From an uncultured Thermodesulfobacteriota bacterium (GTDB taxonomy: Bacteria > Desulfobacterota > B13-G15): 64,000 bases of DNA. Below are positions 1-64,000 of this stretch, in pieces. A model generated the notes under the pieces. The model made no database searches, was not told where the DNA came from, and saw only the letters and a list, made by a program, of their open reading frames with translations. The DNA lies in NCBI GenBank assembly GCA_964543765.1, contig CAZIZI010000002.1:78017-142016 (forward strand). The letters run 5' to 3'. The number at the start of each line of letters is the position of its first letter. Position 1 is the stretch's first letter. The position numbers and the translations under genes were made by a program.

Positions 1-1625
1 ATCCTTAGAGCTGGTTCTAAGATGCTTTCAAGATACAAGAAAATATCCCTGGAGTTTCTTTCACCTGTGTATAAGATTTTAAGCAAATAATCTACCGCTC
101 CTTGGTCAAAGGTTATATCAATACCGTAACGATCTTTAAATGCCCTTTCAAAAGTCCTTATTTGCTTATAAGAGCGCCACATGTCTTCAAGGGCACTATT
201 AAAGTCATCCTCACCTTGAAGGAGTTTATTCACCAACAACTCAACCCTTTCTCCTTCAAAAAGTGGGCCGTATTGTGACTCGAATTCGGCTTTTCTTGAT
301 AAAATATAATTCTTTATGTCCTCTTTTTCTTTACGGAGAGCATCTTCAAAGCGTTTAAGATAGTTCTCATCGAGGGGGTTACTTAATAACTTCTCCAATT
401 CTGCTTCAGGGTTATCCACCAATTCCTTGGTTACCAAAAGATGTCTGATGTTACTTGAGGGGAGTTTTCTCTCATATTTTAAGAGCACGTTTTCCAATAC
501 GCTCACAAGTCCTCGGGCCCCTGTCTTTTGGGCATAAGCCAATTCGGCTATTCTCCATAAGGCGGCGTCTTCAAAGACCACTTCTATCCCATAGGCTCGG
601 AAGTCACGTTTTTTATTGACAATCAAAGGATTATTAGGGTTTTTGAGGATGGAATAAAGGTCCTCTATCCCGAGGGGTTCAAGAACCGCAATTACAGGTA
701 ATCTCCCCACAAACTCCGATTCAAAGCCATATTCGATTAGGTCTTCGGGCGTCACATGTTTTAAATATTCAAATCGTTCCTCTTTTGACTTCACTTCTTG
801 AGCAAAACCGATCCCCTCTTTTTTTAAGCGTCGGCGCACAATGTCCTCTAATCCATTGAAGGCTCCGCTCACGATGAACAAGATATGCCTTGTGTTAATG
901 GTTCTTTTCTGCCTTTTCCCCGTACGTCGCCATTGTTCGATGGCTTCCCATTGAGAGAGAGGATCATTAGAGGGTTTAAGTTCTACTTCGGTTTCTTCCA
1001 TCAATTTTAAAAGTCCCCTCTGAACCCCTGTACGGGATACGTCGGGGCCTATTACGTTTCCGCTTGAGGCTATTTTGTCTATCTCATCGATATAAACGAT
1101 CCCGTATTGGGCCCTTTCTACATCTCCATCCGCTTCGATCACTAGTTCTCGTACTAAATCCTCCACATCGCCTCCGACGTAACCGGTCTCGCTGAATTTA
1201 GTAGCATCAGCTTTAACGAAGGGTACGCCGATTCTCTCCGCTATGAGCCTAACCATGTAGGTTTTTCCCACCCCAGTTGGACCGATGAGTACGATGTTAT
1301 TCTTCACGCTCCCCAATCCCGTGGGTTCCTTTCCCCTGGATAGGTAATATCTTATGCGGTTATAATGGGTGCAGATCTTGGTGGCGAGTATTTCTTTGGC
1401 TTTCTCCTGTTTTATAATGAAGGTGTTTAAATAAGCTATCAGCTCCTCAGGTTTTATGTCAAAATCGACAGGGGTCTTTCGCCTTTCTGTTTTGTAGGTC
1501 TTATCTTGTATGAAGACCTTTGGTTCGAGCGTGGAGACGACAAGCCTGATTTTATTTCCGTATTTCTTTTCCAAATACTTATTCAACTCCCTTTCAAGTT
1601 CCTTGTAATCCGGTATTTTTTCCAT
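1..1625 (-). CDS. ClpX-like AAA+ ATPase (3' end runs off the window; absent from the ORF track)
   Basis: Manual translation from ATG 1625 (SD GGGAGGAG): MEKIPDYKELERELNKYL...NIVLIGPTGVGKT (Walker A)...ADATKFSETGYVGGDVE...IVYIDEIDKI (Walker B)...VQRGLLKLME...GIGF...GARGL. Confidence 0.85.
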   Translation of the reverse strand, partial: MEKIPDYKELERELNKYLEKKYGNKIRLVVSTLEPKVFIQDKTYKTERRKTPVDFDIKPEELIAYLNTFIIKQEKAKEILATKICTHYNRIRYYLSRGKEPTGLGSVKNNIVLIGPTGVGKTYMVRLIAERIGVPFVKADATKFSETGYVGGDVEDLVRELVIEADGDVERAQYGIVYIDEIDKIASSGNVIGPDVSRTGVQRGLLKLMEETEVELKPSNDPLSQWEAIEQWRRTGKRQKRTINTRHILFIVSGAFNGLEDIVRRRLKKEGIGFAQEVKSKEERFEYLKHVTPEDLIEYGFESEFVGRLPVIAVLEPLGIEDLYSILKNPNNPLIVNKKRDFRAYGIEVVFEDAALWRIAELAYAQKTGARGLVSVLENVLLKYERKLPSSNIRHLLVTKELVDNPEAELEKLLSNPLDENYLKRFEDALRKEKEDIKNYILSRKAEFESQYGPLFEGERVELLVNKLLQGEDDFNSALEDMWRSYKQIRTFERAFKDRYGIDITFDQGAVDYLLKILYTGERNSRDIFLYLESILEPALR

Positions 1626-1676
1626 GATTCTCCTCCCGATGATAGTTTAAGGGTTAAAGCGGAGTCTTTCAAATTT

Positions 1677-2834
1677 TTATCGTTTCGAGGGCAAAAGCTT
1701 CTGAGGGATGCCCAAAAGGAATTTCCCCTCCCTTATCCATCCCTTTAGGACTTCCGCTATTTCCTTGGCCTTTTTATAACTGGAAAGGGGAAAGGTAGGG
1801 ATCTCTTTCCCTTGGAAGCGGATGGTCCCACTTTTTAAATCTTTGTAGCTCACATAACCCAAGGGTTTTACCTCACCTTGGGGATAATCGTAACCGAGAT
1901 CCACTATCTGCGTAAAAAGTTCATCATCGCCAAGACCCGTGTAATAGGCCATCTCCTCGTCAAGGACCGGAATGGGTATGCCGATGCCCACAAAAAGAGA
2001 CGGGCCATATCCTAAGATACTGGCCCCCTTAAGCCATTTGGGACTCATTTCCTTTAGGTTTCCGATAACTGCCAAAGTACCAGCAGGCCCAAGAGGAACG
2101 CCCTTTTCGCTTCGAGGCACCTCTGGGTTGTGTTGGGTACCGTGCCAGACCACATAGCCCTCGGTTCCTCCCAAAAAGATTCGCGTTCCGATGCCTATGG
2201 TACGATAAAACGGGTCCTTAAGCAGGGGGCTTAATTGACCACTACTACAATAACTCACATTACCGCCCCTTGGTTTCAAAACGCCCATGTAAGTGTAAAT
2301 CATACGATCCGAAAGATTAATGGCACAATTGTAATTTTGATAACAATTTCTCGGATTAAACAAAAAGGCATCCTTAAAATCCCAAAGCGTTAACTCCATC
2401 TCCACTCGCCGATTAGGATAACAATCGGTCCCATAACCTTCGGCGACCAATTTTACCTTTTTACCCGATACCAAATCCTCAATGACATGCCCCCCTCCAT
2501 ATTCAAAGGTACCAGGATGTATCTTGTTTAAGGGGTCATCCACGGTGGGCTCAGTGGCACCTATATAGATATCAACCGCCGCAAGCCCCGCATAAGCGGG
2601 TACATTATTAATCCATACCCGATGAGCTTTTATCCTCGGGCGAGTGTGACCGAAGTTTAAAAAAGCCCCAGAAGAACACATGGGGGCGAAGGTACCGGTA
2701 GTAACCACATCGACTTCTTTGGCTGCCCTTTCTACTCCCTTTGACCTTACTATCTTTACCATTTCCTCCGCGGTTACCACCACTGCTTCGCCTCGTTTTA
2801 TCTTTTCGTTGATCTCCTCAAACGTTTTGGCCAT
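1677..2834 (-). CDS. Homocysteine biosynthesis protein (DUF39, L-aspartate semialdehyde sulfurtransferase family)
   Basis: KTFEEINEKI..AVVVTAEE, VDVVTTGTFAPMCSSGAFLNFGH, NPRNCYQNY, GTQHNP motifs; start taken at ATG 2834 after GGAGG. Confidence 0.85.
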   Translation of the reverse strand: MAKTFEEINEKIKRGEAVVVTAEEMVKIVRSKGVERAAKEVDVVTTGTFAPMCSSGAFLNFGHTRPRIKAHRVWINNVPAYAGLAAVDIYIGATEPTVDDPLNKIHPGTFEYGGGHVIEDLVSGKKVKLVAEGYGTDCYPNRRVEMELTLWDFKDAFLFNPRNCYQNYNCAINLSDRMIYTYMGVLKPRGGNVSYCSSGQLSPLLKDPFYRTIGIGTRIFLGGTEGYVVWHGTQHNPEVPRSEKGVPLGPAGTLAVIGNLKEMSPKWLKGASILGYGPSLFVGIGIPIPVLDEEMAYYTGLGDDELFTQIVDLGYDYPQGEVKPLGYVSYKDLKSGTIRFQGKEIPTFPLSSYKKAKEIAEVLKGWIREGKFLLGIPQKLLPSKR

Positions 2835-2904
2835 GATATAGACCTCCAATTAATCCATTTTACTTGCCTCCTTTTAATAGATCAAGTTAAGGCAAAATAG
2901 GGGG

Positions 2905-2941
2905 TTGACATTTTTGGGTAAATTTGTGAAGATAATCACAT
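2905..2941 (+). promoter_or_regulatory. TTGACA -35 plus Rex/CRP-type palindrome TTGTGAAGATAATCACAT upstream of the hydrogenase operon
   Basis: TTGACA 2905-2910; TGTGA-N6-TCACA 2925-2940; two mismatches to the Rex consensus TTGTGAA-N4-TTCACAA. Confidence 0.65.
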
Positions 2942-2964
2942 CGTAAGCGAATAAAGGAGGAAGG

Positions 2965-3999
2965 ATGATGTCTTTGAGGATAATGAAAAAGGAAGAGGGG
3001 TATGAGTTTTTAGAAGGTGTAAAAAGGGATTATCGAGTTATAGCTCCGGTAGCAGAGAACGGCTTTTTTGTCTTTAAACCGTTAGAGGAGGTGAAGGAGG
3101 CCGTATTTGATTATTCTATTGCCATTTATCCGGTGAAAAATTTTCTCCTTCCTCCCTATGAGGACTATCTGAAGTTCAAGCGGGCTGAAGTTCCTCAAGT
3201 GGAAGTCCTTTCGGAGGGAGTTCCTCAGACGGTCCTTTTTGGAATGAGGCCTTGTGATCTGAATTCCCTTTCCCTTTTGGACGATGCCTTTTTGGGTGAT
3301 CCTTTGGATATGCTTTATAAGAAGCGAAGGGATAACTTTGTTTTCATTGTGATGGATTGTATGGCCCCTTGTGACGAATTTAGTTTCTGTAAAGACATGG
3401 GCACTTTAAACGTAGAGAAAGGTTTTGACATTTTGGTGACCAAGGTAAATGATCTTTATTTTTTCAAACCCGGTAGTGATAAAGGGGCTTCCTTAATTCA
3501 AAAGTATGGGAAAGGAAAAGAGGCCTCTTCTGAGGAAGAGAGCCTTTTGAGAAAGGCCTATGAGGAACGGGAGAAGAACTTCTTCAAAAAATTGAAGATG
3601 GATAAAAATGAGTTACCCAAGATATTGTGGAACGGACACAACAGCCCGTATTGGGAGGAAGTTGCTAAAAAGTGCCTTTCCTGTGGTTCCTGTAATTTGG
3701 TATGCCCTACCTGTTATTGTTTTGATGTGAGGGATAAGGTGGAGATAAACCTTAAAGAAGGTGTGCGATTTAGGACATGGGATGGGTGTATGCTTGTAGA
3801 TTTTGCCAAGGTAGCGGGGGGTGAGAATTTCAGGCCCACAACGGTTCAAAGGCTTCGTCACCGTTTCCTCAGAAAGGGCAAATATCTACTGGATCGTTAC
3901 GGGAAGGTAGGTTGTGTGGGTTGTGGAAGGTGTACAAGACATTGTTTGGTTAAGATTAATCCCATTGAAGTTTATAATGGTCTTTACAATCGGATTTAA
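2965..3999 (+). CDS. hydB: Group 3b [NiFe] sulfhydrogenase beta subunit (4Fe-4S, AsrA-like)
   Basis: GMRPCD, CLSCGSCNLVCPTCYCF, CVGCGRCTRHC; first gene of a beta-gamma-delta-alpha operon. Confidence 0.88.
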   Translation: MMSLRIMKKEEGYEFLEGVKRDYRVIAPVAENGFFVFKPLEEVKEAVFDYSIAIYPVKNFLLPPYEDYLKFKRAEVPQVEVLSEGVPQTVLFGMRPCDLNSLSLLDDAFLGDPLDMLYKKRRDNFVFIVMDCMAPCDEFSFCKDMGTLNVEKGFDILVTKVNDLYFFKPGSDKGASLIQKYGKGKEASSEEESLLRKAYEEREKNFFKKLKMDKNELPKILWNGHNSPYWEEVAKKCLSCGSCNLVCPTCYCFDVRDKVEINLKEGVRFRTWDGCMLVDFAKVAGGENFRPTTVQRLRHRFLRKGKYLLDRYGKVGCVGCGRCTRHCLVKINPIEVYNGLYNRI

Positions 4000-4007
4000 T
4001 TGGAGGT

Positions 4008-4826
4008 ATGGAGATGGATTTGGTTTATAAGCCGAAATTAGCGAAAATTCTTGAGGTTAAGGAACTTACGGCAAGGGAAAAACTTTTCACTTTAAGGCTT
4101 GAGAATGGTGAATCCTTGAATCATCAGCCGGGTCAATTCGTAGAAGTTTCGGTTTTTGGGGTAGGGGAATGTCCCATAAGTATATGTTCTTCTCCCACCA
4201 GAGGTCCGGAGTTTCAGATGTGCGTTAGGGCTATAGGTAATGTGACCAATGCCATCCACCAGCTTAAACCTGGGGATTACGTGGGGATAAGGGGACCATA
4301 TGGTCGAGGATTCCCTGTGGAGGAAGCCAAAGGGCAAGATTTGCTTTTGGCAGCAGGTGGGTTGGGGATGGCTCCTTTGAGGTCCTTTATCCAATATCTC
4401 ATGGATAAAAGATCCGATTATGGGGAAATAACGATCCTTTATGGTTCAAGGGAGCCTAAGGAGATTCTTTTTGGGGATGAAATCGATCTTATGAAAAGCA
4501 TTGGGCAGTGTTATCTTACCGTGGATCGGGGTGATGAGACATGGCAGGGGCATGTGGGGGTGATAACTACCTTATGTCCGATTGTAAAGGTTAACCCTCA
4601 AAGGACCATCGCTATTACGGTAGGTCCTCCGGTTATGTATAAGTTTATCCTTAAGGAATTCTTTAATATGGGGATCCCTGAGGATCGGATATATGTGGAT
4701 CTTGAGCGCCATATGAAATGTGGGGTGGGAAAGTGTGGGCATTGTCAAATAAATGGGCTTTATGTTTGTAAAGAAGGCCCAGTTTTTAAGTATACGGAAA
4801 TAAAAGAATTGCCCGAGGCAATTTAA
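4008..4826 (+). CDS. hydG: Sulfhydrogenase gamma subunit (FAD/NAD(P)-binding, 2Fe-2S)
   Basis: PGQF, RGPYGRGF, AGGLGMAPLRS, GPPVMY, ERHMKCGVGKCGHC..C. Confidence 0.9.
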   Translation: MEMDLVYKPKLAKILEVKELTAREKLFTLRLENGESLNHQPGQFVEVSVFGVGECPISICSSPTRGPEFQMCVRAIGNVTNAIHQLKPGDYVGIRGPYGRGFPVEEAKGQDLLLAAGGLGMAPLRSFIQYLMDKRSDYGEITILYGSREPKEILFGDEIDLMKSIGQCYLTVDRGDETWQGHVGVITTLCPIVKVNPQRTIAITVGPPVMYKFILKEFFNMGIPEDRIYVDLERHMKCGVGKCGHCQINGLYVCKEGPVFKYTEIKELPEAI

Positions 4827-4839
4827 AAGGAGGCTTAGG

Positions 4840-5580
4840 ATGAAGCCAAAAGTGGCGATATTTGAGTTTGGGTGCTGTGAAGGATGCCAATTACAACTGG
4901 TTAACCTTGAGGAAAGGCTTTTGGATTTGGCGGAGATGGTGGATGTGGTTTCTTGGAGGGAAGCAAGTAGTGAGCATCATGAAGGGCCTTATGATGTCAC
5001 CTTTGTGGAAGGCACTGTCACCAGGGAGGAGGAGATAGAGAGGTTGAAGAAGATAAGGGAGGATTCGAAGGTGCTTATTGCCCTTGGGGCCTGTGCCCAT
5101 TTGGGAGGGGTTAACTGCAATAAGAACGTAATGGATCAGGATGAAGTGAGACGTTACGTTTATGGCGATAAGGCCTCTTGGTTTCCCTCCATATTGGCGA
5201 GGCCCTTGAGTGCGGTAGTGAAAGTGGACTATGCGATCCCAGGGTGTCCGATTGACAAGGAGGAGTTTTTACAGGTAGTAACTGCTCTCCTTCTGGGCAA
5301 AGAGGTGAGGTTGCCCAATTATCCTGTATGTGTGGAGTGTAAGAAGGCCAATAATATATGCGTATTTGAAAAGGGGCTCTTTTGCTTAGGACCTATTACC
5401 AGAGCCGGCTGTGGAGCCAGGTGTCCTTCTTTTGGAGCTAGGTGTATCGGATGCCGTGGCCTTGTGGATGAGCCCAATGTGGAGGCCCATAAGGAAGTGA
5501 TGAGGACTTATGGGCTTGATTTTGAGGATGTGATCAAAAAATATAGGTTATTTTGGGGCTATTTGGAGGTGGGGAAATGA
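4840..5580 (+). CDS. hydD: Sulfhydrogenase delta ([NiFe] small) subunit
   Basis: CCEGC, EGTV, GACA, PGCP, C-terminal Cys cluster CVEC..C..C..C..C..CIGCRG. Confidence 0.9.
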   Translation: MKPKVAIFEFGCCEGCQLQLVNLEERLLDLAEMVDVVSWREASSEHHEGPYDVTFVEGTVTREEEIERLKKIREDSKVLIALGACAHLGGVNCNKNVMDQDEVRRYVYGDKASWFPSILARPLSAVVKVDYAIPGCPIDKEEFLQVVTALLLGKEVRLPNYPVCVECKKANNICVFEKGLFCLGPITRAGCGARCPSFGARCIGCRGLVDEPNVEAHKEVMRTYGLDFEDVIKKYRLFWGYLEVGK

Positions 5581-6863
5581 ATTTGGAGATAAACGTTCAT
5601 CATGTAACTAGAATAGAAGGGCATGGCAACATCGTGGTGAAGGTTGAAAACGGAGAAGTTAAAGAGACGCGCTGGGAGGTGCCTGAAGCTCCTCGCTTTT
5701 TTGAAGCGATGGTAAGGGGGCATCATTATTCTGATGCTCCCTATCTCGTTTCGAGGGTTTGTGGTATATGCAGTATCGCCCATACTTTTGCGGCGCTTCA
5801 AGCTATAGAAGATGCTTTGGAGATCGCGCTTGACGAAGAGTCTCTCCTTTTGAGGAAGCTTCTGCTTCATGCGGAGACCGTTCAGAGTCACATCCTTCAT
5901 GTGGGATATTTGGCATTACCTGACTTTTTGGGAGTTCCGAATGTGATACCCTTAGCAAAAACGCACAGAAATGAACTTCTTACCATAGTGCGTTTACATC
6001 GCTTGGCCAATGAAATGAGCGATGCTATCGGTGGAAGGACTACCCATCCGGTTAACACGGTGGTCGGAGGGTGGACAAAGGTACCCGATCGAGAGGTTTT
6101 GAAGCATTTCCAGGCCCGGTTGAGGGAAGCCATAAGTGACATCAAGGCCTTAGTGAATTTTTGTGCCACTTTAGAGATACCCGATTTTGAAAGGGAGACC
6201 GAGTACATTGCCCTTTATGATCCAAACGAATATGCTTTTTATGGAGGTCAAATAGCTTCGACCGATGAGGATAAGAAAACGCCCTTAAGGGATTATCGTA
6301 ACAAGATCGAGGAGTTTATCGTTCCTTATTCGACGGCTAAAAGGACTAAATCCTTGAGAAGTTCATACATGGTTGGTGCTTTGGCGAGGTTCAATATAAA
6401 TTACAAGCTCCTTTCGCCATTAGCTCAAGAGTGTGCGGAAAAACTCGGACTTAAACCAAGGTGTTACAATACTTTTATGAACAATATTGCTCAAATAGTT
6501 GAGAGCGCCCATGCCATAGAGGAATCAATTCGTATCATAGATGAGTTGCTAAAAAGACCACCAAAAGCCAATTGGTATAAAGGGAAAGGGAAGGCAGGAA
6601 GAGGTGTAGGTGCCGTTGAAGCCCCACGGGGGTTATTGATTCACGAGTACGTGCTTGACGACGAAGGAAGGGTTAAAGGAGCGAATTTGGTGGTTCCTAC
6701 CAACGAAAACCACCAAAATATAGAAGAGGATTTAAAGGCCTATCTGCCCAAATTGTTGGGTAAGCCGAAGGAAGAAATCACCAAAAAGTTAGAAATGTTG
6801 GTAAGGGCTTACGATCCGTGCATCTCTTGTTCAACCCACCTTTTAAGGATAGAGTGGGAATAA
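5577..6863 (+). CDS. hydA: Sulfhydrogenase alpha ([NiFe] large) subunit
   Basis: RIEGHG, L1 RVCGIC, EAPRG, L2 DPCISCSTH plus short cleavable tail LLRIEWE; ATG overlaps hydD stop (ATGA). Confidence 0.92.
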   Translation: MNLEINVHHVTRIEGHGNIVVKVENGEVKETRWEVPEAPRFFEAMVRGHHYSDAPYLVSRVCGICSIAHTFAALQAIEDALEIALDEESLLLRKLLLHAETVQSHILHVGYLALPDFLGVPNVIPLAKTHRNELLTIVRLHRLANEMSDAIGGRTTHPVNTVVGGWTKVPDREVLKHFQARLREAISDIKALVNFCATLEIPDFERETEYIALYDPNEYAFYGGQIASTDEDKKTPLRDYRNKIEEFIVPYSTAKRTKSLRSSYMVGALARFNINYKLLSPLAQECAEKLGLKPRCYNTFMNNIAQIVESAHAIEESIRIIDELLKRPPKANWYKGKGKAGRGVGAVEAPRGLLIHEYVLDDEGRVKGANLVVPTNENHQNIEEDLKAYLPKLLGKPKEEITKKLEMLVRAYDPCISCSTHLLRIEWE

Positions 6864-6871
6864 GCTAAATC

Positions 6872-6907
6872 AAGGGAGAGGGCATTGAAAAAGAAGCCCT
6901 CTCCCTT
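6872..6907 (+). terminator. Hairpin after hydA, probable intrinsic terminator
   Basis: AAGGGAGAGGGC-N12-GCCCTCTCCCTT perfect 12-bp inverted repeat followed by TATTATT. Confidence 0.6.
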
Positions 6908-6913
6908 TATTAT
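6885..6913 (+). promoter_or_regulatory. sigma70-type promoter predicting a leaderless lolA-like mRNA
   Basis: TTGAAA-N17-TATTAT-N7-ATG(6921), no SD. Confidence 0.6.
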
Positions 6914-6920
6914 TAAGACC

Positions 6921-7544
6921 ATGAAAAGGTGGTACTTTGTCCTTGTATTTCTCTTATTTCCCGCTTTCCTTTATGCCTTAAGTGTGGAGGAAGTGGTCGA
7001 GAGGTTAGAGCAAAAGGTTTTATCCTCGGGGAAGATATATATCCAAATGGAAAATACCAGATTTCTTCCTAAAGGTGAGAAGATCGAGATGAAGGGGCTT
7101 ATTTGGCTACAAATGCCGGATAAATTCCGCATGGACATTTTCCCCCCTCACCAGAGCATAACGTTACTTAAGGGGAAGCAATTGTTAATATACTTCCCCC
7201 AAGACAAAGTTCTTCAGGTAGTGACGCTTTCAAAAGATCCTAAGCTTTCCCAGTGGCTCAATTTTCTTCAGAAGCCTTGGGAGGAAATAAAAAGAAGGGG
7301 TGTTATTCGGAGTGTGGAGAAAGAAGGGATTCTGGTGGAGATGGATCCCAAGGATTTGCCGGAACTCGAATCCCTTCGCATCTGGATAGATCAAAACCTT
7401 TGGTTTCCGACAAAGATAGAGATGAAGGAAAAAAACGGAGAGCTTTCCGTTATCAACTACTTAAAAGTTGAGTTTGGGGCCTCTTTTGGAGTTGACATGT
7501 TCGAGTTAAAACTTCCTCCTGATGTGCAGGTTACTGAACTTTAA
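6921..7544 (+). CDS. LolA-family outer-membrane lipoprotein carrier-like protein
   Basis: Signal peptide MKRWYFVLVFLLFPAFLYA; G.IWLQMPDKFRMD; IWID...P.KIE; C-terminal F.LKLPPDV. Confidence 0.7.
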   Translation: MKRWYFVLVFLLFPAFLYALSVEEVVERLEQKVLSSGKIYIQMENTRFLPKGEKIEMKGLIWLQMPDKFRMDIFPPHQSITLLKGKQLLIYFPQDKVLQVVTLSKDPKLSQWLNFLQKPWEEIKRRGVIRSVEKEGILVEMDPKDLPELESLRIWIDQNLWFPTKIEMKEKNGELSVINYLKVEFGASFGVDMFELKLPPDVQVTEL

Positions 7545-8160
7545 AAGGCTTTATGATCTTTCACCCTCTATCGGTGGTCCTGTGCCATATTATCCTGGTG
7601 ATAAGGTTTTTGAAGCCTTCCCTATTTGTACTGTTGAGCGTTCAGGCTGTAATATGCACGAATTACACCTGGGGACTCATACCGGAAGTCATGTGGATGC
7701 CCCTTTCCATTTTTTAAAAGACGGAAAAACAGTGGATCAGATTCCTCTGTATCGGTTTATCGAGATGGTACAAGTTCTGGAGGTTAAGAAGGGCAAAATC
7801 TCGGTAGAAGATCTCTCTTTAGTGGAAGAGGATATAAGGGGAGTTCTTTTTAAAACCAAAAACTCAGAATATATGGGATTGAAATCCTTTTATAAAGATT
7901 ACACCTATTTGACCCTTGAAGCAGCAGAACATTTGATAGAGAGGAAGATAAGGCTTATAGGAATCGATTACGTCTCTATTGAGGAATTTGGTACGCCTTC
8001 TTTCCAAGTTCATAAAAAACTCCTTGAGGCTGAGGTGATACTTTTTGAGGGCTTAAACTTAAAAGACGTTCCCCCGGGAAAGTACTTATTTATCGGTCTT
8101 CCCTTAAGGCTTAAAGGTATGGATGGTTCTCCAGTAAGGGCTATTTTAATAGAGTTTTAA
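7522..8160 (+). CDS. Cyclase family metal-dependent hydrolase (kynurenine formamidase-like)
   Basis: HTGSHVDAPFH, GIDYVSIE, VHKKLL, EGL, DGSPVRA. Confidence 0.85.
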   Translation: MCRLLNFKRLYDLSPSIGGPVPYYPGDKVFEAFPICTVERSGCNMHELHLGTHTGSHVDAPFHFLKDGKTVDQIPLYRFIEMVQVLEVKKGKISVEDLSLVEEDIRGVLFKTKNSEYMGLKSFYKDYTYLTLEAAEHLIERKIRLIGIDYVSIEEFGTPSFQVHKKLLEAEVILFEGLNLKDVPPGKYLFIGLPLRLKGMDGSPVRAILIEF

Positions 8161-8726
8161 TCCCTTCTCACCCTTTCCACGTATTCACCCGTGCGGGTAT
8201 CCACCTTTACGACATCGCCCTCTTGGATAAATAGAGGAACTTGGATAACGGCTCCTGTTTCCAAAGTGGCAGGCTTCGACCCACCTTGTGCGGTATCGCC
8301 CTTTATGCCAGGAGTAGTACTTATGACTTTCAACTCCACGAAGTTGGGCAGTTCAACCCCGATGGGTTTTCCTTTATAAAACAGGATTTTTACCATGGAA
8401 TTTTCGGCCATAAAATTTTCGGCTTCACCCAATTGTTCTCGGGTTAGACTTAACTCCTCGTAAGTCTCAAGGTCTAAAAAATGAAAGGAATCGCCTTCCT
8501 TGTATAGAAACTGGACTTCTTTTTCATCCAATTCGGGTTCATTAAAACTTTCCCCTATGCGGAAGTTTTTTTCCAAAACCCTTCTGGAGACGAGGCTCTT
8601 TATCTTAGTTCGAACAAAAGCCTGGCCTTTGCCAGGTTTTACGTGTAAAAAGTCCACTATTACATAAGGTTCTCCCTCTACTTCGATCTTCAAACCTTTC
8701 CTAAAATCCGAAGTGGAGATCGCCAT
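8157..8726 (-). CDS. efp: Translation elongation factor P
   Basis: HVKPGKGQAFVR, PGIKGDT, KPATLETG, VDTRTGEY. Confidence 0.97.
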   Translation of the reverse strand: MAISTSDFRKGLKIEVEGEPYVIVDFLHVKPGKGQAFVRTKIKSLVSRRVLEKNFRIGESFNEPELDEKEVQFLYKEGDSFHFLDLETYEELSLTREQLGEAENFMAENSMVKILFYKGKPIGVELPNFVELKVISTTPGIKGDTAQGGSKPATLETGAVIQVPLFIQEGDVVKVDTRTGEYVERVRRD

Positions 8727-8735
8727 TTTGCCTCC

Positions 8736-11282
<2,547 letters not shown>

Positions 11283-11321
11283 TGTAGGTTGACAAAAGGA
11301 TAGCTCCCGCTTAAAAATTAA

Positions 11322-12266
11322 GTGATGGAAAAAGCGTGCTTCAAAAGGCCTGACATTATACGTCCTCCCAGTGAGTGGAGAAGTTATTATTTGCCTTTAA
11401 CAAGAGGATGTTCCAATCATTCTTGTACTTTTTGTAATTATTATGGCCAAAAGCTGTCATTAAGGGATTTGGAAGATGCATTAAAGGAGATTGATGCACT
11501 TTACATGTTCAAAAAATATGGAATAGTGTTTTCTGAGATTGATCCGATTGTTTATTATTTGGCCAGTGAATGGGATGGCAAGAGAATTTTTTTGCAAGAT
11601 GGGGATGCTTTAGTTTATCCTTACGATAGATTAGTTAAAGTGCTCGAATATTTGAATGAAAAATTCCCGGGACTTGAACGTATAGGCGCTTATGCTACTC
11701 CTCAAGATATATTAAGGAGGAGTGTGGAAGAATTAAGGAGACTGAAAGAATTGAAGCTCACCATATTGTATGTAGGTCTTGAGAGCGGATCGGATGAGAT
11801 TTTGAGAGAAGTTAAGAAGGGAGTTACTTCTTCTCAGATGATCGAGGCTGCAAAAAGAGTTAAAGAAGCCGGTATAACGCTTTCGGTGACGCTTATTTTA
11901 GGGCTTGGAGGAATGGAAAAAAGCGAAGAACACGCTTATAAGACTGCGGAGGTATTATCCCAGATGGATCCAGAATATGCGGGTGCTTTAACTTTATTAT
12001 TTGTCCCTGGTACTCCTCTTTACCGGGACTGGAAAGAAGGGCGATTTAAACCGATTGATCCCTTTAGGTCGTTAGAAGAACTAAAGATCATAATAGAAAA
12101 TTCCAATTTCACTAACTGTTTCTTTAGTTCAATGCACGCGTCCAATTACGTGGCTATAAGAGGTTTTTTGCCAAAGGACAAGGAAAAGATGGTAAAACAA
12201 CTGGACAATATCCTTCGACAGAAAGACACCTCGTTTTTGAAGCCGGAGTTTTTGCGGGCCCTTTAA
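11322..12266 (+). CDS. Radical SAM protein (uncharacterised family)
   Basis: [16 protein letters not shown] (Cx4CxxC variant), GLESGSD, HASNY. Confidence 0.85.
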
Positions 12267-12268
12267 GC

Positions 12269-12297
12269 TTGACGCCTTCCGTTTTTTTTCTTAATCT
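12269..12297 (+). promoter_or_regulatory. sigma70-type promoter predicting a leaderless gatB mRNA
   Basis: TTGACG-N17-TAATCT-N7-ATG(12305); upstream is pyrimidine-rich with no SD. Confidence 0.62.
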
Positions 12298-12304
12298 TCT
12301 TTCC

Positions 12305-13741
12305 ATGATCGAATACGAGCCGGTAATAGGATTAGAAGTTCACGTACAGCTTCAGACGCGAAGTAAGATCTTTTGTGGTTGTGCTACTACTTTTGGAGCA
12401 GAGCCCAATACTCAGGCGTGTCCCGTATGTATGGGAATGCCCGGTACTTTGCCCGTGTTAAACAAAAAGGCTGTGGAATATGCCCTTCGATTGGCCCTTG
12501 CTACCAATTGTAAAATAGCTCCCTTAAGCCTTTTTGCCAGGAAAAACTATTTCTATCCGGATCTTCCCAAAGGGTATCAGATTTCGCAATACGAATTGCC
12601 TTTAGCTACTGGCGGATGGATTGAGATTCCCGATGGTGAAGGGGGGATAAAAAAGGTAGGCATAATAAGGATCCATCTCGAAGAGGATGCGGGCAAGTTG
12701 ATCCACGGAGAAGGTGAGCAATTTAGCTATGTGGACTTCAATAGGGCTGGAGTTCCATTAGTGGAAATTGTTACGGCTCCTGATATCAGTTCCCCAAAAG
12801 AAGCGGTGGAATTTTTGAAAATGTTGAGAACCATATTGCGGTATTTAGAGATTTCGGATGGGGATATGGAAAAGGGCAATTTAAGATGTGATGCTAATGT
12901 CTCGGTTAGACTTCGAGGGACAAACCTTTTGGGAACAAGAACCGAAATCAAGAACATGAATTCCTTCCGTCATGTGGAAAGGGCCCTTTCTTATGAGATA
13001 CAGAGGCAAATTACGACCCTTCTAGAAGGGAAGGAGATCATCCAGGAGACGCGATTATGGGATCCTCAGCGGGGAATGACCATACCCATGCGCACTAAGG
13101 AAGAGGCCCATGACTATCGATATTTCCCCGAACCGGATTTGGTTCCACTTGAGATAAAGGAAGAGTGGTTGGAAAGGATAAAAGCAGAATTGCCAGAACT
13201 TCCTCTGGAAAGACGTCAAAGGTTTGTTCAGCAGTATCTTCTCCCCGAGTACGATGCTACGGTCTTAACTTCTTCCAAAGCGTTGGCCGATTTATACGAA
13301 CGTTGCGTAAGCCTTTTTCCCGATCCTAAACAAGTGAGCAACTGGATAACAACGGAACTCTTAAGGCTTTTAAATGAAACCGGAAAAGACCCAGAAGAGT
13401 GCCCAATTGAAGCGGAAGATTTGGTTGAATTGCTCTCTCTCATAAAAGACGGCACTATAAGCGGAAAAATAGGAAAAGAAGTCTTGGAAGAGATGTTCTT
13501 AACTGGTAAAAGCGCAAAACAAATAGTCAGGGAAAAGGGGCTCGAACAAATAACAGATGAAGATTACTTAATGAGCATAATCAAAGAAATACTTCAAGCT
13601 CATCCTAATGAAGTTGAAGAATACCGAAAAGGCAAAGAGAAATTACTAGGATTTTTTGTGGGACAAGTGATGAAAAAAACCCAAGGGAAAGCCAATCCTC
13701 AACTAACAAATAAATTATTGTTAAAGGTTTTAAGGGGGTAA
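12305..13741 (+). CDS. gatB: Asp/Glu-tRNA amidotransferase subunit B
   Basis: [52 protein letters not shown]. Confidence 0.97.
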
Positions 13742-13743
13742 TT

Positions 13744-14241
13744 ATGGAAATATTATGGGCACCTTGGCGTATGGAATATATATTATCGGATAAGCCTGAA
13801 GGGTGTGTTTTTTGTAAATGTGTTAAAAGTGGTGACCATAAACAAAGTTTTTTGCTTTATTCTTCACAACATTGTTTTGTTGTGTTAAATCGTTTTCCTT
13901 ACAATAATGGGCATTTAATGGTAATCCCTAATAGACATGTCTCAGAGATTGAGGAATTAACGTCAGAAGAGTTGTCGGATTTAATACAAACGATTAAATT
14001 GTGCGTTGTAGTATTAAAAAAAGCGCTTTCCCCACATGGATTTAATGTAGGTGCAAATTTAGGAAAAACAGCTGGAGCGGGGATAGTTGATCATTTGCAC
14101 TTTCATATAGTACCCCGTTGGGAGGGAGATACCAATTATATGCCGGTAATAGGAAATACAAAGGTTATGCCTGAGGTTTTGGAAAAGACTTATGAGAAAC
14201 TTTTGCCCTTTTTTGAGGAAAGGGAGGATAAGTCGTTATGA
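13744..14241 (+). CDS. HIT-family hydrolase (Ap4A phosphorylase-like)
   Basis: LWAPWRMEYI, CVFC, NRFPYNNGHLMV, HLHFHIVPRW. Confidence 0.9.
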   Translation: MEILWAPWRMEYILSDKPEGCVFCKCVKSGDHKQSFLLYSSQHCFVVLNRFPYNNGHLMVIPNRHVSEIEELTSEELSDLIQTIKLCVVVLKKALSPHGFNVGANLGKTAGAGIVDHLHFHIVPRWEGDTNYMPVIGNTKVMPEVLEKTYEKLLPFFEEREDKSL

Positions 14242-14516
14242 CGTTTATTAAGCTTCTTATAGCTGCCTTTTTTTGTTTTTTGGCAATTACGTTTGCCTAT
14301 CAGAACGATTTTAACGTGATAATAAAATATTGGGGCATAACCGAAGGCATAGAAGTTCCCTTTTTTGTTACTATAGTGGTGAGCTTCTTTTCGGGGTTAA
14401 TAATAGGGGGAATAGGCGGGCTTATTAATGACCTTTTGTTAAAAAGGGAGATAGCCAGGTTAAGAAAAGAGATTCAAAGTTCTGAGGGTGAAAAAGGATT
14501 CAATGATATTTTATGA
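14238..14516 (+). CDS. LapA-domain small membrane protein
   Basis: Two hydrophobic segments, FAYQN, C-terminal coiled coil. Confidence 0.6.
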   Translation: MTFIKLLIAAFFCFLAITFAYQNDFNVIIKYWGITEGIEVPFFVTIVVSFFSGLIIGGIGGLINDLLLKREIARLRKEIQSSEGEKGFNDIL

Positions 14517-15267
14517 TCCCGATGCGGAGTCCCTTCTTTTGCCAGAAAAATTGGTGTCTTCTCTAACAGTAGGCGGTTTAAATAGGCATTTACTGAATGT
14601 TAAGGAAAAGGTGCTACTTCTTTTTTTGAAAAGGGATCTCAAAAGGGTTGTGAAATTCGGCGGTGGTAAGGTTCATCTTGCTTGGAAGCCTTATCGGACA
14701 GTTTGTCAATGTGAAGACTTCACTGCTGCCCTTTCTCCTTTTGGGGCCCCCAATGCGGTAGCTTTAGCGGAGGAGCTTTATGCCTTTGGTGGCAGGGTAT
14801 TTTTGGTCTTCGGGTACTGTGGATCTTTAAGCCCAGAGCTTCGAGGAGGTGACCTTTTCTTACCCCATATGGCTATCAGAGAAGAGGGAACCTCTTACCA
14901 TTACCTTCCTCCAGAAGAGATGGCGGAAGGAAGTGAGGAACTTATAGACTTTTTGTACGATTTTTTTCAAAAAAAGGGTTTTTCCGTTAAAAAGGGTGTA
15001 ATCTGGACCACCGATGCTATTTACCGCGAAACCAAAAGAAAAATAGATAAGTACAGCTCCGAAGGATGTATGGCTGTCGATATGGAGACTTCAGCCATGT
15101 TTTGCTGGGGCAAGGCTAAAAACGTAAAGGTTGCTTCCCTTCTCATGGTAAGCGATGGCTTTGTCGATGGGAAATGGCAACCTTTTTTCAAAAACGGTTC
15201 GTTTGTTCTAAAAAGAAAAAAAATATTAAAAGCTCTCACTGAAGCTTACAGTTCGTTAAAAATATAA
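14503..15267 (+). CDS. Nucleoside phosphorylase (PNP/UDP family)
   Basis: GAPNA..EEL, GYCGSL, REEGTSYHY, WTTDAIYRET, VDMETSA. Confidence 0.85.
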   Translation: MIFYDPDAESLLLPEKLVSSLTVGGLNRHLLNVKEKVLLLFLKRDLKRVVKFGGGKVHLAWKPYRTVCQCEDFTAALSPFGAPNAVALAEELYAFGGRVFLVFGYCGSLSPELRGGDLFLPHMAIREEGTSYHYLPPEEMAEGSEELIDFLYDFFQKKGFSVKKGVIWTTDAIYRETKRKIDKYSSEGCMAVDMETSAMFCWGKAKNVKVASLLMVSDGFVDGKWQPFFKNGSFVLKRKKILKALTEAYSSLKI

Positions 15268-15300
15268 GCACAGGAAGGAGTTTTGCTCCTTCCTGTGCTT
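15266..15300. terminator. Bidirectional terminator between convergent genes
   Basis: AAGCACAGGAAGGAG-TTTTG-CTCCTTCCTGTGCTT perfect 15-bp stem. Confidence 0.85.
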
Positions 15301-15322
15301 TAGATTTGTTTTTACAATCGAT

Positions 15323-15760
15323 TTACTTCTCAATTTGAATCTTGATCTCTTTCTCTTTTGCCTTTTCTACTTTGGGCAAAACGATTTTCAATACTCCATC
15401 TTTGTAAGTAGCCTTCACGTTATTTTCATCAAAATCTACTGGTAACCTGATTGATCTCGTAAAAGCTCCATATGAACGTTCAATCAAGTGATACCGTTCG
15501 TCTTTCCTTTCGTGTTTCTTTTCTCCTTTAATGGTAAGCACACCATTAGCTACAGTTACCTCTACATTTGATGGATCAACACCAGGCAATTCAGCAGTTA
15601 CGATTATCTCATCCTTAGTCTCTGCTACATCAAGAGGAGGTATCCACTCAGCTCCTACTTCCTGTATTGGAGATTCTCCAAAGAATTTTTCCCACATACG
15701 ATCCATTTCACGTTTTAAAGTTTCAATTTCAGCCCATGGCCTCCACTTTATTAATGCCAT
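15323..15760 (-). CDS. Hsp20/alpha-crystallin small heat-shock protein
   Basis: PPLDVAET, AELPGV, ERSYGAFTRSIRLP, ATYKDGVLKI. Confidence 0.95.
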   Translation of the reverse strand: MALIKWRPWAEIETLKREMDRMWEKFFGESPIQEVGAEWIPPLDVAETKDEIIVTAELPGVDPSNVEVTVANGVLTIKGEKKHERKDERYHLIERSYGAFTRSIRLPVDFDENNVKATYKDGVLKIVLPKVEKAKEKEIKIQIEK

Positions 15761-15885
15761 TTATATCACCTCCTTTCTTTCAATTTGATTTACTTTCCTA
15801 TGAAAAAGGTAAACATTAGTGATTTTGTTTCAAGTTCAATTGTGCCTTTACTCTTTTTTGTTTTTTGCGTTAAATTGATAAACTG

Positions 15886-16587
15886 ATGATAGGGGTAATA
15901 GGTGGGGCTTCCTTAGTAATAGCAGGGGATTGTGAGGAAGAGCTTTTCTTTCACACTTCCTTTGGTGAACCTTCTTCTTCGATCAAGATCGTTAACTTAA
16001 AAGGGAAGAGGTTTGCCTTTCTTCGGAGACACGGGCCCGAGGGGAAGATACCTCCTCACCGGATAAACCATCGCGCCAATGTGGAGGCCCTTATTTCCTC
16101 AGGCATAAGGAAGATCATTGGGGTCAATTCGGTAGGGAGTTTAAAAAGGGAGATACCCCCTGGCTCCATGGTGGTGCCTCATGATTTTTTGTGTCCTTGG
16201 TCGGTTTTGACCTTTTTTGATGATAGGGCCTTTCACGTTTTGCCCTCGTTGGACGAAGGGTTGAGAAGAGCCTTGATTGAAGCCTGTAAAAGAAACGGCT
16301 TTCCGGTTTTTGAAAAGGGCATTTACGTTCAAACAATCGGTCCGAGGCTTGAGACTAAAGCAGAGGTTTTGTTTTTGAGTAAATTGGGAGGGGATGTGGT
16401 AGGTATGACTATGGCTCATGAGGCCACCTTGTGTTGTGAGAGGGGTATACCCTACGCGAGCCTTTGTACAGTTGATAATTACGCTCATGGGATAGGGGAG
16501 GAGGCTTTGAGTCAGGATAAGATAAAGGAAATGGCTCAAAAGAACGCCGAAAAAGTGACAAAAGTCCTGGAGGAGTTGGAATTATGA
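15886..16587 (+). CDS. MTAP-family purine nucleoside phosphorylase (probably methylthioinosine phosphorylase)
   Basis: RHG...PPHRINHRAN, NSVGSL, GPRLETKAE, VGMT, VDNYAHG; coupled to an MTA/SAH deaminase. Confidence 0.85.
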   Translation: MIGVIGGASLVIAGDCEEELFFHTSFGEPSSSIKIVNLKGKRFAFLRRHGPEGKIPPHRINHRANVEALISSGIRKIIGVNSVGSLKREIPPGSMVVPHDFLCPWSVLTFFDDRAFHVLPSLDEGLRRALIEACKRNGFPVFEKGIYVQTIGPRLETKAEVLFLSKLGGDVVGMTMAHEATLCCERGIPYASLCTVDNYAHGIGEEALSQDKIKEMAQKNAEKVTKVLEELEL

Positions 16588-17840
16588 GCCTTTTGATCAA
16601 AGGGGCGAAGATCTGGGGGAAAGAGGCGGCAGATATTTACATTGAGGGGAATCGCATAAGAAGGATAGCACCTCGTTTAGATCTTCCCTCCGAGCAGGTT
16701 ATAGAAGCAAAAGGTATGTGGGCGTTCCCTCCATTCTTTAACGGGCATACCCATGCCGCTATGGTCCTTTTCAGAGGGTATGCCGATGACATGCCCTTAA
16801 AGGAATGGTTATCCGAGAAAATTTGGCCCCTTGAGGCCAAACTTAGGGAGGAAGACGTTTATTGGGGGACAAAGCTCGCGTGTTTGGAGATGATAAAGTC
16901 AGGCACCCTATTTTTCAACGATATGTATTGGCATTGGAGAGGGGTGGCCGAAGCGGTAAAGGAGATGGGCATAAGGGCCTGTGTGAGTGCGGTATTTATT
17001 GACTTTTTTGATCGCTCCAAATATGAGGAGCAAGTCCGTTTAAACGTAAGACTTATGGAAGAATCCAAAGCTTATCCCTCACGGGTGATCTTCGCCCTTG
17101 GGCCTCATGCCATTTATACTTGTTCAGAGGAAGGGTTAAAATGGTGTAGCGAATTCGCTAAGGAGCACGGTCTTTTAATTCATATCCATTTGAGTGAGAC
17201 CGAAGAAGAAGTAAAGGAATGCTTAAAACTTAAGGGTTTAAGACCTGTTGAGTATTTGGAGAAGATCGGTTTTTTGGGACCTAATGTGATAGCTGCTCAT
17301 TCCGTATGGCTCTCGGAAAAGGAGATGGATCTGTTAGCTCAATACGAAGTTAAAGTCGTCTATAATCCGGTTTCCAACATGAAGCTTTCGGTGAGAGGGG
17401 TTTTCCCTTATGGAGAATTGAGAAAAAGAGGGGTTGAGATATTGCTTGGGACCGATGGATGTGCCTCTAACAACAATTTGGATATGCTACAGAGTGCGAA
17501 AATCGGGTCCCTTCTGCAGAAGCACCACACCGGTGACCCTCAGGCGATGCCTGCAAAAGAGGCTTTGGAGATCATCACCCGAACAGGGGCGAAGGCCTTT
17601 GGGATAAAGGCGGAGCTCGAAGAAGGGGATCTTGCGGATCTTATCCTAATAAACCCTAATGATGAGAGATTGGTCCCTGGCTTTGATCCGGTTTCCGATT
17701 TGATATATTCGGCAACAGGTTCGGTGGTGGATACCGCCATCTGTGACGGGAAGGTTCTCATGAGAGGAAGAAAGGTGGAGGGTGAAGAGGAGCTGATAGA
17801 AGAAGTGAGGAAAAGGGCCTTTGAGCTTTTAAGCCGATGA
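16584..17840 (+). CDS. mtaD: 5-methylthioadenosine/S-adenosylhomocysteine deaminase
   Basis: NGHTHAAM, DMY, PHAIYT, HIHLSET, PVSNMKL, GTDGCASNNNLDM. Confidence 0.85.
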   Translation: MSLLIKGAKIWGKEAADIYIEGNRIRRIAPRLDLPSEQVIEAKGMWAFPPFFNGHTHAAMVLFRGYADDMPLKEWLSEKIWPLEAKLREEDVYWGTKLACLEMIKSGTLFFNDMYWHWRGVAEAVKEMGIRACVSAVFIDFFDRSKYEEQVRLNVRLMEESKAYPSRVIFALGPHAIYTCSEEGLKWCSEFAKEHGLLIHIHLSETEEEVKECLKLKGLRPVEYLEKIGFLGPNVIAAHSVWLSEKEMDLLAQYEVKVVYNPVSNMKLSVRGVFPYGELRKRGVEILLGTDGCASNNNLDMLQSAKIGSLLQKHHTGDPQAMPAKEALEIITRTGAKAFGIKAELEEGDLADLILINPNDERLVPGFDPVSDLIYSATGSVVDTAICDGKVLMRGRKVEGEEELIEEVRKRAFELLSR

Positions 17841-18307
17841 AATTCCTATTGGATCAAGCCTTAGGAGGACTTTGTAAATGGCTTAGAATTTTGGGCTACG
17901 ATGCCATCTTCCTAAGAGGGGACCCCGAGACAATTCTCAAAAAGGCTCAGGAAGAGGGAAGAATTATCGTTACCAGGACAAGAGGGCTTTTTGAAAAGAT
18001 AAAGGGCAAAGGGCAAGTTTATTTCATAAGAGAAAACAAGCCCCTTCTCCAACTAAAAGAACTTCTCGGGAATTTGGACCTTAAGGTAAGGGAAGAGACG
18101 CTTTTTAGCAGGTGTCTTCTATGTAATAAAGAACTAAAGGAAGTATCGCCCGAAGAGGTGAAGGATAGGGTTCCGGATTTCATCTTTAGGACTTACACTC
18201 GTTTTTCGGAATGTCCCAAATGCAATAGGGTCTTTTGGGGAGGGACTCATTACGAGAGGATGATAAAGACCCTTAGGGAGGTTTTCGGTGAGGATAACTG
18301 GGGGTGA
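17837..18307 (+). CDS. Mut7-C RNase domain protein (PIN-like plus Zn ribbon)
   Basis: FLLDQALGGLCKWLRILGYD, RCLLCN, CPKC.RVFWGGTH. Confidence 0.85.
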   Translation: MKFLLDQALGGLCKWLRILGYDAIFLRGDPETILKKAQEEGRIIVTRTRGLFEKIKGKGQVYFIRENKPLLQLKELLGNLDLKVREETLFSRCLLCNKELKEVSPEEVKDRVPDFIFRTYTRFSECPKCNRVFWGGTHYERMIKTLREVFGEDNWG

Positions 18308-18848
18308 ATTGAAGGGCAGAAGGATGAAAGGACCTCACGGAAGGTTTTTAAGGCCTACTTCCGAAAAGGTCAGAAAAGCCATATTCGATTTGCTTGCGCC
18401 TTATGACATTAAGGGGAAGGTCCTGGACCTTTTCGCGGGAAGCGGCGCTTTGGGTTTTGAGGCTTTAAGCCGAGGGGCCGAAGAGGTGGTTTTTGTCGAA
18501 AAGGATAAGGGGGTGGCGGATTTAATAAAAGAAAACCTAAAACTTCTCGGACTCGAAGGTAAAGCCAAAGTTTTAAATATGGAGGCAAAAAAATCGCTTC
18601 GAGTGCTAGCAGAAAAGGGGTTTATCTTCGATTTAATATTAATGGATCCTCCTTATAAAGATTACGCTAAAATCCACCTTATCCTTGAAGATATAAAAGC
18701 CAAAAAACTTCTTTCTTCCCATGGGTTGGTGATCTTTGAGCATTCGTCCCGTGAAACGCCACCTGAAATTTCCGGATGGAAGCTTCTCTCTAACAGACGT
18801 TATGGTGATACTGCAATAAGTATTTTCATTCTCGCGGACGAAGAATGA
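18288..18848 (+). CDS. rsmD: 16S rRNA m2G966 methyltransferase
   Basis: MRITGG..KGR, RPT, LDLFAGSGALGFEALSRGA, DPPY, RRYGDT. Confidence 0.93.
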   Translation: MRITGGELKGRRMKGPHGRFLRPTSEKVRKAIFDLLAPYDIKGKVLDLFAGSGALGFEALSRGAEEVVFVEKDKGVADLIKENLKLLGLEGKAKVLNMEAKKSLRVLAEKGFIFDLILMDPPYKDYAKIHLILEDIKAKKLLSSHGLVIFEHSSRETPPEISGWKLLSNRRYGDTAISIFILADEE

Positions 18849-19017
18849 GTTTATGTTCTAGCAAGTTTATCTCCACTATCTCCGCATCTACGGTCTTTTC
18901 TTCCCCAAAAAGGTTAATTAAGCGCAATTTCTCACCTTCTGGTATTATAGTTGCAATCTCACTTAATAACTCCTCAAGTTTCCCATCTTTCAGCAAATAA
19001 GCGGTTGACTGACACAT
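18826..19017 (-). CDS. cooT: CooT-family nickel-binding protein
   Basis: 63 aa; MCQSTAY (Cys2), LFGE, NLLEHKL. Confidence 0.8.
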   Translation of the reverse strand: MCQSTAYLLKDGKLEELLSEIATIIPEGEKLRLINLFGEEKTVDAEIVEINLLEHKLILRPRE

Positions 19018-19775
19018 GGTTCCCCTCCTTTTGAAAAGTAATTGATAATGGACAAAGCTAAAGCTTCAAGCGTGTATTCATTAGGCAAAATTTTTGGTTC
19101 GATTCCGTATTTTTTAAGAGCTTCTGCGGTTACAGGGCCAATTACCGCTGCTTGGAGATGGGATGGCCAATTTCCGGATAGGGCTTTAAAGAAATTGTGA
19201 ACCGCTTGAGCGCTGGTAAAAACTACAAGGTCTATTTCATCCAATTCCTTAAGTAAAAAGGGCAGATTATCAGGCATTTCTACCTTATAAAGGTAAACCT
19301 CCATTACTTCAGCACCTTCTTTAAGGAGTTTTTCCTTAAGAAGAGGGCTTGCTTCTTTAGCCCTCAGGAGTAATACCTTTTTTCCTTTAATGCCTTTTTT
19401 TATCATTTCACACGCCAAGGTTTTCGAATCGTATTCCGAAGGCATTAAATCGATCTTTTGGCCGTATTCCGCTAAAGCTTTAGCAGTACCAGGACCTATG
19501 GCCGCGATTTTTGTGGGAAAAGGATCGCGTTTTTCTTTTGGGAGAAATCGTTCAAAGAATATCTTTACCCCATTTTTGCTGGTAAAAACAACCCATTCAA
19601 ATGCCGATAAGTTCTCGATGAGTTCCTCAAAAAAAGGCGGTTTTTCCAATGGGGTTATCTTTAAGGTTGGGATCCATAGAACATGGATCCCCGCTTCCTC
19701 CAAGATCCTTTTTAGAGGGCTTTCCTCTTCCTTAGGTCTTGTTATCAAAACCTTAGGCCGGCTTGAATTGGGCAT
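18990..19775 (-). CDS. hemD: Uroporphyrinogen-III synthase
   Basis: VLITRP, VFTSKNGV, AIGPGTA, FTSAQAV, IGPVTA; start inferred at ATG 19775 overlapping the prfB end. Confidence 0.85.
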   Translation of the reverse strand: MPNSSRPKVLITRPKEEESPLKRILEEAGIHVLWIPTLKITPLEKPPFFEELIENLSAFEWVVFTSKNGVKIFFERFLPKEKRDPFPTKIAAIGPGTAKALAEYGQKIDLMPSEYDSKTLACEMIKKGIKGKKVLLLRAKEASPLLKEKLLKEGAEVMEVYLYKVEMPDNLPFLLKELDEIDLVVFTSAQAVHNFFKALSGNWPSHLQAAVIGPVTAEALKKYGIEPKILPNEYTLEALALSIINYFSKGGEPCVSQPLIC

Positions 19776-20851
19776 AGAGATATGCCTCGATGAAGTCGTC
19801 CAAATCTCCGTCCAATACCCTTTCGGCATCGCTTCTTTCCACATTGGTACGGTGATCTTTTACAAGTTTATATGGTTGAAGGATATAAGACCTAATCTGA
19901 TTTCCCCAGGCGATCTCCTTTTGATTTTTGTGAATTTCCTTCCATTTTTCCAGCTTTTTTTGCCTTTCCAGTTCGTAAAGTTTGGCTTTGAGAAGTTTTA
20001 AAGCCATTGCCTTATTTTGGTGTTGAGACCTTTCATTTTGACACTGGACCACGATGCCAGTTGGCAAGTGAGTTATTCGAACTGCGGTCTCGGTTTTATT
20101 AACATGCTGCCCTCCAGGACCGCTTGAACGGAAAGTCTCTATTTTGAGATCCGATTCCTTGATCTCGATCTTTATGTCATCGGGAGTCTCCGGGAATACG
20201 GAGACCGAAGCGAAGGAAGTGTGTCGGCGTCTACTTGCGTCAAAAGGCGAGATCCTGACTAACCGGTGGACTCCAGTTTCTCCCTTTAAATAACCATATG
20301 CGTACTCTCCTCGGATGAGTAAAGTGGCACTTTTAATCCCCGCCTCTTCGCCCGGGCTTAAGTCGACCACTTCGCTTTTCCACCCTTTCTCTTCGGCATA
20401 TCTCACGTACATCCTCAGTAACATTTCTGCCCAGTCCTGGGCTTCCGTACCTCCTGCCCCCGCATTTATGTTCAAAAAGGCGTTGGCTTTATCATCTTCC
20501 TCGGTAAAAAGCCTTTCGATCTCCCAACGTTTTACTTCTGAATATAGTCTTTTGAGTCTCTCCTCGGCTTCTTGCAGAAATTCCTTGTCTTCCAGAGACA
20601 ATTCGAGCAACGTTTGTATCTCTATTTCTTCCTTTTTTATTTGCTCCCAACGGTGGATCTCCCTTTCAAGATACGCCTTTTCTTGGAGTAACCTTTTTGC
20701 CTTCTGTTGATCGTTCCAAAAATCGGGCTTGGTCTCTTCCGATAGAATTTGATTTAACCTTTCTAATTTCTTAGAAAGGTCAAAGATATCCTCCCAGCAG
20801 GGCTATCCGGCCCTTTAAGTCCTCAAAATTTTGAAACAATTCCTCGTGCAT
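19753..20851 (-). CDS. prfB: Peptide chain release factor 2, translated through a programmed +1 frameshift
   Basis: 23-codon first frame from ATG 20851 ends GGA GGA TAT CTT TGA C; +1 frame continues DLSKKL..PDFWND into the ORF carrying SPF and GGQ. Confidence 0.95.
20779..20794 (-). promoter_or_regulatory. prfB frameshift signal (internal SD plus CTT TGA C)
   Basis: GGGAGGATATCTTTGAC on the minus strand. Confidence 0.93.
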
Positions 20852-21633
20852 CCTCTTACACCTCCCTCTTTTGGGAATCGGTCCATAAAATGATAATCAC
20901 AATATTTCACTTCTACAAGAAACAGTCCTTGAGGAGGGGCGGTAAAAGAGGCCTTTTTTCGGTCGCGCGCTTCTAAGATTTGTCGGAAGTCCTCAGGCTT
21001 AATTTTGCCACGGCCCACATCTATTAAGGTTCCCACAATACTTCTGGCCATTCCTCTTAAAAAACCGCTTGCCTCAAATAGAAAAAAAAGAAAAGGTGGA
21101 TCAAGCGTGATCTCCGCCCTTAACATTTCTCTAACGGGGTTTTTTACGCTTGATCCGCTCAGTTTAAAGCTGGAGAAATCGTGGCCACCTTTGAGCATTT
21201 CACAACATTCCTTCATGGCTTCAAGGTCCAGAACGTGAGGGATATGCCAGCTAAAGCGCCTAATGAGGGGGGAGCGAATCGGCTTTAATAGGATCACGTA
21301 TTCATAGGTTTTACTTTTTGCCCAATATCTCGGATGGAACTCCAAGGGTACTTCCTCTATTTGATGAATTACAATATCCTCCGGCAAAAGCGCGTTAAAG
21401 GCTTTAAACATGGCCTCAAGATGAAGGCCTGAATTCGTTTTAAAACAGGCCACTTGCCCAAGTGCGTGTACTCCCCTATCGGTGCGGCTTGCCCCAAGAA
21501 GATGGACCTCCTCTCCAAGGACTTTTTTGATAACGTTTTCCATTACTTCCTGTACAGTCCGACAATTGGGCTGTTTCTGCCAGCCGAAAAAATCTGTTCC
21601 ATCATATTCGATTGTCAATTTTATGTTCCTCAC
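20815..21633 (-). CDS. truA: tRNA pseudouridine(38-40) synthase
   Basis: YDGTDFFGWQKQ, ASRTDRGVHA, FLRGMAR, APPQGLFL. Confidence 0.95.
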   Translation of the reverse strand: MRNIKLTIEYDGTDFFGWQKQPNCRTVQEVMENVIKKVLGEEVHLLGASRTDRGVHALGQVACFKTNSGLHLEAMFKAFNALLPEDIVIHQIEEVPLEFHPRYWAKSKTYEYVILLKPIRSPLIRRFSWHIPHVLDLEAMKECCEMLKGGHDFSSFKLSGSSVKNPVREMLRAEITLDPPFLFFLFEASGFLRGMARSIVGTLIDVGRGKIKPEDFRQILEARDRKKASFTAPPQGLFLVEVKYCDYHFMDRFPKEGGVRGCTRNCFKILRT

Positions 21634-22691
21634 AGCTTAATAGCGCCGCGGATACAGATCTCTTGGCAACAATAACAACAAATGCATTTTTCTAAGTCAA
21701 AAATCGGGCGTTTATCCTTTAACTTAATGGCCCCCGGGGGACATACTTGAGCACATTCCCCGCATCCTTCGCATTTTTGAGGATCCAATTTAGGTTTCGG
21801 TATAAAAAACCTCCGTAAAAACTTAAACGGAGAGGGTAGGGGGATTGCCCCTTTGGGTAACTTGAAGCCCTTCAAATTCAAAGAATCCCCTAAGAGCTTT
21901 ATCTCCGGAAGGATACCGCGCTGTTGGGCCACCTTTAAAGTTAAAAGGTCCTCAGGGGAAAGGCCTAAACCTTCCACAACGGCTCGGTCAAGGGCCAAAG
22001 GATCTTTTGAGGCGATTAATTTTCCGATGAACCTCAGATTCCCCGCTGAAGGACCGTTTCCCTCCATACCCCAAACGGCATCCAAAATGGTCAAAGAGGA
22101 TTTAACCGTAAGCGCGATCTCCAAAAGAAGAGCGGAAAAGGCCTTTCTGTCAATGCCGGCTTTAAGGTGCCAGGAAGTTTTTTTCATGCCAGGTACACAT
22201 CCGAAGAGGTTTTTAACCCCCAGGGTCAAAAGGGTCATCGAATGGGTTTTTAACTTAGGCAGATTGATAACGTGATCCACTTCAAGTACCCGAGGGTCCA
22301 GTTCGATTTTTTTGAAGGAGAACCCAGAAGGTGTATTTACAGTAAGGCTTTGATCCAAGTTGATGATTTCAACTCCGTTACTTTTTGCCACTTCTAACAT
22401 ACCTGTTCTTTTTGCAACCAATGGAAAAGGTCCTAAAGAGGGGCTGTCACCTATTATCACCTGGGCTCCTATGTCCTTTAGTATCTCCGTCAGGGCCTTC
22501 ACTAAAAGCGGATGAGTCGTTACGCCTTTTTCAGGGGGAGAGGCTCTTAAGAGGTTCGGTTTAATTAAGACTTTCTCGGTCGGTTTAATAAGGTTTTCTA
22601 TTCCTCCTAAAGCGGAAAGAAGTTCTTCAAGGGTTCTTTTTAAGACTTTTTCGTCATAGGAAGGGCAATCAAGAGAGATTACAGGGATCAT
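21630..22691 (-). CDS. DUF362 protein with C-terminal 2x[4Fe-4S] ferredoxin domain
   Basis: VLIKPNLL, TTHP, NLPKLKTH, GVKNLFG, EGNGP; CEGCGECAQVCP and CICCYCCQEIC. Confidence 0.85.
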   Translation of the reverse strand: MIPVISLDCPSYDEKVLKRTLEELLSALGGIENLIKPTEKVLIKPNLLRASPPEKGVTTHPLLVKALTEILKDIGAQVIIGDSPSLGPFPLVAKRTGMLEVAKSNGVEIINLDQSLTVNTPSGFSFKKIELDPRVLEVDHVINLPKLKTHSMTLLTLGVKNLFGCVPGMKKTSWHLKAGIDRKAFSALLLEIALTVKSSLTILDAVWGMEGNGPSAGNLRFIGKLIASKDPLALDRAVVEGLGLSPEDLLTLKVAQQRGILPEIKLLGDSLNLKGFKLPKGAIPLPSPFKFLRRFFIPKPKLDPQKCEGCGECAQVCPPGAIKLKDKRPIFDLEKCICCYCCQEICIRGAIKL

Positions 22692-23464
22692 ATCATAAGG
22701 GTTAAGTTTTCCACTAACTTTTTAAAGATTTTTCCTATTTCTTCCTTTACTAGAGGATCAAGATCATAAGGGGAGAGCCCCCTTTTATCCGCTTCTTGAA
22801 TGGAAGGAAGATAAGGGAAATATCCTAAAATCGGCAAACCACTCATTCCTTCATCGATAAACCTTTTGTCCTCTTCTGAAACGACCTTGTTTCCCACTAC
22901 GAATATCCTTTTTATCCCAAGCTGTTCTGCCATTTCTTTAATCTGCCAAGCGGTGGAGATGCTTCTCTGTCCTGGTTCTACCACCACCAAAAAGGCATCG
23001 ACCCCTTTGGTACTGCCTCGACTTAAATGTTCGAGACCCGCTTCCATGTCCAGAATGACGAACTCTTCTCGTTTGACCAGAATATGGTGAAGCAACGTTT
23101 TGAGTAGTGCATTTTCGGGACAAAAGCAACCGGTTCCGGCCTTTTGTAAGGTTCCAAGTATAAGGAGTTTCACCCCGTACTTGGTTTTACCGAAAGTGTC
23201 AGGTATATCATCCACTTTTGGGTTTAGATTAAAAACACCACCTGGCATCACTTCGGTTCGTTCCTTCACCAATTCCTTCATCTGGGCTAAAGGTTTTACC
23301 CCCCTTATTTCTTCTTCCCTGAATCCGAGAGCCGAGGCCAAATTTGCATCAGGGTCCGCATCTATGGCCAAAACCTTATAGCCCTTTTCGGCTAAAAACC
23401 GAGCCAACCCTCCTGCTATGGTGGTTTTTCCGACTCCTCCTTTTCCTGCAACAGCTATTTTCAT
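22688..23464 (-). CDS. cooC: CooC-type nickel-insertion ATPase
   Basis: GKGGVGKTT, DADPDANL, LNPKVDDIP, GCFCPEN (CxC), DMEAGLEHL. Confidence 0.88.
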   Translation of the reverse strand: MKIAVAGKGGVGKTTIAGGLARFLAEKGYKVLAIDADPDANLASALGFREEEIRGVKPLAQMKELVKERTEVMPGGVFNLNPKVDDIPDTFGKTKYGVKLLILGTLQKAGTGCFCPENALLKTLLHHILVKREEFVILDMEAGLEHLSRGSTKGVDAFLVVVEPGQRSISTAWQIKEMAEQLGIKRIFVVGNKVVSEEDKRFIDEGMSGLPILGYFPYLPSIQEADKRGLSPYDLDPLVKEEIGKIFKKLVENLTLMI

Positions 23465-26076
23465 TGCTCCACCATTTTATCCATAAATTCCCTTTTAACC
23501 AACTCCAATTCTTCTTCTCGGGTCTTTATCTCCCCTTTGATCCTGGCTTCCAGGAGGCGCTTGAATATTAGATTGTAATTGGGGCCCGGAGGTATCCCCA
23601 GGTCCTTTAAATCCTTTCCCCTGAGTTCCGGTTTTTCCCATCGTGCTCGAGATATAAAATCCGCTAAAAGCTTCTGAACGTCCCTTTCTTCGCTTATCAC
23701 CATGAGATAGAGAAGGATCTCCAAACTGAACGGGATTAACAACTCATAAACTTTATAGGGATCCTTTTCCCTTTTAATTTGCCAAAGCGCTTTTTGGGCT
23801 TTTTTTCTCTCTTCGATCAGTTTTTTCCTTAAAGAACTTCCCAAATTAAGCCTTTCGCAAAACTCGACTTTGCTTTCTTCTTTAAGCGACTCGGTGAGAG
23901 AGAGGAGGTAAACCACGTATTGTTCAAGTCTTTCCGGCAGAAAAAGCAGATTATACCAATTCAATACTTCTTGAGTCTTGAGAATATAAGCTTTTGTTTT
24001 GGCCGATAAACTCAAATCCGGGTGAAACACCTTTAATAACCCCAGTTCTTCCATTTTTAAGAGGATCTTAAGGGGGTCGGGTTCTTCCAAGATCAATTTT
24101 AATTCGTTAAAAAACCTGTGACCGCTCAATTTTTCGACCACTCCCGAATTGATGGCCACTTTCATAAGTGATTCGGTCTGGCGGTCCAGCTTAAAACCAA
24201 AACGGGCTTCAAAGCGAAGGGCCCGAAAGATCCTGGATGGGTCTTCGATGAAACTCATGCCGTGCAGTACCCTTATCATCTTATCCTTTAAATCCCTTTG
24301 ACCCCCAAAAAAGTCTATAAGTTCGCCAAAGGAAGAGGGATTGAGGTCTATGGCTAATGCATTTATGGTGAAGTCCCTCCGGTATAAATCCATCTTAAGG
24401 GAACCTCTCTCCACCTTAGGGGGAGAAGCGGGTTCTGGATAAAACTCTATTCTCGCAGTGGCAACGTCCACCTTAAAACCTTCGGGTAGAAAAAGAGAAG
24501 CGGTGCCCATTGCTTTATGGACTTTGTAATTAAGACCCAAATTTTCCGCCAGGATCTTACTGAAGGCGATCGCATCTCCTTCCACTACTATATCTAAGTC
24601 CATGTTTTTATTGCCCGTTAAAAGATCTCTCACAAAACCTCCCACCAAGTAAGCTTTCATATCCATTTTTGTGGCCAATTCTCCCGCTTTGCGCAAAAAC
24701 TCGAACACAAAAGGCGGTAGCCGGTCTTCGAGTAAGGTTTTTAGATTCTTTCTCCGCCCCTTTTCCTCTTTTAATTTGAAACCCGTTGCAAATCCTTCAA
24801 ATGCCCTAAGTATTTCGCTTTTAGTAACACCTCCTATAAGTTTACCTTCCTTTATTACTGGTAGAAGCCTCTCATTTCCTGATATGATCTTCTCATAGAT
24901 TTCCCATAAGGGGGTTTCCTCCGTAAGAGCGGGGACTTCTCTCCTCATGAATTCGCTCACTTTCCTTTCATCTAATCCATGTAAAACGCCCTTCTCAACC
25001 TCTTCCCAACCTATCAGCCCCAGAAATTTCCCTTTTTCCGCTACAGGTAGCACTCCTAAGGCAAACTTTTGCATGATTTCATGAGCTTCTTTTAAGGTGG
25101 TGTCAGGGTGGATTGTCTTGAGAGGTGAGATCATTATGTCTTTCGCCAAAACCGGGGGTTCTACAATATTAGGTAATAATTTGAGCAACCTTTCTTTTAC
25201 ATCTTGAGGGGTCATGTTTTTGATAGTCGCCGAAGCTGCAGTGGGATGTCCCCCTCCTCCAAACTCGATGGCTATCTTGCTAACGTCCACCTTTGGACTT
25301 TTGGAACGCATAATGAGAAGCACCCTATTCTCCATTCTCAAGATCACAAAGAGAGCATCCCCACTTTCCATTCCTCTCAGCTTGTGGACCAGGAAGGCCA
25401 CGTCTTGTAAATACTCTTCAGAAGAAGCAGAGGTGATAACTATTTCGGATCCATTGATATGGTATTTTTCTGCGTTTTCTAACATTTGACTGAGAAGTTT
25501 GATCTGTTCGGGCGTCATTTCTCGCGCCATAATGTCATTTACCGCCTTCAAATCGGCTCCAAGTTCAATAAGAAAAGCAGCTTCTCGTAAATCTTCTGCT
25601 GTGGTGGAAGGAAAGGTGAAAGATCCGGTATCCTCGTAGATCCCGATTAACATTATAGTGGCCTCATCCTTGGAGATCCTTATCCCTCTTTCCCTCAAAA
25701 GCCGCGTCATAATGGTGGTGTTCGCTCCCTTCGGTTCGATGACTTCTACCTTACCTCTGAAGTCATCGGGAGAAGGGGGATGATGATCGTAAATGTGTAC
25801 TTCTACTTCCTCTTTTTCCAAAAGCCGAGCAAAAACCCCTATGCGTGATCTCTGGCGGGTATCTACCACTATGAGCCTTTTAATGGCGGAGAGTTCCACT
25901 TCTTTTATGCGTTTTAAATTAAAGAGATAAAAAGCCGAGCTTATCAAAAAATCCCTAAGGCTTCTTTCCTGTGAACCCGGGAAAACTACAAAGGCCTCGG
26001 GATAAAGTTTCTGAGCGGCGATGATTGAACCCAAGGCGTCAAAATCAGCATTAAGATGAGTTAAAATTGCCTCCAT
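23461..26076 (-). CDS. DHH-CBS-tRNA nucleotidyltransferase (A-adding/CCA-type)
   Basis: HLNADFD, YDHH, GGGHPTAASA, CBS pair, VGGFVRD, DLDIV, RRDFTINA, EDPSRIFR. Confidence 0.9.
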   Translation of the reverse strand: MEAILTHLNADFDALGSIIAAQKLYPEAFVVFPGSQERSLRDFLISSAFYLFNLKRIKEVELSAIKRLIVVDTRQRSRIGVFARLLEKEEVEVHIYDHHPPSPDDFRGKVEVIEPKGANTTIMTRLLRERGIRISKDEATIMLIGIYEDTGSFTFPSTTAEDLREAAFLIELGADLKAVNDIMAREMTPEQIKLLSQMLENAEKYHINGSEIVITSASSEEYLQDVAFLVHKLRGMESGDALFVILRMENRVLLIMRSKSPKVDVSKIAIEFGGGGHPTAASATIKNMTPQDVKERLLKLLPNIVEPPVLAKDIMISPLKTIHPDTTLKEAHEIMQKFALGVLPVAEKGKFLGLIGWEEVEKGVLHGLDERKVSEFMRREVPALTEETPLWEIYEKIISGNERLLPVIKEGKLIGGVTKSEILRAFEGFATGFKLKEEKGRRKNLKTLLEDRLPPFVFEFLRKAGELATKMDMKAYLVGGFVRDLLTGNKNMDLDIVVEGDAIAFSKILAENLGLNYKVHKAMGTASLFLPEGFKVDVATARIEFYPEPASPPKVERGSLKMDLYRRDFTINALAIDLNPSSFGELIDFFGGQRDLKDKMIRVLHGMSFIEDPSRIFRALRFEARFGFKLDRQTESLMKVAINSGVVEKLSGHRFFNELKLILEEPDPLKILLKMEELGLLKVFHPDLSLSAKTKAYILKTQEVLNWYNLLFLPERLEQYVVYLLSLTESLKEESKVEFCERLNLGSSLRKKLIEERKKAQKALWQIKREKDPYKVYELLIPFSLEILLYLMVISEERDVQKLLADFISRARWEKPELRGKDLKDLGIPPGPNYNLIFKRLLEARIKGEIKTREEELELVKREFMDKMVEQ

Positions 26077-26142
26077 CCCTCTTCAAAGTTAAACAAGCTT
26101 CGAATGAGTGTAAAGGCATGGGTTTTATGTTAAAATTTTATA

Positions 26143-28413
26143 ATGATGAAAGGAAAGGGACTCATGATTTTTATAGGATTTTTGTTCGGAATAATAGGGG
26201 TACCTTTATTTTATTTCACTTATTCTTTACCCCCCCTTAAAGACATTAACAGTTGGAAACCTCCCGTAATTACAAGGGTGATCTCCGATGACGGTAAGGT
26301 AGTAGGTGAACTTTACCTTCAGAGAAGAATCCTCGTCCCTAATGAGAGTATTCCCCGTTTGCTCAAACAGGCTTTTGTAGCAGCGGAGGATGCGGATTTT
26401 TATCGCCATAAAGGGATTTCCCTCGTCGGCATCGCCAGAGCTATGTTAAAAAACGTGGAGGCAGGAAGGGTAGTTCAAGGCGGAAGTACTATCACCCAAC
26501 AATTAGTAAGATCGTTGATCCTTGATCCTGAAAGGACGCTTTCCAGAAAGATAAAGGAGATGATTTTGGCTTGGCGTATAGAACAGCAATTGACTAAGGA
26601 CGAGATACTTTATCTGTATCTCAATCAAATTTATTTGGGGCACGGCAATTATGGTATAGGAGCCGCGGCGGATTATTATTTTGGCAAATTCCCTCATCAG
26701 TTAAATTTAGCCGAAATTGCATTATTAGCCGGTTTGCCAAGGGCACCTGAGATTTATTCCCCTTATCGTAACTTCGAATTAGCGAAAAGGCGTCAATTTT
26801 ACGTATTAAATAGAATGGTCGAAGAGGGATATATCTCCCAAGATGAAGCTCGTATAGCTTATGCTACTCCTTTAAAATTGAGAGAACACGATCGCGAACT
26901 TCAAGAGGCTTCAGCTTATTATTTAGATTATGTAAGACAGTATCTTTTAAATCGTTATGGGGAAAAAACAGTATATGAAGAAGGATTAACGGTTTATATC
27001 TCGATGGATTCCCGACTTCAAAGGGCCGCTTTTACATCTCTTCGAGAGGGAATTTTGAACATTAGCAAAAGGCAAGGTTATAAAGGACCAGAGAGAGTAA
27101 TCAGCGAAAAGGAGATCAAGGATTTCTGTAAGGCTCTCGAAGATGAGAATAAGAGAATAGAAGTGGGTAAGGTTTACCTGGGGGTGGTTCTTAATGTGGA
27201 AAAGGAGAAGGTGTGGGTTAGTATGGGGAAGGAAAAGGGGGTTCTCGAATCAAAGAATCTCACTTGGCTTAAAGGAGGTTTTAAAAGAGGCCATGTTATA
27301 AGGGTGAAAGTAAAAGAGAAACTCGAGGATGTGTTTAAGCTTGAGTTTTACCAAGAACCAGAAGTAGAAGGTGCTATTTTTGCCATGGAATTGCCTACTG
27401 GTTACGTCAGAGCTATGGTGGGGGGTTATGATTTTCATCGGAGTCAATTCAACCGGGCTCTTCAAGCAAAACGTCAACCGGGTTCGGCCTTTAAGCCAGT
27501 GGTATACGCCGCGGCTTTGACTAAAGGGTTTAATCCGGTTAGTAAGATTTTGGACGTTCCGGTAGTTTATCCTGAGGAAAATTGGAAACCTATGAATTAT
27601 CAAGGGCGTTTTTACGGCCCAGTTACGCTGAGATTTGCGTTGGCTCAAAGTTTAAACTGCGCAACCGTTAATCTAGCAAGGGAATTGGGAATAGATTACG
27701 TGATACAATTCGCGAAACGCTTGGGGATTAATTCTCACTTAAGCAGGGACCTTTCGACAGTTTTAGGTTCTTCGCCGGTCACGCTTTTTGAGCTTGTTAG
27801 GGCCTTTGCCGTTTTTGCCACTGGTGGGCATCTTATACAGCCTGTTTTCGTTAGGAAGATAGTGGATAGAGAGGGAAAGGTATTGGAAGAGAACGAGCCG
27901 TTACCTTTAGAGGGAGAGCTTCGGAAACAAGGGATCGAGCCTCAAGGGAAGTATAACCCGCAAGTTTTGAGCGAAGGAGTCGCCTACATCATGACTAACA
28001 TGCTTCAATCAGTAGTCCAAGAAGGTACCGCTCAAATGGCCAAAAGTCTCGGTTGGCCATGTGCGGGTAAAACTGGAACCACAGACAATTACACCGACGC
28101 ATGGTTTATAGGATATGTACCCCATCTCATCACAGGGGTATGGGTGGGGTTCGATAAGTCCAGATCCTTAGGACCGGGTGAAACGGGGGCACGGGCTGCC
28201 TTGCCCATATGGGTTAATTTCATGAAAGAGGCCCTTTCTGGACATTTGCCTCAAGACTTTCCTTTACCCGAAGGCGAGGTGGTGTTCATAAGAATTAACC
28301 CCCAGACTGGATTACCTGCTTCTCCGGAAGAAGAAGGCATTTTTGAGCCTTTCCTCCAAGGGGTACAAGTTACGCCTTCTTCCCCAAACGCTTCTGGGCA
28401 GCTTCAAGAATAA
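26143..28413 (+). CDS. Penicillin-binding protein 1A
   Basis: AAEDADFY.H.G, QGGSTITQQL, RKIKE, YLNQIY; SAFK, SLN, KTGT. Confidence 0.93.
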   Translation: MMKGKGLMIFIGFLFGIIGVPLFYFTYSLPPLKDINSWKPPVITRVISDDGKVVGELYLQRRILVPNESIPRLLKQAFVAAEDADFYRHKGISLVGIARAMLKNVEAGRVVQGGSTITQQLVRSLILDPERTLSRKIKEMILAWRIEQQLTKDEILYLYLNQIYLGHGNYGIGAAADYYFGKFPHQLNLAEIALLAGLPRAPEIYSPYRNFELAKRRQFYVLNRMVEEGYISQDEARIAYATPLKLREHDRELQEASAYYLDYVRQYLLNRYGEKTVYEEGLTVYISMDSRLQRAAFTSLREGILNISKRQGYKGPERVISEKEIKDFCKALEDENKRIEVGKVYLGVVLNVEKEKVWVSMGKEKGVLESKNLTWLKGGFKRGHVIRVKVKEKLEDVFKLEFYQEPEVEGAIFAMELPTGYVRAMVGGYDFHRSQFNRALQAKRQPGSAFKPVVYAAALTKGFNPVSKILDVPVVYPEENWKPMNYQGRFYGPVTLRFALAQSLNCATVNLARELGIDYVIQFAKRLGINSHLSRDLSTVLGSSPVTLFELVRAFAVFATGGHLIQPVFVRKIVDREGKVLEENEPLPLEGELRKQGIEPQGKYNPQVLSEGVAYIMTNMLQSVVQEGTAQMAKSLGWPCAGKTGTTDNYTDAWFIGYVPHLITGVWVGFDKSRSLGPGETGARAALPIWVNFMKEALSGHLPQDFPLPEGEVVFIRINPQTGLPASPEEEGIFEPFLQGVQVTPSSPNASGQLQE

Positions 28414-30310
28414 GACCTAACATCTCCTTGTAAGTTATACCCGCTATTTCCGCCATTTTGGCTAAATGTCCATCCCAACACCAACCTGGATTGGGGTTTA
28501 CTTCTAATAACTTCGGATTGCCCTCGTAATCTAAACGCCAATCAAAGCGGCAATAGTCCCTGCATTCAAGTCTCGAAAACAATTTTAAACAACATTCAAT
28601 GATGAACCCCTTAACTTCTTCAGGTAATTCTGCTTTAATCGATCGGATTTTTCCATAAGGCGAGTCTGGCAACCATTTAGCTTCATATCCACATATTCTT
28701 GGTAAATCTAAAGGTAATTGGGAATAATCCTCTTCAATAATAGGGAGTACTATGAAATCATCAGGGGGATTTCCGATAATACCTACACTTAAATCTTTCC
28801 CTGTAAGGAATTCCTCAATAAGGATTGGCTTATCATAACCAAAATTCTCACGAGTTTCATGGATAACATCGAGTAACTGTTCGAGATTATTCACAACACT
28901 ACGCGCAGTAATCCCAAAACTTGAGTCACCAAAAACAGGTTTGACAATTACAGGGAAATTTAACGAAAAATCAAAGCTCATATCCTCCGATTTTACTAAT
29001 ACACCTGAAGGTACAGGAATTCCCATTTCCCTTGCAATTCCCCGTATTAGTGATTTGTCATAACAGTATATTAAACAACGAGGACCCGAACCAGTGTAAG
29101 GTATTCCTAATATTTCCAATAAAGCAGGGATATGAGCTTCTTTCAACGGATCGTTGAAATAACCTTCGTCACAGAGATTAAATACAAAATTGATTTTAGG
29201 CTTGATCTTTATAAGATCAAATATTAATGTATCATGATTATCGAGATAACTAAATCTGTAATCCTCCAATTCGTTGAGGGCTTCTTTTAACTTATCGATG
29301 GTATAAATATCATCGTCGTCAAAAATTCCCATTGGTTTCAAGGGATCGGGTTTTCTTTTGTCACCTAGTAAAACCACCACATGTTTTAGCTCTTTTTTTG
29401 CTTTCTTTTTAACGAAGCTCCATTCCTTTTTCGCAACTGCGCTTACAAAGATGCGTCTTTCCATCATTCCCAAATCTTGGTTTCGTTTAGAATGACTTAC
29501 GAATTCCTTATGAAACGTTATATCGCTGAAGCCTGCCGTTTGAAGCAGTTCTCTTAGGGCTTCTCGTGTGTAAAGCCTTTCAGCGTAAAATCTATCGGCA
29601 ATGACTCCCTTTTCCACATGGGTTATTATCTCTCTACATATTAGTCTTTGCCCATCGCTTGAGAGGCTTCTTTCTCTACAGACGAAATGTTTTTTGTCTA
29701 TCCATTCCCAACTCCTGGGTTGGAAATGCGTTTTTAGATATTCCCCATCGGCCACATCGATAAAAATCCGTCCCCATGGTTTTAGAACCTTGAAAACTTC
29801 CTTTAACACTTTGAGATCGTCTTTGAGTGATTCGAAATATCCAAAGCTGTTACCCAAAATCAGCACCACGTTGAAACTATCAGGGCTGTAAGGGAGTTTT
29901 AAAGCGTTACCTTCTCGAAATTTGACATTCAATCCTTCTTTTTTTGCGTGATTTTTAGCCTTTTGAATTAAATAATGTGACCTATCAAGTCCCTCAACGT
30001 ATTTAAACCCCCTTCTTGCAAGCTCTAAACTATGCCTTCCGTGTCCACAACATAAATCCAATATCTTATCTTCTATTGATGGTTTTAATATATCAAGCAA
30101 TATATCAACTTCAATTTTTGTGATTAAGGGATCATCTACCAGGTCACCGTCCGTTTTTAAATAAAGGCTATCAAAGACCTGAGACCACCAATTAGGGCTA
30201 ACCTTATCCTCAAGGTTTTCTATTGGGCCTAAACACCGAGAGGAAAGGGAATTCGGCTTCTGTCGATTGGAGTTAAAAACGTTTTTTTTCACGTTTTGGT
30301 CCATCCCCAT
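28370..30310 (-). CDS. Fusion of class I SAM methyltransferase and D-Ala-D-Ala ligase-like ATP-grasp domain
   Basis: N-half ILDLCCGHGRH, GLDRS, GNSFGYF; C-half VFNLCDEG, PYTGS, VIVKP..GDSSFGI, CRFDWR, LEVNPNPG. Confidence 0.8.
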   Translation of the reverse strand: MGMDQNVKKNVFNSNRQKPNSLSSRCLGPIENLEDKVSPNWWSQVFDSLYLKTDGDLVDDPLITKIEVDILLDILKPSIEDKILDLCCGHGRHSLELARRGFKYVEGLDRSHYLIQKAKNHAKKEGLNVKFREGNALKLPYSPDSFNVVLILGNSFGYFESLKDDLKVLKEVFKVLKPWGRIFIDVADGEYLKTHFQPRSWEWIDKKHFVCRERSLSSDGQRLICREIITHVEKGVIADRFYAERLYTREALRELLQTAGFSDITFHKEFVSHSKRNQDLGMMERRIFVSAVAKKEWSFVKKKAKKELKHVVVLLGDKRKPDPLKPMGIFDDDDIYTIDKLKEALNELEDYRFSYLDNHDTLIFDLIKIKPKINFVFNLCDEGYFNDPLKEAHIPALLEILGIPYTGSGPRCLIYCYDKSLIRGIAREMGIPVPSGVLVKSEDMSFDFSLNFPVIVKPVFGDSSFGITARSVVNNLEQLLDVIHETRENFGYDKPILIEEFLTGKDLSVGIIGNPPDDFIVLPIIEEDYSQLPLDLPRICGYEAKWLPDSPYGKIRSIKAELPEEVKGFIIECCLKLFSRLECRDYCRFDWRLDYEGNPKLLEVNPNPGWCWDGHLAKMAEIAGITYKEMLGLILEAAQKRLGKKA

Positions 30311-30434
30311 CCCCCTTATGCGATTTTTTCTGATTGCAAATTTGCTCCAAATGACCTCATTTTTGCAAGAGGTTTTTTAAAAAGAGTTGACAAACCCAGT
30401 TTTTTGGCATACAAATTTAGAGGGATTTTTGATA

Positions 30435-31487
30435 ATGAAAGTATTGGAGGCTTTAAAGAGTGGTAAGAGGGCTTCTTTAGCATTAGGGATCGATATAGGT
30501 TCCAGCAACATTAAATTGGTCGAACTTAAACTCGAAAAAGATGTTTATCGGGTTGATAAAATCGCTTTACAACCTCTTCCTCCAGGCAGTGTCTCTCAAA
30601 GGGGTTATGTCGATTTGATAAGCGTAGCAGAAGCGCTACGTTTATTGATAAATGCGCATAAGTTAAAAAAGAGAAAAGTAGCGACTTCTGTAGCCGGACA
30701 TGGAGTAATAGTAAAAAGATTACTTATACCTCCTATGAGTCAAAAGGAGCTTGAGGAGAATTTAAGAATAGAGGCGAAAAAATATATTCCCGATGTAGAA
30801 GAGGTGGTATTAGATTTCCATATATTGTCCCAAGAAGCGGAGGTTATGGAGATTTTACTTGTAGCAGCCAAGAAAGAGATGATTAATAATTATTTAGCTA
30901 TTTTAGAAGAAACAGAATTAGAACCAGTAATAATAGATGTTGATGCTTTTGCGCTACAGAATGCTTTCGAAATAAATTATCCTCACGAAGTTAAAAATGT
31001 TGTAGCTTTATGTGATATTGGTGATAGTGTGACTACTATAAATGTAGTTAAAAATGGGGAATGCCTTTTCACAAGAGATGTGGCTATTGGAGGAAGGTTT
31101 TATACTGAGGAGTTACAAAAAGAAATGGGTATAGGATATGAAGAGGCCGAATCCCTGAAGCTTAGCCTTAAGGATGAAAGAAATCCTAAGGTTAACAAAG
31201 TCGTTAGTAGAGTTTCGCGTCTTATTTCGCTTGAAATAGCCAAAACCTTAGATTTTTTTTCAGCTTCCTATCCGGATGAAAAGATCAATAAGCTTTATAT
31301 AACTGGTGGCACTACAAAAGTGCCAGGCCTTAAGGAGATGATAGAGGAGCGCATTGGGGTCAATGTGGACTTTTTTAACCCATTTAACAATTTAATAGTT
31401 GATGCTAATAAGTTCCCCCTAGATTATTTGAAGGAAATTGCGCCTTTTACTGCAGTGGCTGTAGGTCTTGCCCTTAGGAAAGTGTGA
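30435..31487 (+). CDS. pilM: Type IV pilus assembly protein PilM
   Basis: GIDIGSSNIKLVEL, LDFHIL, LLVAAKKE, DVDAFALQN, AVAVGLALR. Confidence 0.93.
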   Translation: MKVLEALKSGKRASLALGIDIGSSNIKLVELKLEKDVYRVDKIALQPLPPGSVSQRGYVDLISVAEALRLLINAHKLKKRKVATSVAGHGVIVKRLLIPPMSQKELEENLRIEAKKYIPDVEEVVLDFHILSQEAEVMEILLVAAKKEMINNYLAILEETELEPVIIDVDAFALQNAFEINYPHEVKNVVALCDIGDSVTTINVVKNGECLFTRDVAIGGRFYTEELQKEMGIGYEEAESLKLSLKDERNPKVNKVVSRVSRLISLEIAKTLDFFSASYPDEKINKLYITGGTTKVPGLKEMIEERIGVNVDFFNPFNNLIVDANKFPLDYLKEIAPFTAVAVGLALRKV

Positions 31488-31490
31488 GAG

Positions 31491-32033
31491 ATGATAGAGA
31501 TAAACCTTTTGCCTATTAGTGAGATTCGCGAGAAAGAAAAGAAAAGGTTTAAAGTTTCGGTGTCTCTCCTTCTCACAAGCTTGGTTATAGTAGTTTGTGT
31601 TTATCTAAAATGGACAGCTAATCAAAAGGAACGAATCGTGGATGAGAATATAGGGAAGATAAACGAGGAGATAAAGAGATTAGATCTTTTAATTAAAGAA
31701 GTCGCTCAATTAAAAAACGAAAAAGAGGCTTTGGAAAAACGTTTGAAGGTAGCTGAGGCTTTAGAAAAAGGCAGGCTTGAGGCCGCCGTTATAATGATGG
31801 ATTTGAGCAAAAGGGTTCCAGAAAAGCTTTGGCTTGAGGGATTGGAAAAAAAGGGAGAATCGGTAAAGTGCAGTGGCATAGCTTTAGATGAGGAGACGAT
31901 AGCCGATTTCATGACGGCTCTTAAGGGGTCTCCTTACATAAAGAAAGTTGAGCTCGAATCTGTGACAAAACAATCGATAGGAGGGGTAAACCTTAAAAAG
32001 TTTATCTTAACTTGTGAATTTAGGATAGATTAA
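31491..32033 (+). CDS. pilN: Type IV pilus assembly protein PilN
   Basis: MIEINLLP, single TM, coiled coil, operon position. Confidence 0.9.
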   Translation: MIEINLLPISEIREKEKKRFKVSVSLLLTSLVIVVCVYLKWTANQKERIVDENIGKINEEIKRLDLLIKEVAQLKNEKEALEKRLKVAEALEKGRLEAAVIMMDLSKRVPEKLWLEGLEKKGESVKCSGIALDEETIADFMTALKGSPYIKKVELESVTKQSIGGVNLKKFILTCEFRID

Positions 32034-32630
32034 ATGACGAGGTTTAAGACAATAAAAAGAGAGATTCTCGTTGTGATTTTATTGTGGATAGTTATTTTAG
32101 CTGTATTCTGGCAGGTCTTTTATAGGCCTCAAAAATTAAGAATTATAGAAAAAGAACATCGTTTGGAGCAGTTGATAAATGAAAGAGATCGAAAGAAGAT
32201 GATGGCTCAACAGTTGGATAAATATAGGAGTGAAATGGCCGAGATACGGAATAAATTGGCTGAGATTACTACAAAATTACCAGACGAAAAGGAAGTACCC
32301 GGTTTACTCAAAATGGTATCTTTGGTGGGTAAAAATTCAGGTTTAGATATTGAGTCCTTTCAACTTAAAGGGGAAGAAAGGAAGAGTTTTTATGCGGAAG
32401 TACCTTTTGAGATGAGTTTTGTGGGTAACTATCATCAAATTGGGATGTTCTTTTATCAAGTGGGGCAGCTTCCAAGGATAATAACTATAAGGGAATTCTC
32501 CTTTTCTCCCATTAAAGAAGCCGCAGGAGGGGAAAGGTTTGTAAAACTTAAGGGAGTTTGTAAGGGTGCTACTTATTACTTCATAGAAGAAACATCTGCG
32601 GCAGGTAAAAAGGATGAGAAGAAATCTTAA
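32034..32630 (+). CDS. pilO: Type IV pilus assembly protein PilO
   Basis: LPDEKEVPGLL, FYAEVP, GNYHQIGMFF..V..LPRI. Confidence 0.9.
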   Translation: MTRFKTIKREILVVILLWIVILAVFWQVFYRPQKLRIIEKEHRLEQLINERDRKKMMAQQLDKYRSEMAEIRNKLAEITTKLPDEKEVPGLLKMVSLVGKNSGLDIESFQLKGEERKSFYAEVPFEMSFVGNYHQIGMFFYQVGQLPRIITIREFSFSPIKEAAGGERFVKLKGVCKGATYYFIEETSAAGKKDEKKS

Positions 32631-33057
32631 AAAAGTTTTTGTTATTTTGCTTCTTTCCTTTTTTCCCGTATTTAATAGCTTAAGCGAACAGAAGGTGCTC
32701 ATTTATGATCCAGAAACGTTAAGGGATCCCTTTAGGCCCTTTATAAAAAGAGAAGAGCCCATTAGGCCAAAAGGAGTAATTGAGTCTCCCCTTTTACAAT
32801 ATGAATTGAGCCAATTGAAGCTTGTGGCGATAATTGTAGGCGGAAATGAAGATAGGGCTATGGTAGAAGATTCAGAAGGGAAGGGATACATAATTCGCAT
32901 AGGGGATTATATAGGTAATCGATTTGGAAGGGTTAAAGAGATAAGGAAAGATGGCGTAATTATAGAGGAGACTTACAAAGACATTGTAGGACGAATCCGG
33001 AAAAAAGAGATCATTTTATATCTTCATCCTCAAGAGAAAGGAGAAAAGAAGCCATGA
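32614..33057 (+). CDS. pilP: Type IV pilus assembly protein PilP
   Basis: RDPFRP, PLLQYELSQLKLVAII, G.GYII..GDYIG. Confidence 0.88.
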   Translation: MRRNLKKVFVILLLSFFPVFNSLSEQKVLIYDPETLRDPFRPFIKREEPIRPKGVIESPLLQYELSQLKLVAIIVGGNEDRAMVEDSEGKGYIIRIGDYIGNRFGRVKEIRKDGVIIEETYKDIVGRIRKKEIILYLHPQEKGEKKP

Positions 33058-34424
33058 AGCTTAAATTAAAAGTTTTGATATTAATTATAACTTTGGGGTT
33101 GTACTGGATATTTCTGAATCTTTCTTCAGTGGGAGCTTCTTCAACAGATTCTATTTCTATTTTAGAGCGTTTGATGAAAGGCGAAAAAGAGTATAGCGGG
33201 ACTCGAATAAGTTTGGATTTAAAGGATGCGGATTTGCCCAATGTATTGAGGTTATTTGCCGATGTAGCAAAAGTTAACATTTTAGTCACAGAGGAGGTTA
33301 AAGGGAAAGTGACACTACGTCTTTTAAATGTTCCCTGGGATCAGGCGCTTGATATCATTTTGGTTACTAATAATTTGGGTATGGAATGGGTAGGTAATGT
33401 CATTCGTATTTCTACTTTAGAGAGACTTCAGAAGGAAAAAGAGGCAAGGGCACAAACTAAAGTAGCGGAAGAAGCTATAAAGCCCGTAAGCACGGAATTA
33501 ATACCCGTAAGTTATAGTAAGGCTTCTGATCTTGTTCCTAAGGTAAAGGATCTTTTGGGTCCTAGAGGCAGTGTAGTTGTTGATGAAAGGACTAATACTC
33601 TAATCGTTAAGGATGTGGAGGAAAGGATCCTTAGGGTTAAGGAACTTATAAATCGCCTTGATTCTCAAACTCCTCAAGTATTGATCGATGCCAAAATCGT
33701 TGAGGCTACGACGGAATTTAAAAGGGAGTTGGGCATAAGTTGGGGTGGTGCTTATAACACAAGTTATGAGGGGGATAAGGTATCGATTTCCGGAGCTTCT
33801 GAGGGTACGATGAAGCAATCGGGTACTTCCGACTATCTTTTAAATCTTCCTGCAACTGTGGGCATTGGATCGGGAGGAGCGGTGGATTTCTATATTGGGA
33901 ACATAGGCCGCTTTTTCGAGGCAAAGCTTTCGGCTATGGAGCAGAAGGGACTTGGAGAAGTCATTTCTAGCCCTAGGGTTGTGACATTGGATCACACAGA
34001 AGCCTATATTGAACAAGGTATAAGAATCCCATATTTAAAGCTTACCACAGAGGGTACGGTTTCAACGGAATTTATAGATGCCACCTTGAAACTAACCGTT
34101 ACCCCTCATGTTACTGCCAACGGGCACATTAAGCTTGACATAGAATGTTCGAAGGAAACACCAGATTGGTCACGCATAGTTCAAGGACAACCAACCGTTA
34201 AAAAGAGCAGGGCTAAAACTCAATTGATGGTAAGGGATGGAGAGGTAATCGTCTTAGGTGGGATCTATGAATACTCTAAAACTGGTAGCACCCAAGGGGT
34301 TCCTGGGTTAAAGGATTTACCGCTTGTTGGTTGGTTGTTTAAAAACAAAACCAAAGCGGAAGATAGAAAGGAATTATTGATATTCATAACTCCCCGGATT
34401 CTTACACCTATGGCTAAGAACTAA
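33054..34424 (+). CDS. pilQ: Type IV pilus secretin PilQ (short form)
   Basis: ISLDLKDAD, VPWDQALD, DERTNTLIV, QVLIDAKIVEA, VP.L.DLPLVGWLF, ELLIFITPRI. Confidence 0.92.
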   Translation: MKLKLKVLILIITLGLYWIFLNLSSVGASSTDSISILERLMKGEKEYSGTRISLDLKDADLPNVLRLFADVAKVNILVTEEVKGKVTLRLLNVPWDQALDIILVTNNLGMEWVGNVIRISTLERLQKEKEARAQTKVAEEAIKPVSTELIPVSYSKASDLVPKVKDLLGPRGSVVVDERTNTLIVKDVEERILRVKELINRLDSQTPQVLIDAKIVEATTEFKRELGISWGGAYNTSYEGDKVSISGASEGTMKQSGTSDYLLNLPATVGIGSGGAVDFYIGNIGRFFEAKLSAMEQKGLGEVISSPRVVTLDHTEAYIEQGIRIPYLKLTTEGTVSTEFIDATLKLTVTPHVTANGHIKLDIECSKETPDWSRIVQGQPTVKKSRAKTQLMVRDGEVIVLGGIYEYSKTGSTQGVPGLKDLPLVGWLFKNKTKAEDRKELLIFITPRILTPMAKN

Positions 34425-34429
34425 CTTAT

Positions 34430-35569
34430 ATGTCATTTCTGCTCAAAAAGAGGCTTCTTGGTATTTTACTTACATTAATTTCATTAGTGGCAAACGTCCT
34501 TGGATCCCCAGGTTTTGTGCGTGATTTAAAAGGGTGGCAAGAGGGGTGTTGTGTAAAACTCCTCATTTTTATGGATAAGGAGGTTTCCTATAAGGTGGGT
34601 TTTTTAAAAGAAGATCCTTTAAAGAATCTTCCTCCAAGGTTTTATATAGACTTTACGCCGGCGAGGATTTCTAACGAAGTTACTCAATTTTTGGAATCAG
34701 GTTTAAAAGGTTATAGAATAAGGACAGGTCAATTCGACCCTAACACCGTTAGGGTAGTAGTTGAAGGTATAAACCTCCGTGATTATAAAGTTTTTAAATT
34801 GGATTCTCCTTTCCGTTTCCAGATAGAACTATATGGAGAAAAAAGCGTTACCTCTCAAGGGGGTCAACCGTTAACCCTAGTCATAGATCCTGGACATGGA
34901 GGAAAAGACCCGGGAGCAATTGGTGCTACCGGTTTAAGAGAAAAAGATGTGGTTCTTAAAGTGGCAAAGATTTTACGAGAAAAGGCTGAAAACCGTTTAG
35001 GATGGAGAGTAATATTGACCCGTGAAAATGACGAATTCCTTCCACTGGAAAAACGCACCGAAATCGCTAATAAAGTAGGCGGGGATCTTTTCGTCTCGAT
35101 TCACTGTAACGCTTCTTATAATAGGTTTCAGAAAGGCGTTGAGACCTATTTTTTAAGCTTCACCACCGACCGTGAAGCCTTAAGACTTGCTGCCCGAGAG
35201 AACGGAGTACCTCCTTCAAAAATAGATGCACTTCAATTGATTTTATATGACTTGATGTTGAGGGCAAAGGTCGACGAATCGGAAAAACTTGCTTCATTGG
35301 TTCAAACCTCATTGATAGTCCTACTTAACAATCCTCACTGTCAGACTTACGATCTTGGGGTTAAACGCGCTCCCTTTATAGTCCTTGTGGGGGCCAAAAT
35401 GCCCTCGATACTTGTAGAAATTGGTTTCATTAGTAATCCGGACGAAGAACGAAAGTTTAAAGATGATTCATATTTGGAGAAAATAGCCGAAGGAGTGCTT
35501 CAAGGGCTAGAAAATTATGCTAAAAGTTATCTTACTCCTAAATTATTTACAGGGGGTTACTCTAATTGA
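34430..35569 (+). CDS. N-acetylmuramoyl-L-alanine amidase (AmiC-like)
   Basis: IDPGHGGKDPGA, EKDVVL, SIHCNA, ILVEIGFISN. Confidence 0.92.
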   Translation: MSFLLKKRLLGILLTLISLVANVLGSPGFVRDLKGWQEGCCVKLLIFMDKEVSYKVGFLKEDPLKNLPPRFYIDFTPARISNEVTQFLESGLKGYRIRTGQFDPNTVRVVVEGINLRDYKVFKLDSPFRFQIELYGEKSVTSQGGQPLTLVIDPGHGGKDPGAIGATGLREKDVVLKVAKILREKAENRLGWRVILTRENDEFLPLEKRTEIANKVGGDLFVSIHCNASYNRFQKGVETYFLSFTTDREALRLAARENGVPPSKIDALQLILYDLMLRAKVDESEKLASLVQTSLIVLLNNPHCQTYDLGVKRAPFIVLVGAKMPSILVEIGFISNPDEERKFKDDSYLEKIAEGVLQGLENYAKSYLTPKLFTGGYSN

Positions 35570-36795
35570 AACCTAAATTATTTTACGGATGGATAATTGT
35601 AGCTGTAGCTTTTATTTCTATGGCTTTTTGGATGGGCATTAGGGCGAGTTTTTCAGTTTTTTACAGTCATTTGGTAGAAGTTTTTTCGTGGGGAAGAGGA
35701 GAAGCAGCAGTAGCTCAATCAATAAGTTTTGTGATGTATATGGTTTTTGTTCCTATTATCGGTACGCTCATTGATCGTTTTGATCCTCGAAAGGTTGTAG
35801 TTTTAGGAGTTATTATTTGCGGGATTGGTTTGGTCTTATGTGCTTTTATCAAAAATTTATGGACCCTGTATATCTATTATGGGATAATTGCCGGCACAGG
35901 CATTTGTTTCATAAGTATAGTTACTTATTCCGCCATCTTGTCCCGCTGGTTTGAAAGGAAAAGAGGACTTGCTTCAGGGATTGCTGCCTCAGGGATGGGG
36001 GTTGGCACATTTCTGTTAGTACTTTTTTCAGAGAGGATGATTCAAATTTTTGGGTGGCGTGAGGCTTTTATAATTTTAGGAATTGTCACGTTGGGAATAC
36101 TTTTGCCCACAAATGGCCTTTTGTTACGTTCTAAACCTCAAGAGATGGGCCTTAAGGAAGATGGATTATCCTGCTCTTTGTCACTTGATGATATAAGGAG
36201 TAATAATTACCGTTTTTGGGATGCTTTAAGAACGCGTAAATTCTGGTTTCTGGTGTGCTTTGCCTCTTTTGCTCTTATGGGTATTCAGATCATACTTGTT
36301 CATAACGTCCGATTTTTAGTAGATAAAGGTATAGATGTCAAAATTGCTTCATTAGCTTTTGCGGTAGTGGGGATAATTTCTTCTGTCTTTAGGATCATTT
36401 GGGGATGGCTTTCGGATAGAATAGGAAGGGAGTGGTCATATAGCATTGGGGCCATATGTTTGGCACTTAGCGCTTTATGGCTTATTTTTGTATATCCTGA
36501 GAATGATCTTCCTTTATACCTTTTTGTTTTGTTTTTTGGGATAGGATGGGGAGCCACTGCTCCTTCTTTTATGGCGGTGGCAGCTGATTTGTTTAAAGGT
36601 GAACAATTCGGGGCTATTTACGGTTTTTTTGAGTCCGCTATGTATTTGTTATCGATAATTGGGGTGGGGATAGCGGGTTATATTTTCGACAAGTTTGGTA
36701 CTTATAGGCCTTCTTTCTTATTGGTGATCGGTTCTTCTTTGATTTCCATAGTGTTTTTGTGGATTGTTGCACCGAGGAAAATCAAAAAGGCTTAA
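35566..36795 (+). CDS. MFS transporter
   Basis: About 12 hydrophobic segments, FYGWIIV, WFERKRGLASGIA, GWLSDRIGR. Confidence 0.88.
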   Translation: MKPKLFYGWIIVAVAFISMAFWMGIRASFSVFYSHLVEVFSWGRGEAAVAQSISFVMYMVFVPIIGTLIDRFDPRKVVVLGVIICGIGLVLCAFIKNLWTLYIYYGIIAGTGICFISIVTYSAILSRWFERKRGLASGIAASGMGVGTFLLVLFSERMIQIFGWREAFIILGIVTLGILLPTNGLLLRSKPQEMGLKEDGLSCSLSLDDIRSNNYRFWDALRTRKFWFLVCFASFALMGIQIILVHNVRFLVDKGIDVKIASLAFAVVGIISSVFRIIWGWLSDRIGREWSYSIGAICLALSALWLIFVYPENDLPLYLFVLFFGIGWGATAPSFMAVAADLFKGEQFGAIYGFFESAMYLLSIIGVGIAGYIFDKFGTYRPSFLLVIGSSLISIVFLWIVAPRKIKKA

Positions 36796-38861
36796 TTATT
36801 CGAAATTATCTTTTTTATAGTTTCTAATAATTTTGAACGATCGAAAGGTTTAATCAATAAGAAATCAAACGGAACATTTTCGGTTAACTTCGGATATCCA
36901 GTAATACAAATAATCTTGACTGTAGGAGATAATTTTTTAAAAGATGATATTAAAGTTTTCCCATCAATATTAGGCATTACGAGATCTACTATTACGGTTT
37001 TTAAACTTCTTCTTAGAGTTTTAAATAATTCTAACCCTTCTTGTGGATTTGTAGTTCCGATGACATTGATTCCTTCTTTTTCGAGTACCTCTTTTATAAA
37101 GGAGATTATTCTTTCTTCGTCATCTATAACTAAAATTGTATGCGTTCCCATAGGAACTGAAGTTGTATTTTTTTCTTGTTGTTGTAAAAGTGGCAAATAG
37201 ATATGAAAAGTGGTTCCTTGAGAGACATAACTTTCCACCTCGATATTTCCTTTATGCTCTTTCACTATTCCATAAACTACTGCCAGCCCCAGTCCTGTAC
37301 CTTTACCTTTTTTCTTTGTGGTGAAAAACGGATCAAATATATAAGGTAGATGTTCAGGAGGTATTCCTACGCCTGTGTCAGAAATGGATAACTTTGCCTT
37401 TTTTTCTCCTCCCTTTTCTACAATAGTAGTAGATATCTTTAGGACCCCACCTTGAGGCATAGCATCAAATGCATTAAGTACGATGTTTACTATAGACTGT
37501 TCAAGCATTATTGGATCAGCTTTTAGCATTAAAGGTTTTTCATATAAATTCATACTGATTTTAATGTTTGGTGGTTTAAGGTTACTTATTAATTTCATAC
37601 TTTCGCTTACCACCATATTTAAATCTATTGTTACCATGTCTAACGGTTTTTTCCGGGCAAAATCTAATAATTTAGATACAATTTGGGAAGCCGAACGTGC
37701 TGCCTCTTCTATATCGTTAAGCTTTTGCAAAAACGATTCTGTTAATGATTCCTGCATCCTTAATAACTCTACGTTTCCTAAAATTGCAGAAAGTATGTTG
37801 TTGAAATCATGGGCTATTCCTCCTGCCATTATACCTATTGATTCCATTTTTTGTGAATATATAAGTTCAGCTTGCATTTTCTTCCTTTCGGATATATCTC
37901 GGCAAAATAGTTGTATATATTTTTGATCATTTATCTCGATTAAAGATGAGCTTATTTCTAATGGTATTCTATTACCCTCTTTTGTGTAATGTTCTGTTTC
38001 GTATAATAAAGTATGCTTCTCCATAAGCTCTTTTATTTTTCTCTCCCACGGCATTGACTTGTTCGGTACTTCGAGCATTTGTATATTTAAACCTTCTAAT
38101 ACCTCAAATCCATGAAGCCTTGAGGCATAGGAATTGGCTTTAATAATAGTTCCTTTGAGATTTGCAATTATTATGCCTTCGTTTGCATTTTCAAAGAGTG
38201 TATTTAATAAAGTTTCGCTCATATGTAGTTCTTTGTTTCTTTCTTCAACTAATTGTTCCAATTTATAAGAATATTCGGAGAGTAGCTCTTTCTCTTTCGC
38301 AAGTTCTTGAGTTAATGTTATTTCCTTTTGTAAACGCTTGTTATCAAGATATCTCCAAATTAACAATGTTAAATTGATAATGATTAAGAAAAAGAAATTG
38401 ACGATAAAAATAATTTTGTTAGTGAAGAAGAATAAAGCAGGGATAATATAAATAGTACATATAGCAAGAGCAGTAAAAAATGCCCAAATTATCGGTAAAG
38501 GGATCATTCCCAAGGAAAAAATGGAAAGCAAGATCAAACCGGCATAGTAAGGAGAATGGGGGCCTTCATGATTTAATATCATTAATTCTATAACAACAGC
38601 GCATAACGATGTTGTAACCAAAATAAAAATATTTAGTGGCAGTTTTTTGTTACGTAATGTGCTTAATACAAAATAACATAATATTAAAAAGGCAGAAATC
38701 AACGTTCTTAACAAAAGAAAAAGATAAAAGCGAGCGGGTACAGTAAGATAATCTAACAAAGAAAGGAGTAAAAACAGAAAAGCTCCGAAAAGAAGGAGAA
38801 ACTCTACACGCCTATAAGTAATCTTATAAAACTCTTCCTGAACGTATTTTTCTTCTGTCAA
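36792..38861 (-). CDS. Hybrid sensor histidine kinase (multi-TM input, PAS, HisKA, HATPase, REC)
   Basis: 5-6 TM with SPYYAGLIL; AGGIAHDFNN, NAFDAM, DTGVGI, FDPFFTTK, GTGLGL; REC IDDE..DLVMP..KP. Confidence 0.9.
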   Translation of the reverse strand: MTEEKYVQEEFYKITYRRVEFLLLFGAFLFLLLSLLDYLTVPARFYLFLLLRTLISAFLILCYFVLSTLRNKKLPLNIFILVTTSLCAVVIELMILNHEGPHSPYYAGLILLSIFSLGMIPLPIIWAFFTALAICTIYIIPALFFFTNKIIFIVNFFFLIIINLTLLIWRYLDNKRLQKEITLTQELAKEKELLSEYSYKLEQLVEERNKELHMSETLLNTLFENANEGIIIANLKGTIIKANSYASRLHGFEVLEGLNIQMLEVPNKSMPWERKIKELMEKHTLLYETEHYTKEGNRIPLEISSSLIEINDQKYIQLFCRDISERKKMQAELIYSQKMESIGIMAGGIAHDFNNILSAILGNVELLRMQESLTESFLQKLNDIEEAARSASQIVSKLLDFARKKPLDMVTIDLNMVVSESMKLISNLKPPNIKISMNLYEKPLMLKADPIMLEQSIVNIVLNAFDAMPQGGVLKISTTIVEKGGEKKAKLSISDTGVGIPPEHLPYIFDPFFTTKKKGKGTGLGLAVVYGIVKEHKGNIEVESYVSQGTTFHIYLPLLQQQEKNTTSVPMGTHTILVIDDEERIISFIKEVLEKEGINVIGTTNPQEGLELFKTLRRSLKTVIVDLVMPNIDGKTLISSFKKLSPTVKIICITGYPKLTENVPFDFLLIKPFDRSKLLETIKKIISNN

Positions 38862-40264
38862 TTCTTCTCAATCATGTAAAAAGTAATAACTCCCGATGGT
38901 TCTCTTATCAAAGTTATTTGTGATTTAGAAATTCCAGCTTTATCTAATAACATAAAAATATCATAAGGAGTCCTTTGTAAAAATGCATTCCAGTTAACAA
39001 TCCAATGGTACACACTGGGATCATAAGCGTTTGTATCTTTAAAAGCAATAATTAACTTACCTTGTTTATTGAGTATTTCATACAATGATTCGAATAAACC
39101 TATAACAATTTCATCTGAAAGATAATCGAACAGGCCGATGCTATAAATCAGATCGTATTTTCCGAATTCTTTTAAAATTCTTTCTGTTTTTACCATTCTG
39201 ATAGCGTTATATTTCCTAAATGAGACTTGGTTATCGATACCAAGTAAATAAGCCCTTCTTGCTGCAAAATCTAAAGCTTCATCATCAAGGTCGACACACG
39301 TAATATGCGCTTTCGATTCTTTTAATTCTTTTGAAAGGTCTATAAATTCTCGACAAGATCCGCAAGCGATGTTCAAAATCTTTAACCCAGAACGCGCGGA
39401 AAGTTCATTTTGAAGCAATTTAACCATTGTATTTAACCTACCTCTCACTGCTTCTGCTAACTTAGCACGCAAGAAGATTTTGTCAAGAATCTCTCCTATC
39501 CCAGATGAAAGGGGCATGTTTCTATAAATTAGCTCCAAAAGCTTATAATCACCTGGATAACCCTTGGGCCATTTTCTTGCGTAACTTATGAAATAGCTTC
39601 TGGAAAAAACCAAATCCGTTTTTTCAAATATGTCCCTTTTAAATTTTGAAAGGAAATCGTTATCACATATTCCCAACTCTTCTATCTCACGGCACAAATT
39701 AGCGATAGTATAGATATCGTTTTCTAAATCTAACATTATCATTTCCTTTGGCAACGTTTGATTTTTATGTGTATCAACAAAATCGCATTTTTTAACAAAT
39801 TTATCTATATATGAATATATGGTCTCCAATTTTGTTTTTAATAACCTTTTTTCAAATTCTTCAAGGAAAAGCGGAGAATAAAAATCAAGGGGAAAACCAC
39901 AAGAAGAGCAAATAGTATCTTTGCTAGTTTGCAGCATTCCACAGAATGGACAGTTATTATGAGGTAGATGCTCTTTTATAGTATCAAAAATAGTCTGTTT
40001 TACTTTTAAATCTGGAGATTTAAAGCGTACAGCTACTCCTTCATCTTCACTCCTTAAAACAATTCCTTTTGTTTCGATTTTTTCGTTTTGAAGCTTAAAA
40101 ATTAATTTTGTCCAAAATCCCTTTGATAAGTATTTTTTTAAGGAAAGAAAAGCTCCGTGTAAACCCAAGTTTTTGGTGTATGTATCACAATGGGACATTT
40201 CCTCATTAGTGTAAATCACCCTTACTGGCACGTTAAGATTACACCTAAGGTCATAACGTCTCAT
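38858..40264 (-). CDS. PilZ / zinc-ribbon / class I SAM methyltransferase (PhcB-like) protein
   Basis: RYDLR and NLGLHG (PilZ), CPFC..CSSC, PKGYPGDY, LNIACGSCRE, VDLD, YSIGLFDYL. Confidence 0.72.
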   Translation of the reverse strand: MRRYDLRCNLNVPVRVIYTNEEMSHCDTYTKNLGLHGAFLSLKKYLSKGFWTKLIFKLQNEKIETKGIVLRSEDEGVAVRFKSPDLKVKQTIFDTIKEHLPHNNCPFCGMLQTSKDTICSSCGFPLDFYSPLFLEEFEKRLLKTKLETIYSYIDKFVKKCDFVDTHKNQTLPKEMIMLDLENDIYTIANLCREIEELGICDNDFLSKFKRDIFEKTDLVFSRSYFISYARKWPKGYPGDYKLLELIYRNMPLSSGIGEILDKIFLRAKLAEAVRGRLNTMVKLLQNELSARSGLKILNIACGSCREFIDLSKELKESKAHITCVDLDDEALDFAARRAYLLGIDNQVSFRKYNAIRMVKTERILKEFGKYDLIYSIGLFDYLSDEIVIGLFESLYEILNKQGKLIIAFKDTNAYDPSVYHWIVNWNAFLQRTPYDIFMLLDKAGISKSQITLIREPSGVITFYMIEKN

Positions 40265-40303
40265 ATTAATCCTCCTTAGGTGAAATACTTCTACAGATTT
40301 TTT

Positions 40304-40319
40304 AGCAATTATTGTGCCT
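40304..40319 (-). promoter_or_regulatory. sigma54 (-24/-12) promoter
   Basis: Minus strand AGGCACAATAATTGCT: GG-N10-GC, close to TGGCAC-N5-TTGCW, about 40 nt upstream of ATG 40264. Confidence 0.68.
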
Positions 40320-40335
40320 GATATTTAATAGGTAT

Positions 40336-41427
40336 TTAAGTGGTCAAGAAAGTATATGTGCGATTAAATTCTTCCCACACTTGGGAAAATTTTTCCTCTA
40401 TTGAGAGAAAATTTTCCACAATGATGGGGTCAAGGGCATGTCCTTCTTCCATTTTTATGAGTTCCACACTTTCTTCATGGCCGAAAGGGGGTTTATAGGG
40501 TCGATTCGCCCTTAGAGCATCATACATATCCACCAAGGCCATTATTCGGGCAGATAGAGGTATTTCTTCCCCGATTAGACCATCGGGATACCCTTTTCCA
40601 TCCCATCTCTCATGATGCCATCTGGCGATCTCGATGCCCATATTTATGAAATTGTTCTTAGGGTATTTCTTCCGAACTTCTTCCAGTGCTCGGGCGCCGA
40701 TAAGCGTATGCTGTTTCATTATCTCTTTTTCAGCTGGAGTAAGGGACCTGGGTTTTAGGAGAATATCATCAGGAATTCCTATTTTTCCTATGTCATGTAA
40801 AGCAGAAGCCCAATATATAGTGTTTATAAATTCATCATCAATTAGCGATTTATAGTAACTGTTATTTTTTAAAGAAGAGGCTAATAATTTGCAAAAAGTT
40901 TGCACTCTTTCAATATGTTGCCCAGTTTCTACATTACGATATTCTACAAGTTTAGATATAGCGACAATTGTTGAAAGTTGTGATTCAAAAATTTCTTTTG
41001 CTTTTTCTTCTACAAGTTTTAATAATTCAAAATTGTACTTTTTGAGTTGTAAGTTAGCCTCCTTAAGTGCGAGATGTGTTTTTATTCTTGCTAAAACTTC
41101 TTGTATGTGATATGGTTTTGTTATATAATCAGAAGCTCCTACAGAAAATGCTTTAATTTTGTTATTCACATCTTCAATAGCCGTTATAAACAATATTGGC
41201 GTTTCAGATAAATTTGGGTTTTGCTTTAAAATTCTGCACAATTCAATACCATTAAGTTCTGGCATTAAAATGTCCAAAATTATCATATCTGGTGGATCAT
41301 TTAAAGCTGATTTTAAAGCTTTTAATGGCGAATCGAAAGCACGAACGTCATATCCTGCTGTTTGAAGCATTTCCGTTAGTAATTTAAGATTAATCACATC
41401 ATCATCGACTATCATTATGGTCTTCAT
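40336..41427 (-). CDS. Response regulator with HD-GYP phosphodiesterase domain (RpfG-like)
   Basis: REC VDDD..DILMP..KP; ETGQHIER, LHDIGK, HHERWDGKGYP, DMYDAL. Confidence 0.92.
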   Translation of the reverse strand: MKTIMIVDDDVINLKLLTEMLQTAGYDVRAFDSPLKALKSALNDPPDMIILDILMPELNGIELCRILKQNPNLSETPILFITAIEDVNNKIKAFSVGASDYITKPYHIQEVLARIKTHLALKEANLQLKKYNFELLKLVEEKAKEIFESQLSTIVAISKLVEYRNVETGQHIERVQTFCKLLASSLKNNSYYKSLIDDEFINTIYWASALHDIGKIGIPDDILLKPRSLTPAEKEIMKQHTLIGARALEEVRKKYPKNNFINMGIEIARWHHERWDGKGYPDGLIGEEIPLSARIMALVDMYDALRANRPYKPPFGHEESVELIKMEEGHALDPIIVENFLSIEEKFSQVWEEFNRTYTFLTT

Positions 41428-43498
41428 GTTTAGCGCTCAAATTTTTATAGTGTTTCAATTTTTCAAGATACATATTTCTGTCAGCTTCGTTTAAGGCCTT
41501 ATCTAAGGGTTTCCCCTCTTTGGAGTCCCATAAGGAATAGCCTATGGAAAGGCTTATAGGGATAGGTGGATTTTTAGAATTGTATTCATCTATTCTTTTG
41601 AGGATCCTTTCCTTTACAGTCTGAAGTCCTCCATTATCGTTAGGTTCAAGGAGAACGACGAGGAATTCGTCACCTCCATATCTTACCACGATGTCGCTTT
41701 CCCTTACGGCGTTTTTTAATATTTGTGCCACTTGTTTCAGAACCTCATCTCCCATTAAGTGCCCTTTTTCATCGTTTATTACCTTCATATTATTTACATC
41801 TATCATCAAAAACCCGATAGGGCGACCGTATCTTTGGGCTCTTTTGACTTCCTGGTCCAAGAACAACAAGAGAAAATGTCGGTTATAAAGGCCGGTAAGA
41901 GCATCGGTAAGTGCCATTTCTTTGAGTTCTTTTTGTAAACGAATTTGATTCATTATATTGCTTGTAAAATTCAAAATTAACTCTATCAATTTATAATCCT
42001 TTTCTTCAGGTTCAGAAGAGAATTTAATCTTTAAAATCCCCACGTTCTTGATTGAATAAAACATAGTCTGCTTATTTTCTAATTTTATTTTAAATTCCTC
42101 TAACTCTTCGGAAGCCAAAAATTCACAATCAACATTGAAGACATTTTTTAATCCTCCCAAAAGAGTTTCGATTATTTCATTTTCTTCTCTTAATTCAGAT
42201 AATTTATAAATTAAATGAGTCGATTGTAATATACGCATACGATAAACTTCCGAAGAAAACTCCAATAATTTCTTTTCAGTGTTATCTATAAAACTTCCGA
42301 TCAATACCTCTTTTCCAGCTAAAACTATAGGTTTTACCATTATGATACACCATTTAATTTCTCCTCTTTTGGTTTTGGCTCTGACTTCTATAGGTGAAGT
42401 TCTTTCTCCTCTAAGGATCTTTTTGGTCTCTTCTTTAAAATAATTCAGATCGGAAGGAATTATCATAAAATTTGCATCTTTTCCGATAATTTCTTCCTTT
42501 GTATAACCACTTAAAGTTTCCATAACTTTATTAATGTAAAAGAATTTGCCATCTTTCACAATATAAATTGCAGAAGGCGAATTCTCCACAAGGGAAAAGA
42601 AAAGCTCTTCGGCCTTTTTTCTTTCAGTAACATCCATAAAGGTAAAGACAAAACAATTGGCATTATCCCAGATAGTTTCAGTCAATCTAAATTGAAAAGT
42701 CGAATTCCCCACTTGTATTTCGCTTTCTTTTTGGGCTATTTGTGGAATGAGGGAAAGGAGCTTGGAAGGAGCGAGGTCTTTAAGGATTTTTTCTCCCGAA
42801 GGGTTTGAATAAAGGATTTTTCCCGAGCTATCGAGGACAATTACGCCGCACTCTATTTGATTGGTAAGGATCCTTAAGTTTATCTCCTTTTGCTTAAGAT
42901 CTTTTTGCCTTTGTATGTTTTCTTCGACTATTCTTAAAAGGAGTCCTCCTATTAATGTGCTTAAAGGTGTAATCCAAAGAAAGAGAACCCAGAAAAGTTT
43001 AAGGACGCCTATTCCGTAGGGTTTAACTAAGAGAATGCTTCCGTAGTTTATTCCGGTTAAAATACCTCCGAAAAGGATAAGCCAAAGAGGGTTAAGCTTA
43101 AAAAGGCGATCGGAGAAGAATTTATGGAAAAGCGATCCTACAAGGCTTGAAGCGAAAATGGCAACTATTCCCCCAAAGGCGCCGCTTCCACCTAAATAAG
43201 CCCGGTAAGCCGAGGAGATAATGGCACTTATTAAAGCAGAAGGGAAACCACAAAAAAATCCGCATAATCCCATTATAGGACCTCTTAAGTCTAATCGGAC
43301 TCCTGGGGCGAAATGAATGGAAAAGATCATACACAAGATGGCGATTCCCCCGAATAAAAAACCCGTGGAAAGAGAATAGAAAATGGGGTGCGTTTTTCTT
43401 AAAGGAGATAAAAGAAAGTAAATAGAAGATAAACTTAGAAATAAGCTTAAATTTAAAATCAGCGTAAACCTTGGAAGCTCGAGATCTAACAATTCCAA
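41402..43498 (-). CDS. Diguanylate cyclase (5TMR-LYT input, PAS, GGDEF)
   Basis: PGVRLDLR membrane domain, PAS, DALTGLYNR, NDEKGHLMGD, RESD I-site, RYGGDEF. Confidence 0.9.
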   Translation of the reverse strand: MELLDLELPRFTLILNLSLFLSLSSIYFLLSPLRKTHPIFYSLSTGFLFGGIAILCMIFSIHFAPGVRLDLRGPIMGLCGFFCGFPSALISAIISSAYRAYLGGSGAFGGIVAIFASSLVGSLFHKFFSDRLFKLNPLWLILFGGILTGINYGSILLVKPYGIGVLKLFWVLFLWITPLSTLIGGLLLRIVEENIQRQKDLKQKEINLRILTNQIECGVIVLDSSGKILYSNPSGEKILKDLAPSKLLSLIPQIAQKESEIQVGNSTFQFRLTETIWDNANCFVFTFMDVTERKKAEELFFSLVENSPSAIYIVKDGKFFYINKVMETLSGYTKEEIIGKDANFMIIPSDLNYFKEETKKILRGERTSPIEVRAKTKRGEIKWCIIMVKPIVLAGKEVLIGSFIDNTEKKLLEFSSEVYRMRILQSTHLIYKLSELREENEIIETLLGGLKNVFNVDCEFLASEELEEFKIKLENKQTMFYSIKNVGILKIKFSSEPEEKDYKLIELILNFTSNIMNQIRLQKELKEMALTDALTGLYNRHFLLLFLDQEVKRAQRYGRPIGFLMIDVNNMKVINDEKGHLMGDEVLKQVAQILKNAVRESDIVVRYGGDEFLVVLLEPNDNGGLQTVKERILKRIDEYNSKNPPIPISLSIGYSLWDSKEGKPLDKALNEADRNMYLEKLKHYKNLSAKHEDHNDSR

Positions 43499-43559
43499 TC
43501 CTCTTCTTAACGCTTGTTTTATTTTTAGCCAATTTTAAATAAATTTCAAGTTTTTTGAT

Positions 43560-45245
43560 TTAAATTTCTCTTACTCCTTTTATTTCGAGACTTAGTTTGA
43601 TATAACCCTCCACCAAGTCCTTACGAGGGGTAAAGGCTATTTGGGCTTTTTGAGGAAGGGGATGTAAGGAGCTATTAAAGAGAACCGCTTCGTGACGAGC
43701 GCCTTTTCCGATCACGGAAAACCTAGTCACATTTTTCTCAAAAATTCTGGGGTTCTCTATACTCACAACTTCTTTTGAACAGAAAAGAGGAACGGGGTTT
43801 CCAGGGCCAAAGGGAAGGAGGCGTTCGATCCCTTCCATAAGCGAAGGGGTTATCTCCTTTAAGGAAAGAGCCATGTCTATGATGAGGGAAGGGGAAGGGC
43901 ATTTTTCTCCCAGTTGGTGCTTTAGAGCTTTTTGGAAAGAGAGGACAAATGATTCAAGTTTATCCCTTTTTATCTTAAGACCAACTGCTCCCTTGTGGCC
44001 CCCGAAGCTGAGAAGATGTTCTTCACACCTTTTCAACAATTCCCTCATATGGACTTCGGGAATGCCCCGGCCTGATCCTTTCCCCTTATCTCCGTCAAGA
44101 GCGATCAAGATGGTGGGCTTATAAAACTCCTCGGCTAATTTAGAGGCCACAATTCCTATTACCCCCTCGTGCCAGGTCTCGGAGGCTAAAACTAAGGCGG
44201 ATTCTTCTAACCTTTGTAAGGCCATTTGACGAGCTTCTGAGTATATCCGTTCTTGAAGGACTTGGCGTAAAGAATTGGCTTCTTCAAGTTCTGAAGCAAG
44301 TTTGGTGGCCTCTTCCTCATCCTGTGAAAGAAGAAGCCTTAAGGGAATCTCCTCTTTTTGCATCCTTCCGCCCGCATTAAGCCTTGGGGTTATCCTGAAA
44401 GCTACTTCCTCATAGGAAAAAGGTCCTCTTGTAAGGCCGGCCCTTTCCATAAGAGCCTTAAGGCCAGGCCTTTTCGTGTTCTGAAGCTCTTGAAGGCCAA
44501 AATACAAGAAAAGACGATTTTCACCCATTACCGGCACCACATCCCCTACCGTTCCTAAAGCTACAAGATCCAGATACCGCTTGAGATTCGGTTGAGGTAA
44601 ATGCTTAAAAAACCCTATTTCCCTTAAGCTTTTCCTCAAAGCCATAAGAAATAGAAAGACCACTCCTACTGCGGCAAGTTCTTTAAAATGAAAAGGACAA
44701 TCCTTCTGAAGCGGATTTAATATTATGGCCTGGGGTAAGCGATCAGGGACTTCGTGATGATCTATGATTATTACTTCGAGCCCTAATGAGTTAGCTAAAG
44801 CAATTTCATCTACATTTGTAATCCCACAATCAACAGTTATCAAAAGCTTTGTTCCTCTTGAAGCGATTAATTTAATTGCCTCCGCATTTAATCCGTATCC
44901 TTCCTCTATACGTTTTGGAATATAATGATCAACTTGGATGTCGAGTTCAGAGAAAAAATTTTTAATGAGAGCTATAGAGGTTATTCCATCAACGTCATAG
45001 TCTCCATAGATCGTAATTTTCTCTCTTGAAAAAATAGCTTTAATTACTCTTTTTACTGCATTTTCCATTCCTTTCATGACAAAAGGATCGGGCAAATCGT
45101 TCAGTGAAGGGAATAGAAATTTTTCTGCTTTTTTTTCATCGGTTATGCCTCGATTTAATAACAATTGTCCTACTATAGGGTGAACGTCCAGATTTTTTAC
45201 CAATTCGAAAGCTTCTTCATTATGGGGCAGAATTTTCCATATCAT
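43560..45245 (-). CDS. recJ: Single-stranded-DNA exonuclease RecJ
   Basis: GDYDVDG, EGYG, TVDCG, DHH, PRLNAGGR, GVIGIVAS, GGHKGA. Confidence 0.95.
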   Translation of the reverse strand: MIWKILPHNEEAFELVKNLDVHPIVGQLLLNRGITDEKKAEKFLFPSLNDLPDPFVMKGMENAVKRVIKAIFSREKITIYGDYDVDGITSIALIKNFFSELDIQVDHYIPKRIEEGYGLNAEAIKLIASRGTKLLITVDCGITNVDEIALANSLGLEVIIIDHHEVPDRLPQAIILNPLQKDCPFHFKELAAVGVVFLFLMALRKSLREIGFFKHLPQPNLKRYLDLVALGTVGDVVPVMGENRLFLYFGLQELQNTKRPGLKALMERAGLTRGPFSYEEVAFRITPRLNAGGRMQKEEIPLRLLLSQDEEEATKLASELEEANSLRQVLQERIYSEARQMALQRLEESALVLASETWHEGVIGIVASKLAEEFYKPTILIALDGDKGKGSGRGIPEVHMRELLKRCEEHLLSFGGHKGAVGLKIKRDKLESFVLSFQKALKHQLGEKCPSPSLIIDMALSLKEITPSLMEGIERLLPFGPGNPVPLFCSKEVVSIENPRIFEKNVTRFSVIGKGARHEAVLFNSSLHPLPQKAQIAFTPRKDLVEGYIKLSLEIKGVREI

Positions 45246-46146
45246 GGATTTTTCCTTTTAGCATTTTTAAGTCGGGTAAGTTTCTTTTTTTCAAAAACTC
45301 AATTAAGTAATCGTGAACTTCCGAGAAGATATTGGGATTAGAGAAGATGGCACTTCCTATTTGTAGAGCCGAAGCCCCGGCTATTATGAAGCTTATTGCT
45401 TCTTCTCCAGAGTAAAGGCCGCCTGCTCCTATTATCGGTAAATTGGTATATTTATAAGCTTCATACACCATTCTCAAGGCAACTGGGAACAGGGCTTTAC
45501 CTGAGAGGCCTCCGGTTAGGCCTCCCAGAAGGGATTTTCCGGTGTTTGGGTCTATTATCATGGCTGGAAGTGTATTTACCAATGTAATGGCATCGGCTCC
45601 GCCTTTTTCGGCGGCCTCAACGATTTCTCGGAGGTGGAAGGGGTCTGGTGGAAGTTTTGCCCAAAGGGGTAGGGAGGTAATGTCCTTCAAAAGGGAGATG
45701 ATGCGGTGGACCCTTTCGGGGGATGAGCCGAAAAGCATGCCTCCTTCTTTCACGTTAGGACAGGAGAGGTTTACTTCTAAGGCGGATATGGAGGGGGTCT
45801 TTAACCTTTTTGCCACCTGGAGAAATTCTTGTTCGCTTTCGCCGAATATGCTTACCACTATGGGTAGGTTCAATTTTTCAAGAAGGGGCAATTTTTCCCC
45901 TAAAAACCTTTCAATTCCTATATTTTCCAACCCTATGGAATTTAAGATTCCATAAGGGAGTTCATAGATCCTGGGAGGGGGGTTTCCTCTTTTTGGGTTT
46001 AAGGAGAGGCTTTTGGTGACAATCGCTCCAAGGACTTCGTAAGAGATGAGGCCGTAATACTCATCCCCATAGCCAAAAGTCCCCGAGGCGGGCATAAGGG
46101 GTGTTTTAAGCTTAAGGGGGCCTATGGTTGTCTCAAGACTTGCCAT
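45220..46146 (-). CDS. pyrD: Dihydroorotate dehydrogenase B, catalytic subunit
   Basis: ASGTFGYG, GNPPPR, NSIGLEN, NLSCPN, GGLSG. Confidence 0.92.
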   Translation of the reverse strand: MASLETTIGPLKLKTPLMPASGTFGYGDEYYGLISYEVLGAIVTKSLSLNPKRGNPPPRIYELPYGILNSIGLENIGIERFLGEKLPLLEKLNLPIVVSIFGESEQEFLQVAKRLKTPSISALEVNLSCPNVKEGGMLFGSSPERVHRIISLLKDITSLPLWAKLPPDPFHLREIVEAAEKGGADAITLVNTLPAMIIDPNTGKSLLGGLTGGLSGKALFPVALRMVYEAYKYTNLPIIGAGGLYSGEEAISFIIAGASALQIGSAIFSNPNIFSEVHDYLIEFLKKRNLPDLKMLKGKIHDMENSAP

Positions 46147-46880
46147 TTTAAAAGGTCCTCCTTTTCGAAGACGGGGCCTTCTTTACAAATGGTCTTTATC
46201 TCTTCTGCCCAAAGCACACAGCTTCTGCATGCCCCGACGCCACAGGCCATTTTCTCCTCCAAACTGAAGTAAGCCTTGGGAACGTTTAAAAACTTAAAAA
46301 AGATTCGTTTTATCATCTCCAAAGGACCACAGATATAAGCAGTTTTTGCTGTTATAGTAGAAGGTATTATGTCCTCCAAAAGCCCCTTTTGACCCATACT
46401 GCCATCTTCGGTGGCTAAGGAAAGTTCAAGTCCATAATTTTGGAGTTTTACAAGTAAAGGAAAAGGCATATGGGAAGCGCTTTTTGCTCCCCAGAAAAGT
46501 TTCGCCTTGAAGCCTTTTTTTACCAGAAGAAGGCCTAATGGGAAAAGCGAGGCTATCCCTATACCTCCCGCAAAAAGCCAAACCTCACCTTCGGATTCCG
46601 GTTCAGGATAGGGTTTTCCCAGGGGAAGGAGCAATTTTAATTTTTTTCCGCTCTTAAGAGCCAAAAGGGAACTTGTGCCCGGGCCTTTTACCCTTATAAA
46701 GAAGCAGAGGGTTTTACCTTCCAATTGAAAAATGCTAAAAGGCCTCATTAAAGGTCTTCCAGGGGTTTCTACCATAGCGAATTGTCCGGGTTTGAAGGAG
46801 GTTTCTTCTTTTAAAAAAAGCTCTAAAAGAAAAAGGTCTTCTGAGAAGCGTTTTATGGCGATTACTTCACCCTCGTTCAT
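46122..46880 (-). CDS. pyrK: Dihydroorotate dehydrogenase electron-transfer subunit
   Basis: PGQF, RPFSI, GGIGIA, CGP, MACGVGACRSC..C.EGPVF. Confidence 0.9.
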   Translation of the reverse strand: MNEGEVIAIKRFSEDLFLLELFLKEETSFKPGQFAMVETPGRPLMRPFSIFQLEGKTLCFFIRVKGPGTSSLLALKSGKKLKLLLPLGKPYPEPESEGEVWLFAGGIGIASLFPLGLLLVKKGFKAKLFWGAKSASHMPFPLLVKLQNYGLELSLATEDGSMGQKGLLEDIIPSTITAKTAYICGPLEMIKRIFFKFLNVPKAYFSLEEKMACGVGACRSCVLWAEEIKTICKEGPVFEKEDLLKWQVLRQP

Positions 46881-47316
46881 TTTCCTCTTCTAAAAGGAGT
46901 TCCATTAAAAGCGCGTCCTCTCCGGTGTCCTGATAATACCCCTTTCTTATTCCCCTAATTTGAAAGCCCATCTTTTGATAAAGAGAAAGGGCCGGCAAAT
47001 TATTCGCTCGAACCTCAAGCCAGACGGATTTCACCCCTTTATCTCGGCAGAAATTTATGCCGAACTGAAGCAATTGAGTTCCTATCTTTTTCCTTCTCCA
47101 TTCGGGATGGACTGCGAAGTTCATCAGATGAGCTTCATCCCTTATGATCCTCAAGACCAAATATCCTACTACATTTCCCTCCTTTTCGTAAACGAAGCAA
47201 TAACCAGGGGGTTTAAGTTCCACCAAAAAAGCCCATCTTCCCCAAGGGGAAGTAAAGGAGTTCTGTTCTATTTCGAGCACCTCGGACAAATCCCCTTCTT
47301 CCATAGGGCGGATCAT
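46867..47316 (-). CDS. rimI: Ribosomal protein alanine N-acetyltransferase
   Basis: IEQNSFTSPW, AVHPEWRRKKIG, LEVRANN, RKGYY..EDA. Confidence 0.9.
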   Translation of the reverse strand: MIRPMEEGDLSEVLEIEQNSFTSPWGRWAFLVELKPPGYCFVYEKEGNVVGYLVLRIIRDEAHLMNFAVHPEWRRKKIGTQLLQFGINFCRDKGVKSVWLEVRANNLPALSLYQKMGFQIRGIRKGYYQDTGEDALLMELLLEEENERG

Positions 47317-47909
47317 AATTGGTTTCCCTTTAAGGCCTCTTCGGCCATTCTTAAGTCAGAAGGGGTATTGATGTTAAAAAAGGATAAAAACTGAGGGTCA
47401 AAAACTCGGACTTCTTCTACTTCAACCAGCCTAAGTTTGATCTCTTTAAAGAAGGAAGAAATTCTTCTATTTCCTTCAGCAATGCTTTTTTCAATGGGAT
47501 TAAGGCAATTCTTTGAATAAACCGCACACAAAGGATGAAGCCCATCCGGTCCCAGGGGCACCACCGCGTCATATCCATTTTTAAGGGAGACGAGGTATTT
47601 AATAAGCTTTTCCTTTAAAAAGGGCATATCACAGGCCACACAGAATACAAAAGGGGTAAGGGAAAGGGAAAGTCCCGTATATAATCCCCCAAGTACTCCG
47701 GCATCTACGATATCCCTTTCGACCCTTATGGGATATTTTAAGAAGGGATCGGGGTTCTTGGTGACGACCATTATGTCTTTAAACAAATGGGCACATACTC
47801 TAAGAACGTATTCAAAAAGCGGTTTGTCACCGAGTGAAAGGAAGGCCTTATCTTTCCCCATCCGGTTGGATTTACCGCCGGCCAAAATAACGGCTCCAAT
47901 TTCACCCAT
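47313..47909 (-). CDS. mobA: Molybdenum cofactor guanylyltransferase
   Basis: ILAGGKSNRMGKDKA, ACDMPF, HPLCAVY, FFNINTP. Confidence 0.92.
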   Translation of the reverse strand: MGEIGAVILAGGKSNRMGKDKAFLSLGDKPLFEYVLRVCAHLFKDIMVVTKNPDPFLKYPIRVERDIVDAGVLGGLYTGLSLSLTPFVFCVACDMPFLKEKLIKYLVSLKNGYDAVVPLGPDGLHPLCAVYSKNCLNPIEKSIAEGNRRISSFFKEIKLRLVEVEEVRVFDPQFLSFFNINTPSDLRMAEEALKGNQL

Positions 47910-47916
47910 TATCCTT

Positions 47917-47969
47917 TAGATAGCATGGTATCAAATGGGCTTCAACTTGGGAGTTACTTGCTTTAAATT
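47917..47969. promoter_or_regulatory. Back-to-back promoters predicting leaderless mobA and dehydratase-cluster mRNAs
   Basis: Minus strand TTGAAG-N17-TATCTA-N7-ATG(47909); plus strand TTCAAC-N17-TAAATT-N8-ATG(47978). Confidence 0.45.
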
Positions 47970-47977
47970 TATCATTA

Positions 47978-48940
47978 ATGAGGACTTTCGGTTATTGTTG
48001 TACTTATGTTCCTTTGGAAATAATCGAGGCCTCAGGGTTTATGCCTTTAAGGCTTTTGCCTTCCTCTCATGAGAAAGAAGATGTGCTTCTTGATCCCAAC
48101 TTTTGTCCTTATGTGAGAGCTCTTTTGGCTTATTTTAGGTCTCCCCGGGGGATTGCGGGGATCGTATTGGTTAACTCCTGTGATGGGATGCGGAGGCTGT
48201 ATGATGCCTTGAGGCGTTTTTCCCCCGATCTCTTTATATACCTTCTGGATGTACCTCGAAAATCAGATGAGGAGGCTGTAAAGTATTTTGCAAATGTTTT
48301 GAGAGATTTTTCCCATTGGCTTGAGGAGTTAAGCCAGAAAAAAGTTGACCTTGAGGAATTGAAGGAAAAGATTCGTCTTTATAATTTTCGCCGAAGGGCT
48401 TTTTTGGAGCTACTGGAAAAGGGACCTAAGATGGGGGAGGTTTTGAGGGTTTTAAAAAAGGGATTTCCTCCGGATGAAGGGGCACTTCTTTTAATTCCGT
48501 TGAAAGAAGAAAGGGGGAAAACAAAGGTCATTATTTCGGGCTCAGTTCTCGAAAGCGAAGAAGTAGTAAAAATGGTAGAGGACTTAGGGGGTGAAGTGGT
48601 TTTTCTTGATGTATGTTCAGGGGTAAGGGGGCCTTCTTGGGTTGAGGAAATTGGTGACCCTTATTTTAACCTTGCTCGAGCTTATTTGAGAAAGCCTCCT
48701 TGTAGTAGAAGTTTCGACCCTAAAAGGAGGGCCATTTGGGAAAGAACGATCTTTGAGGTTGGAGGGGTTGTGTTTTATACGCCGAAGTTTTGCGATCATT
48801 ATTTACATGAACTTGTGACCTTGAGAGCGTTGTGCCAAAGGATGGGGAAGCCCATTTTGCACCTTGAAACAGACTATCATCCTAATATATCCGAGACTAT
48901 GAGAACCCGCATACAGGCTTTCTTCGAAAAATGGCTTTGA
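47978..48940 (+). CDS. 2-hydroxyacyl-CoA dehydratase (HgdA/B-like) family subunit
   Basis: CTYVPLEII, NFCPYV, NSCDGMRR, PPCSR, KFCDHY, TRIQAF. Confidence 0.82.
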   Translation: MRTFGYCCTYVPLEIIEASGFMPLRLLPSSHEKEDVLLDPNFCPYVRALLAYFRSPRGIAGIVLVNSCDGMRRLYDALRRFSPDLFIYLLDVPRKSDEEAVKYFANVLRDFSHWLEELSQKKVDLEELKEKIRLYNFRRRAFLELLEKGPKMGEVLRVLKKGFPPDEGALLLIPLKEERGKTKVIISGSVLESEEVVKMVEDLGGEVVFLDVCSGVRGPSWVEEIGDPYFNLARAYLRKPPCSRSFDPKRRAIWERTIFEVGGVVFYTPKFCDHYLHELVTLRALCQRMGKPILHLETDYHPNISETMRTRIQAFFEKWL

Positions 48941-50193
48941 GTTTCTTTTTGAAATGCTTAAGAAGGCCTTTCTTTTGGTCTATTATAAGACCGCTTGTTT
49001 GTCTATATGTTTCAAAAGAGAGGAACCGTCTTTTTACCCTTTGGGTTGAGTTTTTGTGTTGGGTTTTTAAAGAAGCCTGGAAAAGGGAAAAACCGGTTAT
49101 ATGGACAAATAGTTTTTTTCCCGTGGAGTTTATATATGGACTTGGAGCCATTCCGTTTTTACCCGAGATCTTCGCGGCCCTTGTGGCCTACTTTGATTGG
49201 ACAAGAGGCCCCATATCCAAAGGTAGCCTTAAGACTTCGACGGACCTTTGTTCTTTTTATCGATGTGCCTTGGGGTTGGAGGAATACGGAGTAATGCCTA
49301 AGCCGGATTTGATAATCAGTTGTTCCCAGATATGCGATGGCACAAAGGCCTTTTACCAGACCATGTCCGAAAGCTTAGGGATCCCTCATCTTTTCGTAGA
49401 CGTTCCCTTTCGAAAGGACGAAAACGCCAAGCGATACTTGAAGTCCCAGCTTGAGGAAATTTTCCACGAAGCCAAAAACATCCTTGGTCTCAAGACTTCT
49501 TTGGAGGACCTAAGGAAAAGTTATGATATGGCCAAAAGGACAGAATCCCTAATGAGGGAGATTGCTCATTTGCGGAAAAGTAAACCCGCTCCTTTTCCGG
49601 GGAGTGAGGGTATGAGCTATGTGAGTGGGATGTCCTTTTGGTCTTTGGGAAGCGAAAGGGGTTTAAGGTTTTTTGAGGCCTTAAAGGAGAGGATAGAAAA
49701 ATCGGTTAAAGAAAGGAGGGGGTATCTTAAGGAAGAAAGGTTTAGGGTCCTTTGGTTACATCATATAAGACCCTATTATCCAAATCCCATAATGGAATTT
49801 TTGAAAGAGAAGGGGGTTGCAATAGCCTATGAGGAAGCCAATTACCCTTGGTGGCCGGAAAGAGGAGGAGAAGAAGACCCGTTGGAGGATCTCACTAAAA
49901 AATTGCTCTCAAATCCTTGGTATGGTCCCATTGAAGGAAGGCTTAAATTGGTAAGGGATTTGGTTTTGGAATATCAAATAGACGGTGTCATTCATTTTTC
50001 CCATTGGGGGTGTAGACAATCTACGGGAGGCGCTTCTATAGTAGGAGACATGGTTAAAAGTATGGGGATACCATATTTGATACTGCCTGGTGATGGGGCT
50101 GATCCGGATAACTATTCGCCTGGTCAGACCCTCACCAGGCTTCAAGCCTTCATTGAGCTTATGGAGAGGAGATGGCGTTTTACGCGGGAATAG
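48931..50193 (+). CDS. 2-hydroxyacyl-CoA dehydratase family subunit
   Basis: DLCSFYR, PKPD, ICDG, HWGCRQ, GQTLTRLQAFIE. Confidence 0.85.
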   Translation: MALSFFLKCLRRPFFWSIIRPLVCLYVSKERNRLFTLWVEFLCWVFKEAWKREKPVIWTNSFFPVEFIYGLGAIPFLPEIFAALVAYFDWTRGPISKGSLKTSTDLCSFYRCALGLEEYGVMPKPDLIISCSQICDGTKAFYQTMSESLGIPHLFVDVPFRKDENAKRYLKSQLEEIFHEAKNILGLKTSLEDLRKSYDMAKRTESLMREIAHLRKSKPAPFPGSEGMSYVSGMSFWSLGSERGLRFFEALKERIEKSVKERRGYLKEERFRVLWLHHIRPYYPNPIMEFLKEKGVAIAYEEANYPWWPERGGEEDPLEDLTKKLLSNPWYGPIEGRLKLVRDLVLEYQIDGVIHFSHWGCRQSTGGASIVGDMVKSMGIPYLILPGDGADPDNYSPGQTLTRLQAFIELMERRWRFTRE

Positions 50194-50981
50194 ACGTTGG
50201 TTCAAGGACCACGAAGGCGCTTTTGTTAAACGATGAGGGCGAGATAATAGGTTACCATGTGCTTTTTACGGGAGCGGATCCAAAGGGGGCTTCTTTTCGA
50301 TGTCTTAAGGAGTGTTTGAAGGAGATTGGAAAAAGCTTGAAAGACATTGAGGTGATAGTTTCAACTGGATATGGAAGGAAACTGGTCACTTTTGCCACCA
50401 AGGAATACACAGAGATAACCTGCCATGCTAGGGGGGCAGGTTTCTATTTCCCTCAAGTTAGAATGGTAATAGACATAGGAGGCCAAGATTCTAAGGTGAT
50501 AGCCCTTGAGGATGGGATGGTTTTGGATTTTATCATGAACGACAAGTGTGCTGCAGGTACAGGGCGGTTTTTGGAGGTTATGGCCCAAACATTAGAAATG
50601 AGCCTGGAGGAACTGGCTCAAGAAGCCTCAAGGGCAAAGCAAGCCGTTCCCATAAGTAGCATGTGTACTGTTTTTGCTGAAAGTGAAGTCATATCTCTTA
50701 TAGCCCAGGGTATAAGCCGGGAGAAGATCGTTTGGGGGTTACATCGGGCCATAGCCAAGCGCATCGCTTCCATGGTAAAAAGACTTCCCCAAGGAAGGCC
50801 CATCGTGTTTACTGGAGGTGTGGCGAAAAACAAGGGCATGGTCCGAGCCCTGGAGGAGGTGCTTGGCGAAAAGCTACTCGTACCTCCAGATCCCCAGATT
50901 GTGGGTGCTCTTGGAGCAGCCATTTTGGCAAGGGATTGGAAAGATGAGGGAAATAGGCTTAACCACTACCGTACCGATTGA
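50172..50981 (+). CDS. ATP-dependent activator of 2-hydroxyacyl-CoA dehydratase (HgdC/BadF ASKHA family)
   Basis: GIDVGSRTTK, TGYGR, EITCHARG, DIGGQDSK, MNDKCAAGTGRFLE, CTVFAESE. Confidence 0.92.
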   Translation: MAFYAGIDVGSRTTKALLLNDEGEIIGYHVLFTGADPKGASFRCLKECLKEIGKSLKDIEVIVSTGYGRKLVTFATKEYTEITCHARGAGFYFPQVRMVIDIGGQDSKVIALEDGMVLDFIMNDKCAAGTGRFLEVMAQTLEMSLEELAQEASRAKQAVPISSMCTVFAESEVISLIAQGISREKIVWGLHRAIAKRIASMVKRLPQGRPIVFTGGVAKNKGMVRALEEVLGEKLLVPPDPQIVGALGAAILARDWKDEGNRLNHYRTD

Positions 50982-51930
50982 GATAATTTACGCAGCAGGA
51001 TGTGTGCCTCTTGATTTAAATAACCTTTTTATAACTTCTCCTGATGCTGAAAAGCTGATTCTTGAGGCTGAGCGGGTTGGGTTTCCTCGGAGTACTTGTA
51101 GTTGGATCAAGGGGATTTGGGGTGCGATAAGGAAAAAGGGAATAAAGGAAGTAGTAGCAGTTACCCAGGGTGATTGCAGTAACACCCACGCTTTAATAGA
51201 AATACTTCAGTTTCAAGGCGTTAAGGTTTTACCCTTTGCTTATCCCTTCGATAGGTCACGGGATTTGCTTTATGCTCAAATGGAACGGATGAGGCTTTAT
51301 TTTCAAGTAAGTTGGGAGGATATAAAGAAAAAAAAGAAGGAATTAGACGAAATCCGAGCGCTCGCCCACGAAATAGATCGCCTTTGTTATGAAGAGGGCC
51401 TTGTGAGTGGCTATGAGGACCATTTGTATTTGGTCTCTACAAGCGACATGAAGGGTGATCCCGAAGGGTTTAAAAGGGAGCTAGAGGAATTTATCAAAAA
51501 AGCAAAAACCAGAAAGCCTTTTCGAGAGGAGCTACGGTTGGGATATGTGGGGGTTCCTCCTATATTTAGTGATCTGTATCAAAAGATCGAGTTGATGGGA
51601 GGAAGGGTTGTTTACAATGAAATACAAAGGCAATTTAGTATGCCTTTTGATACGGATGACATTGTGGAACAGTATCTTCTTTACACCTATCCCTACTCTT
51701 TCTTTTACCGTTTGGAGGACATAAAACGGGAGATAAAAAAAAGGGAGATCCACGGTCTTATCCACTACGTTCAAGCTTTTTGTTTTAGACAGATGCAGGA
51801 CATCATCTTGAGAAAGGAATTGAAAATCCCCATTCTGACCCTTGAGGGCGACAAACCCGGCCCCTTGGATGTGAGGACTGAGTTAAGGCTTGAGGCCTTC
51901 CTTGAATCCCTGAGGGACAGGCGATGGTAG
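50944..51930 (+). CDS. 2-hydroxyacyl-CoA dehydratase family protein (third, divergent subunit)
   Basis: IGLTTTVPIE, TCSWIKG, GDCSNT, QAFCFRQ, LEGD, RLEAF. Confidence 0.8.
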   Translation: MREIGLTTTVPIEIIYAAGCVPLDLNNLFITSPDAEKLILEAERVGFPRSTCSWIKGIWGAIRKKGIKEVVAVTQGDCSNTHALIEILQFQGVKVLPFAYPFDRSRDLLYAQMERMRLYFQVSWEDIKKKKKELDEIRALAHEIDRLCYEEGLVSGYEDHLYLVSTSDMKGDPEGFKRELEEFIKKAKTRKPFREELRLGYVGVPPIFSDLYQKIELMGGRVVYNEIQRQFSMPFDTDDIVEQYLLYTYPYSFFYRLEDIKREIKKREIHGLIHYVQAFCFRQMQDIILRKELKIPILTLEGDKPGPLDVRTELRLEAFLESLRDRRW

Positions 51931-52958
51931 TAATTGATGGGTCTTATGGAGAGGGAGGAGGTCAGATTTTACGTACAGCAACAGCCCTTTCGGTTCTTTT
52001 AGGTATTCCCTGTGAAATCGAAAACATAAGGAAAAACAGGCCAAATCCCGGATTAAGACCCCAACATGTGGCCGGTATTAAAGCTCTTTTGAAGTTGACC
52101 CAAGGAGAGGCAGAGGGAGTTGGGGAGGGCTCAGAAAGCCTAGTGCTTTTTCCAGGTAAGTTAAGAGGAGGGAGTTTCGAGATTGACGTGGGAACAGCCG
52201 GTTCCATAGGTCTAGTGTTACAGAGCATAATGATCGTCTCCATAGGCGTTCCTTCTCGGCTTAGGTTAAAAATCCGAGGAGGAACCGATGTGAAATGGGC
52301 ACCTTCCATTTTATACCTCAAAGAGGTGCTTCTACCCCTTTTGAGAAAAATGGGCTATCAAGGGGAGATAGAGCTTTTAAAAAGAGGGTATTATCCCCGA
52401 GGAGGGGGAGAGGTCCTTTTTGAGGTTCATCCTTCAGAACTTAATGGAATTGACCTTCAAAAAAGGGGGGAGATTTTGACAATCAAAGGTTTGTCTCATG
52501 CCTCAAGGGATCTTCGATCAAAAAGGGTCGCCGAAAGGCAAAGAGAAGCACTTCTTTCAGTTTTAAGGACCAAGGGCATGGAGGCACACATAAAGATAAA
52601 ATACGAAGATACCCCCTCAACGGGTTCGGGGATTGACCTTTTTGCCGTCTGTTCCAATTCGATCCTTGGGTCAAATGCACTTGGAGAAAAAGGAAAAAGG
52701 GCTGAAGAAGTGGGAAAAGAAGCGGCTTCCAAACTTCTTGAAGAACTTAATGGAGAAGCAGCCCTTGATCAACACGCTGCCGACCAGATCCTTCCTTACT
52801 TAGCCCTTGCCAAAGGCCCCTCAATCGTTTCCGTCTCAAAGAAAACCGGACACCTGGAGACAAACCTATGGGTCATCCAAAACTTTATAAAAAGAAAAAT
52901 CATAATCGAAGAAAGCTCCTCAGGATACTTGATAATTGTAGAAGATAAAGCCCCTTGA
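51924..52958 (+). CDS. rtcA: RNA 3'-terminal phosphate cyclase
   Basis: IDGSYGEGGGQILR, PGLRPQH, GGTDV, RGYYPRGGG, DQILP, GHLETN. Confidence 0.93.
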   Translation: MVVIDGSYGEGGGQILRTATALSVLLGIPCEIENIRKNRPNPGLRPQHVAGIKALLKLTQGEAEGVGEGSESLVLFPGKLRGGSFEIDVGTAGSIGLVLQSIMIVSIGVPSRLRLKIRGGTDVKWAPSILYLKEVLLPLLRKMGYQGEIELLKRGYYPRGGGEVLFEVHPSELNGIDLQKRGEILTIKGLSHASRDLRSKRVAERQREALLSVLRTKGMEAHIKIKYEDTPSTGSGIDLFAVCSNSILGSNALGEKGKRAEEVGKEAASKLLEELNGEAALDQHAADQILPYLALAKGPSIVSVSKKTGHLETNLWVIQNFIKRKIIIEESSSGYLIIVEDKAP

Positions 52959-52983
52959 CTTGTGTTGAAAGATTCCTTATACT
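52955..52983 (+). promoter_or_regulatory. sigma70 promoter of the FmdE/TonB-receptor operon
   Basis: TTGACT-N17-TATACT. Confidence 0.75.
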
Positions 52984-52994
52984 CAACCTAAAAG

Positions 52995-53088
52995 AAGGGC
53001 AAGAAGCCCTTTTGGTAAGGTAAGAAAAATATATAAAAAGTGAGGAAAGAAGCCATGAAGGCTTTAGGCTTTCATGGCTTTTTGTTTT
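52995..53088 (+). ncRNA. Putative cis-regulatory leader: two C-ANGAA-G hairpins, the second overlapping an intrinsic terminator
   Basis: AAGGGC-AAGAA-GCCCTT (52995-53011); AAGCC-ATGAA-GGCTT (53050-53064); lies between promoter and start codon. Confidence 0.55.
53050..53088 (+). terminator. Leader (attenuator) terminator
   Basis: AAGCCATGAAGGC-TTTAG-GCTTTCATGGCTT (13 bp, one G-U) followed by TTTGTTTT. Confidence 0.8.
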
Positions 53089-53117
53089 GAGGAATAAAAA
53101 TGTGAAGGAGGTGCTAT

Positions 53118-54134
53118 ATGAAAAAATCAAAGTCTATAGGTTTATGGGTGATTTTACTTCTAATTTTCCTTCTCTGTTTTTCCGTTAAAGCCCAACAGCT
53201 TTCTAATGAATTATCAAATTGCTTGAAAGAACTTAAAATCAAAAGAGGTGATCCAAGACTTTTTGTTCTTACAAATGCGGCTTACGTTAGAATTGGAGAG
53301 GTTGATTCGTGGGAGTTAATGTCAATTATTGAAAAGGAAACCGGAACTTCATATGGAAAGAAAAACTTATTGTTTTATCATTCAGAAGAAAAAGTTCCTC
53401 TTAATGTGGTATTTTTTATAAAAGATAAAGGAGAAGGATTAATCTTAAGTTATGATGGCAAAAATTTTAAGAAACAGCTATTCAATTTCAATGATAACGA
53501 ATCGCTCAAAGAGTTGGTCAAAACAAGAAAAGATGCATTTACTATCATAAGCATACTCGACGCATGGGCCAATGATGCGCCCCATGATCTTTTGAAATGT
53601 GCTGAATTTCACAATCATTTATGCCCAGGGTTATTATCGGGATATTTTATTGCAAAATTCATTCAAGAGTATTATCCGCTTCAAGAGGGTCAGAGATACA
53701 TTTATGTTTCTTGTCCTCCTTGGTGTAAAGATGATGCCATTCAAGTTCTATTGGATTTGACCCCGGGGAAAAGGAGGCTATATGTGAGGGATCTTTCTGA
53801 TGAGGAGAAAGGAGCTTTACAGGATTCTGGCGTGGTGGGTGTTTTTATCCTTTGGGATGAGAGTAAGAAGGAAGGGAAGGGGGTGATTCCTTCTTTTAAT
53901 TGGGATGTAGCCTATCAAAGGTGTGGTATAGACAGAAAAGCGCTTGCAGGTGAGGAGGCCGTTTTTGGGAGGATGAGGCTTAATAGGTGTCTTTTGAAAA
54001 AAGACTTTAAAAAGGAAGACTTAGTTAAGGTCCTCAAGGAAGTTGAAGTTAACGAGGCTCTTTTGAAAGAGCTTTTGCGAGGAGGTAATCCATATAAACT
54101 TTTAGATTTGTTAACTTCAAAAGGAGGTTTATAA
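53118..54134 (+). CDS. Exported FmdE-family metal-binding protein
   Basis: Signal peptide; FHNHLCPGLLSG and PWCKDDAIQ motifs. Confidence 0.78.
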   Translation: MKKSKSIGLWVILLLIFLLCFSVKAQQLSNELSNCLKELKIKRGDPRLFVLTNAAYVRIGEVDSWELMSIIEKETGTSYGKKNLLFYHSEEKVPLNVVFFIKDKGEGLILSYDGKNFKKQLFNFNDNESLKELVKTRKDAFTIISILDAWANDAPHDLLKCAEFHNHLCPGLLSGYFIAKFIQEYYPLQEGQRYIYVSCPPWCKDDAIQVLLDLTPGKRRLYVRDLSDEEKGALQDSGVVGVFILWDESKKEGKGVIPSFNWDVAYQRCGIDRKALAGEEAVFGRMRLNRCLLKKDFKKEDLVKVLKEVEVNEALLKELLRGGNPYKLLDLLTSKGGL

Positions 54135-54135
54135 A

Positions 54136-56208
54136 ATGAGAAAGGGTTTTATGTTTTTAAAGCTTTTAGTTTTGTGGTTTTTGATGAGTAGACTTCTAAT
54201 TATTCAAGCTGTGGGAGAGGAACTCAAGAATGAGGAAAAAGCAGTGGAATTGAAAGAGGTAGTAGTAACAGCCACTCGCACCGAAAAACCGATAGAAGAT
54301 GTTCCTGGTAGAGTTGAGATTTTAACGAGTGAAGATATCCAAAACTATGCAGTATCTGGTATGAAAGTGGATGAGATCTTAAATCTTCTTTCGGGAGTTA
54401 ATGTAATTAGGACACATGGTGTTATGACGCTTGTCCCTACAGTTACGTTAAGAGGTCTTTCAAACGAACAGGCAAGAACGCTTGTTTTATTAGACGGAGT
54501 ACCCCTCAACAAAGCAGATACCGGTAACGTTAACTTAAATAGGATTAACTTGAATGAAATTGATAGGATAGAAATATTTAAAGGTCCGGCTTCTTCTATT
54601 TACGGCAATAATGCAATGGGAGGAGTGATTAATATCATTACTAAAAAACCTGAGAAAAAATTTGAGGGTAAAATCTTAACCTCTTACGGTAGCTATAATA
54701 CTTACGCTTTAGATCTTTTTCTTTCCGGACGGTTAAAAGAAGGCGAATCAACTCCCTATTTTAGGTTATCCTCGCATTATCTTGATACTGACGGTTACGT
54801 ATCTTTGCCCAAAGAAAAGCGAACCCCCTTTACCGTTAAACGTTTTACTCAGGAAGGAATGTTGAATCTTTTATTGGGTTATGAGTTTAAAAAAGATAAC
54901 TTTATAGAGTTCAAAATGGAATATTTCGATAACAAGATAGGAGAAGGTGAGAAAATATATGCTAAAGACGGTGTTCATAGGGAATTTGATACATGGGCTT
55001 ATTCTCTTCGGTATGCCGGTAATTCAGGAGATAAAAAGTGGCAATTTAAAAGCTTTTGGAGCAATGAAAATTATAAACGTGTAAGTGAAAGATTAAGAGC
55101 TGGGAGATATACTAGGTTTGATGTGGATTCTGATAGAACTGATATGGGGATTGATGGAACGTTTTCATTTAATTTAGGGAAGAATCAATTAGTTACTTTA
55201 GGTATTGATGTAAGAGAAGGAAGAGTTGACGCATGGGACATTTATAAAACTTCCCCCGATAGAGCACATAACGAAGGGAAACTAAGAATTTACGGTATAT
55301 GGATTCAAGATGAAATTTTGCTAGAAAAAGGAAAAATTTCAGTTCTTGGGGGGATAAGATATGACTATGCTAAGTTTTTTGACGGTAGTTTTTATTCGAC
55401 AATTAGGCCATTTGACAAGTTAAGCGGTGAGGTTGAGGAAAATTCATGGGAAGCCATTTCTCCAAGGCTTTCAATTAGATATAAGTGGACGCCTCATTTT
55501 AGCACCTATGCTTCGTATGGAAGAGGATTCAGAGCCTCTATCCTCGATGACCTTTGTCGATCTGGAATCATGTGGGGGTTGTATAAGGTTGCAAATCCGA
55601 ATCTTAAACCCGAAAAAATTGACACCTTTGAATTAGGCTTTGACCTAATTGGGAAAGAAAACTTCAAAGTATCATCTTCTCTTTACTACTCCATAGGGAA
55701 GGATTTCCTTTACTATGTTCCAACGGGAGAACAGCTCGACGGGCGTCCTATTTACCGAAGAGAAAACATAGATAGGGTTATCTCCTATGGAGCAGAGTTT
55801 GATCTTCACTATGCATTACAGAAAGGGTTAATAGTATTTGTCAATTATACGTATAGTAAGGGTTATATAGATAAATTTGAACAAAAACCTGATATTGAAG
55901 GACAAACGTTAACAAGAAATCCAAAGCATATGTTAAATGGTGGACTTACTTGGCTTACCCCTTACATAAATATTAATTTGACAGCTAATTATAAGAGTAG
56001 TCAGTTAGTATACACGAATGAAATCTTACAAACAACAGCACGGTTAAAAGCTTATACAATAGCTAATCTTAAGATTTGGAAAGAATTTAAGAAAGGATTT
56101 CAAACTTCTTTTAGTGTTCAAAATATTTTTGACAAAAGATATACTGAAAGTAGAGAAGAAAAATCGCCTGGGCGTATCTTTATGATAGAAGCAAGTTATC
56201 GGTTTTAG
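54136..56208 (+). CDS. TonB-dependent receptor
   Basis: EVVVTATRT, LRGL..LVLLDGVP, RIEIFKGPASSIYG..AMGGVINIIT, NPNLKPE, C-terminal YRF. Confidence 0.93.
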   Translation: MRKGFMFLKLLVLWFLMSRLLIIQAVGEELKNEEKAVELKEVVVTATRTEKPIEDVPGRVEILTSEDIQNYAVSGMKVDEILNLLSGVNVIRTHGVMTLVPTVTLRGLSNEQARTLVLLDGVPLNKADTGNVNLNRINLNEIDRIEIFKGPASSIYGNNAMGGVINIITKKPEKKFEGKILTSYGSYNTYALDLFLSGRLKEGESTPYFRLSSHYLDTDGYVSLPKEKRTPFTVKRFTQEGMLNLLLGYEFKKDNFIEFKMEYFDNKIGEGEKIYAKDGVHREFDTWAYSLRYAGNSGDKKWQFKSFWSNENYKRVSERLRAGRYTRFDVDSDRTDMGIDGTFSFNLGKNQLVTLGIDVREGRVDAWDIYKTSPDRAHNEGKLRIYGIWIQDEILLEKGKISVLGGIRYDYAKFFDGSFYSTIRPFDKLSGEVEENSWEAISPRLSIRYKWTPHFSTYASYGRGFRASILDDLCRSGIMWGLYKVANPNLKPEKIDTFELGFDLIGKENFKVSSSLYYSIGKDFLYYVPTGEQLDGRPIYRRENIDRVISYGAEFDLHYALQKGLIVFVNYTYSKGYIDKFEQKPDIEGQTLTRNPKHMLNGGLTWLTPYININLTANYKSSQLVYTNEILQTTARLKAYTIANLKIWKEFKKGFQTSFSVQNIFDKRYTESREEKSPGRIFMIEASYRF

Positions 56209-56248
56209 TTGGATTTAAAAACATTTGTGAAGTATTTCAAGAAGAATA

Positions 56249-56353
56249 AGGTCACGAAGGCCTAAAAGATCAATCCACGTTCTTTTCGGTTGGAATTAAG
56301 ATCCACGAAGGGTCCGATCTCTCTTGAAGAGAGCCAAAAATTTCGGATGGAGG
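56249..56353 (+). ncRNA. Second putative leader with two C-ACGAA-G hairpins, the second competing with an SD-sequestering helix
   Basis: AGGTC-ACGAA-GGCCT (56249-56263); GATCC-ACGAA-GGGTC (56300-56314); TCCACGAAG can pair with TTTCGGATGGA (56341-56351) over GGAGG. Confidence 0.5.
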
Positions 56354-56354
56354 T

Positions 56355-56819
56355 GTGAAGATGCGGAAGGTCCTTTTATTCCTAAGAGCTTTGATCTTGG
56401 GAGGTCTGATGGGTTTACTTTTTATAATTCCCGTTATAAGAGAGGAACTTAAGAAATTCGAAGAGTTACCTGAGGTTGTGGTTGTTGGAGAGAAAATTAT
56501 TACTCCTACTAAAGAAACAGTAGAAACGGTTTATACAGGAATTGGAATCACCAAAAAGGGTATTGAATTATCTGGGGAAAAGGGGAGTAGCAATGTTTGG
56601 TCTATTTTAAATTTTTTACCTGGAATCTGTTTTGAGAGTCCTGACCCAACGGGTATTTCTTCTACCCAGCGGACGATTACCATAAGAGGGGTAAGTGGTT
56701 CCCTGGGGACTATGTCTGTTGAAGGAGTTCCTGTTTATTTAGCCTTAGGGATAAAGCCTGAAGTATCCGAAGGAGATAAAGCAGTTTATTTATACGACCA
56801 ATCAGGCTTTATAGGATAG
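56355..56819 (+). pseudogene. Truncated second TonB-dependent receptor (N-terminal plug only), fused to IS256 sequence
   Basis: LPEVVVVGEK, LNFLPG, TIRG..VEGVP plug motifs; after about 56730 reads into transposase-like VYLALGIKPE. Confidence 0.72.
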
Positions 56820-57011
56820 AGAAGGAAATAAAGAGGAGGGTGAAGGTGGTAGAGGTATTTCCAGATGAAGGGTCAGCTGAGAGGTTGTTGTATTTGATTT
56901 TGAGATGGATAGATGATAGATTAAACTCAAGGAAATTAAGGGGGGTTAATGGGGGCTAAAATAAGGATTACCATGCCCTTAAAAAGTTTTTACACAATAA
57001 AAGAGATACTA
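56730..57011 (+). mobile_element. IS256-family remnant (internally deleted transposase plus right end)
   Basis: PVYLALGIKP, then YPKEIKQFIYTTNQ..RIEKEIKRRVKVVEVFPDEGSAERLLYLIL; end-like TTACACAATAAAAGAGATACTA. Confidence 0.72.
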
Positions 57012-57156
57012 TGACTAACGAGATTAAAAATAGAAATTTCTCCATTGTTATTTAACACTTGCTTCAGTTTATTCCTAAATACCAAATTATACACTAAGCT
57101 TCACCTACAAGAAGCAAGTAAATAAAAAGAAAGAATATGTTGAAAAAATCCTTCCA

Positions 57157-58270
57157 TCACGCTTTATTGTTAAAGACTTCTTCATATACTTTCCAAGTTT
57201 CTTCAGCAGTTTTTCTCCAGCTAAATAATTTTGACCTCTCTAAGCCTTTTTTAGATAACTCCTTCCGTAAATCTTCGTCATTCAAAACCCTATACATTGC
57301 TTCAACCAATTCTTCAACATCATATGGATTTACAGTAATCCCCGCATTTCCAACTACTTCTGGTAAGGAAGATATATTAGAGGTTATAACTGGACATCCA
57401 CATGCCATAGCTTCAAGTGGAGGCAATCCGAACCCTTCATAAACAGAAGGATAAACAAACAAATCAGCTGTATTATAAAATTTAACCAAATCTTCTTTTG
57501 GTACATATCCAGTAAAAATAACTTCATTTTTAAGATTCAAAGCGTCAATTGTTTCAAAAATATCATCATATTTCCATCCTTTCTTTCCAACAATTACAAG
57601 TTTATGGTTTGTTCTTCTTCTTTTTGACTCATAAAAAGCTTTAATCAAAGTTGGAATATTCTTCCTCTTTTCCAATGTACCAACATATAAGACAAATGGA
57701 AAGTTTATGCCATATTTTTTTTAACAATTCTTCCTTTACCATTGGTTTTTAGCTTCTTCTATAGGTTTATAAATTTCTTCAGCAGCTAAATATATGACTT
57801 TTATTTTATTCTCAGGAATTTCTAAATATTTAATACAATCATTCTTTGTATTCTGTGAAACTGCAATAATCATATCTATTTTATCTTTTATTAGTTTCAA
57901 TGTTGAATTAAAAAGAAGAACCACTTTTTTGTATGGGTTTCTGGGTACAATAGAGGAGTTAAATCATGAATAGTTAAAATTTTTTAACTTCTTTATTAAA
58001 AAAGAAAGGTAAAAGCTGATTCCATAGATGAGAAGGAAAATGTAAGACATCTACGTCAAATCTTTTTATGATGTATGGAAGTCTAATAATGTCAACTATC
58101 TTCGTTAATATTCTAAAGATATTTGACGAAAATCCTGAATTATAGATCTTAGTGATAAGGTACAAATTGTGAGTTTTTCCTATGTTAATTAGATTTTCAA
58201 TAAGATTATATGCATAGTTATCTAGAGCTGTTCTTTTCGTATATAAGTAAGATATTATACCTACCCTCAT
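57157..58270 (-). pseudogene. GT4 glycosyltransferase, broken into several frames
   Basis: Pieces 58270-57974, ILTIHDLTPLLYPETH, 57924-57736, 57675-57157 (EGFGLPPLEAMACG); breaks in A-runs near 57980, 57925 and 57715-57750. Confidence 0.82.
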
Positions 58271-58295
58271 TTTAACATCCTTTAAACACCCTCAT

Positions 58296-59280
58296 TTTAG
58301 GCATGGAAATATAAACTTAATCCCGAGCTTTTCAATTTATTAATGTAGAAAAAAGCAAAAGGCAATAAAACAAGGTTTCTAATGTATTTCAATATCCTCA
58401 ACGCATAACCTTTTGAACTAACTTTACTTAATTCCTCCACCGCATAAGCCCTTGCCTTTCTTTCACTTCCCACAACCCAAGCTTTTAGTTTTATTTTTAA
58501 GCTATCTAAACTTCCAAATAGCTTTTTCTCTATGTATAGGCTCTTTAAAGGGATAATCTACCTTGTAGACTTCAACCTGAGAAAATCCGCTTAACCGCAA
58601 AGTCTTTTCCAAGGAACTTTTGGAAAATCTTAAAAAGTGATGGGGTGGGAAATCTATATCTGAAAATTTCTGGAAAAATTCTACAACAAATATACCCTCC
58701 CTATTCGGCACACTCCCCGCAATATAGCCACTATCCTTTAAAAGCTCCTTTACCATTCTTAAAAACTCCCTTGGCTTGTCCTGATGTTCAAGCACTTCAA
58801 AAAAGGTGATAACATCAAACTTTAAATTGTTTTTCTTTACGTAATCGTAAAACTCTTCCAAGCTCATAGCAAAGATAGTATCAACGCCCAATCTCTTTTT
58901 AGCAACTTCTACCGACTTTGTGTCAAAATCTATGGCCCAAATTTCAAAGCCGGATTCTTTGGCATGTATAAGAAATCTACCATCTCCACAGCCTACATCA
59001 AGAAGACGCCCTTTTACATTTTTGGGAAATTTCTCAAAAAGGCTTGGTGGTAGGTTCCTAATGTAGGGCTTCCATCTTCATGAAAAGCTATATAACCTTC
59101 AAATACTTCACTTTCATAAAACTCTGGGATAATCTTCAAAGGCTCCCACCAATGAACATCACAGTTTGGGCACTCGTAGCGTTTGTATTCCTGGTTGTTG
59201 TAAGGGCTAATGTAGGTTTCTTTGTAGTCCTCTTTTGCTACTTCTGTCATATATATGGGACAATGGGTATAGTTGATCAT
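58296..59280 (-). pseudogene. Class I SAM methyltransferase (surface-polysaccharide type), frameshifted
   Basis: N-terminal ECPNC piece, frameshift near 59020 into LLDVGCGDG, FEVLEH, PPHH; further break near 58540; 3' end approximate. Confidence 0.75.
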
Positions 59281-59327
59281 CTTATCCTCTTTTGAATATT
59301 ATAACCCAAACTTCCATGTAATATTCC

Positions 59328-59731
59328 TTAAGGCAGTATTCTTTTTATTCCTTCAAGCTTATCAAAATCTTCATCATAGCTATAAATCTCCATTATCCCT
59401 TCTTCCAGCATAAAAAGGTAGTTGAAAAGGTCTGCGAATGAGATATTTACTTTTGGATACATTTCTAAAGCTCTTTTAAAGATTGATTTATAGGGTATTT
59501 TCAGCCCTCTTAAATTAATTAAGGGTAATAGCAACTCTCTTATTTCTTCTCTTGAAAGCTTATAATACCTTTGAAGGGTAAAAACTAACTCAAAAATAAC
59601 TAAGGGACTTGTTATCATCTTCTCTTCACTTTTTTCTATCCTTTTTAATGGCTCTAAAACTCTGTAAGCTTTTTCTTCATCATCTTTTGTCAAGTAGCGA
59701 AGAAAAATATTTGTGTCTAAAACTTTCTCAT
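59328..59731 (-). pseudogene. VapC/PIN toxin with a frameshift at codon 4-5
   Basis: ATG AGA AAG TTT TAG; adding one T gives MRKFLDTNIFLRYL..VIFELVFTL..SFAD..YSYDEDFD. Confidence 0.8.
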
Positions 59732-59991
59732 TTTAGCTCTTTTATGACATCTTCCGCAATTTCTTTTTCAACAAAATCTCTTATTTTTTTAAAATCTTCT
59801 GTTTTTAAGGATTTTATTTTTCCAAAGTTTTCTTCAAGTTTAGACTTCAAAGGTATGATTTTTACTGCATCCCCCTCTATCATAAAGGCTACCCCTTCTC
59901 CTGGTTTGAGACAAAGAAACTCCCTTATCTTTTTAGGTATTGTAATCTGGGATTTTTGGGTAAGAATAGAACTTATCGTAAGACCGTGCAT
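59728..59991 (-). CDS. AbrB/MazE/SpoVT-family antitoxin
   Basis: KSQITIPKKIREFL.LKPGE; stop overlaps the vapC start (ATGA). Confidence 0.82.
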   Translation of the reverse strand: MHGLTISSILTQKSQITIPKKIREFLCLKPGEGVAFMIEGDAVKIIPLKSKLEENFGKIKSLKTEDFKKIRDFVEKEIAEDVIKELK

Positions 59992-60071
59992 TTTTCCTTA
60001 CCTCCCTTGTAGGCATTACTTAGGTAATATAAACCTTTTCAAACATTAAGCAAGGCTCCCACCAGTGGGTC

Positions 60072-60428
60072 TCAAACTTCCACATAATCTTCCTTTAGGA
60101 AAGTTTTCCACCAATCGTTAAACTGCTCGAGTGTTGCCAAGTGTATCTGAAAGGGAGAAGAGGGGTTAATTCTTTTCTTTATCTCAGTTCTTAGCCATCT
60201 GTTTTCTTCCCAGTTTTCCGAGAGCTTGCTAGAGATGATCAGAATATCTATATCGCTTGTTGGCGTCCAAGTTCTTTTGACAACAGAGCCAAAGATTATA
60301 ACTCTTGCATCTTCTCCCAGTAGCTCTCTGGCAATTTCTTTTATTCTTTTTCCCCACTCCAAGTAGGTTTCAAAGTATTCCTTTCTTTCTTCCCAGAGCT
60401 TTTTATATATCAAACTCAAATTTTTCAT
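60072..60428 (-). CDS. Minimal nucleotidyltransferase (MNT antitoxin)
   Basis: IFGSVV....SDIDILI; adjacent to a HEPN gene. Confidence 0.85.
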   Translation of the reverse strand: MKNLSLIYKKLWEERKEYFETYLEWGKRIKEIARELLGEDARVIIFGSVVKRTWTPTSDIDILIISSKLSENWEENRWLRTEIKKRINPSSPFQIHLATLEQFNDWWKTFLKEDYVEV

Positions 60429-60815
60429 TTAGGGTCCTCTCTAAAAATTTTACAAACTCTTTGTAGTTTTCCAAAAGCCTTTGGGCTAAAGTTTTGGTAA
60501 AAACCTTGGGAAAATATCGGGTGGTAAAGTATGCATCGGTTAAGTCATCAAAAAAACAGCTCATTATCAAGGTAGTACTGGTATATTTCTGGCTTTCCAC
60601 AAACTTCGCTTAAGGTTTTAAGGAGTTGTTCCAAGTAATGGGTCTTTGGCCACTCTCCAATGAGCTTTCCGATTAGGTACTTCAAAAGTAGCTGACAGGA
60701 TTGTTCCAAGTTGAAGGCGCAAAGGTCATAATCTCCCCTTTCGAAAAGATAAAGGGCGTTGAAATAGAATTTTTTTACTCTTTTCCTTCAGAAACTCCAC
60801 TCCTTCCAGGCTCAT
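60403..60815 (-). pseudogene. HEPN-domain protein with two +1 frameshifts
   Basis: MSLEGVEFLKEKSKK / FYFNALYLFERGDYDLCAFNLEQSCQLLLK..PKTH / DAYFTTRY; extra base in the A7 run (60770-60776) and the T7 run (60550-60556). Confidence 0.78.
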
Positions 60816-62145
60816 TTTTTACTCTCATATAAAGGGAGTAGTAAGATAGAGAGTTTATCACAGCGTAAGCCAAAAAGGTTCCAAGGCAAATCCCTTTTAT
60901 CCCAAGCTTATAGACTACCACAAAAAGGTAATTAAAAAAGGCGTTTGCTAAAATACCGGCTGTGGCTATGAAAAAAACGGGCTTTAGCCAATTCAATACT
61001 TGGTAGGCACGGTATAGAATAGGCCAAATGAACATAAAAAAAAGGCTTAAGGCATAATATTTTGTAGCTTCTGAGGTAAGGTCTACATCAGCTAAGCTAA
61101 ACCTTCCATACCCAAAGATTCCATACCCAAAGATTAAAGAAACTGCTAACTCAGCAAAGAGAAAAAGACTTATCATAAAGGGAAGGCTTATCAAGAGGGA
61201 ATGCTTAATGTAAAGGTTAATTTTTTCCAGAGATGCTTTGACCTCTGATAGAGCAGTAATTGCCATATGCTCAAGCTTAATAATACCTCGAGGTGCACTT
61301 GCAAGCAATAAGCCATAGGTTAAGGCAGAAATGCCCTTTTCTCCTGTTAAAGACCCAAAGGCTCTATCAACAAGAATGTAAAGATGAAAAACACCATACA
61401 AAGCAGAAAGATAGAAAAAGTGATTTAAAATGAGTTTTACATCCTCATCAACATAAAATTTAAAGTGTAGATGTTCTCTGCCTCTTAAAAGTAGAAAAAG
61501 GGTCGCAAAGCCTTGTCCAATGGAAAAAGAAACGGGAATTACTCTAAAATCCTGAAAAAAATAAAGGCCTAAAGCTATCAAAATTGAGCTTGAAGCAGAA
61601 AAGATTAGTTCTCCTAAAAAATACTCGGTAAACCTGCGTAGGCTTCTTAGCACGGCTCCAAAATGATGGAAAATAAAGCTAAAGAAAAGGTAGGGTAGAA
61701 GAAGAAAATAGGAAATTCTCGAGTATTCTTTGGCTTCTTTACTAAACCCTACAGGGATGTGCTTCAAGACCGGATAGAGTAAGATTGAAAGAAGCAAAAT
61801 TCCGGAGGCTAAGATTAAAGTAAAAGTAAGGAGAAGGGCTGAAAGCTTCTTAAACTTATCTTCCCCTTTTATTCTTGCGGAAACTAAGTTTGGGACACCT
61901 ATTGAGTCAAACACATCAGCAAAAATGAGGAAAATTCCAAGCAAAGAGAGAGCCATAAAGACTGCATCGGTTTGATAGCTAAAGCCAAGAAGGATAGCGA
62001 TGGCTAAATGCTTTAGATAACCTGCAAACCTTGCAAGTAGGTTTAAAAAGGACGACCTTATAAGGGCATACCTTATATTCTCAGGCTTTTTGCTTAGAGT
62101 AAAAAGGCTTGTTAAGCTAAATCTCAATATACTCATCTTTGACAA
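60775..62145 (-). CDS. MurJ/MviN-like (MOP family) flippase
   Basis: 12+ TM segments, LARFAGY, TDAVF, VDRAFGS..G.ISALTYG, FGYGRF. Confidence 0.75.
   Translation of the reverse strand: MSKMSILRFSLTSLFTLSKKPENIRYALIRSSFLNLLARFAGYLKHLAIAILLGFSYQTDAVFMALSLLGIFLIFADVFDSIGVPNLVSARIKGEDKFKKLSALLLTFTLILASGILLLSILLYPVLKHIPVGFSKEAKEYSRISYFLLLPYLFFSFIFHHFGAVLRSLRRFTEYFLGELIFSASSSILIALGLYFFQDFRVIPVSFSIGQGFATLFLLLRGREHLHFKFYVDEDVKLILNHFFYLSALYGVFHLYILVDRAFGSLTGEKGISALTYGLLLASAPRGIIKLEHMAITALSEVKASLEKINLYIKHSLLISLPFMISLFLFAELAVSLIFGYGIFGYGRFSLADVDLTSEATKYYALSLFFMFIWPILYRAYQVLNWLKPVFFIATAGILANAFFNYLFVVVYKLGIKGICLGTFLAYAVINSLSYYSLYMRVKNEPGRSGVSEGKE
61104..61135. repeat. 15-bp tandem duplication inside the flippase gene (IFGYG x2)
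   Basis: TCCATACCCAAAGAT repeated at 61105 and 61120. Confidence 0.85.
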
Positions 62146-62163
62146 ATTTTTTACACCTAATAC

Positions 62164-62290
62164 TCATCCTATCCTCTTTGTATCCGTTCCTTTTATTTTA
62201 TCATAAGTCCTGAGTCATGCAAAGCCAAGCATACCCATAACTATTGTCCAGAGTGCCTCAGAGGGTAAAACTGGTGGATAGAGTATAAAC
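62164..62290 (-). pseudogene. C-terminal fragment of a 3TM-type (phage/GTA) holin
   Basis: PPVLPSEALWTIVMGMLGFA*LRTYDKIKG; resembles the GMLG..GLRT.EK.KG tail of that family. Confidence 0.55.
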
Positions 62291-62339
62291 TAAATACGCC
62301 TTTCTGTATATACAAGCATAAGTCACTACTTCTTTCCGT

Positions 62340-62790
62340 CGGATTCTGTATAAGCCTAAAACCCACCTTCCAATTGCACAACCCTCTGAAAATGCTCTTC
62401 AAACTCAGGCTTCATATAAGGTGCCTCCTCGTTTGTCAAAATATTTTTTATACCCAAGCTCCCTATTTTTTCTTTTGCTTCTGCCCCTTCCTTTTTAGTC
62501 ATCATTACCCTCTTTATATCTTCGTTTCCTTTTAGATTGTCATACCTCGTGAATATCTGCTTTATGCCAAATGTTACCGCCCCTTTTTCTTCATCAACCA
62601 TGTTCCCAATAGCTTATTTTGTAAAATTTCTTAAAATTTCTACTAGTATAGCTTGCTTACCTATTATCTTTTGAAGCCTCTCTAACTTCGCCTTGTAATG
62701 TTTATCATCAAATGAACCATTCTATCCCTAAAGGATTAAAGTTTATCTCTGCCTATATAGTAAATTTGCCCTCTACATCTTTGGTTCTTT
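62340..62790 (-). mobile_element. Degenerate IS3-type element (OrfA and integrase fragments)
   Basis: YKAKLERLQKIIGKQAILVEIL (OrfA-like); GIKQIFTRYDNLKGN...YMKPEFE (integrase C-terminal-like); boundaries approximate. Confidence 0.55.
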
Positions 62791-62809
62791 TATTTTATTT
62801 ATTATATAT

Positions 62810-63798
<989 letters not shown>

Positions 63799-63825
63799 AT
63801 TATTTTCTCCTTTTAAACCGTTTCC

Positions 63826-64000
63826 CTAAAATAATCTTATTATCTTTTTAAGTCCCTCATCTAAGGATACAGTTGGATTCCAGTTTAACCTTTCTTTGGT
63901 AAAGGTTATATCAGAATATCGCCGAATTAGATGACTAAGTGGCAAGGTTTTAAAAACGATCTTTGACTTAGTTCCTGTCAATTTAATTACCTTGTTTGCA
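63826..64000 (-). CDS. C-terminus of an NAD-dependent epimerase/dehydratase (partial, possibly degenerate)
   Basis: KLTGTKSKIVFK..RRYSDIT..KERLNWNPTVSLDEGLKK. Confidence 0.65.
   Translation of the reverse strand, partial: ANKVIKLTGTKSKIVFKTLPLSHLIRRYSDITFTKERLNWNPTVSLDEGLKKIIRLF

Follow-up and report, generated by a model that had tools for sequence, protein, structure and literature searches.

The window, i.e., the whole stretch of DNA under analysis, comprises 64,000 nucleotides from an uncultured Thermodesulfobacteriota bacterium. The gene for an RNA 3'-phosphate cyclase (51924-52958) ends in it at a predicted promoter, which is followed by two hairpins with 5-nt loops, a terminator, and the genes for a secreted FmdE-domain protein and a TonB-dependent outer-membrane receptor. 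A second pair of hairpins and an open reading frame lie beyond the receptor gene. The features are:

52955..52983, plus strand: predicted sigma-70-type promoter, TTGACT-17 nt-TATACT (boxes at 52955-52960 and 52978-52983), 10/12 consensus matches
52993..53013, plus strand: hairpin 1, AAGGGC-AAGAA-GCCCTT (core 52995-53011), 8-bp stem, C-G-closed loop, -11.3 kcal/mol
53014..53048, plus strand: A-rich linker, 38-nt spacer between the hairpin cores
53049..53065, plus strand: hairpin 2 (putative antiterminator), AAGCC-AUGAA-GGCUU (core 53050-53064), 6 bp, -7.3 kcal/mol
53047..53088, plus strand: intrinsic terminator, 17 pairs at 53047-53083, U tract to 53088, -23.6 kcal/mol
53105..53120, plus strand: ribosome-binding site AAGGAGG and ATG of the first gene
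53118..54134, plus strand: secreted FmdE-domain protein, 338 aa, signal-peptide-like N terminus, Pfam FmdE 1.1e-19
54136..56208, plus strand: TonB-dependent outer-membrane receptor, 690 aa, Pfam Plug and TonB_dep_Rec
56246..56317, plus strand: second tandem hairpin pair, AAGGUC-ACGAA-GGCCU and GAUCC-ACGAA-GGGUC, 51 nt apart, 3' of the receptor gene
56355..56819, plus strand: 154-aa open reading frame (alternative ATG at 56382), N terminus hydrophobic, 3' of the second hairpin pair

Against NCBIfam, the receptor gave subfamily-level matches only, every one below cut-off. The secreted FmdE-domain protein is the single FmdE copy of the genome, and FmdE-like relatives occur in Thermodesulfobacteriota and in many MAGs of methanogen and ANME archaea.

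Sequence inspection and folding recovered all elements named in a preliminary description of this DNA, i.e., the promoter, the two C-ANGAA-G hairpins, and the overlapping terminator. The TTGACT/TATACT site is the top promoter-like match of the 6-kb region 51500-57500 (10/12), where promoter-like sites as such occur at chance level (14 versus 13.2 in shuffles), and a TTGACA-like box stands at the equivalent place in leaders of other genomes. Transcription would start approximately 7-10 nt 5' of hairpin 1. The terminator shows the G+C-rich stem and subsequent U tract of Rho-independent termination, and none of 200 shuffles folded as stably (z -6.8); a simple pattern scan of the region missed it. 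Because all of hairpin 2, i.e., both arms and the loop, lies within its 5' arm, hairpin 2 and the terminator are mutually exclusive, just as the preliminary description had stated, and covariation in 13 leaders (see below) agrees with this. Two further ideas about the loops were rejected. An 11-codon frame begins at the AUG of the hairpin 2 loop; a leader peptide was dismissed because most homologues read ACG or AAG at this place. Nor do AGGAA and AAGAA loops fit pairing with a tRNA T-loop or the anti-Shine-Dalgarno sequence, and this idea was rejected by reasoning.

Within this genome, 12 of 36 C-A-N-G-A-A-G hairpins (≥ 5 pairs) are followed by a T run, compared to 24% of all hairpins with 5-nt loops. 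Such enrichment alone does not establish more than chance; the comparative evidence does. The relatives belong to Thermodesulfobacteriota, and 15 of 61 related genomes encode a relative of the FmdE-like protein. Nine FmdE loci were read. Five of them carry a tandem pair at exactly 54-nt spacing with differing stems (L001, L002, L003, L008, and L009), two carry a single hairpin and a terminator (L004 and L006), and no leader was seen in the remaining two (L005 and L007). The loop-to-loop distance at the present locus is likewise 54 nt, as in the FmdE leaders L002/L028, L003/L029, L008, and L009 and additionally in L108; over 16 tandem sites the spacing ranges from 46 to 64 nt, and a second class has 20-22 nt (C18 and C4). 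Stems in the FmdE leaders vary between GGGC/GCCC and GGUCC/GGACC, and between AGCC/GGCU and GGCC/GGCC.

We then compiled 37 hairpins from this and other genomes, which were chosen and aligned as 5-nt loops closed by C-G. In this set, the closing C-G, G3, and A5 are invariant, A1 and A4 are each found in at least 90%, and the stems vary; judging from the alignment, the conserved part is the loop sequence and not the stem. Stem cells were paired in 86.2% of cases compared to 65.6% in shuffles, a high value that is partly built in because hairpins with ≥ 4 pairs had been picked. Covariation in the terminator provides an independent test, for which 13 tandem leaders were analysed using RNAalifold. 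Hairpin 1 and the terminator helix were recovered. In hairpin 1, the stem sequence changes in homologous leaders and pairing is kept (e.g., GC four times, UA four times, CG three times, and AU once at pair 8:18). In the terminator helix, 93.8% of the cells are paired, changes on both sides number 9 versus 2.3 in shuffles, and the observed covariation score was reached by no shuffle. The free loop base N pairs with the terminator 3' arm in all 13 leaders (CG 9, UA 2, AU 1, and GC 1; none broken). Covariation of the loop base and of the terminator helix therefore indicates that the overlap between hairpin and terminator is under selection, and covariation in homologous leaders, on which the preliminary description had staked its proposal, is present. 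Linkers are not conserved between families, and the strand orientation of the leader matches that of the downstream gene in every case read.

Across FmdE loci from all species genomes, a leader was present in 10 of 78 (L028-L032, L036, L037, L039, L048, and L077), with L077 stemming from an Armatimonadota MAG; none of the archaeal loci among the 78 had one. Searches with covariance models extended this picture. A single-hairpin model (R1) was too weak alone, and reading of 60 regions around its matches yielded 16 real leaders, 3 unclear cases, and 41 coding regions. Verified leader carriers amount to 13 of the 61 relatives (G000-G007, G009, G011, G018, G035, and G051). A second model (R2), built from the 13 tandem leaders and partly missing single-hairpin forms, had matches (E up to 0.01) in 43 of 151 genomes drawn evenly from the phylum; 13 of these 43 genomes rest on weaker unread matches, and R2 matches weaker than approximately 1e-3 include false ones. 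All 24 R2 loci that were read proved to be hairpin-terminator leaders, three of which, from one genus, have an ACGUA loop. In the second phylum, i.e., that of L077, R2 matched 44 of 121 genomes (E up to 0.05), and the 30 best loci comprised 23 real leaders, one unclear case, and six false ones. Loops of the type A-N-G-G-A (ACGGA and AUGGA) occur at six sites of this second phylum. The R2 leaders precede nickel-transport genes; such a scan of related genomes had been put forward in the preliminary description.

Genome-wide scanning returned 165 loose matches, mostly in coding sequence, and reading of their context left six leaders before a gene. Five of these have a terminator and four a recognisable TTGACA-type box. 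Two extra R2 matches on contigs C21 and C10 turned out to be coding sequence and a plain terminator and were discarded. The six leaders and the genes that follow them are:

Leader 1, window 52955-53088: FmdE and TonB receptor
Leader 2, tandem pair at window 56246-56317, without a U-tract terminator: 154-aa open reading frame
Leader 3, contig C4 position 104: TonB receptor, CobN/BchH-like chelatase subunit, ChlI/ChlD fusion, and periplasmic binding protein
Leader 4, contig C18 position 887: MinD/CooC-like ATPase, TrmO-like protein, binding protein, FecCD permease, and ATPase (FecCD ABC importer)
Leader 5, contig C18 position 19457: ExbB-ExbD-TonB
Leader 6, contig C29 position 2373: OprB-like porin, DUF4198, CbiM, NikL, CbiQ, and CbiO

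In other genomes, the genes 3' of the leader encode NikA-like substrate-binding proteins with NikB/C, NikM/CbiM, DUF4198, cytoplasmic FmdE, FecCD, and ExbBD-TonB. Passages in Rodionov et al. 2004 (PMC545781) describe the nikKMLQO-type transporter as a predicted nickel importer of delta-proteobacteria under control of NikR, and passages in PMC11247825 describe TonB-dependent receptors as known nickel importers. A search for NikR_C, positive in 5 of 14 genomes as a control, found no such domain in this genome, which is 96.7% complete. The only canonical match to the cobalamin riboswitch RF00174 in the genome lies on another contig (C3:110950-111138, 122.7 bits), and B12 is therefore sensed separately. 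Importer gene content, separate sensing of B12, and the failure to find NikR hence point to a nickel-acquisition regulon, in which the metal, as far as gene content tells, would be nickel rather than cobalt or a nickel chelate. The control of metal uptake suggested by the preliminary description thereby appears to be borne out by the downstream genes and narrowed to nickel acquisition.

Nickel feeds hydrogenases and CO dehydrogenase and, in partner archaea, F430. We know of no mechanism by which nickel uptake is controlled in anaerobes that lack NikR. NikR was present in none of the 13 verified leader carriers versus 23 of the 61 relatives overall, and in 6 of 43 R2-positive versus 66 of 108 R2-negative genomes. 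By these counts, NikR and the leader appear to be largely complementary across genomes.

Several protein families were examined as partners of the leader and ruled out. The ANTAR domain (PF03861) gave no match in this 96.7%-complete genome, where the preliminary description had suggested looking for it, nor in eight other genomes of its family; it occurs in 26 of the 61 relatives, yet in only 2 of the 13 verified leader carriers. CsrA (PF02599) was not found in this genome by a search that was positive in three control genomes, and neither was a cytoplasmic FmdE. The TrmO-like protein is unspecific as a partner, with TrmO_N present in 36 of the 61 relatives.

While reading the R2 loci, we noticed leaders directly 5' of genes for DUF3842 and CooT. 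The corresponding genes of the present genome are:

C5:34846-35232, minus strand: DUF3842, paired with CooT
C5:34650-34829, minus strand: CooT copy 1, DUF3842-linked, Pfam PF10133
Window 18826-19017, minus strand: CooT copy 2, Pfam PF10133

The pair lies on a different contig (C5) from the leader at the FmdE locus, and no leader was found close by. In the 151 genomes of the phylum, DUF3842 was present in 40 of 43 R2-positive but only 18 of 108 R2-negative genomes. CooT was also present in 40 of the 43, and in 50 of the 108. The leader is hence tracked much more closely by DUF3842 than by CooT alone (18 versus 50 of the 108 R2-negative genomes); 56 of the 58 genomes with DUF3842 also have CooT. 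Five DUF3842-positive, R2-negative genomes were searched again with sensitive filters, which revealed real leaders in three, one of them directly 3' of DUF3842-CooT. In the DUF3842-positive genomes G031 and G027, R2 found no leader at E 1. All five further carriers reached via loci, including the Armatimonadota MAG, have DUF3842. In the second phylum, it was found in 34 of 44 R2-positive versus 24 of 77 R2-negative genomes and in 20 of 23 verified carriers. Fisher values for this co-occurrence overstate its significance because related genomes are not independent; the pattern recurs over many families and two phyla. Exceptions were leader carriers without a DUF3842 match (G164, G083, and G123, the latter two being weak unread R2 matches, as well as G292, G203, and G251 of the second phylum) and without a CooT match (G051, G106, and G123).

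In almost every locus read, the genes for DUF3842 and CooT are neighbours. By coordinates, a leader lies within approximately 250 nt of the pair in ten genomes from seven families of the phylum (G043, G150, G083, G126, G071, G102, G065, G109, G164, and G064), and within approximately 240 nt of DUF3842 in nine genomes of the second phylum; in strain NaphS2, which like Desulfocarbo indianensis is a cultured leader carrier, it lies approximately 200 nt before DUF3842. Leader and pair thus adjoin in approximately 20 genomes overall. Both orders were seen, i.e., the leader followed by DUF3842-CooT, and DUF3842-CooT followed by the leader and transporter genes. The preliminary description had seen no binding protein, which holds for the window; comparison of genomes, however, gives a strong candidate on another contig in DUF3842-CooT.

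CooT proteins form a small family, for which a solved structure carries this name in the deposit; the C5 copy matches the solved CooT chain 6FAN (E 4e-9). Cys2 is invariant in 16 DUF3842-linked CooT copies; the C5 copy is without the histidine found at that place in most relatives. We take CooT to be a nickel-binding dimer that uses Cys2, and its Pfam family was presumably once labelled as predicted RNA-binding protein. DUF3842 has more than 7900 homologues and retains 60-70% identity across lineages. A profile search against PDB sequences revealed no solved relative, and there was no usable match in the ESM Atlas and none in NCBIfam. Its AlphaFold model (pLDDT 77.9) shows an alpha/beta domain of generic Rossmann-like fold that includes a glycine-rich loop, for which Foldseek against the PDB returned nothing at E 0.001 or better, only generic Rossmann- or receiver-like folds.

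Taken together, we propose the following mechanism. The leader consists of one to three hairpins with the 5-nt loop A-N-G-R-A and an invariant C-G closure, the last of which shares bases with the terminator. RNA left alone would terminate before the genes by default, because the terminator is far more stable than the last hairpin. In many copies, the 3' arm of the terminator would pair with loop bases first and thereby gain a foothold to displace the hairpin. If a trans-acting factor gripped the loops, the 3' arm could not invade and RNA polymerase would read through. Since the target genes import nickel, the factor would be active when nickel is scarce, binding the RNA at low nickel and letting go once it has bound nickel itself. 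The best candidate for this factor is the conserved gene pair DUF3842-CooT, through one of its products or both.

We give the reading as a whole, i.e., the observed site as a nickel-operon attenuator leader with DUF3842-CooT named as best candidate partner only, a probability of roughly 0.55. Its parts differ in strength. That the leader is an attenuator of a nickel regulon based on competition between hairpin and terminator is very probable, and the sensor is probably a protein rather than the RNA alone. The assignment of this role to DUF3842 and/or CooT is tentative, at somewhat less than even odds, although co-occurrence and gene neighbourhood argue for it. Slightly more tentative still is the proposal that DUF3842-CooT acts as a nickel-sensing RNA-binding antiterminator that replaces NikR in many anaerobes of at least two phyla.

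Another loop-binding protein could operate the same attenuator, with DUF3842 and CooT serving solely as nickel-handling members of the regulon, such as chaperones. Regulon membership alone would also produce co-occurrence and adjacency, and the co-occurrence with the leader has the exceptions given above. Moreover, DUF3842 and CooT lie downstream of the leader like targets in G126, G071, and G164 and, in the second phylum, in G254, G210, G247, and G176. In G048, genes for CooT, FmdE, a TrmO-like protein, and NikR form a cluster, so that such genes accompany nickel genes under NikR as well. We nevertheless regard this explanation as rather unlikely, as no alternative candidate emerged from the examination of ANTAR, CsrA, cytoplasmic FmdE, and the TrmO-like protein, and the much lower frequency of DUF3842 than of CooT in leader-negative genomes argues against it.

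It is less likely again that the leader is a protein-free riboswitch, whose loops bind Ni(II)/Co(II) or a nickel complex. Guanidine-II is a precedent for a small riboswitch of tandem hairpins, the conserved purines could bind metal, and a leader occurs in G123, where neither DUF3842 nor CooT was found. A metal-binding RNA fits badly, however, because stabilisation of the hairpin prevents termination: a metal with this effect would switch importers on when it is plentiful, the opposite of sensible uptake control. Single hairpins of 4-6 bp with 5-nt loops also offer a very small binding surface, the linkers lack conservation between families, and the tight link to DUF3842-CooT would be left unexplained.

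A transcription factor that blocks elongation might instead use the inverted repeats as DNA operators, since the palindromes lie just 3' of the promoter and approximately five helical turns apart. This is very improbable: the arms vary with pairing kept and the asymmetric 5-nt centre is conserved, which is the reverse of what a protein-DNA palindrome would show. In addition, the centre covaries with the 3' arm of the terminator, and the orientation is always that of the downstream gene.

Antitermination of the ANTAR type, to which the preliminary description had likened the leader, has still poorer prospects. The likeness stands in so far as both the leader and the ANTAR targets of EutV, NasR, and AmiR have tandem, loop-recognised hairpins, the second of which excludes the terminator, a parallel that for the leader exists on paper only. 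The class does not fit: ANTAR targets have hexaloops with A1/G4, whereas the leader has pentaloops with A1/G3, and the domain was not found here or in the eight family genomes by the same search that was positive in 26 of 61 relatives. Chance hairpins beside an ordinary terminator, which would accord with the weak enrichment within this genome alone, can practically be dismissed, as two phyla share the element, with covariation and upstream of genes of coherent function.

Comparison with known RNA families gave no match at gathering score in the window in Rfam 15, and E values up to 10 added chance matches only (e.g., the trpB motif with 23.9 bits against a cut-off of 59). Neither the cobalamin (RF00174) nor the NiCo riboswitch model matched the site up to E 10. 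In 12 related loci, Rfam yielded no leader match at gathering score, only one tRNA and one pan motif. The comparison with Rfam suggested in the preliminary description accordingly identified no known family, and to this extent its wording "possibly undescribed" stands; it becomes doubtful in view of a candidate cis-regulatory motif named NiCo-AnGGAG. This motif is said to come from a 2017 survey of 224 motifs by Weinberg et al. (Nucleic Acids Res 45:10811) and to be unvalidated; it reportedly consists of plain hairpins, frequently arranged in series, whose terminal loop reads A-n-G-G-A-G and which lie upstream of nickel/cobalt transport genes. Our leader resembles it in that its loops together with the closing G read A-N-G-R-A-G and stand before nickel genes, and differs in the fourth loop base: at least 90% of the 37 hairpins have A there, i.e., AnGAAG. 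AnGGAG loops were found in 3 of the 37 (L028, L032, and L077), and the rest are AnGAAG or near variants. The leader may fit NiCo-AnGGAG, and we treat identity of the two as a lead. The name does not appear in the main text of PMC5737381, a literature search found no paper on it, and none of the listed matches to the letters AnGGAG concerned an RNA motif. An earlier motif, should it prove identical, would make the RNA motif itself less novel. Even if the motif was listed in 2017, the mechanism supported by covariation, the complementary distribution of leader and NikR, and the DUF3842-CooT link appear to be new; the literature search found no report of these three, and a search for DUF3842 found no related paper.

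Several other systems resemble the leader in part. The NikR regulon, as passages in PMC545781 and PMC11247825 describe it, has the same targets, i.e., nikKMLQO/nikMNQO and TonB-dependent nickel uptake, but NikR acts on DNA operators, whereas control is placed here in an RNA leader. The NiCo (czcD) and cobalamin riboswitches likewise control metal or cofactor supply at the RNA level, but through large, complex aptamers. CsrA/RsmE proteins recognise A-N-G-G-A loops, with a dimer bridging two hairpins. Loop sequence and closing C-G of the leader resemble the CsrA consensus, but GAA replaces the GGA core in at least 90% of the leader loops. In the IRE/IRP1 system, the metal-free protein (apo-aconitase) recognises a hairpin loop under metal shortage. 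Only this logic is alike: the IRE has a different loop, acts on translation and mRNA stability, and is eukaryotic, and no homology is implied. There is also a functional likeness to BglG-type antitermination; the leader is a member of neither the BglG, the ANTAR, nor the IRE/IRP1 systems.

Of the genomes sampled in the two phyla, approximately a quarter to a third would have their nickel regulon marked by the leader, which would also link TonB receptors, FmdE-like proteins, CobN-like chelatases, and FecCD transporters with the acquisition of nickel. In addition, it suggests a specific partner amenable to experiment. If DUF3842-CooT does act as such a nickel-sensing antiterminator, this would give a first role to DUF3842 and to CooT paralogues unlinked to CO dehydrogenase, and represent the first nickel-uptake regulon at the RNA level.

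A last observation concerns the second hairpin pair of the locus. No U-tract terminator was found downstream of it, and the 154-aa product of the subsequent open reading frame had no match in Pfam or NCBIfam. The pair itself is kept in G003, a genome of the same genus, where the first loop reads GCGAA.

The tandem C-ANGRA-G pentaloop hairpins of the nickel-uptake leader occur once more in the window, between the TonB-receptor gene on one side and a 154-aa ORF without a known family on the other:

Window 56246-56317, + strand: another such tandem pair, spaced 51 nt, each hairpin with the loop ACGAA.

Because there is no U-tract terminator 3' of this pair, it would have to act otherwise than the main leader, or serve only as a binding site.

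Loop and hairpin variants were also observed in other leaders. In one genus (loci L202, L207, and L210, from G029, G106, and G139, respectively), the loop reads ACGUA in place of ACGAA, the 3' arm of the terminator is altered to match, and the leaders stand before a CbiQ-like gene. Many leaders (L029:240-275, L008, L009, L110-L112, and others) carry a third small hairpin within the terminator loop, a C-AGAA-G tetraloop resembling a shortened copy of the motif. In the main leader, an 11-codon frame (window 53055-53090) starts at the AUG of the hairpin 2 loop and is preceded by a GAGGAAAG box; as a candidate leader peptide it was rejected as unconserved, since most homologues show ACG or AAG at the place of the AUG.

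Downstream of the FmdE-like gene, the TonB receptor is replaced at four loci (L003, L004, L005, and L009) by a gene for a small Cys/Gly-rich protein beginning with MCAPISVTTGGG. At L003 and L008, this gene has its own promoter upstream, which bears a palindrome-like AATGTAGCTGCAA element. Archaeal MAGs, those of ANME, Methanosarcinales, and Methanophagales among them, encode many relatives of the secreted FmdE-like protein (among loci L052-L105). None of these archaeal loci carries the leader; the high nickel demand of the organisms agrees with a role of the FmdE-like protein in nickel acquisition.

Two further CooT contexts were identified:

Window 18826-19017, - strand: second CooT-family gene (63 aa, starting MC), a copy without the DUF3842 link.
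G048:C91:5947-7910: gene cluster of a NikR-bearing genome, with NikR, CooT, FmdE, and TrmO-like members.

The former and a HemD-like gene (18990-19844) overlap at the end of the latter. No leader was found in G048; its cluster shows that the CooT, FmdE, and TrmO-like families, here together with the nickel repressor NikR, accompany nickel genes also where no leader was found.

The source genome contains a single cobalamin riboswitch:

G000:C3:110950-111138 (locus L027), - strand: cobalamin riboswitch, 122.7 bits.

It precedes four ORFs, one of them of 627 aa, close to a contig end.
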